Source: Desulfatiglandales bacterium
GTDB taxonomy: Bacteria > Desulfobacterota > DSM-4660 > Desulfatiglandales > Desulfatiglandaceae
Direction of reading: 5' to 3'
Length of the DNA stretch: 64,000 nt
Assembly (NCBI GenBank): GCA_963662465.1
Contig: OY759599.1
Location: 2,592,001-2,656,000 of the forward strand
The notes under the pieces are model-generated. The model was not told the DNA's origin, did no database searches, and saw only the letters and a list, made by a program, of their open reading frames with translations. The position numbers and the translations under genes are program-made. Below, one piece after another: positions 1 to 64,000 of the stretch; positions within the stretch are counted from its first letter, which is position 1; every line of letters begins with the position of its first letter.

Positions 1-2633
1 TTTGGGTTGCCCCCATCCCTGAGATTCTCAGTACCCTTAGAATCCGTACAGGTGCTTCTGACCCGGTCCAACTGTCCGCTGGAATCAAACCGGAGTACGC
101 CGCTGATATCTTCCACTTTGCCCTCCGAGGATCGGACGCTCCAGAACCACTGAGAAACCGTATTCAAATTTTCGTCTGCATCCATTTCCATCACCGGGTT
201 AAAAATGTAATCCACAGTTAAATCAATCTGATTGCCAAGGGAATCGTATACCCCAATCGTGGTGGAATAATCTTCCGGCTCCGAACCACCGGAAAGGGTC
301 ACCGGTGCAGAAACTGTGATAAATCCGCTCCCGTCCCCACTGGCAACGGCTGTGACCTGGGCCGGGGGAATGAGGTCGGAAGATTTGCCGCCCTCAAGAT
401 TGGTATTAGAAACCGCTCCGAATGGAACCTCACCGTTACCCCCCGCATAGGCGGTAACGAGGGCGGATGCGGCGGCGTTGCCATTGATTTTATCGGCAAT
501 ATCCGAAGCAGAACAGCCCTCCACCAGGGAAACCCTAATCTGTGTATCTACAACAGTAACCGTCACATCTGCAACAGCTGGACTCGGTATAACGTATTCA
601 ACTTGGATCCCGTTCCCGTCTGAGCCAGTCGTATTTGCCACAAAAAGAACCGCAGCGTCACCTTCTCCCAGGGTCTTGCTGGCGGAGCCGTTAAGCAGGT
701 AATTTTGGCCGATTTCAAGAGCGAAAGTACCACCCACAAGTTGCGTTGGGCCAGAGGCGCCTGGGTAACCACCGCTGTCCTCTCCCACAGAGGCAAAAAC
801 CAACGTGCTCGCATCTCCATCCGCATTGATAGCAGCGGCAATGTTTGCGGCTGTAATAGACGACCCATCAATTCCAACCTTGATGGTTTTACTTCCGTCA
901 GAAGCATCCTCTTCAACAACAACCTCACCTGAGTTGATACCACCTGTGAGATTGACTGCCGTATCCTCAAAGGAGACAACACCAGGACCTCCTGAAGCGA
1001 CAGTAACTAGAGCAAACGCATCAGTATCAGCCTCCACCCAACTTTTGATATTGTCCGCCGTAGTAGTTGCTCCAATACCTATCTTAATATTATTTGCATC
1101 AACAATAACGTCACCATCTGCAATACCGCCTTTGAGAGTTGTTTCTCCAGTCGAAACGTTTCCTGCACCGTTATTCGCAGCCCAGGCTAGCACCTGGAAA
1201 CCCGCAGTGGCATCAGCATTGATAGCAGCAGCGACTTCTGCGGCTGTGAAACTACCCCCCCCCAAATTGACCGTTATCGTATCCGGAGAAGTACCAGCAA
1301 CAGAAATAAGCAAACCGCCGGTTCCATTATCGACATATTCAACTTTCATGTTCCCATCCACCCCAGCGACTTTTGCCTCAAAATTAACAAGAGCATCACC
1401 TGCCCCGAGGGTTCCAACAGCTTTCACATCGTCAGTGACATATTCTATTTGGATGTCGTTTCCTACCTCACCATCAGCGTTTGCCGTAAAGGTAACAGCC
1501 GCATTGCCGGTCCCTATGGTCGCTGCAGCTTTCACAGGCGTACCGGCATCGACATATTCCACATAGATATCCTCCCCACCTACACCCGAAACCAGCGGCA
1601 TAAAGCTGACAGCCTCATCGCCTGTACCGATGGTGTTGGTGTTGGTGCCGGTCATAACACTGACCGCGCCGACACCTTTTGAAATCGCGGTGAGCAAAAC
1701 CGATGCCTCAGCATCAGCATTGACCGCTTCAGCTATTTCTTTGGCTGTTGTTGTGCCTTCTACAATTGTAACCGTAATGGTTGTGGTCCCGGAAGGAAAT
1801 TCTTGAACATTAACTCCCAAAGTGGATCCGGCGGATGCGGGAACGTATTGGACCTGGATATTATTGCCTTCCGTCCCGGCAGCATTTGCCACAAATTGAA
1901 CCGCCGCAGCGCCGGCGCCGATTTTTGTTTCCGCTGCCACGTTAAAGTACGCATTGACCATGGCCGCGGCCTGGGACGCCGTCAAATCCTGCCCCCCCAT
2001 ATCAATGGTAAGGGAACTGCCTTCAGACGACACCACGGGACCGCCGCTGCCGGAATCAATATACCTTACATTCGTATCGTTTCCGTCCCCACCCGGCGTC
2101 CTCGCCGTGTAGGTTATGGAAGAAAAATTGTCCGTACAATCAACCATCACGCTGGCAGCCCTGTACTGACCATCCAGGTTGAAGTCCAATCCCATTTTTT
2201 CGGTGGCCACCGGCGATGAATTGACGTTGGCAATCCGGATGTCACCGGCAGCACCGATTTCCCCTGCATTTCCGATTTTGAAACCCTGTACTTTCATCCC
2301 GGCAGTATTGGTCAAAAGACCGTTTTCATCCAGATTGAACGACCCATCCCGCGTATAATATGCACCACCGGTAGCATCTTTGAGCTGAAACAACCCATCC
2401 CCCACAATAGCAAAATCCGTTGTCACGGCCGTCTGCTCCAGAGAACCCTGGTTCCAGACTTCCTTCGATCCCAGCCGTCCACTGCCCATGGCCGTGCTGA
2501 GGACATTCTGGAAACTGGTGTTTGCTGTCTTGTAGCCAACCGTATTGACATTGGCGATATTGGCCCCCACAATACCCAGCGCCGTGGAATTCGCTTTGAT
2601 GCCCGCAGTTCCCGTATACAATGAATCAAGCAT
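1..2633 (-). CDS. flgE: Flagellar hook protein FlgE paralogue, very long (>877 aa, runs off the window start)
   Basis: Missing from the ORF track because no stop falls in the window. Hand translation from ATG 2633: MLDSLYTGTAGIKANSTALGIVGANIANVNTVGYK...WNQGSLEQT...YYTRDGSFNLDENG...YSTTIGVYDSLGNQIDLTVDY. Colinear with the neighbouring FlgE apart from a ~600-aa repeated insert. Confidence 0.88.
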   Translation of the reverse strand, partial: MLDSLYTGTAGIKANSTALGIVGANIANVNTVGYKTANTSFQNVLSTAMGSGRLGSKEVWNQGSLEQTAVTTDFAIVGDGLFQLKDATGGAYYTRDGSFNLDENGLLTNTAGMKVQGFKIGNAGEIGAAGDIRIANVNSSPVATEKMGLDFNLDGQYRAASVMVDCTDNFSSITYTARTPGGDGNDTNVRYIDSGSGGPVVSSEGSSLTIDMGGQDLTASQAAAMVNAYFNVAAETKIGAGAAAVQFVANAAGTEGNNIQVQYVPASAGSTLGVNVQEFPSGTTTITVTIVEGTTTAKEIAEAVNADAEASVLLTAISKGVGAVSVMTGTNTNTIGTGDEAVSFMPLVSGVGGEDIYVEYVDAGTPVKAAATIGTGNAAVTFTANADGEVGNDIQIEYVTDDVKAVGTLGAGDALVNFEAKVAGVDGNMKVEYVDNGTGGLLISVAGTSPDTITVNLGGGSFTAAEVAAAINADATAGFQVLAWAANNGAGNVSTGETTLKGGIADGDVIVDANNIKIGIGATTTADNIKSWVEADTDAFALVTVASGGPGVVSFEDTAVNLTGGINSGEVVVEEDASDGSKTIKVGIDGSSITAANIAAAINADGDASTLVFASVGEDSGGYPGASGPTQLVGGTFALEIGQNYLLNGSASKTLGEGDAAVLFVANTTGSDGNGIQVEYVIPSPAVADVTVTVVDTQIRVSLVEGCSASDIADKINGNAAASALVTAYAGGNGEVPFGAVSNTNLEGGKSSDLIPPAQVTAVASGDGSGFITVSAPVTLSGGSEPEDYSTTIGVYDSLGNQIDLTVDYIFNPVMEMDADENLNTVSQWFWSVRSSEGKVEDISGVLRFDSSGQLDRVRSTCTDSKGTENLRDGGNP

Positions 2634-2700
2634 TTTAGTCCTCCTTTGTGTATTAAATATTATACATTAGTTATTTTCAACCGGTTACCCGGCGTTTATG

Positions 2701-4233
2701 CTATCGTTTCAGGCTGTTGGCTTCCTGCATCATTTCATCGCTGGTGGTGATGACCTTGGAGTTGGCCTGATAGGCCCGTTGAATGGTAATCATTTTAACA
2801 AACTCCTGCGCCAGATCCACGTTGCTCATCTCCAGAGAACCGGAACTGATAGCGCCGCGACCCCCGGTATTGGGCGCCCCGAAAATCGCATCCCCCGAAC
2901 TCGCGGTCGACTCAAACATGCCGCCCCCGACAGCCTTCAACCCGGAGTAATTGGCGAAACCGGCCAACCCGATCTGATAAAGGGCTTTGGATTTCCCATT
3001 GGAAAAAACACCCGACACTACCCCGTTACCGTCTATACTGACATCCTCAATGGCCCCTGCGGTGCATCCGTTCTGGGTTTGGGACCCGACCGAAGAGGAA
3101 GACGCAAAGCCGGTGGCGATCAAATCCCAATCGATGGTCAAATCTCCCGCGCCACTGCTCAGCTCCTTGATGGTGATGACGGGATTGCCGTCCGTCAAAG
3201 CATTCCCCGGCGAAGGCGGATCAGCCATTTCGCCTTCATCCCATTTAGTGTTCTCCGCATCCATTTGGCCGCTTCCGTCAAATTGGATAACGCCGTAGGT
3301 TTCGCATGTGCCATCGGACGATCGCGCTGCCCAAACCCATTGGGGAGTACCTTCCTCGTTGGGCTGGTATACAAAGTCGACGGTCAAATCCACCGCATTC
3401 CCCATTGAATCATATACAGTCATGGTCGTGGAATAATTGCTCGGCACCGTGCCACCACTCAAATTTTGAGAGTCAGTGACCTCTACGGCGCCGCTGCCAT
3501 TGCCCACGGCCGTGGCCGTGACCAATTCGGCGGCATCGCTTCCGTTTACCGCATCGGCAACAGCCGCTGCTGTTATTTCTTCGGCGGCTGCCCCCCCTAA
3601 ATCCACTGTGATGGTCTTTCCGGCCACAGAAACGCTCAAACCATCCGCCCCTGAATTAACATAGCGAATGCTGATATCATTCCCATCTTCACCCGGCTCG
3701 ACCGCCGTGTAGGTGACCCCTGAAAAATTCTCACTGCACACAATGGTTGTCGATGCGGCAGCGACTTCATTGTTAAGATTCAATCGGGTCGCCATCTCCG
3801 TGGTAACAGTAGCGGGAGAGGTGGTATCGGAAAAATTAATGTCTCCCAAAGCGCCCAACGCCCCATTGGCGGTTAACTGATATCCCTGAACACTCAAACC
3901 ACTCGCATTCACCAGATTTCCGTCGGCATCCAGGTTGAAAGTTCCGGCCCTTGTATAAAAGGTTTCCCCCTCGCTGTCGGACACCATGAACAACCCTTTC
4001 CCGAGAATAGCAAGATCCGTTGCCTTGCCGGTATCCTGTAGGGTGCCCTGGTTCCACGATTCGGAAGCGCCCCAGGTCTGCCCACCCAGGGTTTCGGCAA
4101 AGACACTGGCAAATTTGTCGGTTCCTGTTTTAAATCCGATAGTATTCACATTGGAGATATTGGACCCGACCACCCCCAACGCCGTGGAATTGTTGAGCAT
4201 TCCCCTTGTTCCCGCAGACATTGCATATATCAT
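2701..4233 (-). CDS. flgE: Flagellar hook protein FlgE (510 aa)
   Basis: NISNVNTIGFK N-terminus, YTRAGTFNLD, VYDSMGN, C-terminal LEMSNVDLAQEFVKMITIQRAYQANSKVITTSDEMM; follows flgD. Confidence 0.93.
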   Translation of the reverse strand: MIYAMSAGTRGMLNNSTALGVVGSNISNVNTIGFKTGTDKFASVFAETLGGQTWGASESWNQGTLQDTGKATDLAILGKGLFMVSDSEGETFYTRAGTFNLDADGNLVNASGLSVQGYQLTANGALGALGDINFSDTTSPATVTTEMATRLNLNNEVAAASTTIVCSENFSGVTYTAVEPGEDGNDISIRYVNSGADGLSVSVAGKTITVDLGGAAAEEITAAAVADAVNGSDAAELVTATAVGNGSGAVEVTDSQNLSGGTVPSNYSTTMTVYDSMGNAVDLTVDFVYQPNEEGTPQWVWAARSSDGTCETYGVIQFDGSGQMDAENTKWDEGEMADPPSPGNALTDGNPVITIKELSSGAGDLTIDWDLIATGFASSSSVGSQTQNGCTAGAIEDVSIDGNGVVSGVFSNGKSKALYQIGLAGFANYSGLKAVGGGMFESTASSGDAIFGAPNTGGRGAISSGSLEMSNVDLAQEFVKMITIQRAYQANSKVITTSDEMMQEANSLKR

Positions 4234-4277
4234 GATGTATTCTCCTTCCTTGTTCTCTGATTGCGCGTGGGTTTACC

Positions 4278-4952
4278 CTAGGACTGCAGAGTCTCCAGGA
4301 CTTCAACGATGTCGCCCAGGGGGATCCGCTTTTCCCCCGCCATCAGGTAAGTGGTTCCATTTTCAAAGGTTACACCGGTAATCCTTGCCGTGGAAAAGGT
4401 TGATACCTCAATCGTGTTTCCATCGGCATCCGTCGCCGCCACATTGAAGGTATAATCGCCATCCGACACCGAGTTACCCTCCAAATCGGTTCCATCCCAG
4501 GTGAGGGACTGCTCCCCGGAATTCAACGAACCGACATTAATGGTTGCCACAAGCTTATCCGCCTCGTCATAGATCGAAATGAGGGTTCCGCTTGCATCCT
4601 CCGGCAAATCAAAACTAATTTTTTCAGAAACCCCATCCGATACGTTAATAGAATCTCCCGATGCCTTGACGGTCTTGCCTATAAAATTGACGGACTGTGC
4701 ATTGTTGATGGACGCCTGATACAAATGCAGATATTCCAGGTTTTCATTGACGTTTGTGAGCTGTTCCAGGGAACTGAACTGGGCCAGCTGAGCCGTAAAC
4801 TCCGTACTTTCCGATGGGTTGAGCGGATCCTGATTTTGAAGTTGGGTCACCAGAAGTTTCAGGAAGTCCTCTTTTCCGACAATGGACGATTCTAAAGTAT
4901 TTGTTGCGCCGCTGCTTGCGGCGACTGAACCGATTAATTCTGTGCCTGCCAT
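4278..4952 (-). CDS. flgD: Flagellar hook cap protein FlgD
   Basis: FLKLLVTQLQNQDPLNP...FTAQLAQFSSLEQL motif, WDGTD Ig-like domain; lies between fliK and flgE. Confidence 0.96.
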   Translation of the reverse strand: MAGTELIGSVAASSGATNTLESSIVGKEDFLKLLVTQLQNQDPLNPSESTEFTAQLAQFSSLEQLTNVNENLEYLHLYQASINNAQSVNFIGKTVKASGDSINVSDGVSEKISFDLPEDASGTLISIYDEADKLVATINVGSLNSGEQSLTWDGTDLEGNSVSDGDYTFNVAATDADGNTIEVSTFSTARITGVTFENGTTYLMAGEKRIPLGDIVEVLETLQS

Positions 4953-5006
4953 TTGTTCATCCCTCCCTTGACCGGGGCATCATTCATGATAATGTACTGC
5001 ATGGTC

Positions 5007-8000
5007 TCATGCAAAAAAATCCACGGCGTTTTCATGGCGCATCGCTTTCGGGGTGGCATCCGCTCGTTCGGATTTTTCATCCTGCCTGGTATTCCCTTCC
5101 CTTTTTTGCCCGGCTCTCCCCTTTGTTCGATTGGCCGGTGAAGGGTTATATCCCGCCCCGTTTTTGTCTGAATCCTGGGACAGGGAAACATCAAATTTTT
5201 CAATCTCCAGTCCCTGGTTCTGAAAGTCCGCTTTGAGCTGATGGAGATTATGCTCAATCATCTCCTTGGCGACCAAGGTGTCTACCATCACTTTTACGGT
5301 AACCTGATGACTCTCGGTTAAAATACGAATTCTTAAATGCCCCAATGATTCCGGATGGAGCGACATTTTAACTTCCGATCGGCCATTTTTCAGAAGGAAC
5401 GCCGCAGTCCTGAACAACTGACCGAAACCGTTGCTCCCCTCTGACCGTTTCGGCAGTTCTTTCTCGTTGTCCGGGGCAACGATGGTATTGCTGTTATCGG
5501 ATATGGTGTACGTTTTCGGCGTTGCCTGTGTGTCCTCACCACTGACAGATTCCAGCTTTTCTGAAAGGTTATGGGAGATCTTTCCTTGGAATTGATTCGA
5601 TTTTTCAGATTCAGCCTGACCTTCTCGTTGTTCGGTGTTGGATTTTGAGGATTGCGTTTCCAATTCCAAGGCGCCGGCGGCCGCCCCAATGTTTGCTTTA
5701 AATCCGTCAGACGGTTCTTTTTGCCTCTTCTCGCCCTTTTCAGTCACGCTTACTTCGCCGACGCCGCTTCGGATGGCACGAAGAGAATCTGAAAACAGCG
5801 GGTTCTCCTTCCCTGCCGATGAACTCTCCCCGGAACCGCTTAAGATATTGCCGGTGGTTTTTGTTGCGTTAGATGACAACTCAGGGGTTGCGGAGGCTTT
5901 TTTTTTATCAACCACCGGTCGGGGGGATAATTCCTGGACCTTGGCCGAAAGCTTGACTCCATTCTCGGAAACCCCAGTCTCTTTCAAACCTGAAGCTTGG
6001 AACGATCCGCTCTCAGTCTTCCCAACAACCACTTTCCCGTTTTCTTTCCTGACAACCTTATCAACAGGGGCCTTGACGCCGCCTTTCGCAGGGGTTTTCC
6101 CTTCCGGCAACGGCTCGGGGATTGCCGATGTTGCCTTTTTATCAACCGCCAGCCGGGAAGATGATTCCTGGGCCTTGGCCGGAAGCTTGCCTCCATTCTC
6201 GGAAGACTCAGTCTCTTTCAAACCTGAAGCTTGAAACGATCCGCTCTCAGTCTTCCCAGCAACCACTTTCCCCATTTCTTTCCTGACAGCCTGATCAATA
6301 GGGGCCTTTACGCCCGCTTTCACAGGGGTTTTCGCTTCAGGCATCGGCTCGGGGTTTGACGATGTTGCCTTTTTATCAACCGCCAGCCGGGAAGATGATT
6401 CCTGGGCCTTGGCCGGAAGCTTGCCTCCATTCTCGGAAACCCCAGTCTCTTTCAAACCTGAAACTTGAAACGATCCGCTCTCAGTCTTCCCAACAACCAC
6501 TTTCCCCATTTCTTTCCTGACAACTTGATCAACAGTCGCTTTCACGCCGCCTTTCACAGGGGTTTTCGTTTCAGGCATTGGCTCGGGATTTGACGATGTT
6601 GTCTTTTTTTCAACCGCTGGCCGGGGGGATGATGCCTGGGCCTTATCCGAAAGCTTGACTCCATTCTCGGAAGACTCAGTCTCTTTCAAACCTGAAGCTT
6701 GGAACGATCCGCTCTCAGTCTTCCCAACAACCACTTTCCCCATTTCTTTCCTGACAACTTGATCAACAGTCGCTTTCACGCCGCCTTTCACAGGGGTTTT
6801 CGTTTCAGGCATTGGCTCGGGATTTGACGATGTTGTCTTTTTTTCAACCGCTGGCCGGGGGGATGATGCCTGGGCCTTATCCGAAAGCTTGACTCCATTC
6901 TCGGAAGACTCAGTCTCTTTCAAACCTGAAACTTGAAACAATCCGCTCTCAGTCTTCCCAACAACCACTTTCCCCATTTCTTTCTTGACAACTTGATCAA
7001 CAGACGCTTTCACGCCGCCTTTCACAGGGATTTTCGTTTCAGGCATTGGCTCGGGATTTGACGATGTTGTCTTTTTTTCAACCGCCGGCCGGGGGGATGA
7101 TGCCTGGGCCTTATCCGAAAGCTTGACTCCATTCTCGGAAGACTCAGTCTCTTTCAAACCTGAAGCTTGGAACGATCCGCTCTCAGTCTTCCCAACAACC
7201 ACTTTCCCCATTTCTTTCTTGACAACTTGATCAACAGACGCTTTCACGCCGCCTTTCGCAGGGGTTTTCGCTTCACTCAATGGCTCGGGGTTTGACGAGG
7301 TTGTCTTTTTTTCAACCCTGAGCCGGGGGGATGATGCCTGGGCCTTATCCGAAAGATTGACTCCATTCTCGGAAGACTCAGTCTCTTTCAAACCTGAACC
7401 TTGAAACGATCCGCTCTCAGTCTTCCCAATAACCATTTTCCCGTTTTCTTTCCCGGCAAGCTCAAAAACAGGCGCTTTCACGCCGCCTTTCGCAGGGGTT
7501 TTCGTTTCAGGCATTGGCTCGGGGTTTGACAATGTTGTCTTTTTTTCAACCACCGGCCGGGGGGATGATGCCTCTGCCTTATCCGAAAGCTTGACTCCAT
7601 TCTCGGAAGACTCAGTCTCTTTCAAACCTGAAGCTTGAAACAATCCGCTCTCAGTCTTCCCAACAACCACTTTCCCCATTTCTTTCCTGACAGCCTGATC
7701 AACAGGGGCCTTTACGCCAGCTTTCACAGAGGTTTTCGCTTCAAGCATCGGCTCAGGGTTTGACAATGTTGTCTTTTTTTCAACCGCCGGCCGGGGAGAT
7801 GATGCCTGGGCCTTATCCGAAAGATTTGCTCCTCGCTCAGAAACCCCAGATTCTTTCAAACCTGAAACTTGAAACGATCCGCTCTCAGTCTTCCCAACAA
7901 CCACTTTCCCCATTTCTTTCCTGACAGCCTGATCAACAGGGGCCTTTACGCCAGCTTTCACAGAGGTTTTCGCTTCAAGCATCGGCTCGGGGTTTGATGA

Positions 8001-10910
8001 TGTTGACTTTTTATCAACCGCCGGTCGGGGGGATGATGCCTGGGCCTTATCCGAAAGATTTGCTCCTCGCTCAGAAACCCCAGATTCTTTCAAACCTGAA
8101 CCTTGAAACGATCCGCTCTCAGTCTTCCCAACAAACACTTTCCCCATTTCTTTCCTGACAACTTGATCAACAGTCGCTTTCACGCCGCCTTTCACAGGGG
8201 TTTTCGTTTCAGGCATTGGCTCGGGATTTGACGATGTTGTCTTTTTTTCAACCGCTGGCCGGGGGGATGATGCCTGGGCCTTATCCGAAAGCTTGACTCC
8301 ATTCTCGGAAGACTCAGTCTCTTTCAAACCTGAAACTTGAAACAATCCGCTCTCAGTCTTCCCAACAACCACTTTCCCCATTTCTTTCTTGACAACTTGA
8401 TCAACAGACGCTTTCACGCCGCCTTTCACAGGGATTTTCGTTTCAGGCATTGGCTCGGGATTTGACGATGTTGTCTTTTTTTCAACCGCCGGCCGGGGGG
8501 ATGATGCCTGGGCCTTATCCGAAAGCTTGACTCCATTCTCGGAAGACTCAGTCTCTTTCAAACCTGAAGCTTGGAACGATCCGCTCTCAGTCTTCCCAAC
8601 AACCACTTTCCCCATTTCTTTCTTGACAACTTGATCAACAGACGCTTTCACGCCGCCTTTCGCAGGGGTTTTCGCTTCACTCAATGGCTCGGGGTTTGAC
8701 GAGGTTGTCTTTTTTTCAACCCTGAGCCGGGGGGATGATGCCTGGGCCTTATCCGAAAGCTTGACTCCATTCTCGGAAGACTCAGTCTCTTTCAAACCTG
8801 AAGCTTGGAACGATCCGCTCTCAGTCTTCCCAACAACCACTTTCCCCATTTCTTTCTTGACAACTTGATCAACAGACGCTTTCACGCCGCCTTTCGCAGG
8901 GGTTTTCGCTTCACTCAATGGCTCGGGGTTTGACGAGGTTGTCTTTTTTTCAACCCTGAGCCGGGGGGATGATGCCTGGGCCTTATCCGAAAGCTTGACT
9001 CCATTCTCGGAAGACTCAGTCTCTTTCAAACCTGAAGCTTGAAACGATCCGCTCTCAGTCTTCCCAATAACCACTCTCCCGTTTTCTTTCCTGACAACCT
9101 TATCAACAGGGGCCTTGACGCCGCCTTTCGCAGGGGTTTTCCCTTCCGGCAACGGCTCGGGGATTGCCGATGTTGCCTTTTTATCAACCGCCAGCCGGGA
9201 AGATGATTCCTGGGCCTTGGCCGGAAGCTTGACTCCATTCTCGGAAGACTCAGTCTCTTTCAAACCTGAACCTTGAAACGATCCGCTCTCAGTCTTCCCA
9301 ACAACCACTTTCCCCATTTCTTTCCTGACAGCCTGATCAACAGGGGCCTTTACGCCAGCTTTCACAGAGGTTTTCGCTTCAAGCATCGGCTCAGGGTTTG
9401 ACAATGTTGTCTTTTTTTCAACCGCCGGCCGGGGAGATGATGCCTGGGCCTTATCCGAAAGATTTGCTCCTCGCTCAGAAACCCCAGATTCTTTCAAACC
9501 TGAAACTTGAAACGATCCGCTCTCAGTCTTCCCAACAACCACTTTCCCCATTTCTTTCCTGACAGCCTGATCAACAGGGGCCTTTACGCCAGCTTTCACA
9601 GAGGTTTTCGCTTCAAGCATCGGCTCGGGGTTTGATGATGTTGACTTTTTATCAACCGCCGGTCGGGGGGATGATGCCTGGGCCTTATCCGAAAGATTTG
9701 CTCCTCGCTCAGAAACCCCAGATTCTTTCAAACCTGAACCTTGAAACGATCCGCTCTCAGTCTTCCCAACAAACACTTTCCCCATTTCTTTCCTGTCAAC
9801 CTCATCAACAGGGGCCTTTACGCCGGCTTTCACAGAGGTTTTCGCTTCAGGCATCGGCTCGGAGTTTGACGATGTTGTCTTTTTTTCAACCGCCTGCCGG
9901 GAAGATGATGCCTCTGCCTTCTCCGAAAGATTTGCTCCTCGCCCAGAAACCCCAGATTCTTTCAAACCTGGAACTTTAAACGATCCGCTCTTAGTCTTCC
10001 CAACAAACACTTTCCCCATTTCTTTCCTGACAACCTGATCAACAGGGGCATTGACGCCGGCTTTCACAGGGGTTTTCACTTCACTCAATGGCTCGGGGTT
10101 TGACGAGGTTGTCTTTTTTTCAACCGACAGCCGGGGGGATAATGCCTGGGCCTTCTCCGAAAGATTTGCTCCATCCTCGGAAACCCCAATCTCTTTCAAC
10201 TCAGAACCCTGAAACGCCTGTACATCATTCTTTCCAACACCCGGTTTATCAACTTCAACGCCCACTATCGATTCCCCAGTGGATTTAAACTTCTCTTTTA
10301 TGGGCAATTCCGAACTGGGACTCTTTTCAACGTTCAAAGGCATCGTAATAGGCCTGCCGCCCTGCCCTTTCATGGTCAGGGTTATGCGGCCGGTTTCGAT
10401 CGATTTTTTGGGGGTATTCAGAACGTTGATTTCCGTTTCCGATCCTGCTGAAACTGAAATAGGTTCATCTGCATGTTGTCCACTCAAAAGCGGCGTCATC
10501 AATCCCGGCAAAATCGCCTGTTCCGACTCTTCTGCCATCGGATTCACCGTCAAATCTTTGGATTCTCCATCAAACTCCCGGGTTTCCTCATCCAATTTGC
10601 CGGATTCGGCTTTTACGGATTTGGATTCGAACCGATGCCGAGGATTGGCGCCGCTCACGGCTTTCCCTGAAACAACCGAACCTTTTTCATCCTTGGCGTT
10701 CTCACCCTTTTTCCAGCCCGAAACACCATGAGAGGAAAAACCGGCCTTATGCTCATCAGCCACGGCCGCAAAGGTGGAAAGAAAACCATTCCCACTCTGC
10801 TCCGATTCACAAACCCCTTTGGGAGTTCTTGAAAAAACCGCATCTTGATGTGGCATTATGAGGATGTTGTTCAGCATATTCTTGTTTCCGGATAGTCTTA
10901 AGAGAAACAT
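5007..10910 (-). CDS. fliK: Flagellar hook-length control protein FliK, giant and repeat-expanded (1,967 aa; start may be Met at 10877)
   Basis: C-terminal domain VKMSLHPESLGHLRIRI...KEMIEHNLHQLKADFQNQGLEIEKFDV ending VDFFA; canonical fliK-flgD-flgE order. Confidence 0.9.
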   Translation of the reverse strand: MFLLRLSGNKNMLNNILIMPHQDAVFSRTPKGVCESEQSGNGFLSTFAAVADEHKAGFSSHGVSGWKKGENAKDEKGSVVSGKAVSGANPRHRFESKSVKAESGKLDEETREFDGESKDLTVNPMAEESEQAILPGLMTPLLSGQHADEPISVSAGSETEINVLNTPKKSIETGRITLTMKGQGGRPITMPLNVEKSPSSELPIKEKFKSTGESIVGVEVDKPGVGKNDVQAFQGSELKEIGVSEDGANLSEKAQALSPRLSVEKKTTSSNPEPLSEVKTPVKAGVNAPVDQVVRKEMGKVFVGKTKSGSFKVPGLKESGVSGRGANLSEKAEASSSRQAVEKKTTSSNSEPMPEAKTSVKAGVKAPVDEVDRKEMGKVFVGKTESGSFQGSGLKESGVSERGANLSDKAQASSPRPAVDKKSTSSNPEPMLEAKTSVKAGVKAPVDQAVRKEMGKVVVGKTESGSFQVSGLKESGVSERGANLSDKAQASSPRPAVEKKTTLSNPEPMLEAKTSVKAGVKAPVDQAVRKEMGKVVVGKTESGSFQGSGLKETESSENGVKLPAKAQESSSRLAVDKKATSAIPEPLPEGKTPAKGGVKAPVDKVVRKENGRVVIGKTESGSFQASGLKETESSENGVKLSDKAQASSPRLRVEKKTTSSNPEPLSEAKTPAKGGVKASVDQVVKKEMGKVVVGKTESGSFQASGLKETESSENGVKLSDKAQASSPRLRVEKKTTSSNPEPLSEAKTPAKGGVKASVDQVVKKEMGKVVVGKTESGSFQASGLKETESSENGVKLSDKAQASSPRPAVEKKTTSSNPEPMPETKIPVKGGVKASVDQVVKKEMGKVVVGKTESGLFQVSGLKETESSENGVKLSDKAQASSPRPAVEKKTTSSNPEPMPETKTPVKGGVKATVDQVVRKEMGKVFVGKTESGSFQGSGLKESGVSERGANLSDKAQASSPRPAVDKKSTSSNPEPMLEAKTSVKAGVKAPVDQAVRKEMGKVVVGKTESGSFQVSGLKESGVSERGANLSDKAQASSPRPAVEKKTTLSNPEPMLEAKTSVKAGVKAPVDQAVRKEMGKVVVGKTESGLFQASGLKETESSENGVKLSDKAEASSPRPVVEKKTTLSNPEPMPETKTPAKGGVKAPVFELAGKENGKMVIGKTESGSFQGSGLKETESSENGVNLSDKAQASSPRLRVEKKTTSSNPEPLSEAKTPAKGGVKASVDQVVKKEMGKVVVGKTESGSFQASGLKETESSENGVKLSDKAQASSPRPAVEKKTTSSNPEPMPETKIPVKGGVKASVDQVVKKEMGKVVVGKTESGLFQVSGLKETESSENGVKLSDKAQASSPRPAVEKKTTSSNPEPMPETKTPVKGGVKATVDQVVRKEMGKVVVGKTESGSFQASGLKETESSENGVKLSDKAQASSPRPAVEKKTTSSNPEPMPETKTPVKGGVKATVDQVVRKEMGKVVVGKTESGSFQVSGLKETGVSENGGKLPAKAQESSSRLAVDKKATSSNPEPMPEAKTPVKAGVKAPIDQAVRKEMGKVVAGKTESGSFQASGLKETESSENGGKLPAKAQESSSRLAVDKKATSAIPEPLPEGKTPAKGGVKAPVDKVVRKENGKVVVGKTESGSFQASGLKETGVSENGVKLSAKVQELSPRPVVDKKKASATPELSSNATKTTGNILSGSGESSSAGKENPLFSDSLRAIRSGVGEVSVTEKGEKRQKEPSDGFKANIGAAAGALELETQSSKSNTEQREGQAESEKSNQFQGKISHNLSEKLESVSGEDTQATPKTYTISDNSNTIVAPDNEKELPKRSEGSNGFGQLFRTAAFLLKNGRSEVKMSLHPESLGHLRIRILTESHQVTVKVMVDTLVAKEMIEHNLHQLKADFQNQGLEIEKFDVSLSQDSDKNGAGYNPSPANRTKGRAGQKREGNTRQDEKSERADATPKAMRHENAVDFFA
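5880..10240 (-). repeat. Intragenic tandem repeat, 234 bp / 78 aa unit, about 18.5 copies
   Basis: Anchor ccgctctcagtcttccc recurs every 234 bp (6241 and 8581 are 10 units apart); 18 GKT(E/K)SG motifs plus one degenerate N-terminal unit. Confidence 0.95.
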
Positions 10911-10932
10911 TTCATTTTCACGGAAGACTTAA

Positions 10933-10948
10933 TGCAACAGATATGCCG
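10933..10948 (-). promoter_or_regulatory. sigma54 (-24/-12) promoter for fliK-flgD-flgE
   Basis: Minus strand CGGCAT-ATCTG-TTGCA matches TGGCAC-N5-TTGCW with exact spacing, 22 bp upstream of the ORF. Confidence 0.75.
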
Positions 10949-11216
10949 AAAATAGGGCGTCAAAATGATCCAGATGCTCGAATGATCATTGCCACACAAA
11001 GACATTCTGACATAACATACCAGTATCATTATACCTATTATCCAACACCGCAATGAAGCCACAACCCAACAAGCGACCATTCCGCAGGTTGAATCCACCT
11101 CATAAGGGGAAAATCACTCGTAAAACATGGGCAACTTTTTCCCCTCATCGCCTGTTTCTTCCTAGCGAGATGACGAAGGAACTCGTTTTTTAGAAATCGA
11201 CCCCAAACAAAAAGGT

Positions 11217-11237
11217 GGGCACAAGACCCGCCCCTAC
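11217..11237 (-). repeat. Degenerate GTAG-type REP-like palindrome
   Basis: Minus strand GTAGGGGCGGGTCTTGTGCCC resembles the copies at 37206, 60367, 60431 and 61772. Confidence 0.45.
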
Positions 11238-11349
11238 GTGCGTTTGTGGGGCAAAAAATTGGTAGGGTTAAAATAATGGATATTGGTGTGGAAAGTTGGA
11301 TGGGGGTGAAAAAAATTGCTTGCTTAAATCCTGAAATGAGGCATTATCT

Positions 11350-11796
11350 TCATGTCGGACTCTTAAGGTTCTTAAATCCATTGATGGCGATTTCGTCCAT
11401 CTCTTTTTGTTCTTTTCGTTGCAGTTCCAGTTTGTGGGCCTTCAATCGGTTCTGCTTCAATTGATCAACGGTCTTGCGCTTCTTAACGGCTTCGATCAGC
11501 TTATTGCGCTTCTTTTGGATATTGTTTTCAAGCCGTACAATCGTCTTATGCTGCACCTTTATCTGTGTGGAGACCCGCCCGATAAAATCGCTGTAAAGCG
11601 ATATATCCACAGCCCTGATGCCCTTCATCTGTCTTTCCTGTAACTCACGGAGACATGTGTTTTTGGTATCTTCAAGCTTCTTCAGTTTTTCTTTTTCAGC
11701 CAGCAGCAATCGTTTCAAGGCTGCCATTTCCTTTTGTAGCTCCTCCTCAATGAGCTTTCGATGCTTCAAAACCGGTTCCAGGCTGAAATGATACAT
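11350..11796 (-). CDS. fliJ: Flagellar export protein FliJ
   Basis: MYHFSLEPVLKHRK start, coiled coil, EQKEMDE end; directly after fliI. Confidence 0.9.
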   Translation of the reverse strand: MYHFSLEPVLKHRKLIEEELQKEMAALKRLLLAEKEKLKKLEDTKNTCLRELQERQMKGIRAVDISLYSDFIGRVSTQIKVQHKTIVRLENNIQKKRNKLIEAVKKRKTVDQLKQNRLKAHKLELQRKEQKEMDEIAINGFKNLKSPT

Positions 11797-11841
11797 ATTG
11801 AATCACCATTGTCGGGTTACAGATTTTTCACTGAACCATGT

Positions 11842-13155
11842 CTAACGAACATTGAACATCCCCTTAAGCGACTTGATACAGTTTTTAAGGTCTTCTTTTT
11901 CTTCAATCCCCTGCTTCAGATACCCATTCACTTTTTCGATCATTTTGACGGCATAATCGATTTTCGGGTTGCTCCCCGCCACATAGGCGCCGATGTTGAT
12001 CAAATCCTCGGCTTTTCGATAGGTGGCCAGAATCTCTTTGAGGCGATTGGCGCAATCCTTATGCTTCGGGGCCGTAATATCAATCATCACCCGGCTGATG
12101 CTCTCCAGGATATCAATGGCCGGATAGTGATTCTGCGTTGCCAAATCCCTGGAAAGGACGATATGGCCGTCCAAAATCGATCTGACCGCATCGGCAATGG
12201 GCTCGTTCATATCATCCCCCTCAACCAGAACGGTATACAGACCGGTAATCGTGCCGCTCCCTGAAGAGGCGCCGGCTCTTTCCAGCAGTTTCGGCAACAG
12301 CGTAAAGACCGATGGCGTATACCCCTTGGTGGTGGGCGGCTCACCCGCGGCAAGTCCAACCTCCCTTTGGGCCATGGCAAATCTTGTCAGGGAATCCATC
12401 ATGAGCATCACATGCTTTCCCCGGTCCCGAAAGTATTCGGCAATGGCCGTGGCGACAAAAGCGCCCCTCATCCGAATCAAAGGGAGATGATCGGATGTGG
12501 CCACCACCACAACGGACCGTTTGAGGCCCTCCTGTCCGAGATCCCGCTGAATGAAATCGTTCAGTTCCCGGCCTCTCTCTCCAATGAGTGCAATGACATT
12601 GACGTCCGCGCTGGTTTTTTGTGCGATCATCCCCAACAGCACGCTCTTGCCCACACCCGACCCCGCAAAGATGCCCATTCGCTGGCCACAACCCACGGTC
12701 AGGACCCCGTTGATGGCCCTGATGCCCAAATCGAGAGGTTGATCGATTCTTTTTCTCAACAGCGGATTAATGGGATCAGCATAAATGGGGTAGGTGCTTT
12801 CAAATGAGATGGGGCCTTTCCCATCGATGGGATTTCCAAGCCCATCAACCACCCGTCCCAGCAGGTCTTCACCAACGGGGGCCAGGGCATTCCGTTCCTT
12901 GGCCACAACCCGGTTCCCCGGAGAAATACCGCGAATCTCACCCAGGGGAACCAGCAGCATCCGATTGTCCCTGAAGCCGAATACTTCGGCTTTTACCCTT
13001 GGGAGGCCGCCTTTCGGATAGATACTGCAAACACTCCCCAGCCTGGATGCGGGCCCATCCGCCTCAACGATAAACCCCAGGACCTTTGTCACCCGTCCCA
13101 TTCTGGTAATGGGGGTTATACCCGCCAGCGTGGTATGATATCGGTTCAAATCCAT
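11842..13155 (-). CDS. fliI: Flagellar export ATPase FliI
   Basis: GQRMGIFAGSGVGKS Walker A, GERGRE, MDSLTRFA, GEPPTTKGY. Confidence 0.97.
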   Translation of the reverse strand: MDLNRYHTTLAGITPITRMGRVTKVLGFIVEADGPASRLGSVCSIYPKGGLPRVKAEVFGFRDNRMLLVPLGEIRGISPGNRVVAKERNALAPVGEDLLGRVVDGLGNPIDGKGPISFESTYPIYADPINPLLRKRIDQPLDLGIRAINGVLTVGCGQRMGIFAGSGVGKSVLLGMIAQKTSADVNVIALIGERGRELNDFIQRDLGQEGLKRSVVVVATSDHLPLIRMRGAFVATAIAEYFRDRGKHVMLMMDSLTRFAMAQREVGLAAGEPPTTKGYTPSVFTLLPKLLERAGASSGSGTITGLYTVLVEGDDMNEPIADAVRSILDGHIVLSRDLATQNHYPAIDILESISRVMIDITAPKHKDCANRLKEILATYRKAEDLINIGAYVAGSNPKIDYAVKMIEKVNGYLKQGIEEKEDLKNCIKSLKGMFNVR

Positions 13156-13913
13156 CAGCGGTTTTCCCTGAGCGCTTCCGCTACAGCCTCAAGCTGATGC
13201 TCAATTCTTGCGTCCACACAACCAAAATCCGTTTCAATAACACAACCGCCACTGGAAACATGGCCGTCGCTTTCCAATACGCCGTCCCCCATATTGTCAA
13301 CCATCAGTTCAGGGAAGGAAAGGCCGGCATCCTTAACCGTCTGAAAATCCGAAGGGTTGATTCTTATTTTTATAATTTCACTGCCGCCTGTTTCCCTCAT
13401 CGTCCCCTTCAAAACATCCACAACGGTCCCCTTGTTCATGGAAACCTCATGACATACAATTTTCCCGGCAATGGCCAATGCCAGTTCCACGGATGCCTTT
13501 TCAAAATCGGAAACAAGCGCCTCCCGACATCTCCCCAACTCCAGAATCGCCCCCCGAAACGCTTCAAAAACCGGTTCGATTTTTTTCCGCTCCGAAAGGA
13601 TTCCCTCCTTTTCACCGTCAACGAATCCCCTGGAATAGGCCGCTTCAAGTTCAGCGGCATGCTTTTCCGCCAATTCCGCTTCAATATCGTGGCATGCCGG
13701 TGGCGCCGGCGGTGGTTCTTTCTCCTGGAAAAGGGCTTCAAACCCGCCCTCGACTAAACCCTGATGGGCGGAATTGCAAATGGGTTCAAAAACAGCCTTT
13801 CCGTCAGCCGCCGACAGACCGTCCGCCGATCCATCGCCGCCCAGATCCGGGAACATGTGAGGCTTGCATGTCCCTTCATTACCGAATTTATGACGCTTGA
13901 TAATTTTAGACAA
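13155..13913 (-). CDS. fliH: Flagellar assembly protein FliH
   Basis: AxxxGxxxGxxxG repeat, IRINPSD, GGCVIETDFGCVDARIE; between fliG and fliI. Confidence 0.92.
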   Translation of the reverse strand: MSKIIKRHKFGNEGTCKPHMFPDLGGDGSADGLSAADGKAVFEPICNSAHQGLVEGGFEALFQEKEPPPAPPACHDIEAELAEKHAAELEAAYSRGFVDGEKEGILSERKKIEPVFEAFRGAILELGRCREALVSDFEKASVELALAIAGKIVCHEVSMNKGTVVDVLKGTMRETGGSEIIKIRINPSDFQTVKDAGLSFPELMVDNMGDGVLESDGHVSSGGCVIETDFGCVDARIEHQLEAVAEALRENR

Positions 13914-14892
13914 TCAGTTCTTCCCCTCGACGACCGGCAATGACGAGTTCGCCCTGCTCTTCCATTTCCTGGATGGCCCTGGTGATGATATTTTGCGCGT
14001 CTTCCACATCTTTCATTCTGACAGCCCCCAGAACTTCAATTTCTTCCCTCAACATCTCCCCGGCCCTTTCAGACATATTGGAAAACACCTTCGCCTTGAC
14101 GTCGCTGGAGGCGGCCTTCAAGGCCTTGGCCAGTTCCTGAGACTCAACCCTTCGCAATACCTTCTGCAGCCCCTTATTATCAACAAAAACGATATCATCG
14201 AAAGTAAACATCTTCTGTTTAATAGCCGCCGCCAGTTCCGGATTGCTATCGTCTATCTTTTCCAGAATAACCTCCCCTGAAAAACCGTCCAATTCGTTCA
14301 GGATGCTGGCCATCAAATCAACACCGCCCTTAACGACATTCACGGATTCATCGCTTTCCTGGATGGCTTCGTCAAAAATTTTTGCCACTTCATCGACCAT
14401 GGATGATCCGATCTTATCCAATGTGGCGATCCTGAATCCAACCTCGCCCCGGATCTCATCAGAAAGCTCAGCCAAAATTTCACTGGCAACTTCTGGAGTC
14501 ACATGAACCAGAATCATGGCAATGGTCTGGGGATGTTCATCCCTGATCAGCTCATAAAGACGATCCGGCGCCAAAGCCCTCAGGGCGGATAAATCAGCCG
14601 GTTTTTTAGGAAGCCGTTTTTTCTTGGGAGGGGGCAGCGGCATATCGTCTTGGGGCAAGGTCGGGTTTTCGATCTGCAAGGGACCGCCCCCTCCTTCGCA
14701 CAACTCAACAAACTCCTTGGCCACATTTTCAAGCAACTCCGGGGATACTTCTTCCATCTGGGATAGGAGTTCCTGGAGCCGTCTTCTTTCGTCTTCTTCC
14801 AGCAAGGGAAAGATTTTCTGCTCAATCCTTTTTCCACCCGCATATACCAGGATCGCCGCCTTCAAGGAACCGGGTAACCGTTTAGGATCCAT
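13906..14892 (-). CDS. fliG: Flagellar motor switch protein FliG
   Basis: KAAILV, EHPQTIA, KMFTFDD, NMSERA motifs. Confidence 0.95.
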   Translation of the reverse strand: MDPKRLPGSLKAAILVYAGGKRIEQKIFPLLEEDERRRLQELLSQMEEVSPELLENVAKEFVELCEGGGGPLQIENPTLPQDDMPLPPPKKKRLPKKPADLSALRALAPDRLYELIRDEHPQTIAMILVHVTPEVASEILAELSDEIRGEVGFRIATLDKIGSSMVDEVAKIFDEAIQESDESVNVVKGGVDLMASILNELDGFSGEVILEKIDDSNPELAAAIKQKMFTFDDIVFVDNKGLQKVLRRVESQELAKALKAASSDVKAKVFSNMSERAGEMLREEIEVLGAVRMKDVEDAQNIITRAIQEMEEQGELVIAGRRGEELIV

Positions 14893-14903
14893 ATTTTTGC
14901 TAT

Positions 14904-16520
14904 CTAAGCCTCTTTCTCATTCAGCCAGCCTCTTAACAACGCCAGGTTCTGTTCCTGGTTCTGATCTATTAACGCCAATGCCTTATCCCTGTAGGGCAAA
15001 CTTTTCCCAGACTCACTCTCTATCTCTTCAAGAGTTTTGGGCAATTGGTTGAGCATTTGCGTATTTTTGGCCGGGCCGGCAGTGAGCCATCTGACCAGCG
15101 GCCGCACCACAAAGAGGAAGGTCAAAATGAAAAAAAGCCCCAGGAATACAGGTTTCGTGGATGGCGCATACTTTTCCACGGTGGCCATCCAGCCCTTCTT
15201 ATCCTGATCTTCTTCAGACCCGATGGTTTCGGAAGGTTCAAAGGGGATGTTCACGACTTCCACTTCGTCCCCCCTTGCGGAATCGAAATTAGCCGCACGC
15301 TTCACGATTCTTTCAAGTTTCCCCATCTCCTCTTCGGTCCTGGGAACATATACCCATTGTTCCTTCTCTTCCCCTTTGCCAACCCGTTTCCGAACCCCAT
15401 CAATCATGACAGCCACGGATAACCTCTTGATGGCTGCAAACGGTTCTATGGTGTGGCTCGTCACCTTGCTGATCTCATAATTCACAGTGCGCTCTTGTTT
15501 CTGGAAGCTTTCCGCAACGCCCGATTGCCCGTTTTTTTTCCGGGCATTCTCATCCCCCGTCATATCAGCCGCCGAGGTATTGGAAAGGATGCCCGGCACG
15601 CCCGAAGGACCCGACCCCAACCCTTTGGAAGATTCGTTGAAAAGCTGTTCGCTTCGAATGGCATTCTTGTCGGGGAAAAATTTCTCCTCGGTTCGTTCCT
15701 GCCGTTTGAAATCCAACTCGCACGACACTCTCACAATCGCCTTGCCCGGCCCCAGGGGCTTTTCCAGCATGGATTGGATCCGGGTTTCCAGACCCTTTTC
15801 TATTTTTCCCTGCAACGCCAGTTGATCCGTGTTGGCCGTCCCGCTTTCGGAATCGGTTTTGTTGCCGGCCAGCATTTTTCCATAATTATCCACAATGGTA
15901 ACGTTTTCAGGATTAAGTCCCGACACACTGGATGAAACCAGATGAACCACGGCCTGAACCTGGGCTTCCCGCAGCCGCCGTCCGGGACGAAGCTTGAGGA
16001 TGATGGAGGTCGTCGCCGGGGTCTCATCCTCAAGGAACAAGGAATTGGAAGGCATTACAATGTGTACCCTTGAACTTTCCACCTCATCGAAACCGTTGAT
16101 GGTTCGGCTCAACTCCCCCTGCAAAGCCCTCTGGTAATTTACATTTTGTACGAATTCGGTCATGCCGAGTTTCGTATTATCAAAAATTTCAAACCCGACG
16201 CCGCTTCCACGAGGCAGTCCTCGGGATGCCAGATCCAATCTGGCCTCAGGGATCATCTCCTTCGGAATCAGTATGGAATTACCATTTGAGGATGTTTTGC
16301 AGGGTATTTTTTTTTCTTTCAGAGAATTGACAATAGTCCCCGCATCTTCAGGGGACAAATTCGAATAGAGTACCTGATAATCAGGGCTCCCCGTCCACAA
16401 CGCCAGGAAGATAAACCCCGCGAGGGTCGCCGTCGCAAACCCGATGAGCGTAAATCGTTTGGCTGGAGAAAGACTTTTGAACAATGCCTTTAGTTGGGAA
16501 GAAAAATCGCTTATTGCCAT
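14904..16520 (-). CDS. fliF: Flagellar M-ring protein FliF
   Basis: Two TM segments, GFEIFD, NYQRALQGELSRTI, RVHIVMP, RLSVAV. Confidence 0.97.
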   Translation of the reverse strand: MAISDFSSQLKALFKSLSPAKRFTLIGFATATLAGFIFLALWTGSPDYQVLYSNLSPEDAGTIVNSLKEKKIPCKTSSNGNSILIPKEMIPEARLDLASRGLPRGSGVGFEIFDNTKLGMTEFVQNVNYQRALQGELSRTINGFDEVESSRVHIVMPSNSLFLEDETPATTSIILKLRPGRRLREAQVQAVVHLVSSSVSGLNPENVTIVDNYGKMLAGNKTDSESGTANTDQLALQGKIEKGLETRIQSMLEKPLGPGKAIVRVSCELDFKRQERTEEKFFPDKNAIRSEQLFNESSKGLGSGPSGVPGILSNTSAADMTGDENARKKNGQSGVAESFQKQERTVNYEISKVTSHTIEPFAAIKRLSVAVMIDGVRKRVGKGEEKEQWVYVPRTEEEMGKLERIVKRAANFDSARGDEVEVVNIPFEPSETIGSEEDQDKKGWMATVEKYAPSTKPVFLGLFFILTFLFVVRPLVRWLTAGPAKNTQMLNQLPKTLEEIESESGKSLPYRDKALALIDQNQEQNLALLRGWLNEKEA

Positions 16521-16532
16521 AAGTGTTCTCCG

Positions 16533-16835
16533 CTAAACCGCCATCCGCATCATTTCCTTGTAAGCATCGATGACCTTGTTGCGCATTTGCATCAATAACT
16601 GGAAGGAGACGCTTGCCTTCTCCATAGCAATCATGGTCTGGTGAATATCCGCTTTCTTCCCTCCGGCCAATCCCTGAATGGCATCATCCGCCTCGTTTTT
16701 CAATCGGTTCACGTTGTCCATGGCCCCTGAGAGCGCTTGCGCAAAAGACCCCCCGCCATTTTCCCGGACCGGATTACCTTTGGGAGATGACAGACCGGGC
16801 ATTTCCAAATGGTTGTTGATGGTAATCTTTTCCAT
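16533..16835 (-). CDS. fliE: Flagellar hook-basal body protein FliE
   Basis: HQTMIAMEKASVSFQLLMQMRNKVIDAYKEMMRM. Confidence 0.96.
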   Translation of the reverse strand: MEKITINNHLEMPGLSSPKGNPVRENGGGSFAQALSGAMDNVNRLKNEADDAIQGLAGGKKADIHQTMIAMEKASVSFQLLMQMRNKVIDAYKEMMRMAV

Positions 16836-16840
16836 TGGCG

Positions 16841-17278
16841 CTACCTCCCGATTTCCAATGCTTTTAAGGCCATATCCTTGGTGGCCTTGATGGCCGTTAC
16901 ATTTGCCTCATAACTCCTGGAGGCGGATATCATATTGGCCATCTCCTCCATCAAGTTGATGTTGGGCGTCTTGATGTATCCATCTTTATCCGCATCCGGG
17001 TGTTGGGGATTGTATTTTAAGTGCGGCTCTCTGGGATCTTCGATAATCTCATCAACCCGAACTTCCGATATGGGGCCGGCCATATGGGATTTCAGAAGGT
17101 TTTGAAAGGCGGGATTCATCGGTTTCCCGGCGAAGATCACATCCTTTCTGCGATAAGGGCCGCCACCGGGCGTCCTCGTGGTATTGATGTTGGCCAGATT
17201 GCTGCTGGTCACATTCATCCTGAGCCTTTGGGCGGAAAGTCCTGAAGAACCGATGCGGAGCGCGTCAAGAAAATTCAT
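16841..17278 (-). CDS. flgC: Basal-body rod protein FlgC
   Basis: SGLSAQRLRMNV..NLANINTTRT..GPYRRK, HPDADKDGY, SRSYEANV. Confidence 0.97.
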   Translation of the reverse strand: MNFLDALRIGSSGLSAQRLRMNVTSSNLANINTTRTPGGGPYRRKDVIFAGKPMNPAFQNLLKSHMAGPISEVRVDEIIEDPREPHLKYNPQHPDADKDGYIKTPNINLMEEMANMISASRSYEANVTAIKATKDMALKALEIGR

Positions 17279-17280
17279 TT

Positions 17281-17697
17281 TTACTGACCTCCTTTGATGG
17301 CATCTTTCAATCCCTGAAATTTCTTTGAAATAATTTGGGCCATGGCATTGTACATGAGGTTGTTTTCCGACAATTTCGCCATCTCTCTGTCCATGTCAAC
17401 GGTGTTGCCATCCCTTCTCAATAATACCTGCGACGTCTTATCCAAGATCGGCCTCACATCGCCTTCGATGGCGTGTTTACCGGAAAGATGCCGGTGGTGG
17501 GTCCTTTTAATCTCAGCCGTATGCCCGGATCCCTTTGCCTTTTCAAGTTCTTCTTCCACCATGACATCAAAGGCCTTGTAGTTCGGGGTATCCATATTGG
17601 CGATATTCGACATCACCACGGTGTGCTTCGTACTTCTGAGATCCATGGCCCTTTCAAGGAGTTGAAAGGATCCCTTGAATAATCCCTGCGATTCCAT
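17281..17697 (-). CDS. flgB: Basal-body rod protein FlgB
   Basis: NIANMDTPNYKA, DGNTVDMDREM. Confidence 0.96.
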   Translation of the reverse strand: MESQGLFKGSFQLLERAMDLRSTKHTVVMSNIANMDTPNYKAFDVMVEEELEKAKGSGHTAEIKRTHHRHLSGKHAIEGDVRPILDKTSQVLLRRDGNTVDMDREMAKLSENNLMYNAMAQIISKKFQGLKDAIKGGQ

Positions 17698-17703
17698 TTT
17701 CTT

Positions 17704-19056
17704 TCACCCCGTCTGCTCTTCTTTGTATTCTCTGAGTTTGTTTCGCAAAGTTCTGATGCTGATGCCTAACATTTCCGCTGCATGGGTACGGTTGTCGTTC
17801 ATTTGATCCAATGTTGCAAAAATAAGTTTTCGCTCCATCTCCCTCATGGATAGACCGACGCCCATGGGTATGCCGCCGGATTTCACCTCTTCATTTTCTC
17901 CCAGAACAAGATGCTCCGGCGAGATCACATTTCCCTCCGACAGCAGGACGGTCCGATGAATGGTGTTTTCCAGTTCTCTGACGTTCCCCTTCCAGTCAAG
18001 GCCCATCAGGATGGAAATCGCCTTGTCGGATATCGTCATCCCCCGTTTGCCGTTCTCTGAACCATATTTCTTCAAAAAATGATTCGCCAACACGGCAATA
18101 TCCTCTCTTCTTTCCCGCAAAGGCGGAATCTTAATGGGAATAACATTAATCCTGAAAAAAAGGTCTTCCCTGAATTTTCCCTCACTGACCGCCTTTTTCA
18201 GGTCCGCATTAGTGATGGCGATGATTCTCACATGGATCGGGACCGGTTTGCAGCCGCCAACACGGTCGAGAACCCTTTCCTGAATGATTCTCAGAAGCTT
18301 TGCCTGTGTCTGCAGGGGCATCTCGCTGATTTCATCCAGGACAATCGTGCCATGATTGGCCAGCTCAAACTTACCCAGTTTTCGGTTGGCAGCACCGGTA
18401 AAAGCGCCTTTTTCATGTCCAAAAAGTTCACTTTCAGCCAGGGCTTCGGGCAGGGAAGCACAGTTTACCGCAACGTAAGGCTTGTGATTCAAAAGGCTGT
18501 GTTGATGAATATAAGATGCCAGGACTTCCTTTCCCGTACCGCTTTCGCCCTGAATGAGAACGGTGGCATTGCTGGGCGCTACCTTCTTGGCGATTCCCAG
18601 GACATGATGCATTTTGGAACTCCGGGTAATCATTTCCCTGGTTTTTGAAGCGTTCCTCACATCATGGGTTCTACCTTGCGCTTGACCCTTTGAATTTCCG
18701 ACAGCCCTTTTAACCGCCAATTCCAGCGCTTCAAAGGAAAATGGTTTGAGAATATAATCCGAAGCGCCGCATTGCATGGTTTTAACGGCATTGTCAATGG
18801 TGCCGTTTGCTTCGGTCATGATAACCGGAATCCGGGGAGAAATGCTTCTCAATTGCACCAAAACCTCAATGCCGGCCATTTCAAGCAAGTTGACTTCGGA
18901 AATAACCAGTCCGAAGTCATTTTCCCTGAATTTGTTCAACCCCTCTGGTCCGCTGGAAGCCGTGGCAACCGTATGCCCTCCGAGGCTCAAGAGATGAGAG
19001 AGTTCTTTCCTCATCTCCGGTTGATCATCAATAACCAATATGGATTGTCCCGTCAT
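17704..19056 (-). CDS. sigma54-dependent regulator (REC-AAA-HTH; FlbD/FleR-like) heading the flgB operon
   Basis: [32 protein letters not shown]; the receiver has Glu (VISEV) at the usual phospho-Asp. Confidence 0.88.
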   Translation of the reverse strand: MTGQSILVIDDQPEMRKELSHLLSLGGHTVATASSGPEGLNKFRENDFGLVISEVNLLEMAGIEVLVQLRSISPRIPVIMTEANGTIDNAVKTMQCGASDYILKPFSFEALELAVKRAVGNSKGQAQGRTHDVRNASKTREMITRSSKMHHVLGIAKKVAPSNATVLIQGESGTGKEVLASYIHQHSLLNHKPYVAVNCASLPEALAESELFGHEKGAFTGAANRKLGKFELANHGTIVLDEISEMPLQTQAKLLRIIQERVLDRVGGCKPVPIHVRIIAITNADLKKAVSEGKFREDLFFRINVIPIKIPPLRERREDIAVLANHFLKKYGSENGKRGMTISDKAISILMGLDWKGNVRELENTIHRTVLLSEGNVISPEHLVLGENEEVKSGGIPMGVGLSMREMERKLIFATLDQMNDNRTHAAEMLGISIRTLRNKLREYKEEQTG

Positions 19057-19209
19057 CAGGTCGTTCTCTGTCCCAGGTTTTCATTGCCTTAAAAGTTTCT
19101 TAGAATCCACATATTTACAAACCACACCCGACTAACGCTTTTGAATGATGTCATATTGATAAACGCTCATGAATCACACGGGCATTCACCCCCAAACATA
19201 AAAATGACA

Positions 19210-19255
19210 TCTACCGCTTTTAAGCTAACGGCTAACAGCTAATCGCTAACAGCTG
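19210..19255. repeat. Dispersed intergenic repeat, copy 1 (GCTAAC-type heptamer runs)
   Basis: 43/46 identical to the reverse complement of 47916-47961; weaker similarity continues into both flanks. Confidence 0.8.
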
Positions 19256-19268
19256 CGTTTTTATGATA

Positions 19269-19284
19269 AGCAAAAAATATGCCG
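19269..19284 (-). promoter_or_regulatory. sigma54 promoter for the regulator-flgBC-fliEFGHIJ operon
   Basis: Minus strand CGGCAT-ATTTT-TTGCT. Confidence 0.75.
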
Positions 19285-19390
19285 TAAATTTTACTAAGGA
19301 CCGACAGAGGGAAAAGCCATTGAAATTATGGGATTGACGTCAACATGTTGGTAAAATCGAAAAGACGCCGCGATAAAACACCTTCACATG

Positions 19391-19406
19391 CGTCACTTTT
19401 TTGACG
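19391..19406. promoter_or_regulatory. Candidate FleQ/FlrA-type upstream activator site
   Basis: Palindrome CGTCA-CTTTTT-TGACG about 110 bp upstream of the sigma54 promoter; resembles the GTCA-N6-TGAC FleQ box. Confidence 0.5.
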
Positions 19407-19476
19407 TGGTGGACGGCAATTCTCATTTTGGAATGATAAATTGTTCTACAGAATGGATTAATTCCTAAACAGGTTC

Positions 19477-20577
19477 TTAGGCGGGAACTTGTTGTAACTT
19501 GTGCCTTTTAATCTTTTCCACGAGGGTTGTTCTGTTGAGATGAAGGAGTTTGGCAGCCTTGTTTTTTATCCAGTTGGTCCTTTGCAAAGATTCAAGAATC
19601 AAAGTCTTTTCGAACTCCGTCACGGCGGTATTCAGGTTGATGCCGTCCTCTGAAATTTCTACGGATGGCGATTTGATATTGCCGCCGGCTCGCTTTATGT
19701 TTTCGGGTAAGTCTTCGGGCTCGATGATTCCTTCTCCCTTCAAAACCACAAACCTTTCAACCATGTTCTTCAACTCTCTCACATTCCCCGGCCAAGGGTG
19801 CTGAGTAAGCAACCCCATGGCATCCTTTGACAGTTCTTGAACATCAGCGTCATTTTTCCGATTGAATTCCATCAAGAAGTGTGACACGAGCAGGGAGATA
19901 TCTGATTTCCGCTCTCTGAGGGGAGGCACCTTAACCGGAATCACATTGAGTCGGTAGTAGAGATCTTCTCGAAAGGTTTTCTCCCGCACCAAAGCCTCCA
20001 GATCACGGTGGGTTGCCGCAAGTATTCTGACTTCCGCAATCATGGTTTTGACGCCGCCAACCTGTTCGAATTCCTTCTCTTCCAATACCCTCAGGATTTT
20101 GACTTGGAGACTGGGCGACATGTCGCCGATTTCATCCAGAAAAATGGTCCCCCCTTTGGCCAATTCAAATTTCCCCGCCTTTGAGGCCGTAGCGCCCGTA
20201 AAAGCGCCCCTTACATGCCCGAATAGCTCACTTTCCAAAAGGTTTTCGGGAATAGCACCGCAGTTTATGGTGATAAAGGGCTTATCTTTTCGTTTCGAAT
20301 TTCCATGAATCGCACGGGCGATCAAGCCTTTACCGGAACCGCTTTCCCCATTGATAATAACCGTGCTGTCGCTTCGAGCCACCCTTCCGACCAGCTTGAA
20401 GATTTCCCGCATTCCGGCGCTTTGCCCAATAATGCCATCGGATCTCTCAAAATCCAATGCCAATCTTTCTCGACCGGACAAACCGTCCGTCAATTTCAGA
20501 CCGTTGCTTTCAGAAACGACTTCCCTGGTGGCTACCTTCAACACTTTCTCTCCTCCTCGACTCTTCTTGCCCCGCAA
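19477..20577 (-). CDS. sigma54 activator without a receiver domain (FleQ/FlrA-like AAA-HTH)
   Basis: [42 protein letters not shown] end typical of FleQ/FlrA; start uncertain. Confidence 0.85.
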
Positions 20578-20679
20578 AACACCACAAAAGCCAGGTTCTA
20601 AATGGCTGAAGCCACATTCTCAATCAATACTATCCCCAAAAACAATAAGTCCTGTCAGGGAATTGCAACCTTAACTAAC

Positions 20680-20695
20680 AGCAAGGCTTATGCCA
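20680..20695 (-). promoter_or_regulatory. sigma54 promoter for the FleQ-like gene
   Basis: Minus strand TGGCAT-AAGCC-TTGCT. Confidence 0.75.
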
Positions 20696-20808
20696 CAATC
20701 TCCCCGCAAACCCTCTCAATAATATTTTATACAATGATATTAATGGTTTAACAGAAAAAAACAATACAAACCGCAGATCCATTATCAAATCCCATCCCGC
20801 ACAATTCA

Positions 20809-20934
20809 TTGCAAAATGCAAAAACCGTGACCGATTAGAACGTCAACGCTCCCCGGCATGGTTAAATTTCAGTACGGAATTCAGAGTAATCAAGCGAAAT
20901 ATGCAAAATGCAATGTTGTTTTTGCATATTGCAA
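20809..20934. promoter_or_regulatory. Three TGCA-N3-TGCA palindromes (candidate enhancer sites)
   Basis: TTGCAAAATGCAA 20809-20821, ATGCAAAATGCAA 20901-20913, TTGCATATTGCAA 20922-20934; 110-240 bp upstream of the sigma54 promoter. Confidence 0.5.
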
Positions 20935-20937
20935 AAT

Positions 20938-22341
20938 TTATTCACGGATTTTGTATTTCGCAATCTTTCGGTAGAGGGTACTCGCATCAATTTCCAAGAG
21001 TTTTGCCGCCTGAACTTTTTTTCCGTCGGTTTTAAGGAGTGCCTTCCTGATAAGTGTCCTTTCATTTTCACGCAGCGAAAATGTGGGAATGTCCTTTTCA
21101 CAGCGCACTCCCGGCGCATCACGGATCTCAGCGGGAAGATCGATCAATTCAATTGATTCGCCCTGCCCCAATGCAAAAGCCCTTTCGACGACATTTTCCA
21201 ATTCCCTGACATTGCCGGGCCAATCATAGTCCAGCAAAGTATACATGGCTTCCGGGGAAATTCGTTTCACATCCCTCTTATTTCCGGTTCGCCCGAATTT
21301 GTTGATAAAATAGTTCGTCAGCAACGGGATGTCTTCGTTCCGTTCCCTCAAAGGCGGCATCTTGATGGAAATGACGTTAAGCCGGTAGAAAAGATCCTTT
21401 CGCAAGCGCCCGGCGGTCAGAAGCTCCCGTGCGTGCCTGTTCGTAGCGGCAATAATCCTCACATCCACCTTTAATTCGCTTGAAGCGCCTACGGGTCTGA
21501 TTTTTTTTTCTTGAATTGCCCTGAGGAGCTTGACCTGCAATTGTTGAGGCATCTCGGAAATCTCGTCCAGAAAAATCGTCCCCCCTTCGGCGGCCTCAAA
21601 AAGACCGACCCTGTCCCTTATGGCCCCCGTAAACGCTCCTTTCACATGTCCGAAAAGCTCACTTTCCAGTATCCCCTCAACGATGGCGCTGCAATTCAAC
21701 GAAACAAACGGTTTGTCCCGACGGTCGCTGCTTTTCTGAATCACCTTGGCAACCACCTCTTTCCCCGTGCCACTCTCCCCCTGGATCAAAACAGTGGGAC
21801 CCTTTTGGCTGATCCTGGCAATAATCTCATAGATCTGCTGCATCTTGGGACTTGCGCCAATCAGTTCATCATATCGGTATCTTTCCTGCAATCTGCCTTT
21901 AAGAAGAATATTTTCCTTCTGTAGATTCCTCTTTTCGCAAATCCGATCGATAAGATGCTTGACGCGATCCAGCTTGATCGGTTTTTGAAGATAGTCGTAT
22001 CCTCCCAGTTTCAGCGCTTCCACAGCGGATGTTACAGTCCCGTAACCCGTAAGAATAATCACTTCGATTTCGGGTCGGTATTCCTTTATGGCTTTCAAAA
22101 GTTCAAGACCGCTGAACTTCGGCATCTTCAGATCGGTAAAAACAATATCAAAATCCCTTGTTTTTACCAGCTCAAGCGCCTTTAGGCCGCTATCAACAAC
22201 CGTTATGTCGTATCCTTTCCGGGAAAGATACTCTTCCACCGTAAAACGAATTTCCGACTCATCATCAACGAAGAGTATTTCAGCCCTCTCAAGAGTTTTT
22301 CCGGCGCTCTCCCGATCATCAGCAGATGCTTCAAAATCCAT
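20938..22341 (-). CDS. NtrC-family sigma54-dependent response regulator
   Basis: REC (FVDDE, FTDLKMP, LQKP), [24 protein letters not shown]. Confidence 0.93.
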
Positions 22342-22356
22342 CCGACATCAATCCCA

Positions 22357-23802
22357 TTATTTGAAGCTCCTGATCCGTTCCATACGGCTAATCACTTCAG
22401 TGACGCGTATCCCGTATTTACCCTTCTCTACAACAACCTCCCCCCTGGCAATCAACTGGTTATTGGCAAAGATATCCAGCTTTTCATCTTCGATATTGTC
22501 AAATACCACCGAGGACCCGGGGCGCAGTTCACGCAATTCATGGATCTTCATCCTGGTGCGGCCCAATTCAACGGTGACTTCGATGGGAATATCAAGGATG
22601 AAATCGATATTTCTGGAAAGCTCTACGGCATCCGTTTCCACCGTTTCTTCAGGGATACCCCAATCCGCCCCGCCGGTCCCATCGCCGAATAGAGCATCCG
22701 CTTCAGGCGATGGTTCAATAACAGGATTCAACGCAACCAGTGATTCCTCATTTCCGGTTTCATCTTCCACAGCGTCGGGAATAACAACATTTTCATCAAT
22801 TTTGACGCAAACTTCCACAAAAATATCATGATCGTAAAATCGAAAGGAAAAACGCTCGTATCTCGCCATATTGAGGACTTCGATCTTGAAATCATTTCCG
22901 GTGGTAATGGAAGGGTGGGAAATCTCGCACAAAAGCCCGGAATCAGAAAAACCACCCTTCAGATTACCCCCAACAATATTGCACATCTCCCCAACAACGT
23001 CTTTGATCTCCTCATCATCCTGGACCTCTTCCAGCGGCCGATCAATCATTTTCCCCGTTATGATGCGGGCAAAAGGTCTACCCACGATAATGCTGACAAC
23101 CCCCATCACATCGCCCGCAAAATTAACGGAAGCAACAAACCGATCCCCCTGAGACATCAAATCATTGGCGGCATCACAGGCTTCAAGCTTCATGGAGAGC
23201 ATCAATTCAAACATCTCGATCAATGTATCCCCGGCAGTGGAAATAATATCCAGCCGTTTGAATTTCGTGACATCGATGTTCGTGAGTTTCTTTATGGCCT
23301 CGGGGAACGCGTCTTCTCCTAATTTTACACACACTTCAACCAATATGTGGTGTTCACCCATTGCGCTGCAATGGAAGATGAAGCGTTCGTATCTCGCCAT
23401 ATTGAGGGTTACGATATCAAAATCGCTGCCCATTGTAATGGCAGGCGTGGAAATAACGCAGGGGAGTCCGTGGTCATTCAGCGCGGATTTCAAGTTTCCC
23501 GCCAGGATATTGCATGTTTCCAGGATGACATCCTTGACTTCGTCCTCACCTTCCAGGTCCTCCAAATCCATACCGAGCATTTCCGTGGTCATGATGCGGG
23601 CAAAAGCATCGCTCACCTCTATTCGGTACGTTCCAACCACATCACCCGCGAAACTGATGGATCCGGAAATTTTGGTTCCCTGATCGTCCGGCGACGGATT
23701 TTCGTCGATTAACGACGCCTCCAGGGAGAGCATTGTTTCAAAAAACCCCGTCACGGCCTCGACAACATTGCCTTTTATATCAAAAACCTGAATTTCATCC
23801 AT
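22357..23802 (-). CDS. fliN: CheX-CheX-FliN fusion (switch protein with two phosphatase-like domains)
   Basis: Two internal repeats with ExxN motifs (ETCNILAG, EMCNIVGG); C-terminal ILDIPIEVTVELGRT...IARGEVVV...YGIRVTEV FliN domain. Confidence 0.8.
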   Translation of the reverse strand: MDEIQVFDIKGNVVEAVTGFFETMLSLEASLIDENPSPDDQGTKISGSISFAGDVVGTYRIEVSDAFARIMTTEMLGMDLEDLEGEDEVKDVILETCNILAGNLKSALNDHGLPCVISTPAITMGSDFDIVTLNMARYERFIFHCSAMGEHHILVEVCVKLGEDAFPEAIKKLTNIDVTKFKRLDIISTAGDTLIEMFELMLSMKLEACDAANDLMSQGDRFVASVNFAGDVMGVVSIIVGRPFARIITGKMIDRPLEEVQDDEEIKDVVGEMCNIVGGNLKGGFSDSGLLCEISHPSITTGNDFKIEVLNMARYERFSFRFYDHDIFVEVCVKIDENVVIPDAVEDETGNEESLVALNPVIEPSPEADALFGDGTGGADWGIPEETVETDAVELSRNIDFILDIPIEVTVELGRTRMKIHELRELRPGSSVVFDNIEDEKLDIFANNQLIARGEVVVEKGKYGIRVTEVISRMERIRSFK

Positions 23803-23837
23803 ACTTTTATCAACTTCCAGCTGGATCCAACAACGGA

Positions 23838-24494
23838 TCAGGCGCCCAAATACTCCTTTACGAGAGCCAACATCACACTTATCTTGGTCGGTTTCGGAAG
23901 AACCGGATAACCGTATTTAGAAACCTCCTTATCCAATTCCTTCTTCAAGGACCTTACGCCGAAAAAACCGCTGATATAAATTACTTTTATGCCACGATCC
24001 GCTTTTCTGATTTTCCTCACAAGCTCAAGTCCGTTCATCCGAGGCATAACAATATCGGTAAAGACCAGGTCCGGTTTAAATTTACGATAAATCTCATACC
24101 CCACATCTCCATCCACGGCGACCCTGACATCGTAGCCTTCCAATTGAAAGACCTCTTTCAGCGTCGCCTGCAAACCAAATTCATCCTCCACAACCAGGAT
24201 CTTTTTCTTTTTTGAAGTTTTTCGCTCTCCCTCCTTTTGAAAAATCCCCACAAGCGTTTTATCCTTTGCCCTATTCAGCAATCCTTGCACCTGATTGAGT
24301 CTTTGCTGAAGCGCCTTTGCTTTTTCAGGGTTTTGTGGATTCAAATCCGGATGGTAAACCTTGTTCAAAAGGCGATAGCCGGATCTGATATAGGACACGG
24401 CAGCGTCTTCGCCCAACTCGGTGTAAATCTCTCTCGCTTTCTCCAGCAGTCCTAAAGCGTCAAGCTCCTTTTCCAGATCCACTTCGTTATTCAT
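23838..24494 (-). CDS. J-domain-like (HPD) plus receiver domain protein
   Basis: Start reassigned to MNNEV just after bioB; YRLLNKVYHPDLNP helix-HPD-helix; ILVVEDE...FTDIVMP...KP receiver. Confidence 0.78.
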   Translation of the reverse strand: MNNEVDLEKELDALGLLEKAREIYTELGEDAAVSYIRSGYRLLNKVYHPDLNPQNPEKAKALQQRLNQVQGLLNRAKDKTLVGIFQKEGERKTSKKKKILVVEDEFGLQATLKEVFQLEGYDVRVAVDGDVGYEIYRKFKPDLVFTDIVMPRMNGLELVRKIRKADRGIKVIYISGFFGVRSLKKELDKEVSKYGYPVLPKPTKISVMLALVKEYLGA

Positions 24495-24499
24495 TTCTT

Positions 24500-25495
24500 T
24501 CAGCTCTCCGTGTTCTTCTCGCTGACCTTCAAGCCCAGCCCGTTCAGCATTTCCAAATCCTTTTGAAGGGTACGCCCATCGGTGGTGAGGTAATTGCCGG
24601 TCATCATACCATTGGCGCCCGCCTCGAAAATCCGGGAATGATGATCCCCCAGGCTGGCTTCTCTTCCACCGCAAACCAGAATGGCGGCATTCGGCAAAAC
24701 ATACCGGAAAAGCGAGATTATTTTGAGGCACCGCATGGGAGAGACCCTTGAATAATGCGCCATGGGCGTTCCTTCGATGGGCGACAGGAAATTAATGGGA
24801 ACGGCATCCACATTCAAATCCTTCAGGGCCAAGGCCAGTTCAAGGACCTGCTCATCCGTCTCCCCAATCCCGAAGATACCGCCGGAACATACGGAAAGAC
24901 CCGCCCTTTTCGCGTCCAGGACACAGTTCACCCGTTCCTCATAGGTGTGGGTGGTACACATGTTGGTAAAATGGCTCTTGGCGGTTTCCAGGTTGTGGTG
25001 ATAACGACTCACTCCCGCTTTCCTTAACACTTGAAAATCCTCGGGACCTAGAATGCCAAGGGAAACGCAGGTTTTGATCCTGGAAGGATCCAATGCACCG
25101 AGGGCTTTTGCAACAGCCGCCACCTCATGGGCAGGCAAACCTCTCCCGCTGGTCACGACGGCATATCGGTTAATGGGCGTTTCCGACGCATATTCACCAC
25201 CCGCCATGAGTTCTTCCCGGTTCATAAGGGGATAAACGCTCGCCTTTGTTTTTGAAAATGCGGACTGAGAACAAAAAGCGCAATCCTCGCTGCACTTTCC
25301 CGATTTGCCGTTGCAGATGGTGCATAAGTGAATCTCGGAACCGAAATGGGCCTTGCGAATCCGGTCCGCTCCCGCCATGAGCATGGGCGCATCTTGGGTC
25401 GGCGTATCCACGATAATCCTGTAGGCTTCGATACCGAGGGGTTTCCCCGCCAGGATATTTTCAGTTAAAATATTCAGTTCTTTTTTTCTATCCAT
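24500..25495 (-). CDS. bioB: Biotin synthase
   Basis: CSEDCAFC radical-SAM motif, YHHNLET, VCSGGIFGIGET, VPINFL; start overlaps the bioD stop (TAATG). Confidence 0.96.
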   Translation of the reverse strand: MDRKKELNILTENILAGKPLGIEAYRIIVDTPTQDAPMLMAGADRIRKAHFGSEIHLCTICNGKSGKCSEDCAFCSQSAFSKTKASVYPLMNREELMAGGEYASETPINRYAVVTSGRGLPAHEVAAVAKALGALDPSRIKTCVSLGILGPEDFQVLRKAGVSRYHHNLETAKSHFTNMCTTHTYEERVNCVLDAKRAGLSVCSGGIFGIGETDEQVLELALALKDLNVDAVPINFLSPIEGTPMAHYSRVSPMRCLKIISLFRYVLPNAAILVCGGREASLGDHHSRIFEAGANGMMTGNYLTTDGRTLQKDLEMLNGLGLKVSEKNTES

Positions 25496-26133
25496 TATAA
25501 TGATGTCCCAAAACATCGGCGAAAGGCATCCTTTAACGTTGCCCCGTCGATGCGCTCCAAAGGTTCAATTTCAGCGCAAACCGCTGTGTTTCCGTAATGT
25601 TCAATGGCCTTTCGGTTATCTGAATTCCGAGGACCGTTCATCACCACGCCCAACACCGGCAAACCATGGTTTTTCAGCATCGCCAATGACAGCAGGGTAT
25701 GGTTGATGGTGCCGAGGCCACTTTTTGCCACCAGCAGAATCGGAAGCTGAAGTTTTTTCATAAGATCCAGCATCAGGTGATGTTCGTTCAGGGGAACCAT
25801 TATCCCCCCCGCCCCTTCCACGATAAGATGCCCCCCGGGGATTTGGGGGAGGACCATTGATTCGAGATCAATGCAAATCCCATCTTTTGCCGCCGCAACA
25901 TGGGGCGACAGGGGAAACCGAAATCGGTAGGTTTCAGGGAAAAAATGAGTTGACGGCAAGCCGGTCATCTCCCGCACCCATGCCGTATCCGTTTTCTCCA
26001 AAAGACCGCTTTGAACGGGCTTCCAGTATCGGGCTGAAAGGCCCGCCGCCAGAATGGCGCTCACCATGGTTTTACCCACGCCGGTGCCCGTTCCGGCAAC
26101 AAATATCCGGGGAGGCAGATCAAGGGTTCCCAT
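25495..26133 (-). CDS. bioD: Dethiobiotin synthase
   Basis: GTGTGVGKT, YWKPVQSG, VEGAGG, LGTINHT. Confidence 0.96.
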   Translation of the reverse strand: MGTLDLPPRIFVAGTGTGVGKTMVSAILAAGLSARYWKPVQSGLLEKTDTAWVREMTGLPSTHFFPETYRFRFPLSPHVAAAKDGICIDLESMVLPQIPGGHLIVEGAGGIMVPLNEHHLMLDLMKKLQLPILLVAKSGLGTINHTLLSLAMLKNHGLPVLGVVMNGPRNSDNRKAIEHYGNTAVCAEIEPLERIDGATLKDAFRRCFGTSL

Positions 26134-27316
26134 AAGAGTTCCCTTCTTTAAACAGTTGAGTGAGATATTCCAGATGCGCCATCGTATGATTGGCGGAAAG
26201 GGCCAGACGAATTCTTGACTGACCTTCGGGCACGGTGGGCGGACGAATTGCCGTGGCCAACACCCCCTTGCTTTTCAGATGGCTTGAAAGGGCCAAAACC
26301 GCCATCTCATCACCCACCATCACCGGAATAATCTGCGTATTGGAGGCCCCGGTTCGCCATCCCAGATGTTGCAGCTGCAACCTCAAAAAATCCGCTTTCG
26401 CATGGAGTTCTTTTCGTTCTTCATCCATGCCGGGAATAAGCTCGAGGGCGGCATCGATGGAACCGATCACCGACGGCGGCATGGCCGTTGAGTAGATAAA
26501 CCCCGCACAGCAGTTCACCAGGTAATCCCTAAGCTTCCGAGAACATGCCGCATAGGCCCCAAAGGAACCGCATGCCTTTCCGAAGGTGCCAATGATTAAA
26601 TCCACGCCCTTGCCGCAGCAAAGCCCCATGCCCCGTGGCCCCAGAACGCCGGTGGCATGGGCCTCATCCACCACCAGCAACGCATCATAGGCGCGGGAAA
26701 GTTCAACCAGGGCCGCGATATCGCTCTGATCGCCATCCATGCTGAAGACGGACTCGGTGACAATCAGACGTCGTGCCCTCGTGGAATTAAAACAGGGGCC
26801 CTTGTCCATATTTTCCTTGAGGAGTTCTTCCAGGTGCGCCGGATCATTGTGCCTGAAGCGAAGCACATGGCAGCGGGAGAGCAATGTTCCTTGAATAATG
26901 CTGCTGTGATTCAATTCATCCGAAAAAATCAAAGTCTGCCGATCCGCCAAAGCCGGCAGGATGGACACATTTGCCTGAAATCCCGAATTAAGAATCAACG
27001 CGGTTTCGGTCCCTTTCAGGGCCGCCAGTTTTTCCTCCACCACCTGAAAGCAGTCATAGGTGCCGCAAATCAAGCGCGATGCCGTAGCGCCCGCCCCATA
27101 ACGTTCTGTAAATTCAACGGCTCTTTTGATGACCAGGGGATGTTTTGAAAGACCCAGGTAATCATTGGAACAGAAGTTCACAATCTTTCGACCCTCGATG
27201 CGAACATCCACCCCCTCAAGGGGCATCACGGACTGCAACTGCCTGAGGTGTGATTGCCGCTGGCGCCGGTACAGCTCCTCCTCTATGAATTGATATTTAG
27301 TCATGTGAACACTCAC
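26120..27316 (-). CDS. bioF: 8-amino-7-oxononanoate synthase
   Basis: [35 protein letters not shown]. Confidence 0.96.
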
Positions 27317-28611
27317 TCCGGATCTTCCAATTGAATCACTTCCACCATGGCCCGGATAATCCGTGCCAGCCGATTTTTATCAATGATATAGGGCGGCATG
27401 GTATATACCAGTTTTCCAAAGGGCCTGATCCAGACCCCTTTTTCGACGAATCGACTTTGAATTTCCGCCATATCCACAACATGATTCAATTCAACCACGC
27501 CGATGGCGCCCAAAACACGCACATCGGCAACCCACGGCAACGCTTTAAGGGGCATCAGACCCGCTTTAAGCTGGGCCTCGATCCGACTCACCCGCTCTTT
27601 CCAGGGGAAGGTCAGAAGTAATTTAATGCTCGCCGCAGCCACGGCGCAGGCAAGGGGATTGGCCATAAAGGTGGGACCATGCATGAACACGCCGGGCTCG
27701 CCTGAAGAGATGCCGTCGCTGATATCCCGGGTGGTCAGAGTGGCCGCCAAGGTCATATATCCCCCGGTCAGCGCTTTTCCCACACACATGATATCCGGCG
27801 AAATACCCGCTTTTTCACAGGCAAACATGGAACCGGTGCGTCCGAAACCGGTTGCGATTTCATCCAGGATAAGGCGCACGTCAAACTCACGGGAAAGCGC
27901 CCAAACCCGACGCAGATAATGGGGGGAGTAAAATCGCATGCCCCCGGCCCCTTGAACGACGGGCTCCATAATAATGGCCGCGATTTCGCCATGGTGGCGT
28001 TCAAGAAGGGTTTTGAGGCTGATAATATCCCTTTCATCCCATGGGTCGTCATACCCGCACATGGGTGCATCCGCAAAATAATGTTTCACGAGAATGCCGC
28101 TGAAAATTTCGTGCATGCCGGTCACCGGATCGCACACGGCCATGGCGCCGAAGGTATCGCCGTGGTATCCCGATCGCACGGTCAAAAGCCGGTTTTTCTC
28201 GGGGCAACCCCGGGCCTGCCAGTATTGAAGCGCCATTTTGATCGCCACTTCAACGGAAACGGAACCGGAATCGCTGAAGAATACCTGCTGAAGCGGTTCA
28301 GGGGTCAGGTCCACCAAGAGGCGGGCCAGCTCAACGGCGGGCCCGTGGGTCACCCCCCCAAACATGACATGGGCCATTTTTTCCAATTGAACACGCGCCG
28401 CCTCGTTGAGTGCCGGATGACAATACCCATGGATGGCGGCCCACCACGAACTCATGCCGTCAATGAGACGCCTGCCGTCTTCCAGAACAAGATGCACGCC
28501 TTGGGCTTCGGCAACCGGATACACGGGAAGCGGGTCCCTCATGGAGGTGTAGGGGTGCCAGATATGCGCCCGATCAAATGCGGACAAGTCGTTATTTTCG
28601 GAGTTTTCCAT
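27313..28611 (-). CDS. bioA: Adenosylmethionine-8-amino-7-oxononanoate transaminase
   Basis: [37 protein letters not shown]; start set at MENSE. Confidence 0.96.
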
Positions 28612-28832
28612 AAAATTTATATTACTTAAAGATTCCAGAATGAAAAATATTCCTTGATGGAAAAAGCACTCGTAACATGTCAAAGGGCCATTGTCAAACT
28701 TGAGAAAAAATATTGCGGATCGAAGCTGAAAGCCATTATAATGCGACACAGGCGCCGGCGGAACAGACCGCTTGGTCGTTCAATAAGGTTTTCTATCGGC
28801 GTAAAAGAGAACCAACAGAAAGGTTTTAACCT

Positions 28833-29918
28833 ATGGAACTACTGAACGCTTGCCATAATTCTCAACTTTTTCTACAAAATCTCATGTGCTGTTTTCAGGG
28901 AGTCATCCTCGTCACGGATGCGGGTGGAAACATCCTTATGACCAATGAAGCCGTTGAATCAGTCCTTGGCTATGCACCCCACGAACTCAACAACAAAAAC
29001 CTTTCGTTGATCTTTGCCCCTGAAGATCTGACCTATTTGTATCCCAATTTACTGCAACTGGGTCGAAAAAACCAACCATTTCAGGGCGAAATCCTTCTGG
29101 TGAAAAAAAACGGGGTCAGTTTTTTCACTTTCATCGTTTTTCGATCTTTTAATGACCACAGCCTGAATAAATCCTTTAATTTTATTTGCATCAGGGACAT
29201 TGATGCTCAAAAACAGCTTGAAAAAGCCTCCGCCGAAGCCAATCACGAAGATCTGGTAAAAGTGGCCAACGGGGTAGCCCATGAACTCAGGAATCCGCTG
29301 ATGGCCATCGGCGGATTTGTTAACAGACTGTATAATAAATGCAACGCCATCCATGAACACGGCGACTATTATGATCATATCATCACCAATCTTAAAAAAA
29401 TTGAAAACATCGTCAGAAAAGTTGAATTTCTGGCAAAATTGCCCAAGCCCTCTTTCACAATGGAAAACACGCAAAGCTTGATCCAAAAAGCCATTCAACC
29501 GTATCTTCCAATTCTTGAAAAGCGAAAAATTAATCTGAAGACTCCCGTGGACCCGACTCTTTTGAAAATGGACGGGAAACTCGTCATCAGGGTCCTCTCT
29601 ATTTTCATGGATAACGCTCTGGATGCGCTGCCTGATGACGGCAATATTGTCATTCATGGCGCAACAAATAACAACCATTGTGAAATTGAATTCTCAGACA
29701 CCGGTCGAGGCATCTCAGCCGAAGATCTTCCCTTTATTTTCAACCCATTTTTCAGCACCAAAGCAGACGGCGCGGGAATAGACCTTGCGATTGTCAAACG
29801 GATTATGGAAAGTCACGGAGGCAGTGTTAAAGTCCGTTCGGAAGAGGGTCATGGGGCCAGCTTCATCTTGCGGTTTCCCCTGGAACGACGCCGGGCCATA
29901 CGAATTTCCCGAATTTAA
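28833..29918 (+). CDS. PAS-domain sensor histidine kinase
   Basis: N-terminal PAS, AHELRNPL H-box, NALDA, DTGRGI, FNPFFSTK. Confidence 0.92.
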   Translation: MELLNACHNSQLFLQNLMCCFQGVILVTDAGGNILMTNEAVESVLGYAPHELNNKNLSLIFAPEDLTYLYPNLLQLGRKNQPFQGEILLVKKNGVSFFTFIVFRSFNDHSLNKSFNFICIRDIDAQKQLEKASAEANHEDLVKVANGVAHELRNPLMAIGGFVNRLYNKCNAIHEHGDYYDHIITNLKKIENIVRKVEFLAKLPKPSFTMENTQSLIQKAIQPYLPILEKRKINLKTPVDPTLLKMDGKLVIRVLSIFMDNALDALPDDGNIVIHGATNNNHCEIEFSDTGRGISAEDLPFIFNPFFSTKADGAGIDLAIVKRIMESHGGSVKVRSEEGHGASFILRFPLERRRAIRISRI

Positions 29919-30871
29919 AAATAAAGCGTCTCACCGTGGACAATATCAAGCAGCCTGTTTTCCATGCTTTCTTTTTTCAATTCACGCTTCAGATCTCCGA
30001 GCGGCGCATGAACCGGTTCGTCCCCCAAACGGAAGGTTCCCCAATGAACGATAAATATCTTTTCCGCGTGCAAATCTTTCATGGCCCGCACCGCTTCAGC
30101 CGGGTTCATATGGCTTTGTTTCATGAACCAGCGCGGTTCATAGGCCCCCAGACTTAAAATGGTTAGGTCGATTCCGTATTCCTCGCCGATCTCCTTGAAC
30201 CCTTCAAAATAGGCGGTATCCCCGCTGATGAAGATAGTTGGACCTGCCGCCGTGCGAATGAGATAGCTTCCCCAAAGATTTCGGTTGGGCCCGATGACGG
30301 GATTGCGCATGGTCCAGTGGTTGCAGGGCAGCAGGGTGATCAGGCGTTCTCCATCGTCAAAGGCATCAAACCAGTCCAGTTGGGTGCGGTTTTTCATCCC
30401 CATGGATGCAAACACCGCATCATAGCCCAGAGGGGTAATCACATGGGTATTCGGATGGAAAACAGCCATCGAGTCCTTGTCCAGATGGTCATAATGTCCA
30501 TGGGTGATCAACACATGGTCCGGTTTCGGCATGGTGTCGATATCAAAACCGATGGGCGTGAAATTCCGAAAGATTGGAAAGAGGCCGAAAAAGACGGGAT
30601 CAATAATTAAGGAGACGCCCTGATCCCGTATCAATACGCAGGCATGGTTGATAAAGGTTACGGAAAGCCCCTCATGACCAAGAATGGGCGCCCAATCGAT
30701 GTTGACAGGCGTAACGGATTCTTCATGGTACTGCTCCTTGAAAGGGTTTTCCGAAAGGAGTTTCCATCTCAGAAAATCAGAGAATCCTTTTTTCCCGGAA
30801 GCGGCAAAGGGATTTATAAATCGATCGTGCCCGTGATGGCGTTTTTGCCGGGCGATCTCTTTGAGATTCAT
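29915..30871 (-). CDS. MBL-fold metallo-hydrolase (NAPE-PLD/RomA-like)
   Basis: THGHYDHLD, LWGSY, GDT, GAYEPRWFM..HMNP, HWGTF. Confidence 0.9.
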   Translation of the reverse strand: MNLKEIARQKRHHGHDRFINPFAASGKKGFSDFLRWKLLSENPFKEQYHEESVTPVNIDWAPILGHEGLSVTFINHACVLIRDQGVSLIIDPVFFGLFPIFRNFTPIGFDIDTMPKPDHVLITHGHYDHLDKDSMAVFHPNTHVITPLGYDAVFASMGMKNRTQLDWFDAFDDGERLITLLPCNHWTMRNPVIGPNRNLWGSYLIRTAAGPTIFISGDTAYFEGFKEIGEEYGIDLTILSLGAYEPRWFMKQSHMNPAEAVRAMKDLHAEKIFIVHWGTFRLGDEPVHAPLGDLKRELKKESMENRLLDIVHGETLYF

Positions 30872-30899
30872 CTTTTCAAATACCGGAATCCATGAACCC

Positions 30900-32285
30900 T
30901 CATTCCAAATGGGTCAGCACCGCATCGCCATCGCCGGTCACCAGGGGGTTCTGCTTTCGGTTGACTTCCCTGCCTGCCCAGTAGGGCACTTCGTCCTGCA
31001 GGTAGGCCTTCATCTCCCCCGTTGTGATCTTCTTATCCCCGTTCTTGTCGGCCTTGCCGCCCAACCCTTTCAAAAAAAAGTAGGTAAAGAGGCTGTGGCG
31101 CTTGGCCGGATACCAGGCGCAGACCTGATCCTTGTCCGCTCCGCAAAAGACCGCGCCGTTGGCCATTTTCCGTACGGGCTGTTTACTTTTGAGCATGCCC
31201 GGACTGATTTTTTTAAACAGCGGCCCCGCAGCCGAATACCCTGAAAAACAAGCATCCAGCACCACGGTCACCTCTTTTGCGGGCAGTTTGGTAAGGATAT
31301 CGTAGAACAGGGCCAGGGAGTAGCCGTTGTTAATGATGTAATCCACCGCCGCATCCACCGGCACCAGGTAGTTGGCGCCCCCACCGGGTCCCGGGGCGCC
31401 ATGTCCCACATAATAGATAAAAACCTCGGATCGACCGCTTCGAATAAAACGATGCAGTATCCCCTCGGGATTCTCCTTGCTGCCGAAGATGTTGCGCATA
31501 TCCCCGCTTGAAACATCGGTGCGATAGATAATGTTTGCGGGATCATACCCCATGACCTGCACCAGGTATCGGCGTACCGCCACAGCATCCCGCTCAGCAT
31601 ATTTCACATCCGAAAGCCCTTTCTTTTCCGCTTCATACCGCTGGTTGCCGATGACCACGGCCACCCCGTAAGGTCTTTTAATGGCGCCGCGGGGAATATC
31701 CGTATCCACATCCACATCCACAGTCCCGGAGACCTCATTTTCCTTCAGGTAATCGTTTAAGAGCCTCTTGTAGCAGGTCGTCACCCGCCCGTCATCCGGC
31801 CATCGTTTGGCCGCTTTTTGCGCCACCTCGATGGCATTGGGAAAATCCCCGTTGGCGGCATGGGCATTGGCCAGGGTTTCAAGTATCTCCGGGGAACCGG
31901 GGTCCAGGTCCGCCGCCTTTTGGGCATGGGCAAGGGCGCCCTTTATATTGTCGCCCCGCTTGATCATCACCGATGCCAGGTTGTTGTGCCGGAGGGCTTG
32001 ACTGCCGTCCATTTTAACAGCCATCTCCAGATATTTTTGAGCCCGCGCCATATCCCCATATCCGTACCAGGCTGTCCCCAGATTGTAAGCAAACGATGCA
32101 TCCTCCGGGCAGAGACGGTAGGCTTTCAAAAAGAGATCCACCCCTCTTTTCTTGTCCTTTTTATAGGCTTCGGCGGCCTTTTCCGCCACATCCCGGGCAA
32201 CGCCGCAGGTGTCCGCCGCCTCAACGGTCCCGGCAAACAGAACCATAAGCCCGACCCCTATCAAAACAAATGTTTTCAGCGCCAT
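30900..32285 (-). CDS. Probably exported TPR plus caspase-like (peptidase C14) protein
   Basis: Start MALKT after a GGAGG RBS, signal-like N-terminus ending VEA, TPR motifs (AYNLG, HNNLA), AVVIGN..Y, catalytic YYVGHG and LDACFSG, HSLFTYFFLKGL. Confidence 0.88.
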   Translation of the reverse strand: MALKTFVLIGVGLMVLFAGTVEAADTCGVARDVAEKAAEAYKKDKKRGVDLFLKAYRLCPEDASFAYNLGTAWYGYGDMARAQKYLEMAVKMDGSQALRHNNLASVMIKRGDNIKGALAHAQKAADLDPGSPEILETLANAHAANGDFPNAIEVAQKAAKRWPDDGRVTTCYKRLLNDYLKENEVSGTVDVDVDTDIPRGAIKRPYGVAVVIGNQRYEAEKKGLSDVKYAERDAVAVRRYLVQVMGYDPANIIYRTDVSSGDMRNIFGSKENPEGILHRFIRSGRSEVFIYYVGHGAPGPGGGANYLVPVDAAVDYIINNGYSLALFYDILTKLPAKEVTVVLDACFSGYSAAGPLFKKISPGMLKSKQPVRKMANGAVFCGADKDQVCAWYPAKRHSLFTYFFLKGLGGKADKNGDKKITTGEMKAYLQDEVPYWAGREVNRKQNPLVTGDGDAVLTHLE

Positions 32286-32473
32286 CTTATCCTTTCCTCC
32301 CTGTTTACAACCGTTGGTTCCGGAAGCCCCATCCTTGTTCGCATGCTCCGCGTCCCATGGGTGTGAATTTTTCACTCGTGCATCTATCACAGTGTAAACC
32401 GAAAGATAAAAGATGCCGAATTAGAGTGTTTTTATTATTGTCTTTAAACCCTTGCCGGCGTATCATGACCCCC

Positions 32474-32650
32474 ATGAAACTCGTAAAGAGCCAACGTGAG
32501 CATCTGGGTAAATATTTCTTTGACCTGTCAAAAATCGTAGCCGGCATTTATGTTTTTACGGGCCTTCCGGATAAACCCGTGCTGTTTTTATTGGGACTGG
32601 TCATCGCTTTGATTTTCCTGCTTGTCGGCCTCATTCTAACAAAAGGATAA
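32474..32650 (+). CDS. Small membrane protein (58 aa)
   Basis: MKLVKSQREHLGKYFFDLSK followed by two hydrophobic segments; coupled to the next small ORF. Confidence 0.6.
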   Translation: MKLVKSQREHLGKYFFDLSKIVAGIYVFTGLPDKPVLFLLGLVIALIFLLVGLILTKG

Positions 32651-32654
32651 TCGC

Positions 32655-32741
32655 ATGACAGTAACATTGATTCTACTGGGCGTGGCGGTCGCCGTGCTGA
32701 TATGGGCATATAAAATCACTCGGGAACCTCGGTCAGACTAA
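32655..32741 (+). CDS. Very small single-TM peptide (28 aa)
   Basis: MTVTLILLGVAVAVLIWAYKITREPRSD; AAGGA RBS, 4 nt after the previous stop; below the ORF-track cutoff. Confidence 0.45.
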   Translation: MTVTLILLGVAVAVLIWAYKITREPRSD

Positions 32742-32930
32742 CGAAATCAGCTTATCCCGGAAGAGCCCGACTCCCCACACCCTCAAAGCGGTAAAAGCCG
32801 CGCAGGGACCTTCGCGAGGCCATCCAGCCCCGCTAGCGGCCCCGACACGGAACATCACTTTTTGCCCCGCCGCAGCGAGGACGGGATTTTCTCAGGGTCA
32901 GCGGGCCGGCATCCGCCAAGGCCCGGTGAG

Positions 32931-33060
32931 CTGAAGAAAAGGCAAGCCGAAACCCGAGGTTGTTGTTCCGGTTGCCGGGCGTGTTCCTGTTGCGATTGGC
33001 CGACCGGCAGTTCCCGGCGTTGTTGTTCCAGCCACCGCCCCGGTTCACCCGGTTCGAGCC
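32931..33060 (-). ncRNA. DGR template repeat (TR)
   Basis: 130-nt copy of the target 3' end with 13 AAY codons (GSNRVNRGGGWNNNAGNCRSANRNRNTPGNRNNNLGFRLAFSS). Confidence 0.93.
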
Positions 33061-33457
33061 TTCAGAGAAAACCCGTAGTCACGAAACTTCCGAACAAATC
33101 TTTTCTTGCTTGAAGTTGCCAAGCGAATTTTTCCCGGCAGCGTCTCATAAGTATTCAGTATGCGGCGAAACAAATCAAGGAGTTCTTTGTCCTTGAAGCG
33201 CCTTCCCAGATACCGCAACAGTATTTCATGGTCGATTGAGTTGAAATATTTGGCGATATCCAGCTTCAGATACCAGTCGAAGCACCGTGAAAACCCCTGG
33301 GCCCGCTCAATGGCCTTGCGTCCTCCCTTCCCTTTTCAGCAGGCGTAGGAATCGAAAATAGCATAGGCGTCAAGGGTTTCTTCGCAAACATTCATAATGG
33401 CGTGATGCACGGGACCCGTTCCCTAATTTTATGATAAAGGTTGCCGGTCCGTTTCAT
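33045..33457 (-). pseudogene. DGR reverse transcriptase remnant
   Basis: MKRTGNLYHKI start overlapping the HRDC gene end, RERV/frameshift/HHAIMNV, DSYAC*KGKG (TGA at 33336-33338), WYLKLDIAKYFNSIDH, RRFKD; no GLPIG..SQ or YxDD segment. Confidence 0.9.
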
Positions 33458-33935
33458 CCGTCTGCTTTACGCCTTCCGGGGCATTCCGATCACCGGCCAA
33501 GATCCCCAAAACCGCATTTCCGTATTTCTTCACCCGAGCCTCCCCGACGCCTGAAATTTCCTTCAGTTCCATTTTCGATGCGACCTTTTTCGTCGCCATC
33601 TCCGCCAATTGTCCGTTGGTAAAGACAATGTAGACCGGCACGGCCTCCTTCTCGGCAACCTGCTTTCGCCAGTCCCTGAGCTTTACAAAAAGGGCAAAAT
33701 CAGCGGGCGAAAGAATTTCCCGGTAATCCACCCGCTTTCTGCCCGCGTCTTTTGGCGATGTATCGCCGTCGGACATATATTCCACGGCCATGGTCCAGAA
33801 AGAGTTTTCGCCCTGGCTCACGAATTCCCGGTGTACGGTGAGGATGCGCTGTGAGCGTAAAAAGTGATTGAGTTCCATTTCCACTTCCCGGGTTGTCTTA
33901 AGCGGGATGGTGAAGAATTTATATTGTATGGTCAT
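33429..33935 (-). CDS. HRDC-domain DGR accessory protein
   Basis: LFVKLRDWRKQVAEKEAVPVYIVFTNGQLAEM...ISGVGEARVKKYG HRDC signature; lies between target and RT. Confidence 0.88.
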   Translation of the reverse strand: MTIQYKFFTIPLKTTREVEMELNHFLRSQRILTVHREFVSQGENSFWTMAVEYMSDGDTSPKDAGRKRVDYREILSPADFALFVKLRDWRKQVAEKEAVPVYIVFTNGQLAEMATKKVASKMELKEISGVGEARVKKYGNAVLGILAGDRNAPEGVKQTDETDRQPLS

Positions 33936-33992
33936 TGAAAACCCCTTTATGGTTCCCGGACGGGAACATGTGCAAGCTCATTTAATCACCCA

Positions 33993-34072
33993 CGCGAGCC
34001 CCCGAGATTGTGCCGATGGAATGCTTCCGGCTTCGCACGGGCATTCCAACGGCCCAATCCCCGGGGCTCGCG
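33993..34072. other. Long hairpin/cruciform immediately 3' of the VR
   Basis: Arms 33993-34024 and 34041-34072 pair at 28/32 positions around a 16-nt loop, starting 1 nt after the target stop codon. Confidence 0.85.
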
Positions 34073-34073
34073 C

Positions 34074-35189
34074 TCACTGACCTGATGAAAAGGCAAGCCG
34101 GAACCCCAGGCCGCCGCTCCGGTCGCCGGGCGTGCCCCCGCCGCGATAGGCCGACCGGCAGAGCCCGGCGAAGTCGCCCCAGCCGCCGCCCCGGTCCACC
34201 CGGTCCGAGCCCGAAGAAGGCCCTGTAGGATCAGTCACTGAACCGGAGGGATAATCGCCGTACCAGTCCTCGCACCACTCCCAGACATTGCCGTGCAGGT
34301 CATACAAGCCCCAGTTATTGGGTTGTTTCGTTCCCACACCATGGGCATATTTATCGCCAACATCCCAGGCATTTTTGTCATACCAGGCATAACTTCCGAG
34401 CTGTCCATCGCTATCCCCGAAACAAAATTGCGTGGTTGAACCGGCTCGGCAGGCGTATTCCCATTCGGCTTCCGTCGGCAAACGATATTTGTGGGTCCCC
34501 TCTTTGCCATTCAACCTCTGAATAAACGCCTTGCAATCCTCCCACGACACATAAACAGCCGGGTTGTTCGCATTTTCCTGTACATAGTCCTTGCCCGACC
34601 ATGGCCTGCTCCCCATCACCTTCTCCCACTGCCCCTGGGTCACCTCCGTGGTCTGCATGTAATACCCTTTGGTCAGGGTCACCCGGTGCTGTTTCTCATC
34701 ATTATCCCGTCCCGACTCTCCCGATGGGCTCCCCATCATGAAACTCCCCGGCGGAATATACACAAATGCCATCCCCAGGCTGTTGGTCACTTTCCCGGCG
34801 GCCACGGGCTGCACTACGACCGGTCGCACCGGCGGCGCCACCCGCACCGCCGTAAGCCCGATATCGACATTTTCGTCCTGCTCCGCCGAAAGGGTCACCC
34901 ACCGTTTTTCCGTCTCATATCCTTCCGCAGACACCTCCACATGGTATCGCCCCGGTTCCAGTTCCATCCCCTGGTAAAAGGCCGGCCCGATGTTCAAAAT
35001 CCGCACCCGCGCATTCTCGGGCATGGTCTTCACAAACAAACGGGCAGGCTTCGGCTCAGGGAGCTTCTGCTCCCACACCGGCTCGAATTTTTCAACAAAC
35101 CATGCCCGGCCGTGGGGCGTATGGAGGAAGAGGCACCCCAGGATGCAGGCAAGACTGAAAAGGGCTTTTATCTTTGATCGTTTGGTCAT
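34074..35189 (-). CDS. DGR target: signal/TM + PEGA-like + FGE-sulfatase (CLec-fold) protein
   Basis: Hydrophobic N-terminus, PGRYHVEVSAEGY, FMMGSP, TEVTQGQW, YRLPTEAEWEYACRAG, GLYDLHGNVWEWC, terminal RGGGW...CRSA...GFRL; start set at MTKRS. Confidence 0.93.
   Translation of the reverse strand: MTKRSKIKALFSLACILGCLFLHTPHGRAWFVEKFEPVWEQKLPEPKPARLFVKTMPENARVRILNIGPAFYQGMELEPGRYHVEVSAEGYETEKRWVTLSAEQDENVDIGLTAVRVAPPVRPVVVQPVAAGKVTNSLGMAFVYIPPGSFMMGSPSGESGRDNDEKQHRVTLTKGYYMQTTEVTQGQWEKVMGSRPWSGKDYVQENANNPAVYVSWEDCKAFIQRLNGKEGTHKYRLPTEAEWEYACRAGSTTQFCFGDSDGQLGSYAWYDKNAWDVGDKYAHGVGTKQPNNWGLYDLHGNVWEWCEDWYGDYPSGSVTDPTGPSSGSDRVDRGGGWGDFAGLCRSAYRGGGTPGDRSGGLGFRLAFSSGQ
34082..34211 (-). repeat. DGR variable region (VR)
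   Basis: Ungapped alignment to TR (offset 1151): 21 mismatches at TR adenines and 4 at non-A positions, 3 of them in the 3' IMH-like end. Confidence 0.93.
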
Positions 35190-35352
35190 TTTATACTCTT
35201 CTTTTCCAAAAAAGTTCTTGAGGGACGCGGAGCGTCCTGAAAGGTTCCTAATCAAATTACCATTTAAGTGAATATTCCAGAGGGAGTCAAGGAGAATGTC
35301 AACGGTCCGGGGCCGGTAAAGAGGTATCCGTTATTGCCGGCCTCCTCCCCGT

Positions 35353-35502
35353 TTTGAACACGATTCACAGGATTTAACACGATGAACAGGATTAGAAGAC
35401 GGAGGACAAACAAGTTCCTTCAGACCCCTACACCCTTTTGTTGGCCTTATCGCGGTCAATGGCAATCCTGTCCATCATTTAATCTTTTAAATCGTGTTCA
35501 AA
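35353..35502. repeat. MITE/REP-like element with ~40-bp imperfect terminal inverted repeats
   Basis: TTTGAACACGATT (35353) pairs with AATCGTGTTCAAA (35490); GATGAACAGGATT (35381) pairs with AATCCTGTCCATC (35464). Confidence 0.6.
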
Positions 35503-35583
35503 CATTATATGCTGAGGCTGTTGGGTACTGGATTGGGGATGAACGGAGATATGAAATGAACTGGGAGTTATTTTCGGAGAATT

Positions 35584-35949
35584 ATGCAAGCAAAAAGAAA
35601 TCCGAGTAATCCGGGCCGGGCGTACCTGGACAGGCTGACTTTTCTCATCCGGCACTTCGAGAACGAGAGAAGAGAACGGTTTTATCCGTTTTACCTCATT
35701 TTCAGAGGGGAGAGAAAACATCGTCGTTTCAAAGAGGCACTGAGCATCGGAAAATATTTTCTGGACCACTTGGTCCTGAACACGGAAGATGACGCGCTTT
35801 TTTTCGAAACATTAAAAAACCAGATGGAAAAGTATCAAACCACCGATACGGATTACTGGTCTTTTGCAGAGAAAACGCCGATTCCCATGCAGGATTATCT
35901 GAAAGTGATTTATGATCTGAACATTGAAAGCCTGTCAGCAAGGCAATGA
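35584..35949 (+). CDS. Hypothetical protein (121 aa)
   Basis: GGAG RBS before ATG, protein-like composition, fills the gap between two minus-strand genes; no family recognised. Confidence 0.55.
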   Translation: MQAKRNPSNPGRAYLDRLTFLIRHFENERRERFYPFYLIFRGERKHRRFKEALSIGKYFLDHLVLNTEDDALFFETLKNQMEKYQTTDTDYWSFAEKTPIPMQDYLKVIYDLNIESLSARQ

Positions 35950-35962
35950 AGAATGTGGCATA

Positions 35963-36994
35963 TTATTTCCTCCCATTTCCATCGCATCCCGGTCCCACCC
36001 AATAGCTTAACACCACCTCATTCCAGTCCGTTGCCGAATGGAGCGCCTCTAAAACCTTTTTCATGTCGCCACCCCTTGCACCGGCGTAAACCTGTTCCTC
36101 CGGGATGGGAAGAAAGGAAAAATCGATGGGTTTGCGGCTGACAATCACTTTGATGGACTCCTGGCACAATTCGTCTTCTTTCAGGGGATAAAACACCAGT
36201 TGCACATCGCCTGCCAATGCGGGCGGCGGGAACCGGAAGGTTCCCGACGGCAGGGGCTGGTCGCCCATCCTGCCGTTGGGGTAAAACAGGGAAACGGTGT
36301 AATCGGCCGCCACGCCCAGGATATACAGATGGACGCCCGGTTCCGTTTCGACGGAAATAATCGCCGGAACGCCGGGGGGATAACATGCGGGCCGTCGATC
36401 CAGCCAGGCCTTGATTTTCGGTCGGTTGAGGGATTGGGCATCCGGAGCGATGGCCTCGATACCCCGATGATAGATATTTCCCCTTTTGAGAGACGCCTGC
36501 TGTTCCCATCCCGGAGAAAGCGCCTCCCGATAAATGACCGTCCTGACCACAGTCCCATCCTTCATCCGCAGGGCCTTTATCACCAGGCGGATAGCGGGTT
36601 TTCCGCCGGAATGGGTCGGCCCGTACTCAATGGCGTATGTTCCGGTCACCACCACGTCGGCCCCGGCGTGGTCAAGGATGTTCCGGCCGCCGGACCCAAA
36701 CATCTCCATTTCATCCTGGATGACCCCCAGCTCTTTCCGGGATTTGACGACCACCCCCCGATCCGAAAGACAGGCTTCCACCCGGGTGCGAAATCGGTCG
36801 CCAAGGGCGGTGATGTCCCCCGATTTTTCTTCATGGACGGGACAAACAGCCGCGGTTTCACCCTTTCGCATTCGGTCTGCGATTTTTCCGATTTCCGTTT
36901 CGAAACCGGCCGCGAAAACAGGGGAAAGAGATGTCAAAATCACGACGACATAAAGGGCTGAAAAAAGGACGGGGATGGGTAAAGATTGTTTCAT
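35963..36994 (-). CDS. Probably exported protein with FlgO/CsgG-like N-domain and DUF4384-like C-domain
   Basis: Start MKQSL after an AGGAG RBS, signal peptide ending VFA, GADVVVTGTY motif, C-terminal HLYILGVAADYTVSLFYPN...ESIKVIVSRKPI. Confidence 0.62.
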   Translation of the reverse strand: MKQSLPIPVLFSALYVVVILTSLSPVFAAGFETEIGKIADRMRKGETAAVCPVHEEKSGDITALGDRFRTRVEACLSDRGVVVKSRKELGVIQDEMEMFGSGGRNILDHAGADVVVTGTYAIEYGPTHSGGKPAIRLVIKALRMKDGTVVRTVIYREALSPGWEQQASLKRGNIYHRGIEAIAPDAQSLNRPKIKAWLDRRPACYPPGVPAIISVETEPGVHLYILGVAADYTVSLFYPNGRMGDQPLPSGTFRFPPPALAGDVQLVFYPLKEDELCQESIKVIVSRKPIDFSFLPIPEEQVYAGARGGDMKKVLEALHSATDWNEVVLSYWVGPGCDGNGRK

Positions 36995-37205
36995 GGGATT
37001 CTCCTGTGTGCATCCTACCGAGGAAGCCGGGATTTGGGAAAGCTTACCCCTTTCCGATCCCCATGTCAAAAACCAACACCCTATGGCCATCTTTTTCCCG
37101 GCTGTGGGGGCCTTCAATCTCCCCGACTTTTTTCTTGATGTCAAAAACGCCTTTGTTTATTACCTGCTGTTGTCGGACCTACAAAGCACTGCACGACATC
37201 TAATT

Positions 37206-37233
37206 GTAGGGGCAGGCCCCTGTGCCTGCCCTG
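37206..37233 (+). repeat. GTAG-type REP-like palindrome
   Basis: GTAG-GGGCAGGC-CCCTGT-GCCTGCCC; near-identical copies at 60431 (reverse) and 61772. Confidence 0.8.
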
Positions 37234-37470
37234 ATGTGACCAATATGGACCATCAGGATATCAAAACCATGGTTGACTTAGGTCGCTATTTTTCCATATT
37301 CGCTCCGATAAGGTGTGATCAGTAAAAACTGTAATGAAGAGTTCCTTTCAAGAATACGGCCTGTTTTGCTTTGTATCCAAAGGTTTTATATGGTAAATAT
37401 GGTTTCACAATTTCCTGAACCGGAATGCCTAACATATCTTTGCGGGAAATATAATTTAAGGAGGCAATAG

Positions 37471-38853
37471 ATGTATTTTAAGCAAATCACAGTGCCCGGC
37501 CTTGGCTGCAATTCTTATGTCATTGGCTGCCCTGGAGCAAGGCAGGCAGTAGTTGTTGACCCCAAACGCGATGTGCAGGAGTACATGGATATATCCCGGG
37601 ACGAAGGGATGAAGATCACCCATATCATTGAAACCCATGTGCATGCCGATCATGTCAGCGGAAATCTGGAATTAAAATCCCGGACGGGCGCGGATATTTA
37701 TTTCAGTGAATATGCACCTGTGACGTTCAATTACAAAAAGCTGAAAGAAGGCGATGTGATTGAATTCGGCATGGTTAAACTCGAGATTCTCCATACGCCC
37801 GGACACACGCCCAACTCCATATCAGTTCTGGTAACGGATAAAGCCCGGGCAGATCTCCCCTGGATGATTCTTACCGGCGACCTCCTGTTTGTCGGCTCCA
37901 TAGGCCGGCCGGATCTGGCCGGGGCGGAGATTCTGGAAGAACAGATCAAAAATCTTTACGATTCCCTTTATGGAAAATTGCAGCGTCTGCCCGATTATCT
38001 GGAGGTCTTCCCGGCCCACGGCCAGGGCTCCCTTTGCGGCAAAGGACTGAGCGCCAAACTGAGCAGCACGCTGGGCTACGAACGTAAGACCCAGGCGGTT
38101 CTGAATCTTGCTGATTTTCATGAATTCCACGATCAGATTGCCGGGGCGTTTCCCGTTCGACCCAAAAGTTTTACCCATATTATCAATACCAATGCTCAGG
38201 GTGCGCCGCTCCTCGAACGATGTCCGCTGGAGCAGACGCTGAACCCTGATCAGTTCGACCGGATCCGCCGGGAGGGAGCAACCGTGATTGACACCCGGGA
38301 CACAGGCGCCTTCGGTGGATTCCATATCCCGGGCGCCATCAATATCGGGTTTGAGAAGCAGATGGCCAACTGGATCGGCATGGTAGTTGACCCTTTGGAA
38401 AACCTTCTGCTGGTGGTGGACGACCGGCAAAAATATGACCAGATGACCACTGAACTCCATCGAATCGGTTATGACAATATTTTCGGCTACCTTTCCGGCG
38501 GCATGTCGGCCTGGATTTCCCATGGAATGCCCATTGACAGCTTATCGCCGATTTCCGTCCAAGACCTTAGGCAGCAGCTGGAAAGGCGGGATTTCAGCCA
38601 TATTGTGGATGTGCGGACCCCGGAGGAAAGGGCACAGTACCATATTGAGGACGCGATCCATGTACCGATGAGCGATATCCTGGCCAACGGCCTCCATATT
38701 CCGAAAGACGAGGAAGTAATTCTTGTCTGCGGCACCGGTTACCGGTCCAATATTGTGGCCAGCAGGCTCAAGCAGGATGGATTCAGCCATGTCCACAGCC
38801 TGGCCGGGGGACTTACCGCCTGGCAGAATGCGGGCTACGGTGTTGCAGCGTGA
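37471..38853 (+). CDS. MBL-fold hydrolase fused to two rhodanese domains (persulfide dioxygenase-sulfurtransferase-like)
   Basis: ETHVHADHVSG, HTPGHT, TGDLLFVGSIGRPDL, PAHG..SLCG, C-terminal CGTGYRS. Confidence 0.9.
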   Translation: MYFKQITVPGLGCNSYVIGCPGARQAVVVDPKRDVQEYMDISRDEGMKITHIIETHVHADHVSGNLELKSRTGADIYFSEYAPVTFNYKKLKEGDVIEFGMVKLEILHTPGHTPNSISVLVTDKARADLPWMILTGDLLFVGSIGRPDLAGAEILEEQIKNLYDSLYGKLQRLPDYLEVFPAHGQGSLCGKGLSAKLSSTLGYERKTQAVLNLADFHEFHDQIAGAFPVRPKSFTHIINTNAQGAPLLERCPLEQTLNPDQFDRIRREGATVIDTRDTGAFGGFHIPGAINIGFEKQMANWIGMVVDPLENLLLVVDDRQKYDQMTTELHRIGYDNIFGYLSGGMSAWISHGMPIDSLSPISVQDLRQQLERRDFSHIVDVRTPEERAQYHIEDAIHVPMSDILANGLHIPKDEEVILVCGTGYRSNIVASRLKQDGFSHVHSLAGGLTAWQNAGYGVAA

Positions 38854-38955
38854 ACCTGGATAGTTAAACTGAAAAACCCGGTTTCCGTAACAGCTTTTAT
38901 CACACTAATCTTTGCGAACTTGATTATTGATTTTCGAGATTGGAATCAGCCGAGA

Positions 38956-41250
38956 TTAGCCAAGCAGGCCTGCAAGCCGAAAATGCTTGAACAGGACCTG
39001 AGGGGTCAGGGGAATTTCGTTGATGGCCACACCCGTGGCATCCAGAATGGCATTTCGAATGGCCGGGGGCGGAGAGATCACCGGCGGTTCCCCAAGGGCC
39101 TTGTTGCCGTATCCGGATGTGGGTTCAAATGTTTCCACGAATTCACAGCCCATATGGGGAACATCCAGGGCCGTGGGGATTTTGTACTCGGAAAGATTCC
39201 GGTTGTAAACATATCCGGTTTTGTCATCCACCACCAGTTCCTCGAAGAGGGCCGCGCCGATCCCCATGGCAATGCCGCCCTGCACCTGCCCCTGGGCCGT
39301 GAGGGGGTTAATAATCACGCCGGAATCGTGAACATTGATAATGTTATTAATGCGAACCCGGCACAGGGGAATGTCCACCGTGACATCCACGAAGGTGCAA
39401 CCAAAGCAGGGGGCGTTGGTGGTGGTTTTATGGGAAATATCCGTTGTGATCTGCTCGCCGCGTTCTTTGTGGTAACAGGCATCCCCGGCAAGGTCGGCAA
39501 GGGACATGAGTGTACAGTTTGCATCACGAGCATGCACCACCATGCCGTCTTCGATATCAAGTTCTTCGCGGGGGATGCGGGTTATGAGACCCGCATAATT
39601 CAATATTTTATCTTTAAAATCCAACCCTGCCCGGAATAGCGCGTTGCTTAAAACGTAGGCCTGCCGGGAGGCATAGGCCCCGGTGTCGAAGGGAAGCACA
39701 TCCGTGTCATGGGTGGCAGACAATTGGATTTGTTCGCAGGGAACGCCGATGGTTTCGGCTGCCATCTGGACGGCGATCGTGTCCGACCCCTGACCGATCT
39801 CCACGGCGCCCACCTGAAGACTGATGAAACCATCCGGATTCAGAACCAGTCTCGCTCCGGCAATTTCAACACAAACAGGATAAGTGCCCGAGCCATAACT
39901 GAAGCAGGCAACGCCCAGGCCTTTTCGAATGGGCCCGCGCTTGTGGTTTTTGGCATAGTCCGGTTTTTTCTCGTCCCACCGGATCCACTCTCTGCCCTTG
40001 ATCAGGCATTCCTCGATGCCGCAGCTTAACAGGGGCAGTCGGGAAAGGGGGTTAAGGTCTCCTTCCCTTGCCACATTTTTCAAGCGGAACAACACCGAAT
40101 CCATGCCGATTTGTCGGGCCGCGTCCTCCACGTTGCATTCCATGGCATAAAGGGTCTGGGGAACGCCGTAGGCCCGCATGGCGCCCGCCACCGGCATGTT
40201 GGCATAGATAGTGCGGCCTTCGTAAGCCATGGCGGCACGGGGATACAGAAAAGAGGCTTTGGCGCCTCCGGCGGACGCAACGGAATGGCCGTGGGAGGCA
40301 TATGCGCCGGTAATGGCAACCGCGCTCATCCGGTTTGCCGTCAGCGTCCCATCTTTTTTGACCCCGGTGGCAATATGGATATGGAAGGGATGCCGGTTCC
40401 GGGTGCAACCCATGCATTCCTCCCGGCTTAAAGAGATCCGAACGGCCCTGCCCCCCAGTTTTAAGGTTAGAAAAGCCACCAGGGGTTCAAGCACCGCATC
40501 CTGCTTGTTGCCGAACCCACCCCCCACATGGGGCTTGATGATCCGGATTCGATGCCATGGGATATCCAGAGCCTGACCGACGATGCGGCGTAAAATCTGC
40601 GGAATCTGGGTGGAAGTGACAATGGTGATGCGCGCCCTGTCTTCCATGTAGGCAAGGACGCAATGGTTTTCCAAATGGCAATGTTGCACCAGTTGCGTCC
40701 GATAGTCAGCCTCAATCAGATAATCCGATTCCTGAAAGGCCCCATGAACATTGCCTCCGCATTCGAAGGCATGCTCGCCCACGATGTTTTTGGACCCTTG
40801 GTGAATCTCTCTTGCCCCCGGCCCAAGTATGGCTGCGGGGGTCAACAGGGTTTCATAGACCTCATATTCGACCCGAATTGCCTCAAGCGCCTTTTCCGCA
40901 ATGGCTTCGTTTTCCGCCGCCACCACGGCAATTTCATCCCCGTAATAACGGATATCCCGCGTCAAAATGCGCCGGTCCGCCACGTCCCGTTGATCGGGAT
41001 TCAGGGAAAAGGGGTGTCCGGCCGTTGCAAAGGGAATGGCCGGCACGTCTTCATAAGTCAATACCGCTTCTACGCCGGCTATTGCTCGGGCTGCCTGGAC
41101 ATCGATGTGCTTGACCCGACCATGAGCGATGGTGCTTCGAAAACACTTGGCCGTCAGCGCACCGGGCCGGCAAAAATCGTCCACATAACATGCCCGACCG
41201 GTCGCCTTTACCGTTACATCCAGTCGCACCATGGGTTTTCCGATGGCCAT
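38956..41250 (-). CDS. xdhA: Xanthine dehydrogenase-family molybdopterin-binding subunit
   Basis: GGGFGNKQ, GAYASHG, AMRAYG, EIGQG, GAYASRQ, KALGEPP. Confidence 0.85.
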   Translation of the reverse strand: MAIGKPMVRLDVTVKATGRACYVDDFCRPGALTAKCFRSTIAHGRVKHIDVQAARAIAGVEAVLTYEDVPAIPFATAGHPFSLNPDQRDVADRRILTRDIRYYGDEIAVVAAENEAIAEKALEAIRVEYEVYETLLTPAAILGPGAREIHQGSKNIVGEHAFECGGNVHGAFQESDYLIEADYRTQLVQHCHLENHCVLAYMEDRARITIVTSTQIPQILRRIVGQALDIPWHRIRIIKPHVGGGFGNKQDAVLEPLVAFLTLKLGGRAVRISLSREECMGCTRNRHPFHIHIATGVKKDGTLTANRMSAVAITGAYASHGHSVASAGGAKASFLYPRAAMAYEGRTIYANMPVAGAMRAYGVPQTLYAMECNVEDAARQIGMDSVLFRLKNVAREGDLNPLSRLPLLSCGIEECLIKGREWIRWDEKKPDYAKNHKRGPIRKGLGVACFSYGSGTYPVCVEIAGARLVLNPDGFISLQVGAVEIGQGSDTIAVQMAAETIGVPCEQIQLSATHDTDVLPFDTGAYASRQAYVLSNALFRAGLDFKDKILNYAGLITRIPREELDIEDGMVVHARDANCTLMSLADLAGDACYHKERGEQITTDISHKTTTNAPCFGCTFVDVTVDIPLCRVRINNIINVHDSGVIINPLTAQGQVQGGIAMGIGAALFEELVVDDKTGYVYNRNLSEYKIPTALDVPHMGCEFVETFEPTSGYGNKALGEPPVISPPPAIRNAILDATGVAINEIPLTPQVLFKHFRLAGLLG

Positions 41251-41252
41251 TT

Positions 41253-41516
41253 CTATCGACGTTTCGCGGACAAAATAGGGGTATTCAAAACAAGGGCCGA
41301 GAGATTATCGGAGCGTTTGATATTAAGTTTTATGGAAGACGTGTCAATTTCAAAATACCTGGATATCACCTCAACAATATCCCGCTGTAAATCATTTAAG
41401 AGGTCATCGGATATCTCAAGTTTGTCGTATACCAGCGCGAACTTGAGCCTTTTCTTGGCGGTCTCCCGGCTGTTCGCGGGCTTGCCGAAAAATTTTCCCA
41501 AAAAATCGTTGAACAT
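41253..41516 (-). CDS. minE: Cell division topological specificity factor MinE
   Basis: SRETAKKRLK, DIVEVISRYF, ALVLNTPI. Confidence 0.93.
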   Translation of the reverse strand: MFNDFLGKFFGKPANSRETAKKRLKFALVYDKLEISDDLLNDLQRDIVEVISRYFEIDTSSIKLNIKRSDNLSALVLNTPILSAKRR

Positions 41517-41525
41517 GGCATCTCC

Positions 41526-42326
41526 TTAATTATTGCGTCGCAGCTTGCGACCCAGAGATCGCCAAAAACCCTTGGCGCTGTTGGGATTTTCAATGGGGAG
41601 ATCGGACTGCCCATTGAGTCGCTGCGCAATGCGATGAAAGGCATTGCCTGCTTCCGAATCTTTTTGAAGCACCAGCGGCATCCCCGTGTTGGTGGCAATC
41701 ACCACCCGATCATCCATTTTGACCAGTCCGATAAGATCGATGGACAGCACTTCCACCACATCTTCATGACTCAGCATGTCGCCCCGTGCCACCATCTCCG
41801 GAACAATGCGGTTGACCACCAGCTTGGGCGTAATGGACTTGGCGTAAAGCAATCCAATGACCCGATCCGCATCTCTCACGGATGACACCTCCGGCGTGCA
41901 AATCACCAGCGCTTCATCCGCCGCAGCCACCGCGTTTTCAAAACCCCGTTCGATCCCCGCCGGACAGTCCATTAAAACATAATCGAATCCGGCACGCAGG
42001 CTTTTGCTCAGGTTGACGATATCGTTCGGATTCAGAGCGTCCTTATTGTCGCTCTGGGATGCCGGTATGAGAAAAAGGTTTTCGATCCGCCGATCCTTAA
42101 TGGCGGCCTGTTTAACTTTACAGCGGCCCTTGGCCACATCCACGATGTTAAATACGATCCGGTTTTCAAGCCCCATCACCACATCCAGATTCCTGAGCCC
42201 GATGTCCATGTCAATAACGACCACCTTTTTCCCCTGCAGGGCCAAAGCGCCGCCGATACAGGCTGTGGCGGTGGTTTTCCCGACGCCCCCCTTGCCGGAG
42301 GTTACAACAATGATTTTTCCTTCCAA
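41526..42326 (-). CDS. minD: Septum site-determining ATPase MinD
   Basis: TSGKGGVGKTT, DIGLRNLD, DCPAGIE, PEVSSVRDADR, C-terminal amphipathic helix. Confidence 0.97.
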   Translation of the reverse strand: MEGKIIVVTSGKGGVGKTTATACIGGALALQGKKVVVIDMDIGLRNLDVVMGLENRIVFNIVDVAKGRCKVKQAAIKDRRIENLFLIPASQSDNKDALNPNDIVNLSKSLRAGFDYVLMDCPAGIERGFENAVAAADEALVICTPEVSSVRDADRVIGLLYAKSITPKLVVNRIVPEMVARGDMLSHEDVVEVLSIDLIGLVKMDDRVVIATNTGMPLVLQKDSEAGNAFHRIAQRLNGQSDLPIENPNSAKGFWRSLGRKLRRNN

Positions 42327-42440
42327 AATACACCTCTTTTCTAAACGTTGGCGCCGCCGGTTATACCGGCCTGATTTTCGGTGCGGCTTTCGATACTTTT
42401 CGTTGATGAACCTTTCGGAAAATAAGCGTTAATACCAGCA

Positions 42441-43166
42441 TCAAAGAACTTCGGGCCACGGAAGGCGTCTAAAGGGATTCGCTTTCAGATAGTCTTCCAC
42501 AAGAATGGAATTATTGACGATGTGGGCAAATTGGGCGCGTCCTTCCTGAAATGGGGGAATAGCGGTTACAACATAACCGGCAATTTGCAGTTGCTCCGGT
42601 TGGAAATCAAGCGCCAAAATAATTCTCTCCTCGTCATCAGGATATCCTGCTGCGGCCTTTCCCTTTAAACTGCCCATCACCAGAATATCGCCCCCGGCGA
42701 CAACCTCCCCACCGGGGTTAACATCGCCCATGATGGTCAGATGTTTCCTGGCCGTCACCTTCTGTCCGGAACGGACCCTCCCCGCAAGCATCAGAACATG
42801 ACTGCGGTGATGTTGCCAGGATCGATCCACATCCCTTTTGCGGGTTCGTTCTTCTTCAATGGAGCGTGATCGCTGGTTCGGGGGAGCTGAAACAGCCCCG
42901 ACTTCAAAACGCTCTTGCAGAAAACGGCCCAGTTCGGCAAGCAGATCCGTATGGTTTTCATCCGTTTCCGTATCCAGCAAAACCTTTTTGCCCATGGCCA
43001 TATGGTCCAGCCGTTCAAAAACCGTCGTCAGTTCGTTTTTCAATAAGCCGAGCGATCGAGATGGATCGACTGTCACCCACAACCCGTCTCCGACGCCTTT
43101 CAATTTTATCGCCTGTTGTCGTTCATCCATCTGTCCGTCGGTTCCTAAAAAGAGATTTTTATGCAT
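42441..43166 (-). CDS. minC: Septum site-determining protein MinC (start may be the later MDERQ Met)
   Basis: IKLKG, VRSGQ, GDVNPGGEVVAGGDILVMGSLKG.A.AG. Confidence 0.94.
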   Translation of the reverse strand: MHKNLFLGTDGQMDERQQAIKLKGVGDGLWVTVDPSRSLGLLKNELTTVFERLDHMAMGKKVLLDTETDENHTDLLAELGRFLQERFEVGAVSAPPNQRSRSIEEERTRKRDVDRSWQHHRSHVLMLAGRVRSGQKVTARKHLTIMGDVNPGGEVVAGGDILVMGSLKGKAAAGYPDDEERIILALDFQPEQLQIAGYVVTAIPPFQEGRAQFAHIVNNSILVEDYLKANPFRRLPWPEVL

Positions 43167-43185
43167 TGCAAATTAGATTTTCGGG

Positions 43186-43215
43186 AATATAACAGAAGCA
43201 ATATTTGGGTGTCAA
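43186..43215 (-). promoter_or_regulatory. Candidate sigma70 promoter of minCDE
   Basis: Minus strand TTGACA-18 nt-TATATT with an extended -10 TG. Confidence 0.5.
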
Positions 43216-43369
43216 GGAAAAGTAAGTACAATATATAGGGCATTTTTTCAGCAAACACTGAAAATTTCGAAGTGGTTGAAAAAAATCAGGATCAGGGGAT
43301 TTCAGGGGTGAAGAGAATTCAAAAAACAAGTGAGATAGGGTCGCCTTTGATCCTGTTGTTTCACGGAAT

Positions 43370-43996
43370 TCATTTCAAAATGCCCCGGGACAACATTTCA
43401 AGGGCCAGATGCCATGTGGTTTCAAGATGGGTTTTTCGATTCATGGCCTGTTTGCTGTTTTCCAGATGAATAATACCCAAAAAGGAAGTCCATACCACTT
43501 CAGCCAGGGTTTTTACGCCGCAATCCCGAAAAATCCCCTCCTCAATGCCGTATGCCATTATTTTTGAAAGAAATTCATAGTTGCGTGAGCCTGAATGATC
43601 CAACATCAACCGTAGGTTATCCGGCAGGTTTCGAAGCATTTCGCTTTGATGAAAATATAGCGTGACATTGAACAAAGCCGGATCTTTTTCATAAAATTCA
43701 ATGAAGGCGCCCCACAAGGATTGGAGAATATCGGCTTTTCTTTCAGTCCGGCGCTCATAGAGATTTTCTAGCCGTTTTCGAAAAAAGTCCGAGTATGAAG
43801 CGATGGCATGAACGAAAATTTCGTCTTTGGTCTTAAAATAAAGATACAGGGTGGCGCGTCCCAGTTCCGCTTCCTCAGCGATTTTTTCCATGGTGATGGC
43901 ATGATACCCTTCCTGTTCATAAACCTGAATGGCCGCACGAAGAATAGACTCACGCCTTTCGATTTTTTCACGTTCCCGTCGTTCTTTGATACCCAT
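43370..43996 (-). CDS. TetR/AcrR family regulator
   Basis: ITMEKIAEEAELGRATLYLYFKTKDEI HTH. Confidence 0.94.
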   Translation of the reverse strand: MGIKERREREKIERRESILRAAIQVYEQEGYHAITMEKIAEEAELGRATLYLYFKTKDEIFVHAIASYSDFFRKRLENLYERRTERKADILQSLWGAFIEFYEKDPALFNVTLYFHQSEMLRNLPDNLRLMLDHSGSRNYEFLSKIMAYGIEEGIFRDCGVKTLAEVVWTSFLGIIHLENSKQAMNRKTHLETTWHLALEMLSRGILK

Positions 43997-44060
43997 TTTT
44001 GAATCTCTGTGTTCGATTTAGTTCTCGTCCCCTGGGTCCGCGGGGAAATGTCAACCGCCT

Positions 44061-44090
44061 GGGTTCCCACCTTAAGAAGCGTGGGAACCC
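44061..44090. repeat. Intergenic hairpin (REP-like or RNA-stability element)
   Basis: GGGTTCCCAC-N10-GTGGGAACCC perfect 10-bp stem with no U-tract. Confidence 0.55.
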
Positions 44091-44107
44091 GAGGCTTAGT
44101 GGCTTAC

Positions 44108-46381
44108 TTAGCGATTTTCCGCCATCGATTTCAGAATTTTTTCCGGTGTAATGGGAAGGTCCTTACATCGGTATCCGGTGGCGTGATAAACGGCATCGGA
44201 AATGGCGGGGGCCGTGGGAGACGCCAGTCCCTCGCCGCACTCCTTGGCGCCCATGGGCCCTTCGGGCTCATAGGTGTCGATGTGGGTCACCTCGCTGGGG
44301 GGCATATCCATGGCCGTGGGCATTTTATAATCGAGGAAATTCGTGTTCAGGGTCTTGCCGTCCTGCATGACGAACTGCTCCGAAAGGGCGTATCCCAGTC
44401 CCATCTGAATGGACCCCGCAAGTTGACCTTCTACACCTTTGGGATTAATCACGGTGCCGCAGTCATGGGCGGTCCACATCTGTTTCACATCCACCACCCC
44501 GGTTTCCTGGTCCACATCCACCAGGGCCACCTGGGCGCCGAACCCGAAGGCCGGCGTCACCAAACCCTTGTCCCGGGGCGTATAATACCCGTGCGCGATC
44601 AGGGGTTCCCCCCGCTGGGATTTCTGGACCATGGCCACCACATCGCCGAAGGGCACCGCTTTCTTGGGCCTCCCCTTGGGCTGAACCACGCCGTTTTTGC
44701 ATTCCATCTCATAGATGACATTGGCGTTAAGATGGGCCGATATGGCCCCGAACAATTTTTCCTTGATTTTTTTGGCCGCATCCAAAACCGCATTCCCGGC
44801 CATGAGCGTGACCCGGCTTCCCCAAGCCCCCAGATCCGCCTGGGGCGTGGTGGCCGTATCCGCGGACGTAATACGGATATCTCCCATTTTTATCCCCAGC
44901 TCTTCAGCCAGAATCTGCTTCATGGCCGTATCGCATCCCTGGCCGATATCGGAAGCCATGGTCAGCAGATGGACGGTTCCATCGGAATAGGCCCGCACTT
45001 CGGCGGCGGAAAAGGGATACTGGGTATTGAACCAATTGAACACCCCCCCGGAAATAAAGCTGTAGCAACCGATGCCGATCCCCTGCCCCGGTTTGAGTTC
45101 CTTTTTAAGTCGTTTCCAATCACTCATTTTCGCAACAGCCTCGATGGATTCCTTGAAACCGCAGCTGCTGATGGTGGCCACATCGGGAATTTTGTCCCCG
45201 CTCACCTGTGCGTTTTTGAGGCGGATATCCACTGGATCGATCCCCAGGGCTTCCGCGGCCAGGTTCATCTGGATTTCGGAGGCATACAGGGACTGGGGCG
45301 CCCCGAACCCCCGCATGGCGCTTGAGGGCGGTTTGTTGGTGTACACATGCTGTCCGTGAAAACGGTAGTTGGGATATCGGTACAGCATGGCGCCGAAATT
45401 ACCGCACAGGAAGGTGGCCGTGGGTCCCATGGCGTTATAGGCGCCGCCGTCCAGCGTGATCTTGAGATCCTTTGCCACGAGGGTCCCGTCTTTTTTGAAT
45501 CCCACCTTTGAATGGAGCGTCATGGGGTGACGCCTTCGCCCGGTCAGGAATTCCTCTTCCCTCGAAAGGGTAAATTTGACGGGCCTGCCCGTTTGTTTTG
45601 CCATAAAGGCAGCGCAGAACTCCAAGGTGCGAAGCTCCATTTTTCCGCCGAACCCTCCCCCCACAAAGGGCTTAATTACCCGAATGTCGTTTTCCCGCAT
45701 CTCCAGGGTCGAAGCCAGCAAACACTGCACGATATAGGGAACCTGAGTGGAGGTCCAGAGGGTAATGCGTCCATCCAGATCCACCCGGGCCAAGGCGGAG
45801 CAGGGCTCCAGGTAGGCGTGGCTCACAGCATGCACCTTAAAGGTATCTTCACGAACATAGTCCGATTCCGCAAACCCCTTTTCGATGTCGCCGTACTGAA
45901 TTTTACGGTTGACGCTAATATTGCCGGGGCAATAATCGTGAATGGCGATCGCCCCTTCCTTCACGGATGAATCAACATCATACAAGCCTTCCAGTTCTTC
46001 ATATTCGACCTTAATAAGACTGAGGGCTTCCTGGGCCGTATCCTTGTCCACCGCCGCCACGGCAGCCACTTCGTCGCCAATGAAGCGCACTTTGTCAATG
46101 GCCAGGGCATATTCGTCCTGGGTATCGGCAAAGAGGCGCCAGTTGCCGTATTTAATTTTCGGAATATCAGCGCCGGTAATGACGCACTTGACCCCGGGAA
46201 GCGCTTTTGCCTTGCTGGTGTCGATGCTGAGGATCCGGGCGTGGGCCACCGGACTTCCCAGAATGCGCCCATAAAGCATTCCCGGCAGTTTCATGTCGTC
46301 GGTATATACGGACGCTCCCCTCGCCTTGGCCTCGGCGTCGTTTCTGGGCACATCTTTTCCCACAATATTGAATTGTTCCAT
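44108..46381 (-). CDS. Xanthine oxidase-family molybdoenzyme large subunit (4-hydroxybenzoyl-CoA reductase alpha-like)
   Basis: STQVPY, GGGFGGK, AMRGFG, DIGQG, LDYKMPT, GAKECGEG. Confidence 0.85.
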   Translation of the reverse strand: MEQFNIVGKDVPRNDAEAKARGASVYTDDMKLPGMLYGRILGSPVAHARILSIDTSKAKALPGVKCVITGADIPKIKYGNWRLFADTQDEYALAIDKVRFIGDEVAAVAAVDKDTAQEALSLIKVEYEELEGLYDVDSSVKEGAIAIHDYCPGNISVNRKIQYGDIEKGFAESDYVREDTFKVHAVSHAYLEPCSALARVDLDGRITLWTSTQVPYIVQCLLASTLEMRENDIRVIKPFVGGGFGGKMELRTLEFCAAFMAKQTGRPVKFTLSREEEFLTGRRRHPMTLHSKVGFKKDGTLVAKDLKITLDGGAYNAMGPTATFLCGNFGAMLYRYPNYRFHGQHVYTNKPPSSAMRGFGAPQSLYASEIQMNLAAEALGIDPVDIRLKNAQVSGDKIPDVATISSCGFKESIEAVAKMSDWKRLKKELKPGQGIGIGCYSFISGGVFNWFNTQYPFSAAEVRAYSDGTVHLLTMASDIGQGCDTAMKQILAEELGIKMGDIRITSADTATTPQADLGAWGSRVTLMAGNAVLDAAKKIKEKLFGAISAHLNANVIYEMECKNGVVQPKGRPKKAVPFGDVVAMVQKSQRGEPLIAHGYYTPRDKGLVTPAFGFGAQVALVDVDQETGVVDVKQMWTAHDCGTVINPKGVEGQLAGSIQMGLGYALSEQFVMQDGKTLNTNFLDYKMPTAMDMPPSEVTHIDTYEPEGPMGAKECGEGLASPTAPAISDAVYHATGYRCKDLPITPEKILKSMAENR

Positions 46382-46398
46382 TGATTATTCCTTTCCCC

Positions 46399-47274
46399 TT
46401 AACTGTTCAAGGCTCGTTCCCGGGCTTCCCGAAGCGCCCTGGTGGTTAAAATCGCGACCATTTTTTTTCGGTAATCCGCGCTGGATCTGACATCCGTGAT
46501 GGGGCTGGATTCATCTGATGCCAGAACGCCTGCTGCCTTCATGATCTCTTCAGTCAATGCCTTTTCCCGGATGAAATCCTCCGTTTTCTTCGCCTGTAAC
46601 GGGGTGGGACCCACCGCGCCCAGAAAAATGCGGGCGTCCCGGCAGGTTTCCTTATCCATAATGACCATGGCCCCCACGCATACCGCTGAAATATCCACTT
46701 TTCCCCGGGCCGAGATATGCCGGTAAGAAACACCGGAACCGGGAACAGGCGGCGGAACGAGAATGGCGGTCATGATTTCCCCCGGGGTCAAATCCACCTT
46801 TCCGGGACCTTTGAAAAACCGGTCCAGGGGGAGTCGTCTTTCACCTTTCGGGCCCAGCAGCACGGCTTCCGCGTTCAATGCAAGCAGGCTGGGGGCATTG
46901 TCGGCAGAAGGGGCGGCATTGCACAGGTTGCCCGCCACCGTTCCCATATTGCGAACCTGCACATTGGCCGTTTCCAAAGCCGCGGCCGCCACGGCGGGAT
47001 AGTATTTTAAAACATCGGCGTGGGATGCCACATCGGCCAGAAGCGCCGTGGCGCCGATGCTCAGTCCTTTTTCCGAATCGAAAGAGATTTTGTCAAGGCC
47101 CGAGATATGTTTAAGGGCAATGACGGCTTTCGGCTTCAATGCCCCATGGTTCATTTTAACCAGAAGGTCCGTTCCCCCGGCCAGCAAAAAGGCGCCCTCC
47201 CCCTTCTCGGAAAGAAGCCCGTGCGCTTCTTCCAGACTTTCAGGCGCAAAATATTCAAATTTTGGTAATGTCAT
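46399..47274 (-). CDS. Molybdoenzyme FAD-binding medium subunit
   Basis: AGGTDL, QVRNMGTVAGNLCNAAPSAD, PITDVRSSADYR. Confidence 0.92.
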   Translation of the reverse strand: MTLPKFEYFAPESLEEAHGLLSEKGEGAFLLAGGTDLLVKMNHGALKPKAVIALKHISGLDKISFDSEKGLSIGATALLADVASHADVLKYYPAVAAAALETANVQVRNMGTVAGNLCNAAPSADNAPSLLALNAEAVLLGPKGERRLPLDRFFKGPGKVDLTPGEIMTAILVPPPVPGSGVSYRHISARGKVDISAVCVGAMVIMDKETCRDARIFLGAVGPTPLQAKKTEDFIREKALTEEIMKAAGVLASDESSPITDVRSSADYRKKMVAILTTRALREARERALNS

Positions 47275-47287
47275 GATGATACCCCCT

Positions 47288-47764
47288 CTAAGACTGCTTC
47301 ATTTTTTCCGCGGCTTCCGAAATGGCATCCACGATCTGAATATAGCCGGTACACCGGCACAAGTGGCCCGAGAGACCTTCCCTGATCTCCTGATCTGTGG
47401 GAGAACCATTTTTGCTCAGCAGATAAGCAGCCGACATCTCCATACCTGAGGTGCAAAATCCACACTGGATAGCGCCCTTTTCAATGAATGCTTCCTGAAT
47501 GGGATGCAGTTCGCTCCCGGATGGGGCCAAGCCTTCGACGGTTTGAACCTCTTTTCCCTGAACCTCCACAGCCAGGGTCAGGCAGGAACTGACGCTTCTG
47601 CCATCCACCAGCACCGTACAGGCGCCGCAGTCTCCTGAACCGCAACCCAGCTTGGTGCCGGTCAGGTTCAGATCGTCACGGAGCACCTCATTGAGGGTGC
47701 GCCATGGATCAACGGCCAGGGAATACACATCTCCGTTAACCTTGAGTTCAATCAGGTGTTTCAT
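47288..47764 (-). CDS. Molybdoenzyme [2Fe-2S] small subunit
   Basis: GCGSGDCGACT...SC, QCGFC, LCRCTGY; start set at MKHLI after an AAGGAG RBS. Confidence 0.94.
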   Translation of the reverse strand: MKHLIELKVNGDVYSLAVDPWRTLNEVLRDDLNLTGTKLGCGSGDCGACTVLVDGRSVSSCLTLAVEVQGKEVQTVEGLAPSGSELHPIQEAFIEKGAIQCGFCTSGMEMSAAYLLSKNGSPTDQEIREGLSGHLCRCTGYIQIVDAISEAAEKMKQS

Positions 47765-47915
47765 CCTTTTATCTCCTTTTTGCTTTACGTTAAACAAAAG
47801 AACTACCATACATACATATGATTCACATGATAGACAGAGCGTATAACATTGTCAAGCGTTTTTTCCTTCCAGATATGACCAAAATGATTTATATTCCTTG
47901 CTTATGCTGAAAATA

Positions 47916-47961
47916 CAGCTGTTAGCAGTTAGCTATTAGCCGTTAGCTTAAAAGCGGTAGA
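47916..47961. repeat. Dispersed intergenic repeat, copy 2 (inverted relative to 19210-19255)
   Basis: cagctgttagcagttagctattagccgttagcttaaaagcggtaga. Confidence 0.8.
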
Positions 47962-48093
47962 GGTTATTTTCATCCGCAGGGATGGCAAACCCCCTTGTCA
48001 TGAGGGTTTATGATGTAAAATATTCTTGAGGTGTTCACACTCTTTTCCGATCCGGTCGAACAATACACGGAAGCCATTTCACGGGGTAACCAA

Positions 48094-48909
48094 ATGGGAC
48101 AAAAGATACTGGCCGTTGATAACGATCGGCTGATGCTGGAATTCATGAAGGATTTGTTTGAACAACAGGGTCATGAGGTGGTTATCGCGGAAGATGGCAT
48201 TTCCGCCCTGGAGATCTTGAAAGACTATATCCCCGACGTTGCCTTTATTGACCTTGTAATGCCCAACATCAGGGGCGACAAACTATGCCGGATTATTCGA
48301 AGCATGCCCCACCTTAAAAACGTCTACCTTGTCATTGTTTCAGCTACCGCGGTCGAAGAACCCAAGCATTTTGCCGGACTGGGGGCGGATGCCGCCATTG
48401 CCAAAGGACCCTTTCATGAGATGTCGGAGCGTATTCTTAAGGTTTTAAATGAAACAGGCATCAGGATATCAAAGCGTCCCGAAGAATCGCCGCCGGGGTT
48501 TCACGGTATTTCCCAGCGAAAAATCACCAAGGAATTACTGTACGCTGAAAGGCATCTGGAAGCCATTTTAAATCATATATCGGAAGGGATTCTTGAGCTT
48601 AATCCTGATGGAAAAATCATTTTTTGCAATACCAAGGCCGTTTCTCTGTTTGGCGGTTCCGAGGAAAATCTCCTGGGATTGAATTTTGTCGAACTTTTTG
48701 AAGGCAGTGATCGCAAAAGAATTGAAGATCTGCTGGCAAAGATCGGAGACGGCCCCCCTGAAATCAGTGACGGAGTTCGTATCAGGCTGCACGAAGAATG
48801 GGTATCACTGAAACTTTTGCCCATCGATGACCCCACGGGGTGGTCCGTCATCGCCATTCTTACCCCCCTGATCGGCACTGCAACGCCTCAGACGATTGTT
48901 GCGGAATAG
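48094..48909 (+). CDS. Receiver plus PAS domain protein with no output domain
   Basis: ILAVDND, FIDLVMP, AKGP receiver; ILNHISEGI...N..A PAS. Confidence 0.82.
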   Translation: MGQKILAVDNDRLMLEFMKDLFEQQGHEVVIAEDGISALEILKDYIPDVAFIDLVMPNIRGDKLCRIIRSMPHLKNVYLVIVSATAVEEPKHFAGLGADAAIAKGPFHEMSERILKVLNETGIRISKRPEESPPGFHGISQRKITKELLYAERHLEAILNHISEGILELNPDGKIIFCNTKAVSLFGGSEENLLGLNFVELFEGSDRKRIEDLLAKIGDGPPEISDGVRIRLHEEWVSLKLLPIDDPTGWSVIAILTPLIGTATPQTIVAE

Positions 48910-48918
48910 TGACATCTG

Positions 48919-49845
48919 ATGCCTGATATAAAGAAAAGAGTATCGAAATCGAAGCCCGCCGCAACCCTGATTCTGATAAGGCCGAGCGTTGCGGGGCATA
49001 ACGAGAATGGGTTTCAGACATATCTCCTCAAAAGGAGCGCCAAAAGCCGCTTTATGCCGGGCACTCATGTTTTCCCAGGCGGCGTGGTGGAGCCTGAGGA
49101 TCGGGGTCTTGAAACCTGGGCGGATCATTTGGATATGGATCCCGAGGACATACAGCGAAAACTGGGCGCAAACAACCTTTCCGTGGAGGACACCCTTTCC
49201 TTTGTAATCGCCGCCATCCGGGAAACCTTTGAAGAGGCAGGGGTCCTGTTGGGATTCAGAAAAGAAACCGTGGGTCTTGACCTTGAATCCCTGTTGGCGC
49301 AAAGACGCCTTGGCAATCTGGGATCCGGATGGCTCAAAACGCTCATGACGAATGGAAATGCGATGTTGGCGGTTTCAAGCCTGCGCAGATGGTCCCACTG
49401 GATTACGCCCCGGCGGATGCCCCTTCGGTTTGACACGCGGTTCTTTCTAGCGCTGATGCCGGCAGGTCAAATTTGCAGTCCTGACCAAAAGGAAACCACC
49501 GAAGGCCGGTGGATCATACCCAAGGAAGGATTAGTCGGCAACCTTTCCGGTGAAATCCCCCTGAGTCCCCCCGCTGTGGTTACCCTTCACGAACTTTTGC
49601 AATATACACGGATGGATAATCTGCTGAAGGCAGCCGCAAAACGATCCTGGGGAAATATGATGGAACCGAGGTTGGTTCCCTTGAAGCGGGGGACCATGAT
49701 CATCGAGCCCTGGGATCCCATGTATGGGAGAGAACACATCCGCATAGAAAAAACAATGCTTGAAGATGATATCCTGAGCTCTGAAAAACCATTTTCCAGG
49801 CTCTGGCATGATGGACGGTTGTGGCGACCCGTCAGGGTAAGCTGA
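48919..49845 (+). CDS. NUDIX hydrolase (NUDT19/acyl-CoA diphosphatase-like)
   Basis: VFPGG...AAIRETFEEAG split Nudix box, HWITP, RFDTRFF. Confidence 0.88.
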   Translation: MPDIKKRVSKSKPAATLILIRPSVAGHNENGFQTYLLKRSAKSRFMPGTHVFPGGVVEPEDRGLETWADHLDMDPEDIQRKLGANNLSVEDTLSFVIAAIRETFEEAGVLLGFRKETVGLDLESLLAQRRLGNLGSGWLKTLMTNGNAMLAVSSLRRWSHWITPRRMPLRFDTRFFLALMPAGQICSPDQKETTEGRWIIPKEGLVGNLSGEIPLSPPAVVTLHELLQYTRMDNLLKAAAKRSWGNMMEPRLVPLKRGTMIIEPWDPMYGREHIRIEKTMLEDDILSSEKPFSRLWHDGRLWRPVRVS

Positions 49846-49990
49846 AGGCTGATTTGATAATTCTGTTGGCAGAGAAGGGCTATCCGCCGGTTGACCGGGA
49901 TGAAGTGTATAAAGAGATTTTCGAACAGGCTGAAAATTTTAAGAAGTATCAGCAAATATGAAAATTACGCGAATTTGGAAGGAGATAAAA

Positions 49991-51598
49991 ATGGTTGATT
50001 TCAGTTACCAGGAGATGTTTCCCCTGGGAGAGGATACCACCCGGTATCGTCTTCTAAGTCAAGAACATGTTTCCACAACCACTTTTGAAGGCAAAGAGAT
50101 TCTCAAAATTGACCCCGAAGCGCTGACCCTTCTGACGGAAACGGCATTCCGAGACGTTGCCCATTTACTGCGGCCCGCGCACCTTAAAAAAGTGGCCGCC
50201 ATCATGGATGATCCGGAAGCCTCCAAAAACGATCGACTGGTTGCCCTCGAGATGCTGAAGAATGCCGTCATTTCAGCCGAAATGGAATTTCCCATGTGTC
50301 AGGATACCGGAACAGCCGTTATCATGGGCAAGAAAGGCCAGCAGGTATGGGCGGATTTCAACGAAAGCGAAGCCATTTCCAAAGGGGTGTTCAACGCCTA
50401 TGTGAAAAACAATCTGCGGTATTCCCAGAACGCTCCTTTGAGCATGTTTGAAGAAAAAAACACCGGGTGCAATCTTCCGGCGCAGATTGATTTGTATGCC
50501 ACATCGGGCGACGGCTATAAATTTCTTTTTGTGGCCAAGGGCGGCGGAAGCGCCAACAAAGTCTACCTCTATCAGGAAACCAAGGCGGTTTTAAATCCGG
50601 ATACCCTCAGAAAATTCGTGTTGGAAAAAATGAAAACCCTGGGTACGGCAGCCTGCCCACCCTACCATCTGGCTTTTGCCATCGGCGGAACATCAGCGGA
50701 ATTGAATCTGAAAACCGTCAAGCTGGCCAGCGCCGGTTATCTGGATACCCTGCCGACAACAGGGTCGCCGGGCGGCCGCGCTTTCAGAGATGTGGACTTG
50801 GAAGACGATATTCTCAAAATGTCCCGGGAGACCGGTATCGGGGCTCAGTTCGGCGGCAAATATTTCTGTCTGGATGTTCGGGTCATTCGAATGCCCCGAC
50901 ACGGTGCATCGTGCCCCATCGGGATAGGGGTCAGTTGCAGTGCGGACCGTAACGTCAAAGGAAAAATCACTAAGCAAGGCATTTTCCTGGAACAGCTTGA
51001 AACCGATCCGGCCAAATACCTGCCATCCCTTGAAAACGCTTTCGAAGATGCCGTGCGGATTGATCTCAATCAACCCATGGATGACATTCGGCATATCCTG
51101 ACGAAATACCCGGTTGCCACACCGCTGTTGCTGACCGGAAAAATTGTGGTGGGCAGGGATATCGCCCATGCCAAACTCAAGGAACGCCTCGATGCCGGTG
51201 AAGAGTTGCCACAGTATATCAAGGACCATATCATTTACTATGCGGGACCGGCCAAAACGCCTGAAGGATATGCGTCCGGCTCTTTCGGTCCCACAACGGC
51301 CGCCCGCATGGATCCCTATGTTCCGGTTTTCCAGAAAAGGGGCGGTTCCATGGTGATGCTGGCCAAAGGGAACCGTTCCCAGCAGGTCACCGATGCCTGC
51401 AAAGAATACGGCGGATTCTATCTGGGATCCATCGGCGGTCCCGCCGCGCGTCTGGGCAAAGAGTGCATCACCCATGTGAAAGTGCTTGAGTATCCGGAAC
51501 TGGGCATGGAAGCCATCTTTGAGATCACGGTCAAGGATTTCCCCGCCTTTATCCTGGTCGATGACAAGGGCAACGATTTCTTTAAAAACCTTTTGTAA
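49991..51598 (+). CDS. fumA: Class I (Fe-S) fumarate hydratase
   Basis: [40 protein letters not shown]. Confidence 0.93.
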
Positions 51599-51635
51599 GC
51601 CTTTTATGTGATGGCGAAAAGGCGAAGTTTATCTT

Positions 51636-52163
51636 ATGCTGAGGAGTACACACTCTGAGAAGCAATCCTCTGAATCGCTGCGCTTAACTCTGCGTTCATG
51701 CCTTTTTAATTATGACGTGAATAGAAAACACCTTACTCAGGTACAGCGAGATAAAATGATCAAAGTCTGCGCTCAATGCCATTCGGCAACCTATGCGCAA
51801 ACCCAGTTGGAAATGGGAGATGACATGCTTCGAAAGGCGGACCGATTAATGGCTCAGGCCATTGAGACTGTGGCCGCTCTTTACCGGGACGGCATTATTC
51901 AAAAACCGGAAAGCTACCCCTTCAATTATCCCAACCTCCTCTTCTTCATGCGAACCGGCGGCGGCGATTTCAATAAGCTTTCCCACATTGACCAGATTCT
52001 GCTAAAAATGTACCTCAAGCATCGCATGCGCACTTTTCAGGGATTTTTTCACATTAACCCGGACTATGCCTATTGGTACGGCTGGGCGGCAATGGTGGAG
52101 GATTTGGGGGAAATTCAGGAAACAGGCCTGCTTATGCGAGCAACACACGTTAAAAGCAAGTAA
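51636..52163 (+). pseudogene. C-terminal fragment of a multiheme c-type cytochrome (HAO/octaheme-like)
   Basis: One CAQCH, then HRMRTFQGFFHINPDYAYWYGW; no signal peptide or upstream heme motifs; recognisable homology starts near 51745. Confidence 0.65.
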
Positions 52164-52281
52164 GGCTCAGAACCATACTCTCCTCAAAACAAATCGATTT
52201 CTTAGATCTTTTTTCGGAGACGCATCCGGGTGAAAAGTTAGGGGATTGGTATAAAGAATCACTCACTACGGAGAGTTTGAT

Positions 52282-53259
52282 ATGCCCGCCGACAGTATCA
52301 AGCTCTGTTATATTTACGGCATTAACAAACAAAATGCCGTCAATTACATGGCCCTGGCTTTTTTTCATTTTCCATTAAGCTGCACCGATGCCCATAACCC
52401 GAAAACGACAAAAGCAACCATGGAAGGCGCCATATCCGGCTTTCAAAAGCTCAGATTTCTGGGATTGCGCCCTTCGGAGGTAAACGGGGCGGCATTGGGA
52501 GAGCTCCTCCAAGCGGATGCCGACGCGCCAATCTACGACTGCACCGACGATACGATTGTTTACGCCCTGGATCTGGCCTATACAATGGTCGGCATGCACC
52601 TTGAGTCATTATCCCTGGAGGCAAATTCAGCCAAGGAAATCCAGGGGTATATCAAATCGGTACCCACGGTCATGGAGCTTGGCATAAAAATTTATGAACT
52701 CATGGAAGTGGAAGAGCAAACCTTTCCCGTTGACCTATCGCAAGGTGGCGGCGGAACCGTCGTCATCAAGCTCAATTTTGACAAATCCTCGGCCCATTCA
52801 TCGGGCCCACTTTCCATTCTATCCTACAGTGCTCAGGCGACAACCGACCCGATCTCTTATACCTTTGAAAGCGTCCTCTACGGCGGGAATGTATCGGTCA
52901 GCATCGGTATGTATACGAGCGACAATTTTCTGGCGGCCGGTTGCGCCACGGGTTACATGCCGAACCAGGGAGGTTCCACAAGCCAGGATTCTTCCGGCGT
53001 CGGATCCTCGTGTTCGGATCCCGGACCCTCGCCGGACATCAGCCATATCACCAATAACATGGGCGATCTAGCGGTGGCTCTCTATATGAACGAGAAAAAG
53101 ATTCCCCTGACCGCGAGTACCCGATACGAATTCCTGCGGAAAACCGGCCTCAACGCGGATAACAATCATACATGGGTCGAAGGCAGTGATGCGCCAACGG
53201 AAATCGCGGATTTCCTCGTGGCGGAGCCCATAAAAAACCAACTTGCGTTAACCGGATAG
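52282..53259 (+). CDS. Hypothetical protein, possibly a 5'-truncated fragment
   Basis: 325-codon ORF, Ser/Gly-rich, no clear RBS or family. Confidence 0.5.
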   Translation: MPADSIKLCYIYGINKQNAVNYMALAFFHFPLSCTDAHNPKTTKATMEGAISGFQKLRFLGLRPSEVNGAALGELLQADADAPIYDCTDDTIVYALDLAYTMVGMHLESLSLEANSAKEIQGYIKSVPTVMELGIKIYELMEVEEQTFPVDLSQGGGGTVVIKLNFDKSSAHSSGPLSILSYSAQATTDPISYTFESVLYGGNVSVSIGMYTSDNFLAAGCATGYMPNQGGSTSQDSSGVGSSCSDPGPSPDISHITNNMGDLAVALYMNEKKIPLTASTRYEFLRKTGLNADNNHTWVEGSDAPTEIADFLVAEPIKNQLALTG

Positions 53260-53392
53260 GCATGCATCGTGCAATATCATAAAACCTCCGACAATCCGAG
53301 TTTAGTTGAAGATAGAGGGGTTCTAGTCTATGCTTCCGTTTGAAACTGAATTACAGTCTGCCCCCGCAACCCAAAAGAAAGGACTTTACAAA

Positions 53393-54265
53393 ATGAAACC
53401 GCTTGCGGCATGTGCCCCGTGTATTCTGGAATGGACCTTTGGGAGAACGGCATCTTCCTTAGATGAAAACAAAAGTGTTGAATTGATGCGAACCCTGTTA
53501 GGGGTATTACATGATGAATTCAAGGTGAATCAAAACCTGGGTCTCATTGCAAAGAGGCTCCTCGATGCGGTCAATCCCCAAATATTGGATGCCGCCGTTC
53601 TTTATGATGAGATCAAAAAGAACACCAATCTCGTTGTAAAAGCATTGTTGCCCGCTGCCAGGCAATTTGTCCAAACGGGTAAAACGCCGCAAGAACGTTT
53701 CGAGAGGGCGTGTTGCCTCGCATCAACGGGCAATGTTTCACCCCTCGCCGCACCCTCCGGGACTCTCGAATTTTCCGATGCGGAAGGGTTTATAGTGGGA
53801 AGCGGTCCCTTCCCCGTCGTAACAGGCAATGTGTATGAAGCCGCCCGAAACAAAAAACGGGTTTTATTCCTTTGCGATAACACCGGGGAAATTGGTTTTG
53901 ATTCCCTGCTCATAGAACAACTCAAAACCATGGGGAGTACTGTTACCCTCGTCCTCAAAGAGGCGCCCTTTTTTGAAGATGCCACACTTCAAGATGCCGT
54001 TTACTTCGGTCTGGACAACCTGAGCGACTGCATACTGAGCGTCAAAACCCTTTTCATCCCCGGTGAGAAAGCCCCATCCGTGCTGGATGAAGCCTATCAG
54101 GAAAGTGATCTGGTGATCGCAAAAGGCACTTTCAATGTTGAGTCTCTTTACGGGGAAACCTTTGGAAAACCCGTCATTTTTATCCTGAAGGCCAAATGCG
54201 GGCCCCTTTCAAAAAAATTTGGTGTTGATCAGGGGAGTTTTATCGTCAGGCTTGAGAACGGCTAA
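53393..54265 (+). CDS. DUF89/ARMT1-like damage-control phosphatase
   Basis: CAPC N-terminus, GN, CDNTGEIGFD, DAT, IAKG..N.E, KAKC. Confidence 0.82.
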   Translation: MKPLAACAPCILEWTFGRTASSLDENKSVELMRTLLGVLHDEFKVNQNLGLIAKRLLDAVNPQILDAAVLYDEIKKNTNLVVKALLPAARQFVQTGKTPQERFERACCLASTGNVSPLAAPSGTLEFSDAEGFIVGSGPFPVVTGNVYEAARNKKRVLFLCDNTGEIGFDSLLIEQLKTMGSTVTLVLKEAPFFEDATLQDAVYFGLDNLSDCILSVKTLFIPGEKAPSVLDEAYQESDLVIAKGTFNVESLYGETFGKPVIFILKAKCGPLSKKFGVDQGSFIVRLENG

Positions 54266-54289
54266 CGCATGAGACGAGGAGGCGCTAGA

Positions 54290-55393
54290 ATGTATGATTC
54301 TCAGGTTTTTGACGTCATCGTGGTGGGGGCCGGACCCGGAGGGACTGCAGCCGCCAAACGTTGCGCGGACCGCGGCCTGAACGTCCTGTTAATCGAGAAA
54401 AAAGAACTGCCCCGCGACAAAGTCTGTTCCGGAATGATCATGGGGGAGTGGGCGCTTAAGATTATCCGACAGGAGTTCGGCAGCATTCCGCCATCCGTGC
54501 TTACGGACCCACCGTTACTTTCAGGCCATCGATTTTATGTAGGAACGGACAAAACGGAAGAGCTGAAATGGCCAACCGCCCTTTCATGGCGAAAGGACCT
54601 GGATTTCTGGGTGGTTCAAGGGGCTGTAAAAAGCGGCGTTAAATTGAAGGAGGGCGTACGTGTTGCCGGCATAAAGCCGGTAAATGGCGGGTGCCGGGTC
54701 ATCCTTGAAAAAGGGGGGAAAACCGAAGCGCTGCATGCACGCTTCGTCATAGGCGCAGACGGCGCCGCTTCCGTGGTCCGCAGATCCATATTCCCTGAAC
54801 TGAAGGTTCGTTTTTCGGGTCCCATCCGGGAATGCTACCGGGGCGCGTTGGACCTTCCAAAAGACTTCTTCCACTGGTTTTTTCCTAAAAGTCTTCCGCG
54901 CCCCCGATTTAACGTCAATCACAAAGACGATGTATTCCTGATCGAGGGATCGGGACTCAGGAAACTGCGAGGGGAAATCGCAAAGACCCTTTTGCGCTAC
55001 GGCTTTAATCCGGACACAAAACCGATCCGGACGGATGGCTGCGCCATCGCCCTGTTGCACGATAATCTGCTTTCGGGAGCATTTCAGCCCGTCAAAAGGA
55101 ATGTTCTGCTGATCGGCGATGCGGCCGGGCTTATTCTGCCCATCACTTTCGAAGGCATCGGTTCGGCTCTCAAAAGCGGAATTCTGGCATCTGAGGCCAT
55201 TATCAGACATTTTGACGATGAAACAGAGGTCGCATCCTTATACCTCAAAAGCCTTGACCCCATGCTGCTCACCATCCGGCGGCTCTGCGTGGTTCAAGAT
55301 GAACTGAAGACTGCGGCAAATGGCGGCGCGGATATCCTGGCTAAAGCCCTGCGAGACGCTTACAGGGAAACCCTGATCCTTCAAAAGACCTGA
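54290..55393 (+). CDS. Geranylgeranyl reductase-like FAD oxidoreductase
   Basis: VVGAGPGG, PRDKVCSG, IGADG, IGDAAG...EGI. Confidence 0.88.
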   Translation: MYDSQVFDVIVVGAGPGGTAAAKRCADRGLNVLLIEKKELPRDKVCSGMIMGEWALKIIRQEFGSIPPSVLTDPPLLSGHRFYVGTDKTEELKWPTALSWRKDLDFWVVQGAVKSGVKLKEGVRVAGIKPVNGGCRVILEKGGKTEALHARFVIGADGAASVVRRSIFPELKVRFSGPIRECYRGALDLPKDFFHWFFPKSLPRPRFNVNHKDDVFLIEGSGLRKLRGEIAKTLLRYGFNPDTKPIRTDGCAIALLHDNLLSGAFQPVKRNVLLIGDAAGLILPITFEGIGSALKSGILASEAIIRHFDDETEVASLYLKSLDPMLLTIRRLCVVQDELKTAANGGADILAKALRDAYRETLILQKT

Positions 55394-55503
55394 AAATGAT
55401 AAATGTTAAAGAGGAAGCAAAGGAAAATTGTTGAGAAGCCAAGAAAATGTTAAAGTGGGGGAACGTTGTGTTTTGAGCGTTTTTTGATTCTCCACGGGCC
55501 ATT

Positions 55504-57120
55504 ATGACATTCATCGACTGGGTCGTACTCTGCATCTATATTTTTTCCATTATCTTCATGAGCGCCTGGATCGGACGTCGCCAGAAGTCTCAGGAAGACT
55601 ATTACCTGGGCGGCCGCGCCATGGGGTCCCGGCAGGTTGCCATGTCCATCATGGCCACCCAGGTGAGCGCCATCAGCCTGGTGGGCGCGCCCGCATTTAT
55701 CGCCCTCAAGAGTGATGGCGGTTTGATATGGCTGCAATACGAATTCGCCATCCCCCTGGCCATGATGTTCATCATGTTGATCATGGTGCCTCTCTACCAT
55801 CGGACTCACGCCATTACCATCTACGGATACCTGGAAAAACGCTTCGGCAGATCGACCCGGATGAGCATCAGCGCCGTATTTCTGGTAAGCCGGGGCCTGG
55901 GTTCCGGCGTCGCCCTTCTGGCCACGGCCATCGTAACCTCGGTATGCCTGCAATGGCCGCTCTGGCAAACAATTTTGTTGATCGGCATCGTCTCCATTAT
56001 TTATACCACCTTCGGCGGGATTGTGGCGGATATCTATTCTGACATCATTCAGCTCATTATCCTCTGGAGCGGATCTCTTGTGGCCATTATCATCCTGGTC
56101 CACATGCTGGATACATCGGCATTTGCCCTTTTGAAAAACGATCCGCGGCGATTGCGCATTTTTGATTTTTCAGCCCTCGGGTTAGGAGACAATCGGACCT
56201 TCGGATTCTGGCCCATGCTCGTGGGCGGTTTTTTCCTGTATCTCTCCTATTACGGCTGCGACCAGAGCCAGGCCCAGAGACTGCTGACAACAGCCACTCC
56301 CAAGGAAGCCCAGAAAGCCTTGATGATCAACGGTATATTTCGCTTTCTGTTGGTTCTCACCTACTGTACCCTGGGCGTCCTGCTAATTCCCTTTCTGTTG
56401 ACCCATCCGGAATTCGCCGCCAGGCTGCAGGATAAGCAGGCGGACTTTCTGGTACCCTATTTTCTCATGGCGTATTTTCCAAAAGGAATACTGGGCATCC
56501 TCATTGCGGGTTTTTTCGCCGCTTCCATGTCGAGTATCGACAGCGCTCTCAATTCACTCAGTGCGGTAACCTATGAGGATTTCCTGGTTCGATTATTCCC
56601 CGGGCTATCCAGGACATCCGATGCCCGAAAAGTCCATTTGTCGCGCCTGCTGACGGTTTTCTGGGGGCTGGTGGCCACCGGATTCGCATTGAGAATGATC
56701 GGCGGTTCGGAAACCGTATTGGAGTTGGTCAATAAAATCGGATCAGCGTTTTACGGGCCCATACTGGCGATTTTCTGGCTGGGCATCCTGACCCAACGCG
56801 GTTCCCAAACGGGCGCCATCAGCGGACTGGCGGCCGGCGTCGGATTCAATATATTTCTCTGGCAAACCTGCGGCAGTACGGTCAGCTGGCTATGGTGGAA
56901 TGTATTTGGATTTCTGATTTCCTTCGGAGTTGGGTATGGATTAAGTCTCATATTTGTTTCGAATGGGCGCCACGAAGGATTGATTTTGAACCGCCGGGAA
57001 CTCTTATCCGGCTACCTGTCAGGAAAAAAATACTATCGCCTGCTCGCGGCCGTTTTCCTTCTCATCCTGATGATAAGCTTCTTTCTGCAGGAATGCCTCA
57101 TTGCCGTATGGGCATTCTAG
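55504..57120 (+). CDS. Sodium:solute symporter family protein
   Basis: DYYLGGR, YLEKRFG, YTTFGG, DQSQAQR, AASMSSIDSALNS; about 13 TM segments. Confidence 0.93.
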   Translation: MTFIDWVVLCIYIFSIIFMSAWIGRRQKSQEDYYLGGRAMGSRQVAMSIMATQVSAISLVGAPAFIALKSDGGLIWLQYEFAIPLAMMFIMLIMVPLYHRTHAITIYGYLEKRFGRSTRMSISAVFLVSRGLGSGVALLATAIVTSVCLQWPLWQTILLIGIVSIIYTTFGGIVADIYSDIIQLIILWSGSLVAIIILVHMLDTSAFALLKNDPRRLRIFDFSALGLGDNRTFGFWPMLVGGFFLYLSYYGCDQSQAQRLLTTATPKEAQKALMINGIFRFLLVLTYCTLGVLLIPFLLTHPEFAARLQDKQADFLVPYFLMAYFPKGILGILIAGFFAASMSSIDSALNSLSAVTYEDFLVRLFPGLSRTSDARKVHLSRLLTVFWGLVATGFALRMIGGSETVLELVNKIGSAFYGPILAIFWLGILTQRGSQTGAISGLAAGVGFNIFLWQTCGSTVSWLWWNVFGFLISFGVGYGLSLIFVSNGRHEGLILNRRELLSGYLSGKKYYRLLAAVFLLILMISFFLQECLIAVWAF

Positions 57121-57205
57121 CGCAAGCATACGATTTATGTTGCATCCGCCAAACCCATTGTGAAACAATTCGGCAAACGATCACTCGATTTAAAAGGAGA
57201 ATGAA

Positions 57206-57751
57206 ATGAAAGTACTCAACCTATACTTTTCTTCAACCGGGAATACCGAGAAAGTGGCAAAGAAAATAGACGAAACGGTTCAGAAACTAGGTTACCCGGT
57301 GGATACGGTCAAAATCAGCGCAGAGGAACCTTCGCTCAACATTCTCGACTATGACTTCGTTTTTGTGGGAAGCGGGGTGTATGGCCAGATGCCGGGAAAA
57401 AATCTCATGGATCTTCACAGAGCGCTGCTTCAGCATTATGTCAAGGCAGGCGAGGTGAAACCCGGTTCCCCCAGGAGGCCCTCTTCCCATGTGGTGGTCT
57501 ATTGCACCTACGGCGGCGTTCACACGGGTATCAATGAAGCGATTCCGGCGGTTAAATACATGGGGCAACTCTTTGATCATCTGGGATTCAGCATCATCGA
57601 AGAATGGTATGTGGTGGGCGAATATAAATCAGATAAGCTTAAAAGCCATTCCGTGGGCGGCCGCCTGGGAGATATACGGGGAAGGCCGAACCAGGCCGAT
57701 CTAAAAGAGGTCGCCGAAAAAGTGAAGGGCGTACTTCTCTCTGTTGTCTGA
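57206..57751 (+). CDS. Flavodoxin-like protein
   Basis: YFSSTGNTEKVA FMN-binding loop. Confidence 0.82.
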   Translation: MKVLNLYFSSTGNTEKVAKKIDETVQKLGYPVDTVKISAEEPSLNILDYDFVFVGSGVYGQMPGKNLMDLHRALLQHYVKAGEVKPGSPRRPSSHVVVYCTYGGVHTGINEAIPAVKYMGQLFDHLGFSIIEEWYVVGEYKSDKLKSHSVGGRLGDIRGRPNQADLKEVAEKVKGVLLSVV

Positions 57752-57811
57752 TTCGCCCCCGATCCGCGAATCGATCCAACCCTAAAAGAAATCTTCAACG
57801 AATGGATAGAA

Positions 57812-58822
57812 ATGGATAATGACCACTTAAAATCAATCGAAAAATCTGCAATGGAAATATTTGATAAAGCAGAGAGAAGGAAAAAAGCCGGCAGAGATCA
57901 TTTTGAAGCTGGATGGCAGGCTACTTTGGAAATAATGCTTCTGATGGGTAAGAAGCGCATTGCCGAACAACCTGGGCAATTAGTGGCGATGCAGATTGAA
58001 AACCAGAAAGAATGGGAATTCTATCTGAACATAAAAGAAAAATTTGATCTACCGCCAGAAACTTCCGCTGTTTTGATAACACCGAGCGCTTTCAAAAGCA
58101 TCCCCAAGATTGAAAATGTAGAGGTTGGATATTTTGGACCAAAAGCATGGGAAAGGAATGCATATTCATTGATTATAAGTGATTTGGAAGATCATGAAAA
58201 AATCATGCAAGCTTCTCTGCCGGGCATTGAACACGCGGGAATAGATGTTTTTGACGATGGCAACCACTTGATTGATTATTCTTACAATACCATAGATGAA
58301 TGCATAGATGAATTAACAAAGACCACATGGATTCATTTCAATCCAGAAGGAAAATGGACCGATGAGCTGATAATCCGTTATACAGAAAACTGGTTTGCAA
58401 AAAGTCTGGAAATTGACCTGCAAAACTCCGAGATACATGAAGCGTTCAGCTATCTTCATCATCCGGAATTGCTCAATCTGACCCCTTTTGAATCGGCGTT
58501 CAAAGCATTGGGAGAAATCATCCCAAAAGGGTTCGAAACCCTTCAAGAAATGGTTGATACAACAAATGAACTCAACCGAGACTTTGAGTTTGATGATCCA
58601 ATTATTACCGTGGAGGGTATATTGCAGGACAATGAATCTGAAAGCCAAATACTGCTGGAGCGGATACACCTTGAAATTGACATGTCTTTACAGAGCCTGG
58701 AAGACATTAAAGGTGTGGATATTCCACTCCAGAACCGCTCAGGGGTTGAATATCAAAAGCTTTTTCATGAAACAACCCTTAAAATTTATGAAGCAGTAAC
58801 AGGACGACACTATCCGAAATGA
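57812..58822 (+). CDS. Hypothetical acidic protein, AT-rich
   Basis: 336-codon ORF; no family recognised. Confidence 0.7.
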   Translation: MDNDHLKSIEKSAMEIFDKAERRKKAGRDHFEAGWQATLEIMLLMGKKRIAEQPGQLVAMQIENQKEWEFYLNIKEKFDLPPETSAVLITPSAFKSIPKIENVEVGYFGPKAWERNAYSLIISDLEDHEKIMQASLPGIEHAGIDVFDDGNHLIDYSYNTIDECIDELTKTTWIHFNPEGKWTDELIIRYTENWFAKSLEIDLQNSEIHEAFSYLHHPELLNLTPFESAFKALGEIIPKGFETLQEMVDTTNELNRDFEFDDPIITVEGILQDNESESQILLERIHLEIDMSLQSLEDIKGVDIPLQNRSGVEYQKLFHETTLKIYEAVTGRHYPK

Positions 58823-58936
58823 CATCGGGAAAAGATAGCAACCATGGGCACAAGGTTTTTTCAAGCCCAAACTGTTTAGATTGTCAGGTTATGCTGTGAG
58901 TATTTCATTCCCTCCATTTGATTCCGCGAGATCTGA

Positions 58937-60073
58937 TCACTCAAGAGCCGGGATCAGGGTTTCAAATCGGCGAGTGCTGGAGGTTTCATACTGATGGCTC
59001 CCGGTCTCCGTCAGATCTCCACAACCCACTAAAAGCTCACAATGACTGAGGATTTCATTAATCGCCATGTGTTTTCCCGGCCCTTTGAGAAGAGATGGTT
59101 CAAAATGCCGGTGGACGATCTCTTCGGCCGTGCCATGACCCTTGGAGACGATATCAACGATGTCGGCACATCTCTGCACATGATGTTCAATGAGTTCATC
59201 AATCCGCTGAGTCAAATCGACGACATTCCACTGTCCATCATAGTAAAAACGGTGCGCTGGAAGTACCAGCATATCCGGATGTGCTGTACCCAGACGCCTG
59301 AGCTGCCTTAAAGACTGTAGATAGCAATGAAGGCCCAAAATCTCTTTTGGTTCCGGGAACATATGACCGATGACGCCGGCGATTTCGCCATACATCTCCA
59401 ACCGGGTCGGCCAGGGAGTAATCTGTGGCAGCAGGATATCGCCCACAATGACCGCCTCTTCACCCAGTATGACGGCAAGAGAATCCATGCTGTGACCAGG
59501 CAGATGGGAAGTAACAATGTCGGCACACAGACTGTTGACGCCACTGCCGACCACCTCCACTTCAACGTGTTGCAGCATCTGATGGTATTCTAGGCAGTTG
59601 ACGGTGTAAAACGATTCCGGCATAAAGCAATGCCAGCACTTTGCCGGAAAATGCCGTTTGTAGTCAGCTGGGGCCATATTTGGATACTGACGAATTAACA
59701 GATCATATATCGCATGAGCCTTGACCTTCAGCGAGGTCATATTCACTAATTCTGTTAGACCTCCGTCGTGGTCTTCATGACCGTGACTGATCAGTACAAA
59801 TCCCAGATCCGATGGCTTTACGCCGGCAGTGTCCATCATCTTCAGCAGTTGCTTGCCCTGTCCGTGCCGCCCCGCGTCCACAATAAATGGGGTGTCTGCC
59901 ATGACCGCGTAATTCCAGGTCGGTCCCAGGTTCCAGTTGCCTGAGTAGAAATTTTCTGTAGGAAGACCGAATATTTCGAGCCCGGACGGTAGCCTAAAGC
60001 GCACCACCATGCCATTTCCGCTCCTATCGCCATGTTCAATAATGTTTCTGTATTTCAAGGGATTGTTCTCCAT
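58937..60073 (-). CDS. MBL-fold metallo-hydrolase
   Basis: SHGHEDHDGG, PGHS, GD, PAH. Confidence 0.88.
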   Translation of the reverse strand: MENNPLKYRNIIEHGDRSGNGMVVRFRLPSGLEIFGLPTENFYSGNWNLGPTWNYAVMADTPFIVDAGRHGQGKQLLKMMDTAGVKPSDLGFVLISHGHEDHDGGLTELVNMTSLKVKAHAIYDLLIRQYPNMAPADYKRHFPAKCWHCFMPESFYTVNCLEYHQMLQHVEVEVVGSGVNSLCADIVTSHLPGHSMDSLAVILGEEAVIVGDILLPQITPWPTRLEMYGEIAGVIGHMFPEPKEILGLHCYLQSLRQLRRLGTAHPDMLVLPAHRFYYDGQWNVVDLTQRIDELIEHHVQRCADIVDIVSKGHGTAEEIVHRHFEPSLLKGPGKHMAINEILSHCELLVGCGDLTETGSHQYETSSTRRFETLIPALE

Positions 60074-60366
60074 TTAGTTAAGACTTGCGATTGAAAAAGC
60101 GCGATCCAAATATAAGCCTGTTCTGTGGCCAACCTAGCATAAATAGGGTGTGAGAGCAAATTGACGGAATGGTATTCTCAAAGAGCCGCTTTAATCTATT
60201 AGCGGTTAGCTTAATTCTACTTTGTCACTTTCCCACCAGCAATTCTCATTATAATGTCGTTTAATCACAAAACGCTGTTCAGACGGAATTCCGCCAAAAT
60301 TTCTCTCGGTTCTGAAAGCTGCGCCCACAAACACATCACGTTATACATCCAGTTTTATGTCGCGCC

Positions 60367-60457
60367 GTAGGGGCAATCCCCCCGTGGTTGCCCTGCCTGT
60401 CCTTTCTTTCGATGCTTGGACAGCATCAGCAGGGCAGGCACAGGGGCCTGCCCCTAC
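60367..60457. repeat. REPIN-like doublet of inverted GTAG REP-like palindromes
   Basis: GTAGGGGCAATCCCCCCGTGGTTGCCCT (60367, +) and AGGGCAGGCACAGGGGCCTGCCCCTAC (60431, -). Confidence 0.78.
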
Positions 60458-60474
60458 AATAACATCCAGCGCCT

Positions 60475-60660
60475 ATGGATCAAAATAACTTGAAACAAAA
60501 AGACCTGGTCGGGGTTTTGGGAGGAAAATCTACTGTTTCAGAGATACTGAACGGCAAAAGGTCCATGAACCTTCAACATCTCAGGGCACTGGCTGACAGA
60601 TTCCATGTTGAACCGGTAACATTCGTTTATCTTCATACTTTGCCGGCGGAGACCGGTTGA
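60475..60660 (+). pseudogene. C-terminal HTH half of a HigA-like antitoxin
   Basis: MDQNNLKQKDLVGVLGGKSTVSEILNGKRSMNLQHLRALADRFHV; no RBS, N-terminal half or toxin gene. Confidence 0.65.
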
Positions 60661-60810
60661 CCCAAAATCCATCCATATCCTGAAGCATATCAAAGTAGGA
60701 TTCCACCTTAAGAGCAATCCTCAGGATTTTTCCCACCTTCTTCCCTCTTGACTGGACCCATGAATGCATCTAAAATTGAAAGATCAATTTTTCATAAAGG
60801 AATGTTTCTG

Positions 60811-61767
60811 ATGTCCAATCAACCCGATTATGATTCCCCTTGGAAAGATATTCTGGAACGTTTTTTCTTCGACTTTGTTAGGTTCTTTTTCCCCGACGTT
60901 CACGCCGGTATTGACTGGGACAGAGAATGCACCTTTATGGACAAGGAGTTTCAGCAACTTGTCAGGGATTCGGAGATGGGACGCAGGCTTGCCGATAAAC
61001 TGGTCAGGGTGCATACCCGTGACGGCGAACCCCTCATGGTTTTGGCGCATATAGAGGTACAGGGGCAATATGAACGTGATTTCCCCGAGCGGATATATGT
61101 TTACAATTACCGGATTTATGACAAGTACCGCTGTCCCGTGGTGAGTCTTGCAGTGTTGACGGATGAAAACCCAACGTGGCGTCCCACTTCCTTCGGCTAC
61201 AAACAATGGGGATTCCGGCTCGAAATCGAATTTCCCATGACCAAGCTTTTGGATTATAATGACATGGCGATGCTGGAAAACAATCCCAATCCCTTTGCCA
61301 TCGTGGTCATGGCGCATTTAAAGGCGATGGAGACCCGTCATGCCCCCCAAAAACGGTTTGAGTGGAAATGGCGTCTTACCATGGCGTTGTACGATCGGGG
61401 ATATAAAAAACAGGATGTGATTCACCTTTTTCTATTCATCGACTGGATCATGACCCTTCCCGATGAACTGAAAAAAGATTTCTCAGAACGGATCATTGCT
61501 TATGAGGAGGAAAGAAAAATGAAATTTATCAGCAGTGTAGAAGAACTGGGCATGGAAAAAGGCATGGAAAAAGGCATGCTGGCAGATGCCAGGGAAATGG
61601 TTGCCGAAGTGCTTTCCACAAGGTTTTCTCAAATTCCTGAAAAGATCGTCAAAGCGATTTCTACCATTGAAGATCGAAAGATTTTGAAAGAACTCCTTAA
61701 AAAAGCAGTGTTAACCCAATCGCTGGAACAGTTTGAATCTGAATTTCAAAGCAATGCAAACTGTTGA
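60811..61767 (+). CDS. Rpn family (RpnC/YadD-like) PD-(D/E)xK nuclease / putative transposase
   Basis: DYDSPWK, DKE, ADKLV, HIEVQ, FPERIYVYNYRIYD, NPFA, FIDW, GMEKGMEKG. Confidence 0.9.
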   Translation: MSNQPDYDSPWKDILERFFFDFVRFFFPDVHAGIDWDRECTFMDKEFQQLVRDSEMGRRLADKLVRVHTRDGEPLMVLAHIEVQGQYERDFPERIYVYNYRIYDKYRCPVVSLAVLTDENPTWRPTSFGYKQWGFRLEIEFPMTKLLDYNDMAMLENNPNPFAIVVMAHLKAMETRHAPQKRFEWKWRLTMALYDRGYKKQDVIHLFLFIDWIMTLPDELKKDFSERIIAYEEERKMKFISSVEELGMEKGMEKGMLADAREMVAEVLSTRFSQIPEKIVKAISTIEDRKILKELLKKAVLTQSLEQFESEFQSNANC

Positions 61768-61771
61768 CGCC

Positions 61772-61798
61772 GTAGGGGCAGGCCCCCGTGCCTGCCCT
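61772..61798 (+). repeat. GTAG-type REP-like palindrome
   Basis: GTAGGGGCAGGCCCCCGTGCCTGCCCT, 4 nt after the Rpn stop. Confidence 0.8.
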
Positions 61799-61854
61799 GC
61801 CCCTGTGCCTACCCTGAAGATACGGTATGAACCACCAAACAAACCTCTCCCCTT

Positions 61855-62240
61855 TCAAAACCCCTTCATCATCCCCATAATCAGATACGGCACTTCCACC
61901 CTGCCCGTGGGCGCCAGAATCCGACTGTTGAAGTTGGTGGTGTATCGCTTTTTCAGCGTACGGGACAACTTCCGGTACTCTGTGGTATCGACGGCTTCGG
62001 CGACACTCACAAAGGTGCAGGCCGTGCATTCCGCCGGAATTTTCGGTCCCGTGTCGACGGAAAGCCGCCAGCCGTGGGTCACTGGCACCCCCAGTTACTT
62101 CATTATGGGAATGGCTTCATCCCTGACAAACCGGTTGTGTTCGTCTTCCTTGCCCGGTACGATGTCGTAATACTGGTTGAACTTCCAGGCGCCGGCCTGA
62201 ATGCTGAAGGTCCGGTCGCGAAATTGGACCTGTGGCCCCT
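61855..62240 (-). pseudogene. Disrupted gene remnant of unknown family
   Basis: WKFNQYYDIVPGKEDEHNRFV / frameshift / EAIPIMK*LGVPVTHGWRL...RILAPTGRVEVPY; GC-rich coding-like text with a stop and a frameshift. Confidence 0.55.
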
Positions 62241-63093
62241 GAACCCGTGAATGTGGGAAGATACATTATTTTATCACTTTTGAAAGCGCCAGGGCTGCGA
62301 AATCGCCTTGTCCCGCAACGCCTTCACCCCCGGTAACAGACCAGTTCCAACTGGGCGACGAGCTGACAACCACCAGAATGGCCCCTTCCTGAATCCAGCG
62401 CCCGCAAAGGCCCAGGACTCTTCATCTCATCATCATGGGTGTACAAATCCAAGGAATGGTCATGTTCCTCGCTAAAAACAACGCTCTTCTGGGCCACTCG
62501 TAGAATCTTTTTTGGTTCCACTACCAGAGGAGGTTTGCATTCTTATGACCGAAAGGGCAATAAAAGTTGCTCTTATACCTAAAATATAAAAAAATAGAAT
62601 GGTTATATTTGGGTGTTTCAGTTATTTTTGAACGGTGGGGGTTATTATGTAGAAAACTTTCACTTTACTTCATAAGGAATCCAAAAATGAAAATCACGTG
62701 CTTGGGTTACGATAAGATGGAGTTTAAATTAGATCCTCCTGAGGCAGGAATAGTAAAGATTATAACCTTCGTTTGCCCTGAGTGAGGAGAACGCACAGCT
62801 ATTTCGGAACTACCGGGTGGGGGATTGGTCATTGCAGTTGATACGTATCGGAAGGAAACCGTCAAATGGGCATCATTTTGTCTTCCAAATTAGATGCTGC
62901 ACTGGGATATACCGACCGTGAGGACTTAAATTGATGAGAGCTGGCCTTGCAAAAACAGGTCGAGAATGCTCAATCATTATAATCACTTGCGTTTCAGGCC
63001 GGCATAGTAACGTGGGCAATGAAACTGTGGTTCGATTGGGATGATCACTAAAAATAAGCTATCTTGTTTTATGGATTGAAAAGAGAAGAGTAC

Positions 63094-64000
63094 ATGGCAG
63101 ATCTACTTGATACTCAACAGATTCAAACATCTATTTCCAGGCTACTGGGTGAGGCAGCTAGACAGCTTGCTTCTTTTCTTGAGACGATATTGCCATCTCT
63201 TGTAGAGGATTGGTGGAAACAGGCCGTCGTCAACAACCTTTCATACCAACAACAACGCCGGGTCAAACAACACAACATTGAATCATTGGGATCTCTTGAC
63301 CTTGCAGCTTTGATTCGCATCCTCGATCAAAATTGGTATCAGATTTCCACAAAGCTGAACTTGGCCTCTGAATCCCGCCATTTTATCAAAGAAATGCAAA
63401 CAATTCGAAATCGTTGGGCACATTCTGGCACCGATGGATTCCCGGTCGATGATGTTTATCGTGACATGGATACCCTGCAACGGTTTGCAGCCGTCATAGA
63501 TGCGGACGAGGGATTTATAAAAGCGGTTCAAGCCGCAAAAGCGTCCTTATTGTCCAATAGATATCTCGAACATCATGAGAGGGCAGTTCCAGAGCAGCGA
63601 CCTAATCCGGGGGCTAAGGATGGTGGCACTGAGTTCAAGCCCGGACAAATCGTTTCCCTCAAATCAGATCCATCCATTAAGGGCGCTATTGTTGGGGTTT
63701 TCCCCGGTATTCCGGAGAATCGTTTCAAGGTTTTTGTGGATGGGGACACGCAAGCTTACTATGCATCTCAACTCCAAACTGATGATCAACCAGATGACGA
63801 TTTTCAACTCCTAAAAATAAATCAATTTCACTCGTATCTTACATCCCTTCAAATTCGATATCCTGGACTATCGACACTCTATTCGCTTAACGCTGCCCGC
63901 ATTGACTTCATTCCTTACCAATTCAGGCCTGTTCTAAAATTCATCCGATCGGACCGCCCCAGATTGCTTATCGCCGACGGTGTGGGTGTGAGAAAAACCA
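63094..64000 (+). CDS. Swt1-like HEPN domain fused to an SNF2/RapA-type helicase (partial, runs off the window end)
   Basis: Missing from the ORF track. Hand translation: MADLLD...LDLAALIRILDQNW...IRNRWAH (Rx4H)...ARIDFIPYQFRPVLKFIRSDRPRLLIADGVGVRKT. Confidence 0.85.
   Translation, partial: MADLLDTQQIQTSISRLLGEAARQLASFLETILPSLVEDWWKQAVVNNLSYQQQRRVKQHNIESLGSLDLAALIRILDQNWYQISTKLNLASESRHFIKEMQTIRNRWAHSGTDGFPVDDVYRDMDTLQRFAAVIDADEGFIKAVQAAKASLLSNRYLEHHERAVPEQRPNPGAKDGGTEFKPGQIVSLKSDPSIKGAIVGVFPGIPENRFKVFVDGDTQAYYASQLQTDDQPDDDFQLLKINQFHSYLTSLQIRYPGLSTLYSLNAARIDFIPYQFRPVLKFIRSDRPRLLIADGVGVRKT

Follow-up and report, generated by a model that had tools for sequence, protein, structure and literature searches.

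The locus analyzed here raises the question of whether a diversity-generating retroelement (DGR) with a clear adenine signature in its template repeat (TR) and in its variable repeat (VR) is still at work. The window is a stretch of 64,000 nt from a Desulfatiglandales bacterium. The preliminary description recognized a DGR in it with an HRDC accessory gene, and this identification held. The elements follow in the order target, hairpin, HRDC, reverse transcriptase (RT), TR and spacer. The cassette (cassette A) was judged to be a recently fossilized HRDC-type DGR, a known kind of element, with a probability of roughly three in four. Features are listed in Table 1.

Table 1. Coordinates of the DGR cassette in the window, its neighbors, and the other cassettes of the genome.
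Feature	Position	Strand	Description
Downstream TPR-caspase gene	30900..32285	-	Peptidase_C14
Conserved 3' spacer after TR	32798..32926	-	Three stem-loops (predicted)
TR1, template repeat	32927..33060	-	28 variable adenines
RT pseudogene	33045..33457	-	413 of about 1044 nt left; SQ and YMDD motifs gone
HRDC accessory gene	33429..33935	-	168 aa, intact; 3' end overlaps RT start
Long hairpin/cruciform	33993..34072	-	Directly after target stop codon; inverted repeat I6
Target gene	34074..35189	-	371 aa, intact; PEGA, then CLec/FGE-sulfatase-like domain ending in VR
VR1, variable repeat	34078..34211	-	3' end of target gene; G000 2,626,078-2,626,211
Upstream neighbor	35963..36994	-	Putative exported protein; weak DUF4384 match, E 1.6e-4, below cut-off
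Cassette B, second HRDC-type	G000 1,133,289-1,134,293, 1.5 Mb away		Open RT (RT2, YMDD); HRDC 5'-truncated, frameshifted by 1 nt at 1.133 Mb
Cassette C, Avd-type	404 kb		Open RT; Avd with TAG at 403.8 kb
Cassette D, Avd-type	3.60 Mb		Avd intact; RT split by IS and frameshifted

Template and Variable Repeats

TR1 (33060-32931) and VR1 (34211-34082) aligned without gaps over 130 nt exactly as claimed, and the repeat (family D17) reaches 134 nt, to 32927/34078. Of the 28 TR adenines within the variable part (to 32948), 21 were changed, 16 to G, 4 to T and 1 to C. Formal alignment confirmed that mismatch was adenine-specific, with 21 of 30 adenines affected compared to 5 of 104 other bases (Fisher p = 3.6e-13); 81% of mismatches face an A. 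Both peptides read as first given. Fifteen of the variable adenines stand at codon position 1, 13 at position 2 and none at position 3, and none can yield a stop. The claimed diversity of 4^28 (about 2e16 protein variants) is retained as a past capacity and not as a present one, the RT being destroyed.

Four non-A differences lie in the 130 nt (33034, 32956, 32950, and 32935), all synonymous as described. A fifth, beyond them at 32930, is non-synonymous; this C/G difference was found again in cassette B and in the remote pair of G008. The 3' differences had been read as IMH vs. IMH*. At most the last one or two may be of that kind. The differences at 32956 and 32950 are not the usual one of the family. 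TR1 had 7-9 non-A differences over 124 columns to the TRs of G005, G008, and L168. An ungapped whole-genome scan for other TR1 targets returned only TR1, VR1, VR3, and TR2. With 46 of 104 non-A mismatches at the next best place, a single target remains for TR1. VR3 (7,469,359-7,469,492, at 7.469 Mb) was assigned to TR2 (7 non-A differences vs. 20).

Reverse Transcriptase Pseudogene

RT motifs had been reported between the two repeats. What lies there is a pseudogene without a catalytic motif, scoring 17.8 bits with RVT_1, under the cut-off of 29.6. Lesions were read from alignments to RT2 and the RTs of G005, G008, and L168. Five were counted: three deletions, a 2-nt insertion near 33411 (frameshift), and a TGA stop at 33338-33336. 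Compared to G005 the deletions are of 207, 279, and 147 nt with junctions near 33425/33424, 33137-33129, and 33075/33074. All are multiples of 3, and one takes out both the SQ and YMDD motifs. About 60% of the RT length is lost. The stop was also present in a second sample, in a contig of run X3 over 33184-33361 with 0 differences. With SQ and YMDD lost and the frame shifted and stopped, the cassette as sequenced cannot work on its own.

The TR overlaps the RT end as described, by its first 16 nt, and so it does in G005 and G008, where the RT is intact. The remnant was 85% identical to the L168 RT over 92 columns. In the tree, where it fills 28% of columns, it grouped (100/98) with the RTs of L168, G005, and G008 and separately from the RTs of group II introns. 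These three relatives have TRs as well as the SQ and YMDD motifs. Placement of 33045-33457 in the DGR clade is borne out by this tree. When 69 aa of the remnant were searched against the PDB, group II intron RTs came out as best matches, and no DGR RT structure was among the matches listed. The dN/dS of the remnant against the three intact RTs was 0.05-0.11, like the 0.07-0.12 among intact RTs, and 1 private change was found in 44 conserved codons, which suggests that the RT died recently. No signal of relaxed selection (dN/dS) was found on HRDC or the RT remnant, with little power at dS of 0.6-2.1.

HRDC Accessory Gene

The HRDC gene passed the Pfam cut-off (HRDC, E 8e-19). The predicted structure of its product (pLDDT 87) contained an HRDC fold, with Z 14.3 and rmsd 1.3 over 77 residues to 1wud. 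The N-terminus forms an unannotated but conserved beta-alpha-beta-beta domain, for which there were 0 Pfam families, no PDB sequence match under E 0.2, and a best Atlas score of 0.75. An Avd-like oligomer ring was considered for this domain, whose fold matches were only to ACT/S6/NikR-like domains, with Z up to 5.5.

The preliminary description took HRDC as a less common accessory replacing Avd. HRDC does lie next to the RT in a cassette without Avd, and the three bAvd matches in the genome are all away from it. It is not rare, a homolog standing beside 74 of 80 related RT loci, counted after removal of 3 RT rows with stops and of rows under 270 aa. From reference alignments A3 and A2, 11 of 75 RT and 2 of 60 HRDC rows were left out, mostly near-duplicates and rows with insertions.

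Target Gene, Hairpin and Neighboring Genes

The target had been called an exported PEGA-FGE/CLec protein. PEGA (aa 51-113, E 2e-9) and FGE-sulfatase (aa 142-366, E 2e-44) both passed Pfam cut-offs, and export is suggested by inspection of the N-terminus, which is signal-peptide-like. The best PDB match was TvpA (2y3c, E 3e-31). Orthologs in G005 and G007 were 61-74% identical. The CLec (FGE-sulfatase-like) end of the target was hypermutated by this DGR.

The hairpin is real. Its arms (33993-34024 and 34041-34072) gave -46 kcal/mol as DNA and z -5.3, with 0 of 200 shuffles as good. Hairpins of the same type, with substitutions, follow the VRs in G003, L174, and L176. By analogy with phage BPP-1 it is a putative target-recognition element. 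An Rfam match on it (microRNA, E 0.14) was rejected as chance.

In G007 a 75% identical ortholog of the DUF4384-like neighbor lies directly upstream of the target. In both G007 and G003 the TPR-caspase gene directly follows the target, with nothing of the DGR machinery between them. Inspection of the neighborhood revealed no phage genes beside the cassette. A promoter and terminator scan was uninformative (5 and 8 sites vs. 2.7 and 5.3 expected).

Spacer Downstream of the Template Repeat

Seven sequences of the 3' spacer aligned with 72% mean identity, and the predicted fold was common to cassettes A and B. It has 39 predicted pairs, 12 with two-sided change, and a covariation term of only -0.48. 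The single-sequence fold had z -1.8. No relevant Rfam match was found in the spacer region. The spacer is likely the RNA part bound by the RT. A search with TR plus spacer matched at least 17 of 209 genomes of the order (best 3 candidates per genome scored), too few for a rate at which such stubs accompany an intact RT.

Other Cassettes in the Genome and Relatives

RT2 is the sole other HRDC-clade RT in the genome. Its best PDB match was 8ub7 (E 1.4e-40), which we take to be the BPP-1 RT. RT2 has Thr at position 191 where 63 of 63 relatives have Ala (A191T), and R18H and K110I also fall at conserved columns. Cassettes A and B belong to different subclades (HRDC 47%, RT 56-67% identical). Cassette B has been separated from the target that it once had in cis; the hairpin downstream of that target matches the one at the G004 cis target. 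Cassettes C and D show mirror-image damage, as does the HRDC pair A/B.

Among the close HRDC relatives, the RT is open in G005, G008, and L168, whereas both RT and TR are gone from L166/L167, L174, and L175/L176. Judged from these sequences, decay is usual in the group. In orthologous intact cassettes the TR/VR pairs are purely A-to-N.

Drift and Population Data

TR1 and VR1 differed at 3 of 96 non-A sites within their first 124 columns, compared to 2 of 373 such sites for four pairs from congeners (p = 0.06). Pooled with cassette B the figure was 9 of 184 (p = 0.001). Past the last changed adenine TR1/VR1 has 2 non-A differences in 20 columns, a level reached by 1 of 56 reference pairs; 52 of the 56 have zero. 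The variable core was normal, with 1 of 67 non-A sites different; 14 of the 56 reference pairs also have 1. The TR/VR pair of cassette B drifted more (4 of 71 core sites, reached by 2 of 56). Outgroups placed the origin of the 32950 difference in TR and of the 32956 difference in VR. Such non-adenine drift is rare in intact relatives, which indicates that homing has probably stopped.

Populations were compared using assembled contigs of four runs (X1, X3, X4, and X6) aligned at 80% likeness. At 34162, a TR-adenine column, a second letter equal to the TR letter was seen in X1 and X3, among 40 of 328 differences listed. Its source may be TR-like contigs or contigs of other strains that were aligned at this likeness. 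One X3 contig (depth 5.9), with a SNP in its flank, was identical over the 3' half of VR (34078-34151), which includes 16 TR-adenine columns. Over 33468-33733 two HRDC haplotypes were present in X1, one with 0 differences and one with 26; X1 also had a divergent RT haplotype at 33209-33219. X4 and X6 contained only unlike sequence. At TR the single RNA run gave unlike contigs only (18-23 differences).

Discussion

From knowledge of the family, the live element would have made an RNA containing TR and the structured 3' spacer, which the RT copied with errors at adenines. The HRDC protein would have been a helper of this copying. The cDNA would have replaced the target 3' end upstream of the hairpin, so that an exported PEGA-CLec protein varied in the surface that binds its ligand. 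The footprint of past homing is the 21 of 28 changed adenines. The RT was then destroyed by deletions, frameshift, and stop. Homing presumably ceased, a single Gly-rich variant would be frozen in VR, and drift would have begun in both repeats. The target is still intact in a conserved three-gene neighborhood, as it is in congeners from which the machinery has gone entirely.

Several observations count against a fossil. Core drift is normal, the window alone gives only p = 0.06, and HRDC, TR, spacer, and hairpin are intact. The genome also holds a same-clade open RT with YMDD, and there is the second letter at 34162. An unlikely explanation of the locus is a split DGR, in which HRDC and TR1 of the window and RT2 of cassette B still diversify VR1 and perhaps VR3. 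In an equally unlikely wider form the two Avd-type cassettes share parts in the same way, no DGR cassette in the genome being complete, and functions are divided across megabases (subfunctionalization). The damage is complementary twice: A has HRDC without RT and B an RT with broken HRDC, while C has an RT with broken Avd and D the reverse. The window HRDC is the only intact one of DGR type and RT2 the only open RT of its clade. The shared spacer fold fits an exchange of parts, and trans action of DGR parts is on record (PMC5758913; bioRxiv 2023.09.22.558884). The in-frame RT deletions look as if translation up to TR was kept for some time, but one has a 9-nt direct repeat as explanation. Under length-proportional scatter the lesion placement has odds of 0.017 for the HRDC pair and 0.11-0.30 for the Avd pair, but these are post hoc. 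Drift in both HRDC-type TR/VR pairs, the different subclades of the partners and the three RT2 changes at conserved columns oppose complementation. The separation of cassette B from its cis target explains its HRDC loss without selection. In a neutral simulation at about 1% drift, RT2 stayed open with P 0.37-0.73 and HRDC with P 0.63-0.85 without selection, which ruled out the intact pair as proof of selection. Trans help is unsupported because RT2 is altered at an invariant residue and intact partners are expected at this drift. Reciprocal RT/accessory complementation of two incomplete cassettes was not found in the main texts of the accessible literature; the DGR tables of PMC5758913 may hold cases.

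It is very unlikely that the dead RT is one allele of a mixed population, or in part a product of assembly consensus, with co-occurring strains keeping an active cassette. The second HRDC haplotype and divergent RT haplotype of X1 would fit this, and in Thiohalocapsa a single DGR locus occurs side by side in intact and in disrupted form (bioRxiv 10.1101/2023.09.22.558884). However, sequencing error does not account for five separate lesions, and X3 shows the stop again. At about 10% divergence, the second haplotype of X1 is another lineage and not a sister allele. None of the contigs listed spanned a deletion junction with added sequence at high identity. An ordinary partial gene duplication with adenine bias by chance can hardly be true. 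The five non-A differences and the group II intron RT matches of the 69-aa remnant would suit it, but it is refuted by the adenine statistics (p = 3.6e-13), the pure A-to-N pairs of orthologous cassettes, and the tree placement.

The cassette was compared with known systems. HRDC-containing DGRs are termed Architecture C, with the Treponema denticola TvpA DGR as type example (PMC5758913; PMC4891356). Shared with it are the CLec/FGE-type target, an HRDC gene overlapping the RT start, the lack of Avd and the adenine-specific TR/VR; leftover targets in relatives without the core are likewise seen in Architecture C. The HRDC gene of T. denticola is placed between TR and RT, whereas the order here is target-hairpin-HRDC-RT-TR. 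Unlike in T. denticola, the target here carries PEGA and lies between the DUF4384-like and TPR-caspase genes, and the RT is a pseudogene. In DGRs with inactivated RT and intact TR/VR, mainly adenine changes were read as recent inactivation, and non-A differences are expected as decay proceeds (PMC3521204). The RT here is similarly broken by stop or frameshift with mainly adenine changes in the repeats, but its lesions number five, three of them internal deletions, and the repeats have started to drift at non-A sites. Thiohalocapsa PB-PSB1 has degenerate DGR loci for which RT or TR use in trans was proposed (bioRxiv 10.1101/2023.09.22.558884). Both genomes have several DGR loci, missing or pseudogenized parts, and peptidase/caspase neighbors in an 8-Mb genome rich in mobile elements. 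PB-PSB1 has one complete locus per class, whereas here a complete cassette is missing from both families, and within each the damage is mirror-image. As in the Bordetella phage BPP-1 DGR (PMC3240598), a hairpin lies downstream of VR and a spacer downstream of TR. Unlike BPP-1, the cassette is chromosomal, has HRDC and not Avd, a 32-bp stem compared to 7-10 bp, and no (GC)14 run. Dead-RT DGRs and trans-acting degenerate loci are already in print.

As a fossil the cassette is a snapshot of DGR death, in which the RT went first, by internal deletions, and the target was kept with a frozen variant. The congeners represent later stages with the machinery gone and the target remaining. A perfect-looking TR/VR pair is no proof of a working DGR. 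HRDC is a standard helper of a broad RT clade, with a conserved N-terminal domain that lacks annotation. If complementation were true, the window would donate HRDC and template to an RT 1.5 Mb distant, and the system would offer a natural genetic means of probing the putative role of the HRDC accessory. DGR RTs and accessories would then be swappable between cassettes about 50-65% identical, which would bear on DGR biology and on DGR-based mutagenesis tools.

Layout and target gene of the window cassette

The window cassette runs along the minus strand in the order target gene, hairpin, HRDC gene, RT sequence, template repeat (TR) and spacer. All of these except the RT sequence are intact. Treponema TvpA was the closest solved relative of the target protein in a PDB search (E 3e-31). 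Judged by eye from its N-terminus the protein appears to be exported, and it may be held at the cell wall via PEGA.

Features of the window cassette and of the other cassettes in the source genome (G000, contig C1)
Feature	Location	Strand	Description
Target gene	35189-34074	minus	PEGA and FGE-sulfatase domains
Variable repeat (VR)	34211-34078	minus	
Hairpin	34072-33993	minus	between target and HRDC gene
HRDC gene	33935-33429	minus	
HRDC-protein N-terminal domain	33762-33935	minus	N-terminal 56 aa, conserved
RT sequence	33457-33045	minus	
TR	33060-32927	minus	
Conserved spacer	about 32926-32798	minus	3' of TR
Cassette B	G000:C1 1,132,900-1,134,560 (L021)		RT with A191T, broken HRDC, TR2
VR3 target of cassette B	G000:C1 7,465,768-7,469,600 (L022)		1243 aa, InlB-repeat/Ig/FGE
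Cassette C (Avd-type)	G000:C1 402,415-409,001 (L023), 591,994-592,133, 7,189,395-7,189,457		RT-MutS_I, Avd, VRs
Cassette D (Avd-type)	G000:C1 3,598,000-3,606,200		Avd, RT, two VRs

A repeat of about 190 nt upstream of the target (35315-35506) has dozens of genome copies, some of them arrayed in tandem near 1.48 Mb. After the spacer, a single-copy element (32440-32770) carries a small hydrophobic ORF (about 32465-32650, plus strand). Related sequence directly follows HRDC in loci L166, L167, L168 and L174 and is also present in genome G010; the element seems to travel with these HRDC cassettes. Elsewhere in the window (5880-10157), a 234-nt (78-codon) unit is repeated in tandem at least 18 times with 80-92% similarity, and the array probably encodes a large repetitive surface protein. 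A short GC-rich palindromic repeat occurs in three copies (37198-37236, 60427-60465 and 61772-61843).

Adenine-specific mutagenesis

TR and VR aligned without gaps over 134 nt. Changes in VR affected 21 of 30 TR adenines (16 to G, 4 to T, 1 to C) compared with 5 of 104 other bases (Fisher p=3.6e-13). Mismatches facing A made up 81%, the diversity-generating retroelement (DGR) cut-off used in bioRxiv 2020.04.01.020958 being 75%. The 28 variable adenines, none of which can yield a stop, are all at codon position 1 or 2 and allow about 2e16 peptides. The TR/VR counts and peptides of the preliminary description were reproduced on realignment. VR was rewritten in the past from this TR, adenine-specifically. 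A whole-genome scan of G000 found no other site like this TR or TR2, the TR of cassette B.

The RT is a pseudogene

The RT has been destroyed, which the preliminary description overlooked. It retains 413 of about 1044 nt relative to intact orthologs in two genomes of the same genus (G005 and G008) and metagenome locus L168. Deletions of 207, 279 and 147 nt were found (the last is 171 nt when measured against L168, whose sequence is longer at that point), with a 2-nt insertion near 33411 and a TGA stop at 33338-33336. The 279-nt deletion coincides with a 9-nt direct repeat and removed the SQ and YMDD motifs. The intact RT with SQ and YMDD expected of an autonomous DGR is thus absent from the cassette. 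Each of the three deletions has a length divisible by three (naive chance 1 in 27, one being accounted for by the 9-nt repeat), so the stub was in frame up to the TR until the insertion and stop. The stop recurs in another sample, where a contig of run X3 spans it with 0 differences, so at least that lesion is no assembly error.

Over 92 columns the remnant and the L168 RT were 85% identical. The remnant clustered with L168, G005 and G008 (100/98), and six group II intron RTs of G000 fell outside this group. Searched alone against PDB, 69 aa of the remnant had their best matches in group II RT structures, the DGR RT not being among the matches listed, so its placement rests on the orthologs. 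The overlap of RT end and TR noted earlier is natural, since the intact RT frames of G005 and G008 likewise end 16 nt inside TR.

HRDC accessory protein

In the model of the HRDC protein, a beta-alpha-beta-beta N-terminal domain lacking annotation (pLDDT 94) is joined to an HRDC domain, which is basic (pI 9.6). W47 is invariant among 58 sequences, and N23, F25 and L26 are conserved at 90% or more. The N-terminal domain belongs to no Pfam family and had no clear match in sequence or fold searches. Its model is a three-quarter ferredoxin-like fold, which may serve in oligomerisation or in binding the RT.

Time since loss of the RT

The dN/dS of the remnant against intact RTs was 0.05-0.11, compared with 0.07-0.12 among intact RTs. 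The remnant had one private change in 44 conserved codons, namely the stop. As its dN/dS resembles that of intact RTs and its private codon change is single, RT death was probably recent, roughly of the order of 1% divergence. TR and VR show drift in keeping with this: non-A differences in the first 124 columns numbered 3 in 96 sites, against 2 in 373 in four congener pairs (p=0.06). What counts against drift is the variable core, where the single difference among 67 sites is a normal value, shared by 14 of 56 reference pairs taken from related RT loci.

Within the 20 columns that follow the last altered adenine, the window pair has two non-A differences. There, 52 of the 56 reference pairs had none, three had one and one had two. 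These two differences, previously read as IMH versus IMH*, are thus atypical and unlikely to be the family's IMH/IMH* difference. By outgroup comparison one arose in TR and the other in VR. The contig data are weak: one X3 contig (depth 5.9) has an identical VR 3' half with a flanking SNP, and at 34162 the TR letter is a second allele in runs X3 and X1, possibly from TR-like or other-strain contigs.

Other cassettes in the source genome

The G000 assembly consists of a single 8.16-Mb contig, in which a profile search gave 47 RVT_1 matches. The HRDC-type cassette B has its own TR2 and no adjacent target. Its RT (RT2) is open (334 aa) with SQ and YMDD present, and matched 8ub7 best in PDB (E 1.4e-40; group II RTs 5e-16). 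Its HRDC lacks the 5' part and has a 1-nt frameshift. TR2 differs from VR3, the 3' end of the Ig/FGE gene at 7.469 Mb, by 23 A and 7 non-A differences. This gene is now 1.8 Mb from cassette B around the circle. The hairpin that follows VR3 is a homologue of the one after the cis target in related genome G004, so a rearrangement probably parted cassette B from its own target. A near-identical YhgA-like transposase region follows both cassette B and its VR3 target. The target is followed by a toxin-antitoxin-like gene pair (labelled by eye). Just upstream of the cassette B HRDC is an AT-rich GrpB-family gene, with an attC-like palindrome, seen by eye, after it (G000:C1 1,131,814-1,132,560, L021).

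In cassette C the RT-MutS_I frame is open and the Avd contains a TAG; its VRs, of Lcl_C type, comprise three full copies (0-2 non-A differences) and one partial copy. Cassette C is the best candidate in G000 for a live or just-killed DGR. In cassette D Avd is intact, the RT is IS-split and frameshifted, and the two VRs have 0 non-A differences. No cassette in G000 is complete; within each family the RT is kept in one cassette and the accessory gene in the other, C and D being mirror images.

Discussion

The window cassette is a member of the HRDC-type DGRs, sharing with them TR/VR bias, target fold, accessory gene and RT clade. This type made up 14 of 372 DGRs in PMC5758913. From knowledge of the family, error-prone cDNA would have been templated by a TR-spacer RNA, with HRDC presumably in Avd's role; the hairpin may have marked the target, by analogy with PMC3240598. 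The caspase gene next to the cassette is reminiscent of conflict systems linked to DGRs (PMC7159879; bioRxiv 2023.09.22.558884); the likeness is in this gene, with no MoxR/vWA genes noted beside it.

Most likely the window cassette is a recent fossil. DGRs with inactivated RT and intact repeats are already described (PMC3521204), as are degenerate loci with proposed trans activity (bioRxiv 2023.09.22.558884). The one unusual possibility left is that incomplete cassettes complement each other reciprocally in trans, including the window HRDC with RT2, which we consider improbable. Parts of DGRs can act in trans (PMC5758913; bioRxiv 2023.09.22.558884), the sole whole DGR-type HRDC gene of G000 sits in the window, and a predicted spacer fold is common to this cassette and cassette B. 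The post hoc odds of the lesion pattern were 0.017 for the HRDC pair and 0.11-0.30 for the Avd pair. However, TR2/VR3 has drifted more than the window pair (4 of 71 core sites; 4 was reached by 2 of 56 reference pairs), and RT2 has Thr where 63 of 63 relatives have Ala (A191T), plus R18H and K110I. Open frames would also be expected at 1% neutral drift (P 0.37-0.73 for RT2, 0.63-0.85 for HRDC). Reciprocal complementation of two incomplete cassettes was not found in the literature searched.

HRDC adjoins 74 of 80 RT2-related genome loci across several phyla, as judged by record titles, and 57 of the 80 have a TR/VR pair within the fetched DNA. Open RTs are present in G005, G008 and L168 among the closest HRDC relatives. 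L166/L167 retain HRDC and spacer with RT and TR lost, only the HRDC start is left in L174 and L175/L176, and a 121-nt deletion took the C-terminal part of the G004 RT. Target and TPR-caspase genes are adjacent in related genomes G007 (95% complete) and G003 (89%), where a search turned up no such RT or HRDC. In several relatives the HRDC-RT-TR-spacer block is bordered by REP-like palindromes (L132:1120-1145, L134:6815-6845, L168:2015-2029, L176:3970-3995), which also lie at the junction where the block is absent in G003 and G007; this suggests that the machinery was excised through repeats. Machinery loss with target retention has been reported in T. denticola (PMC4891356). Judging from the states of L166/L167, L174, L175/L176, G004, G007 and G003, loss of the machinery with retention of the target is the usual fate here.
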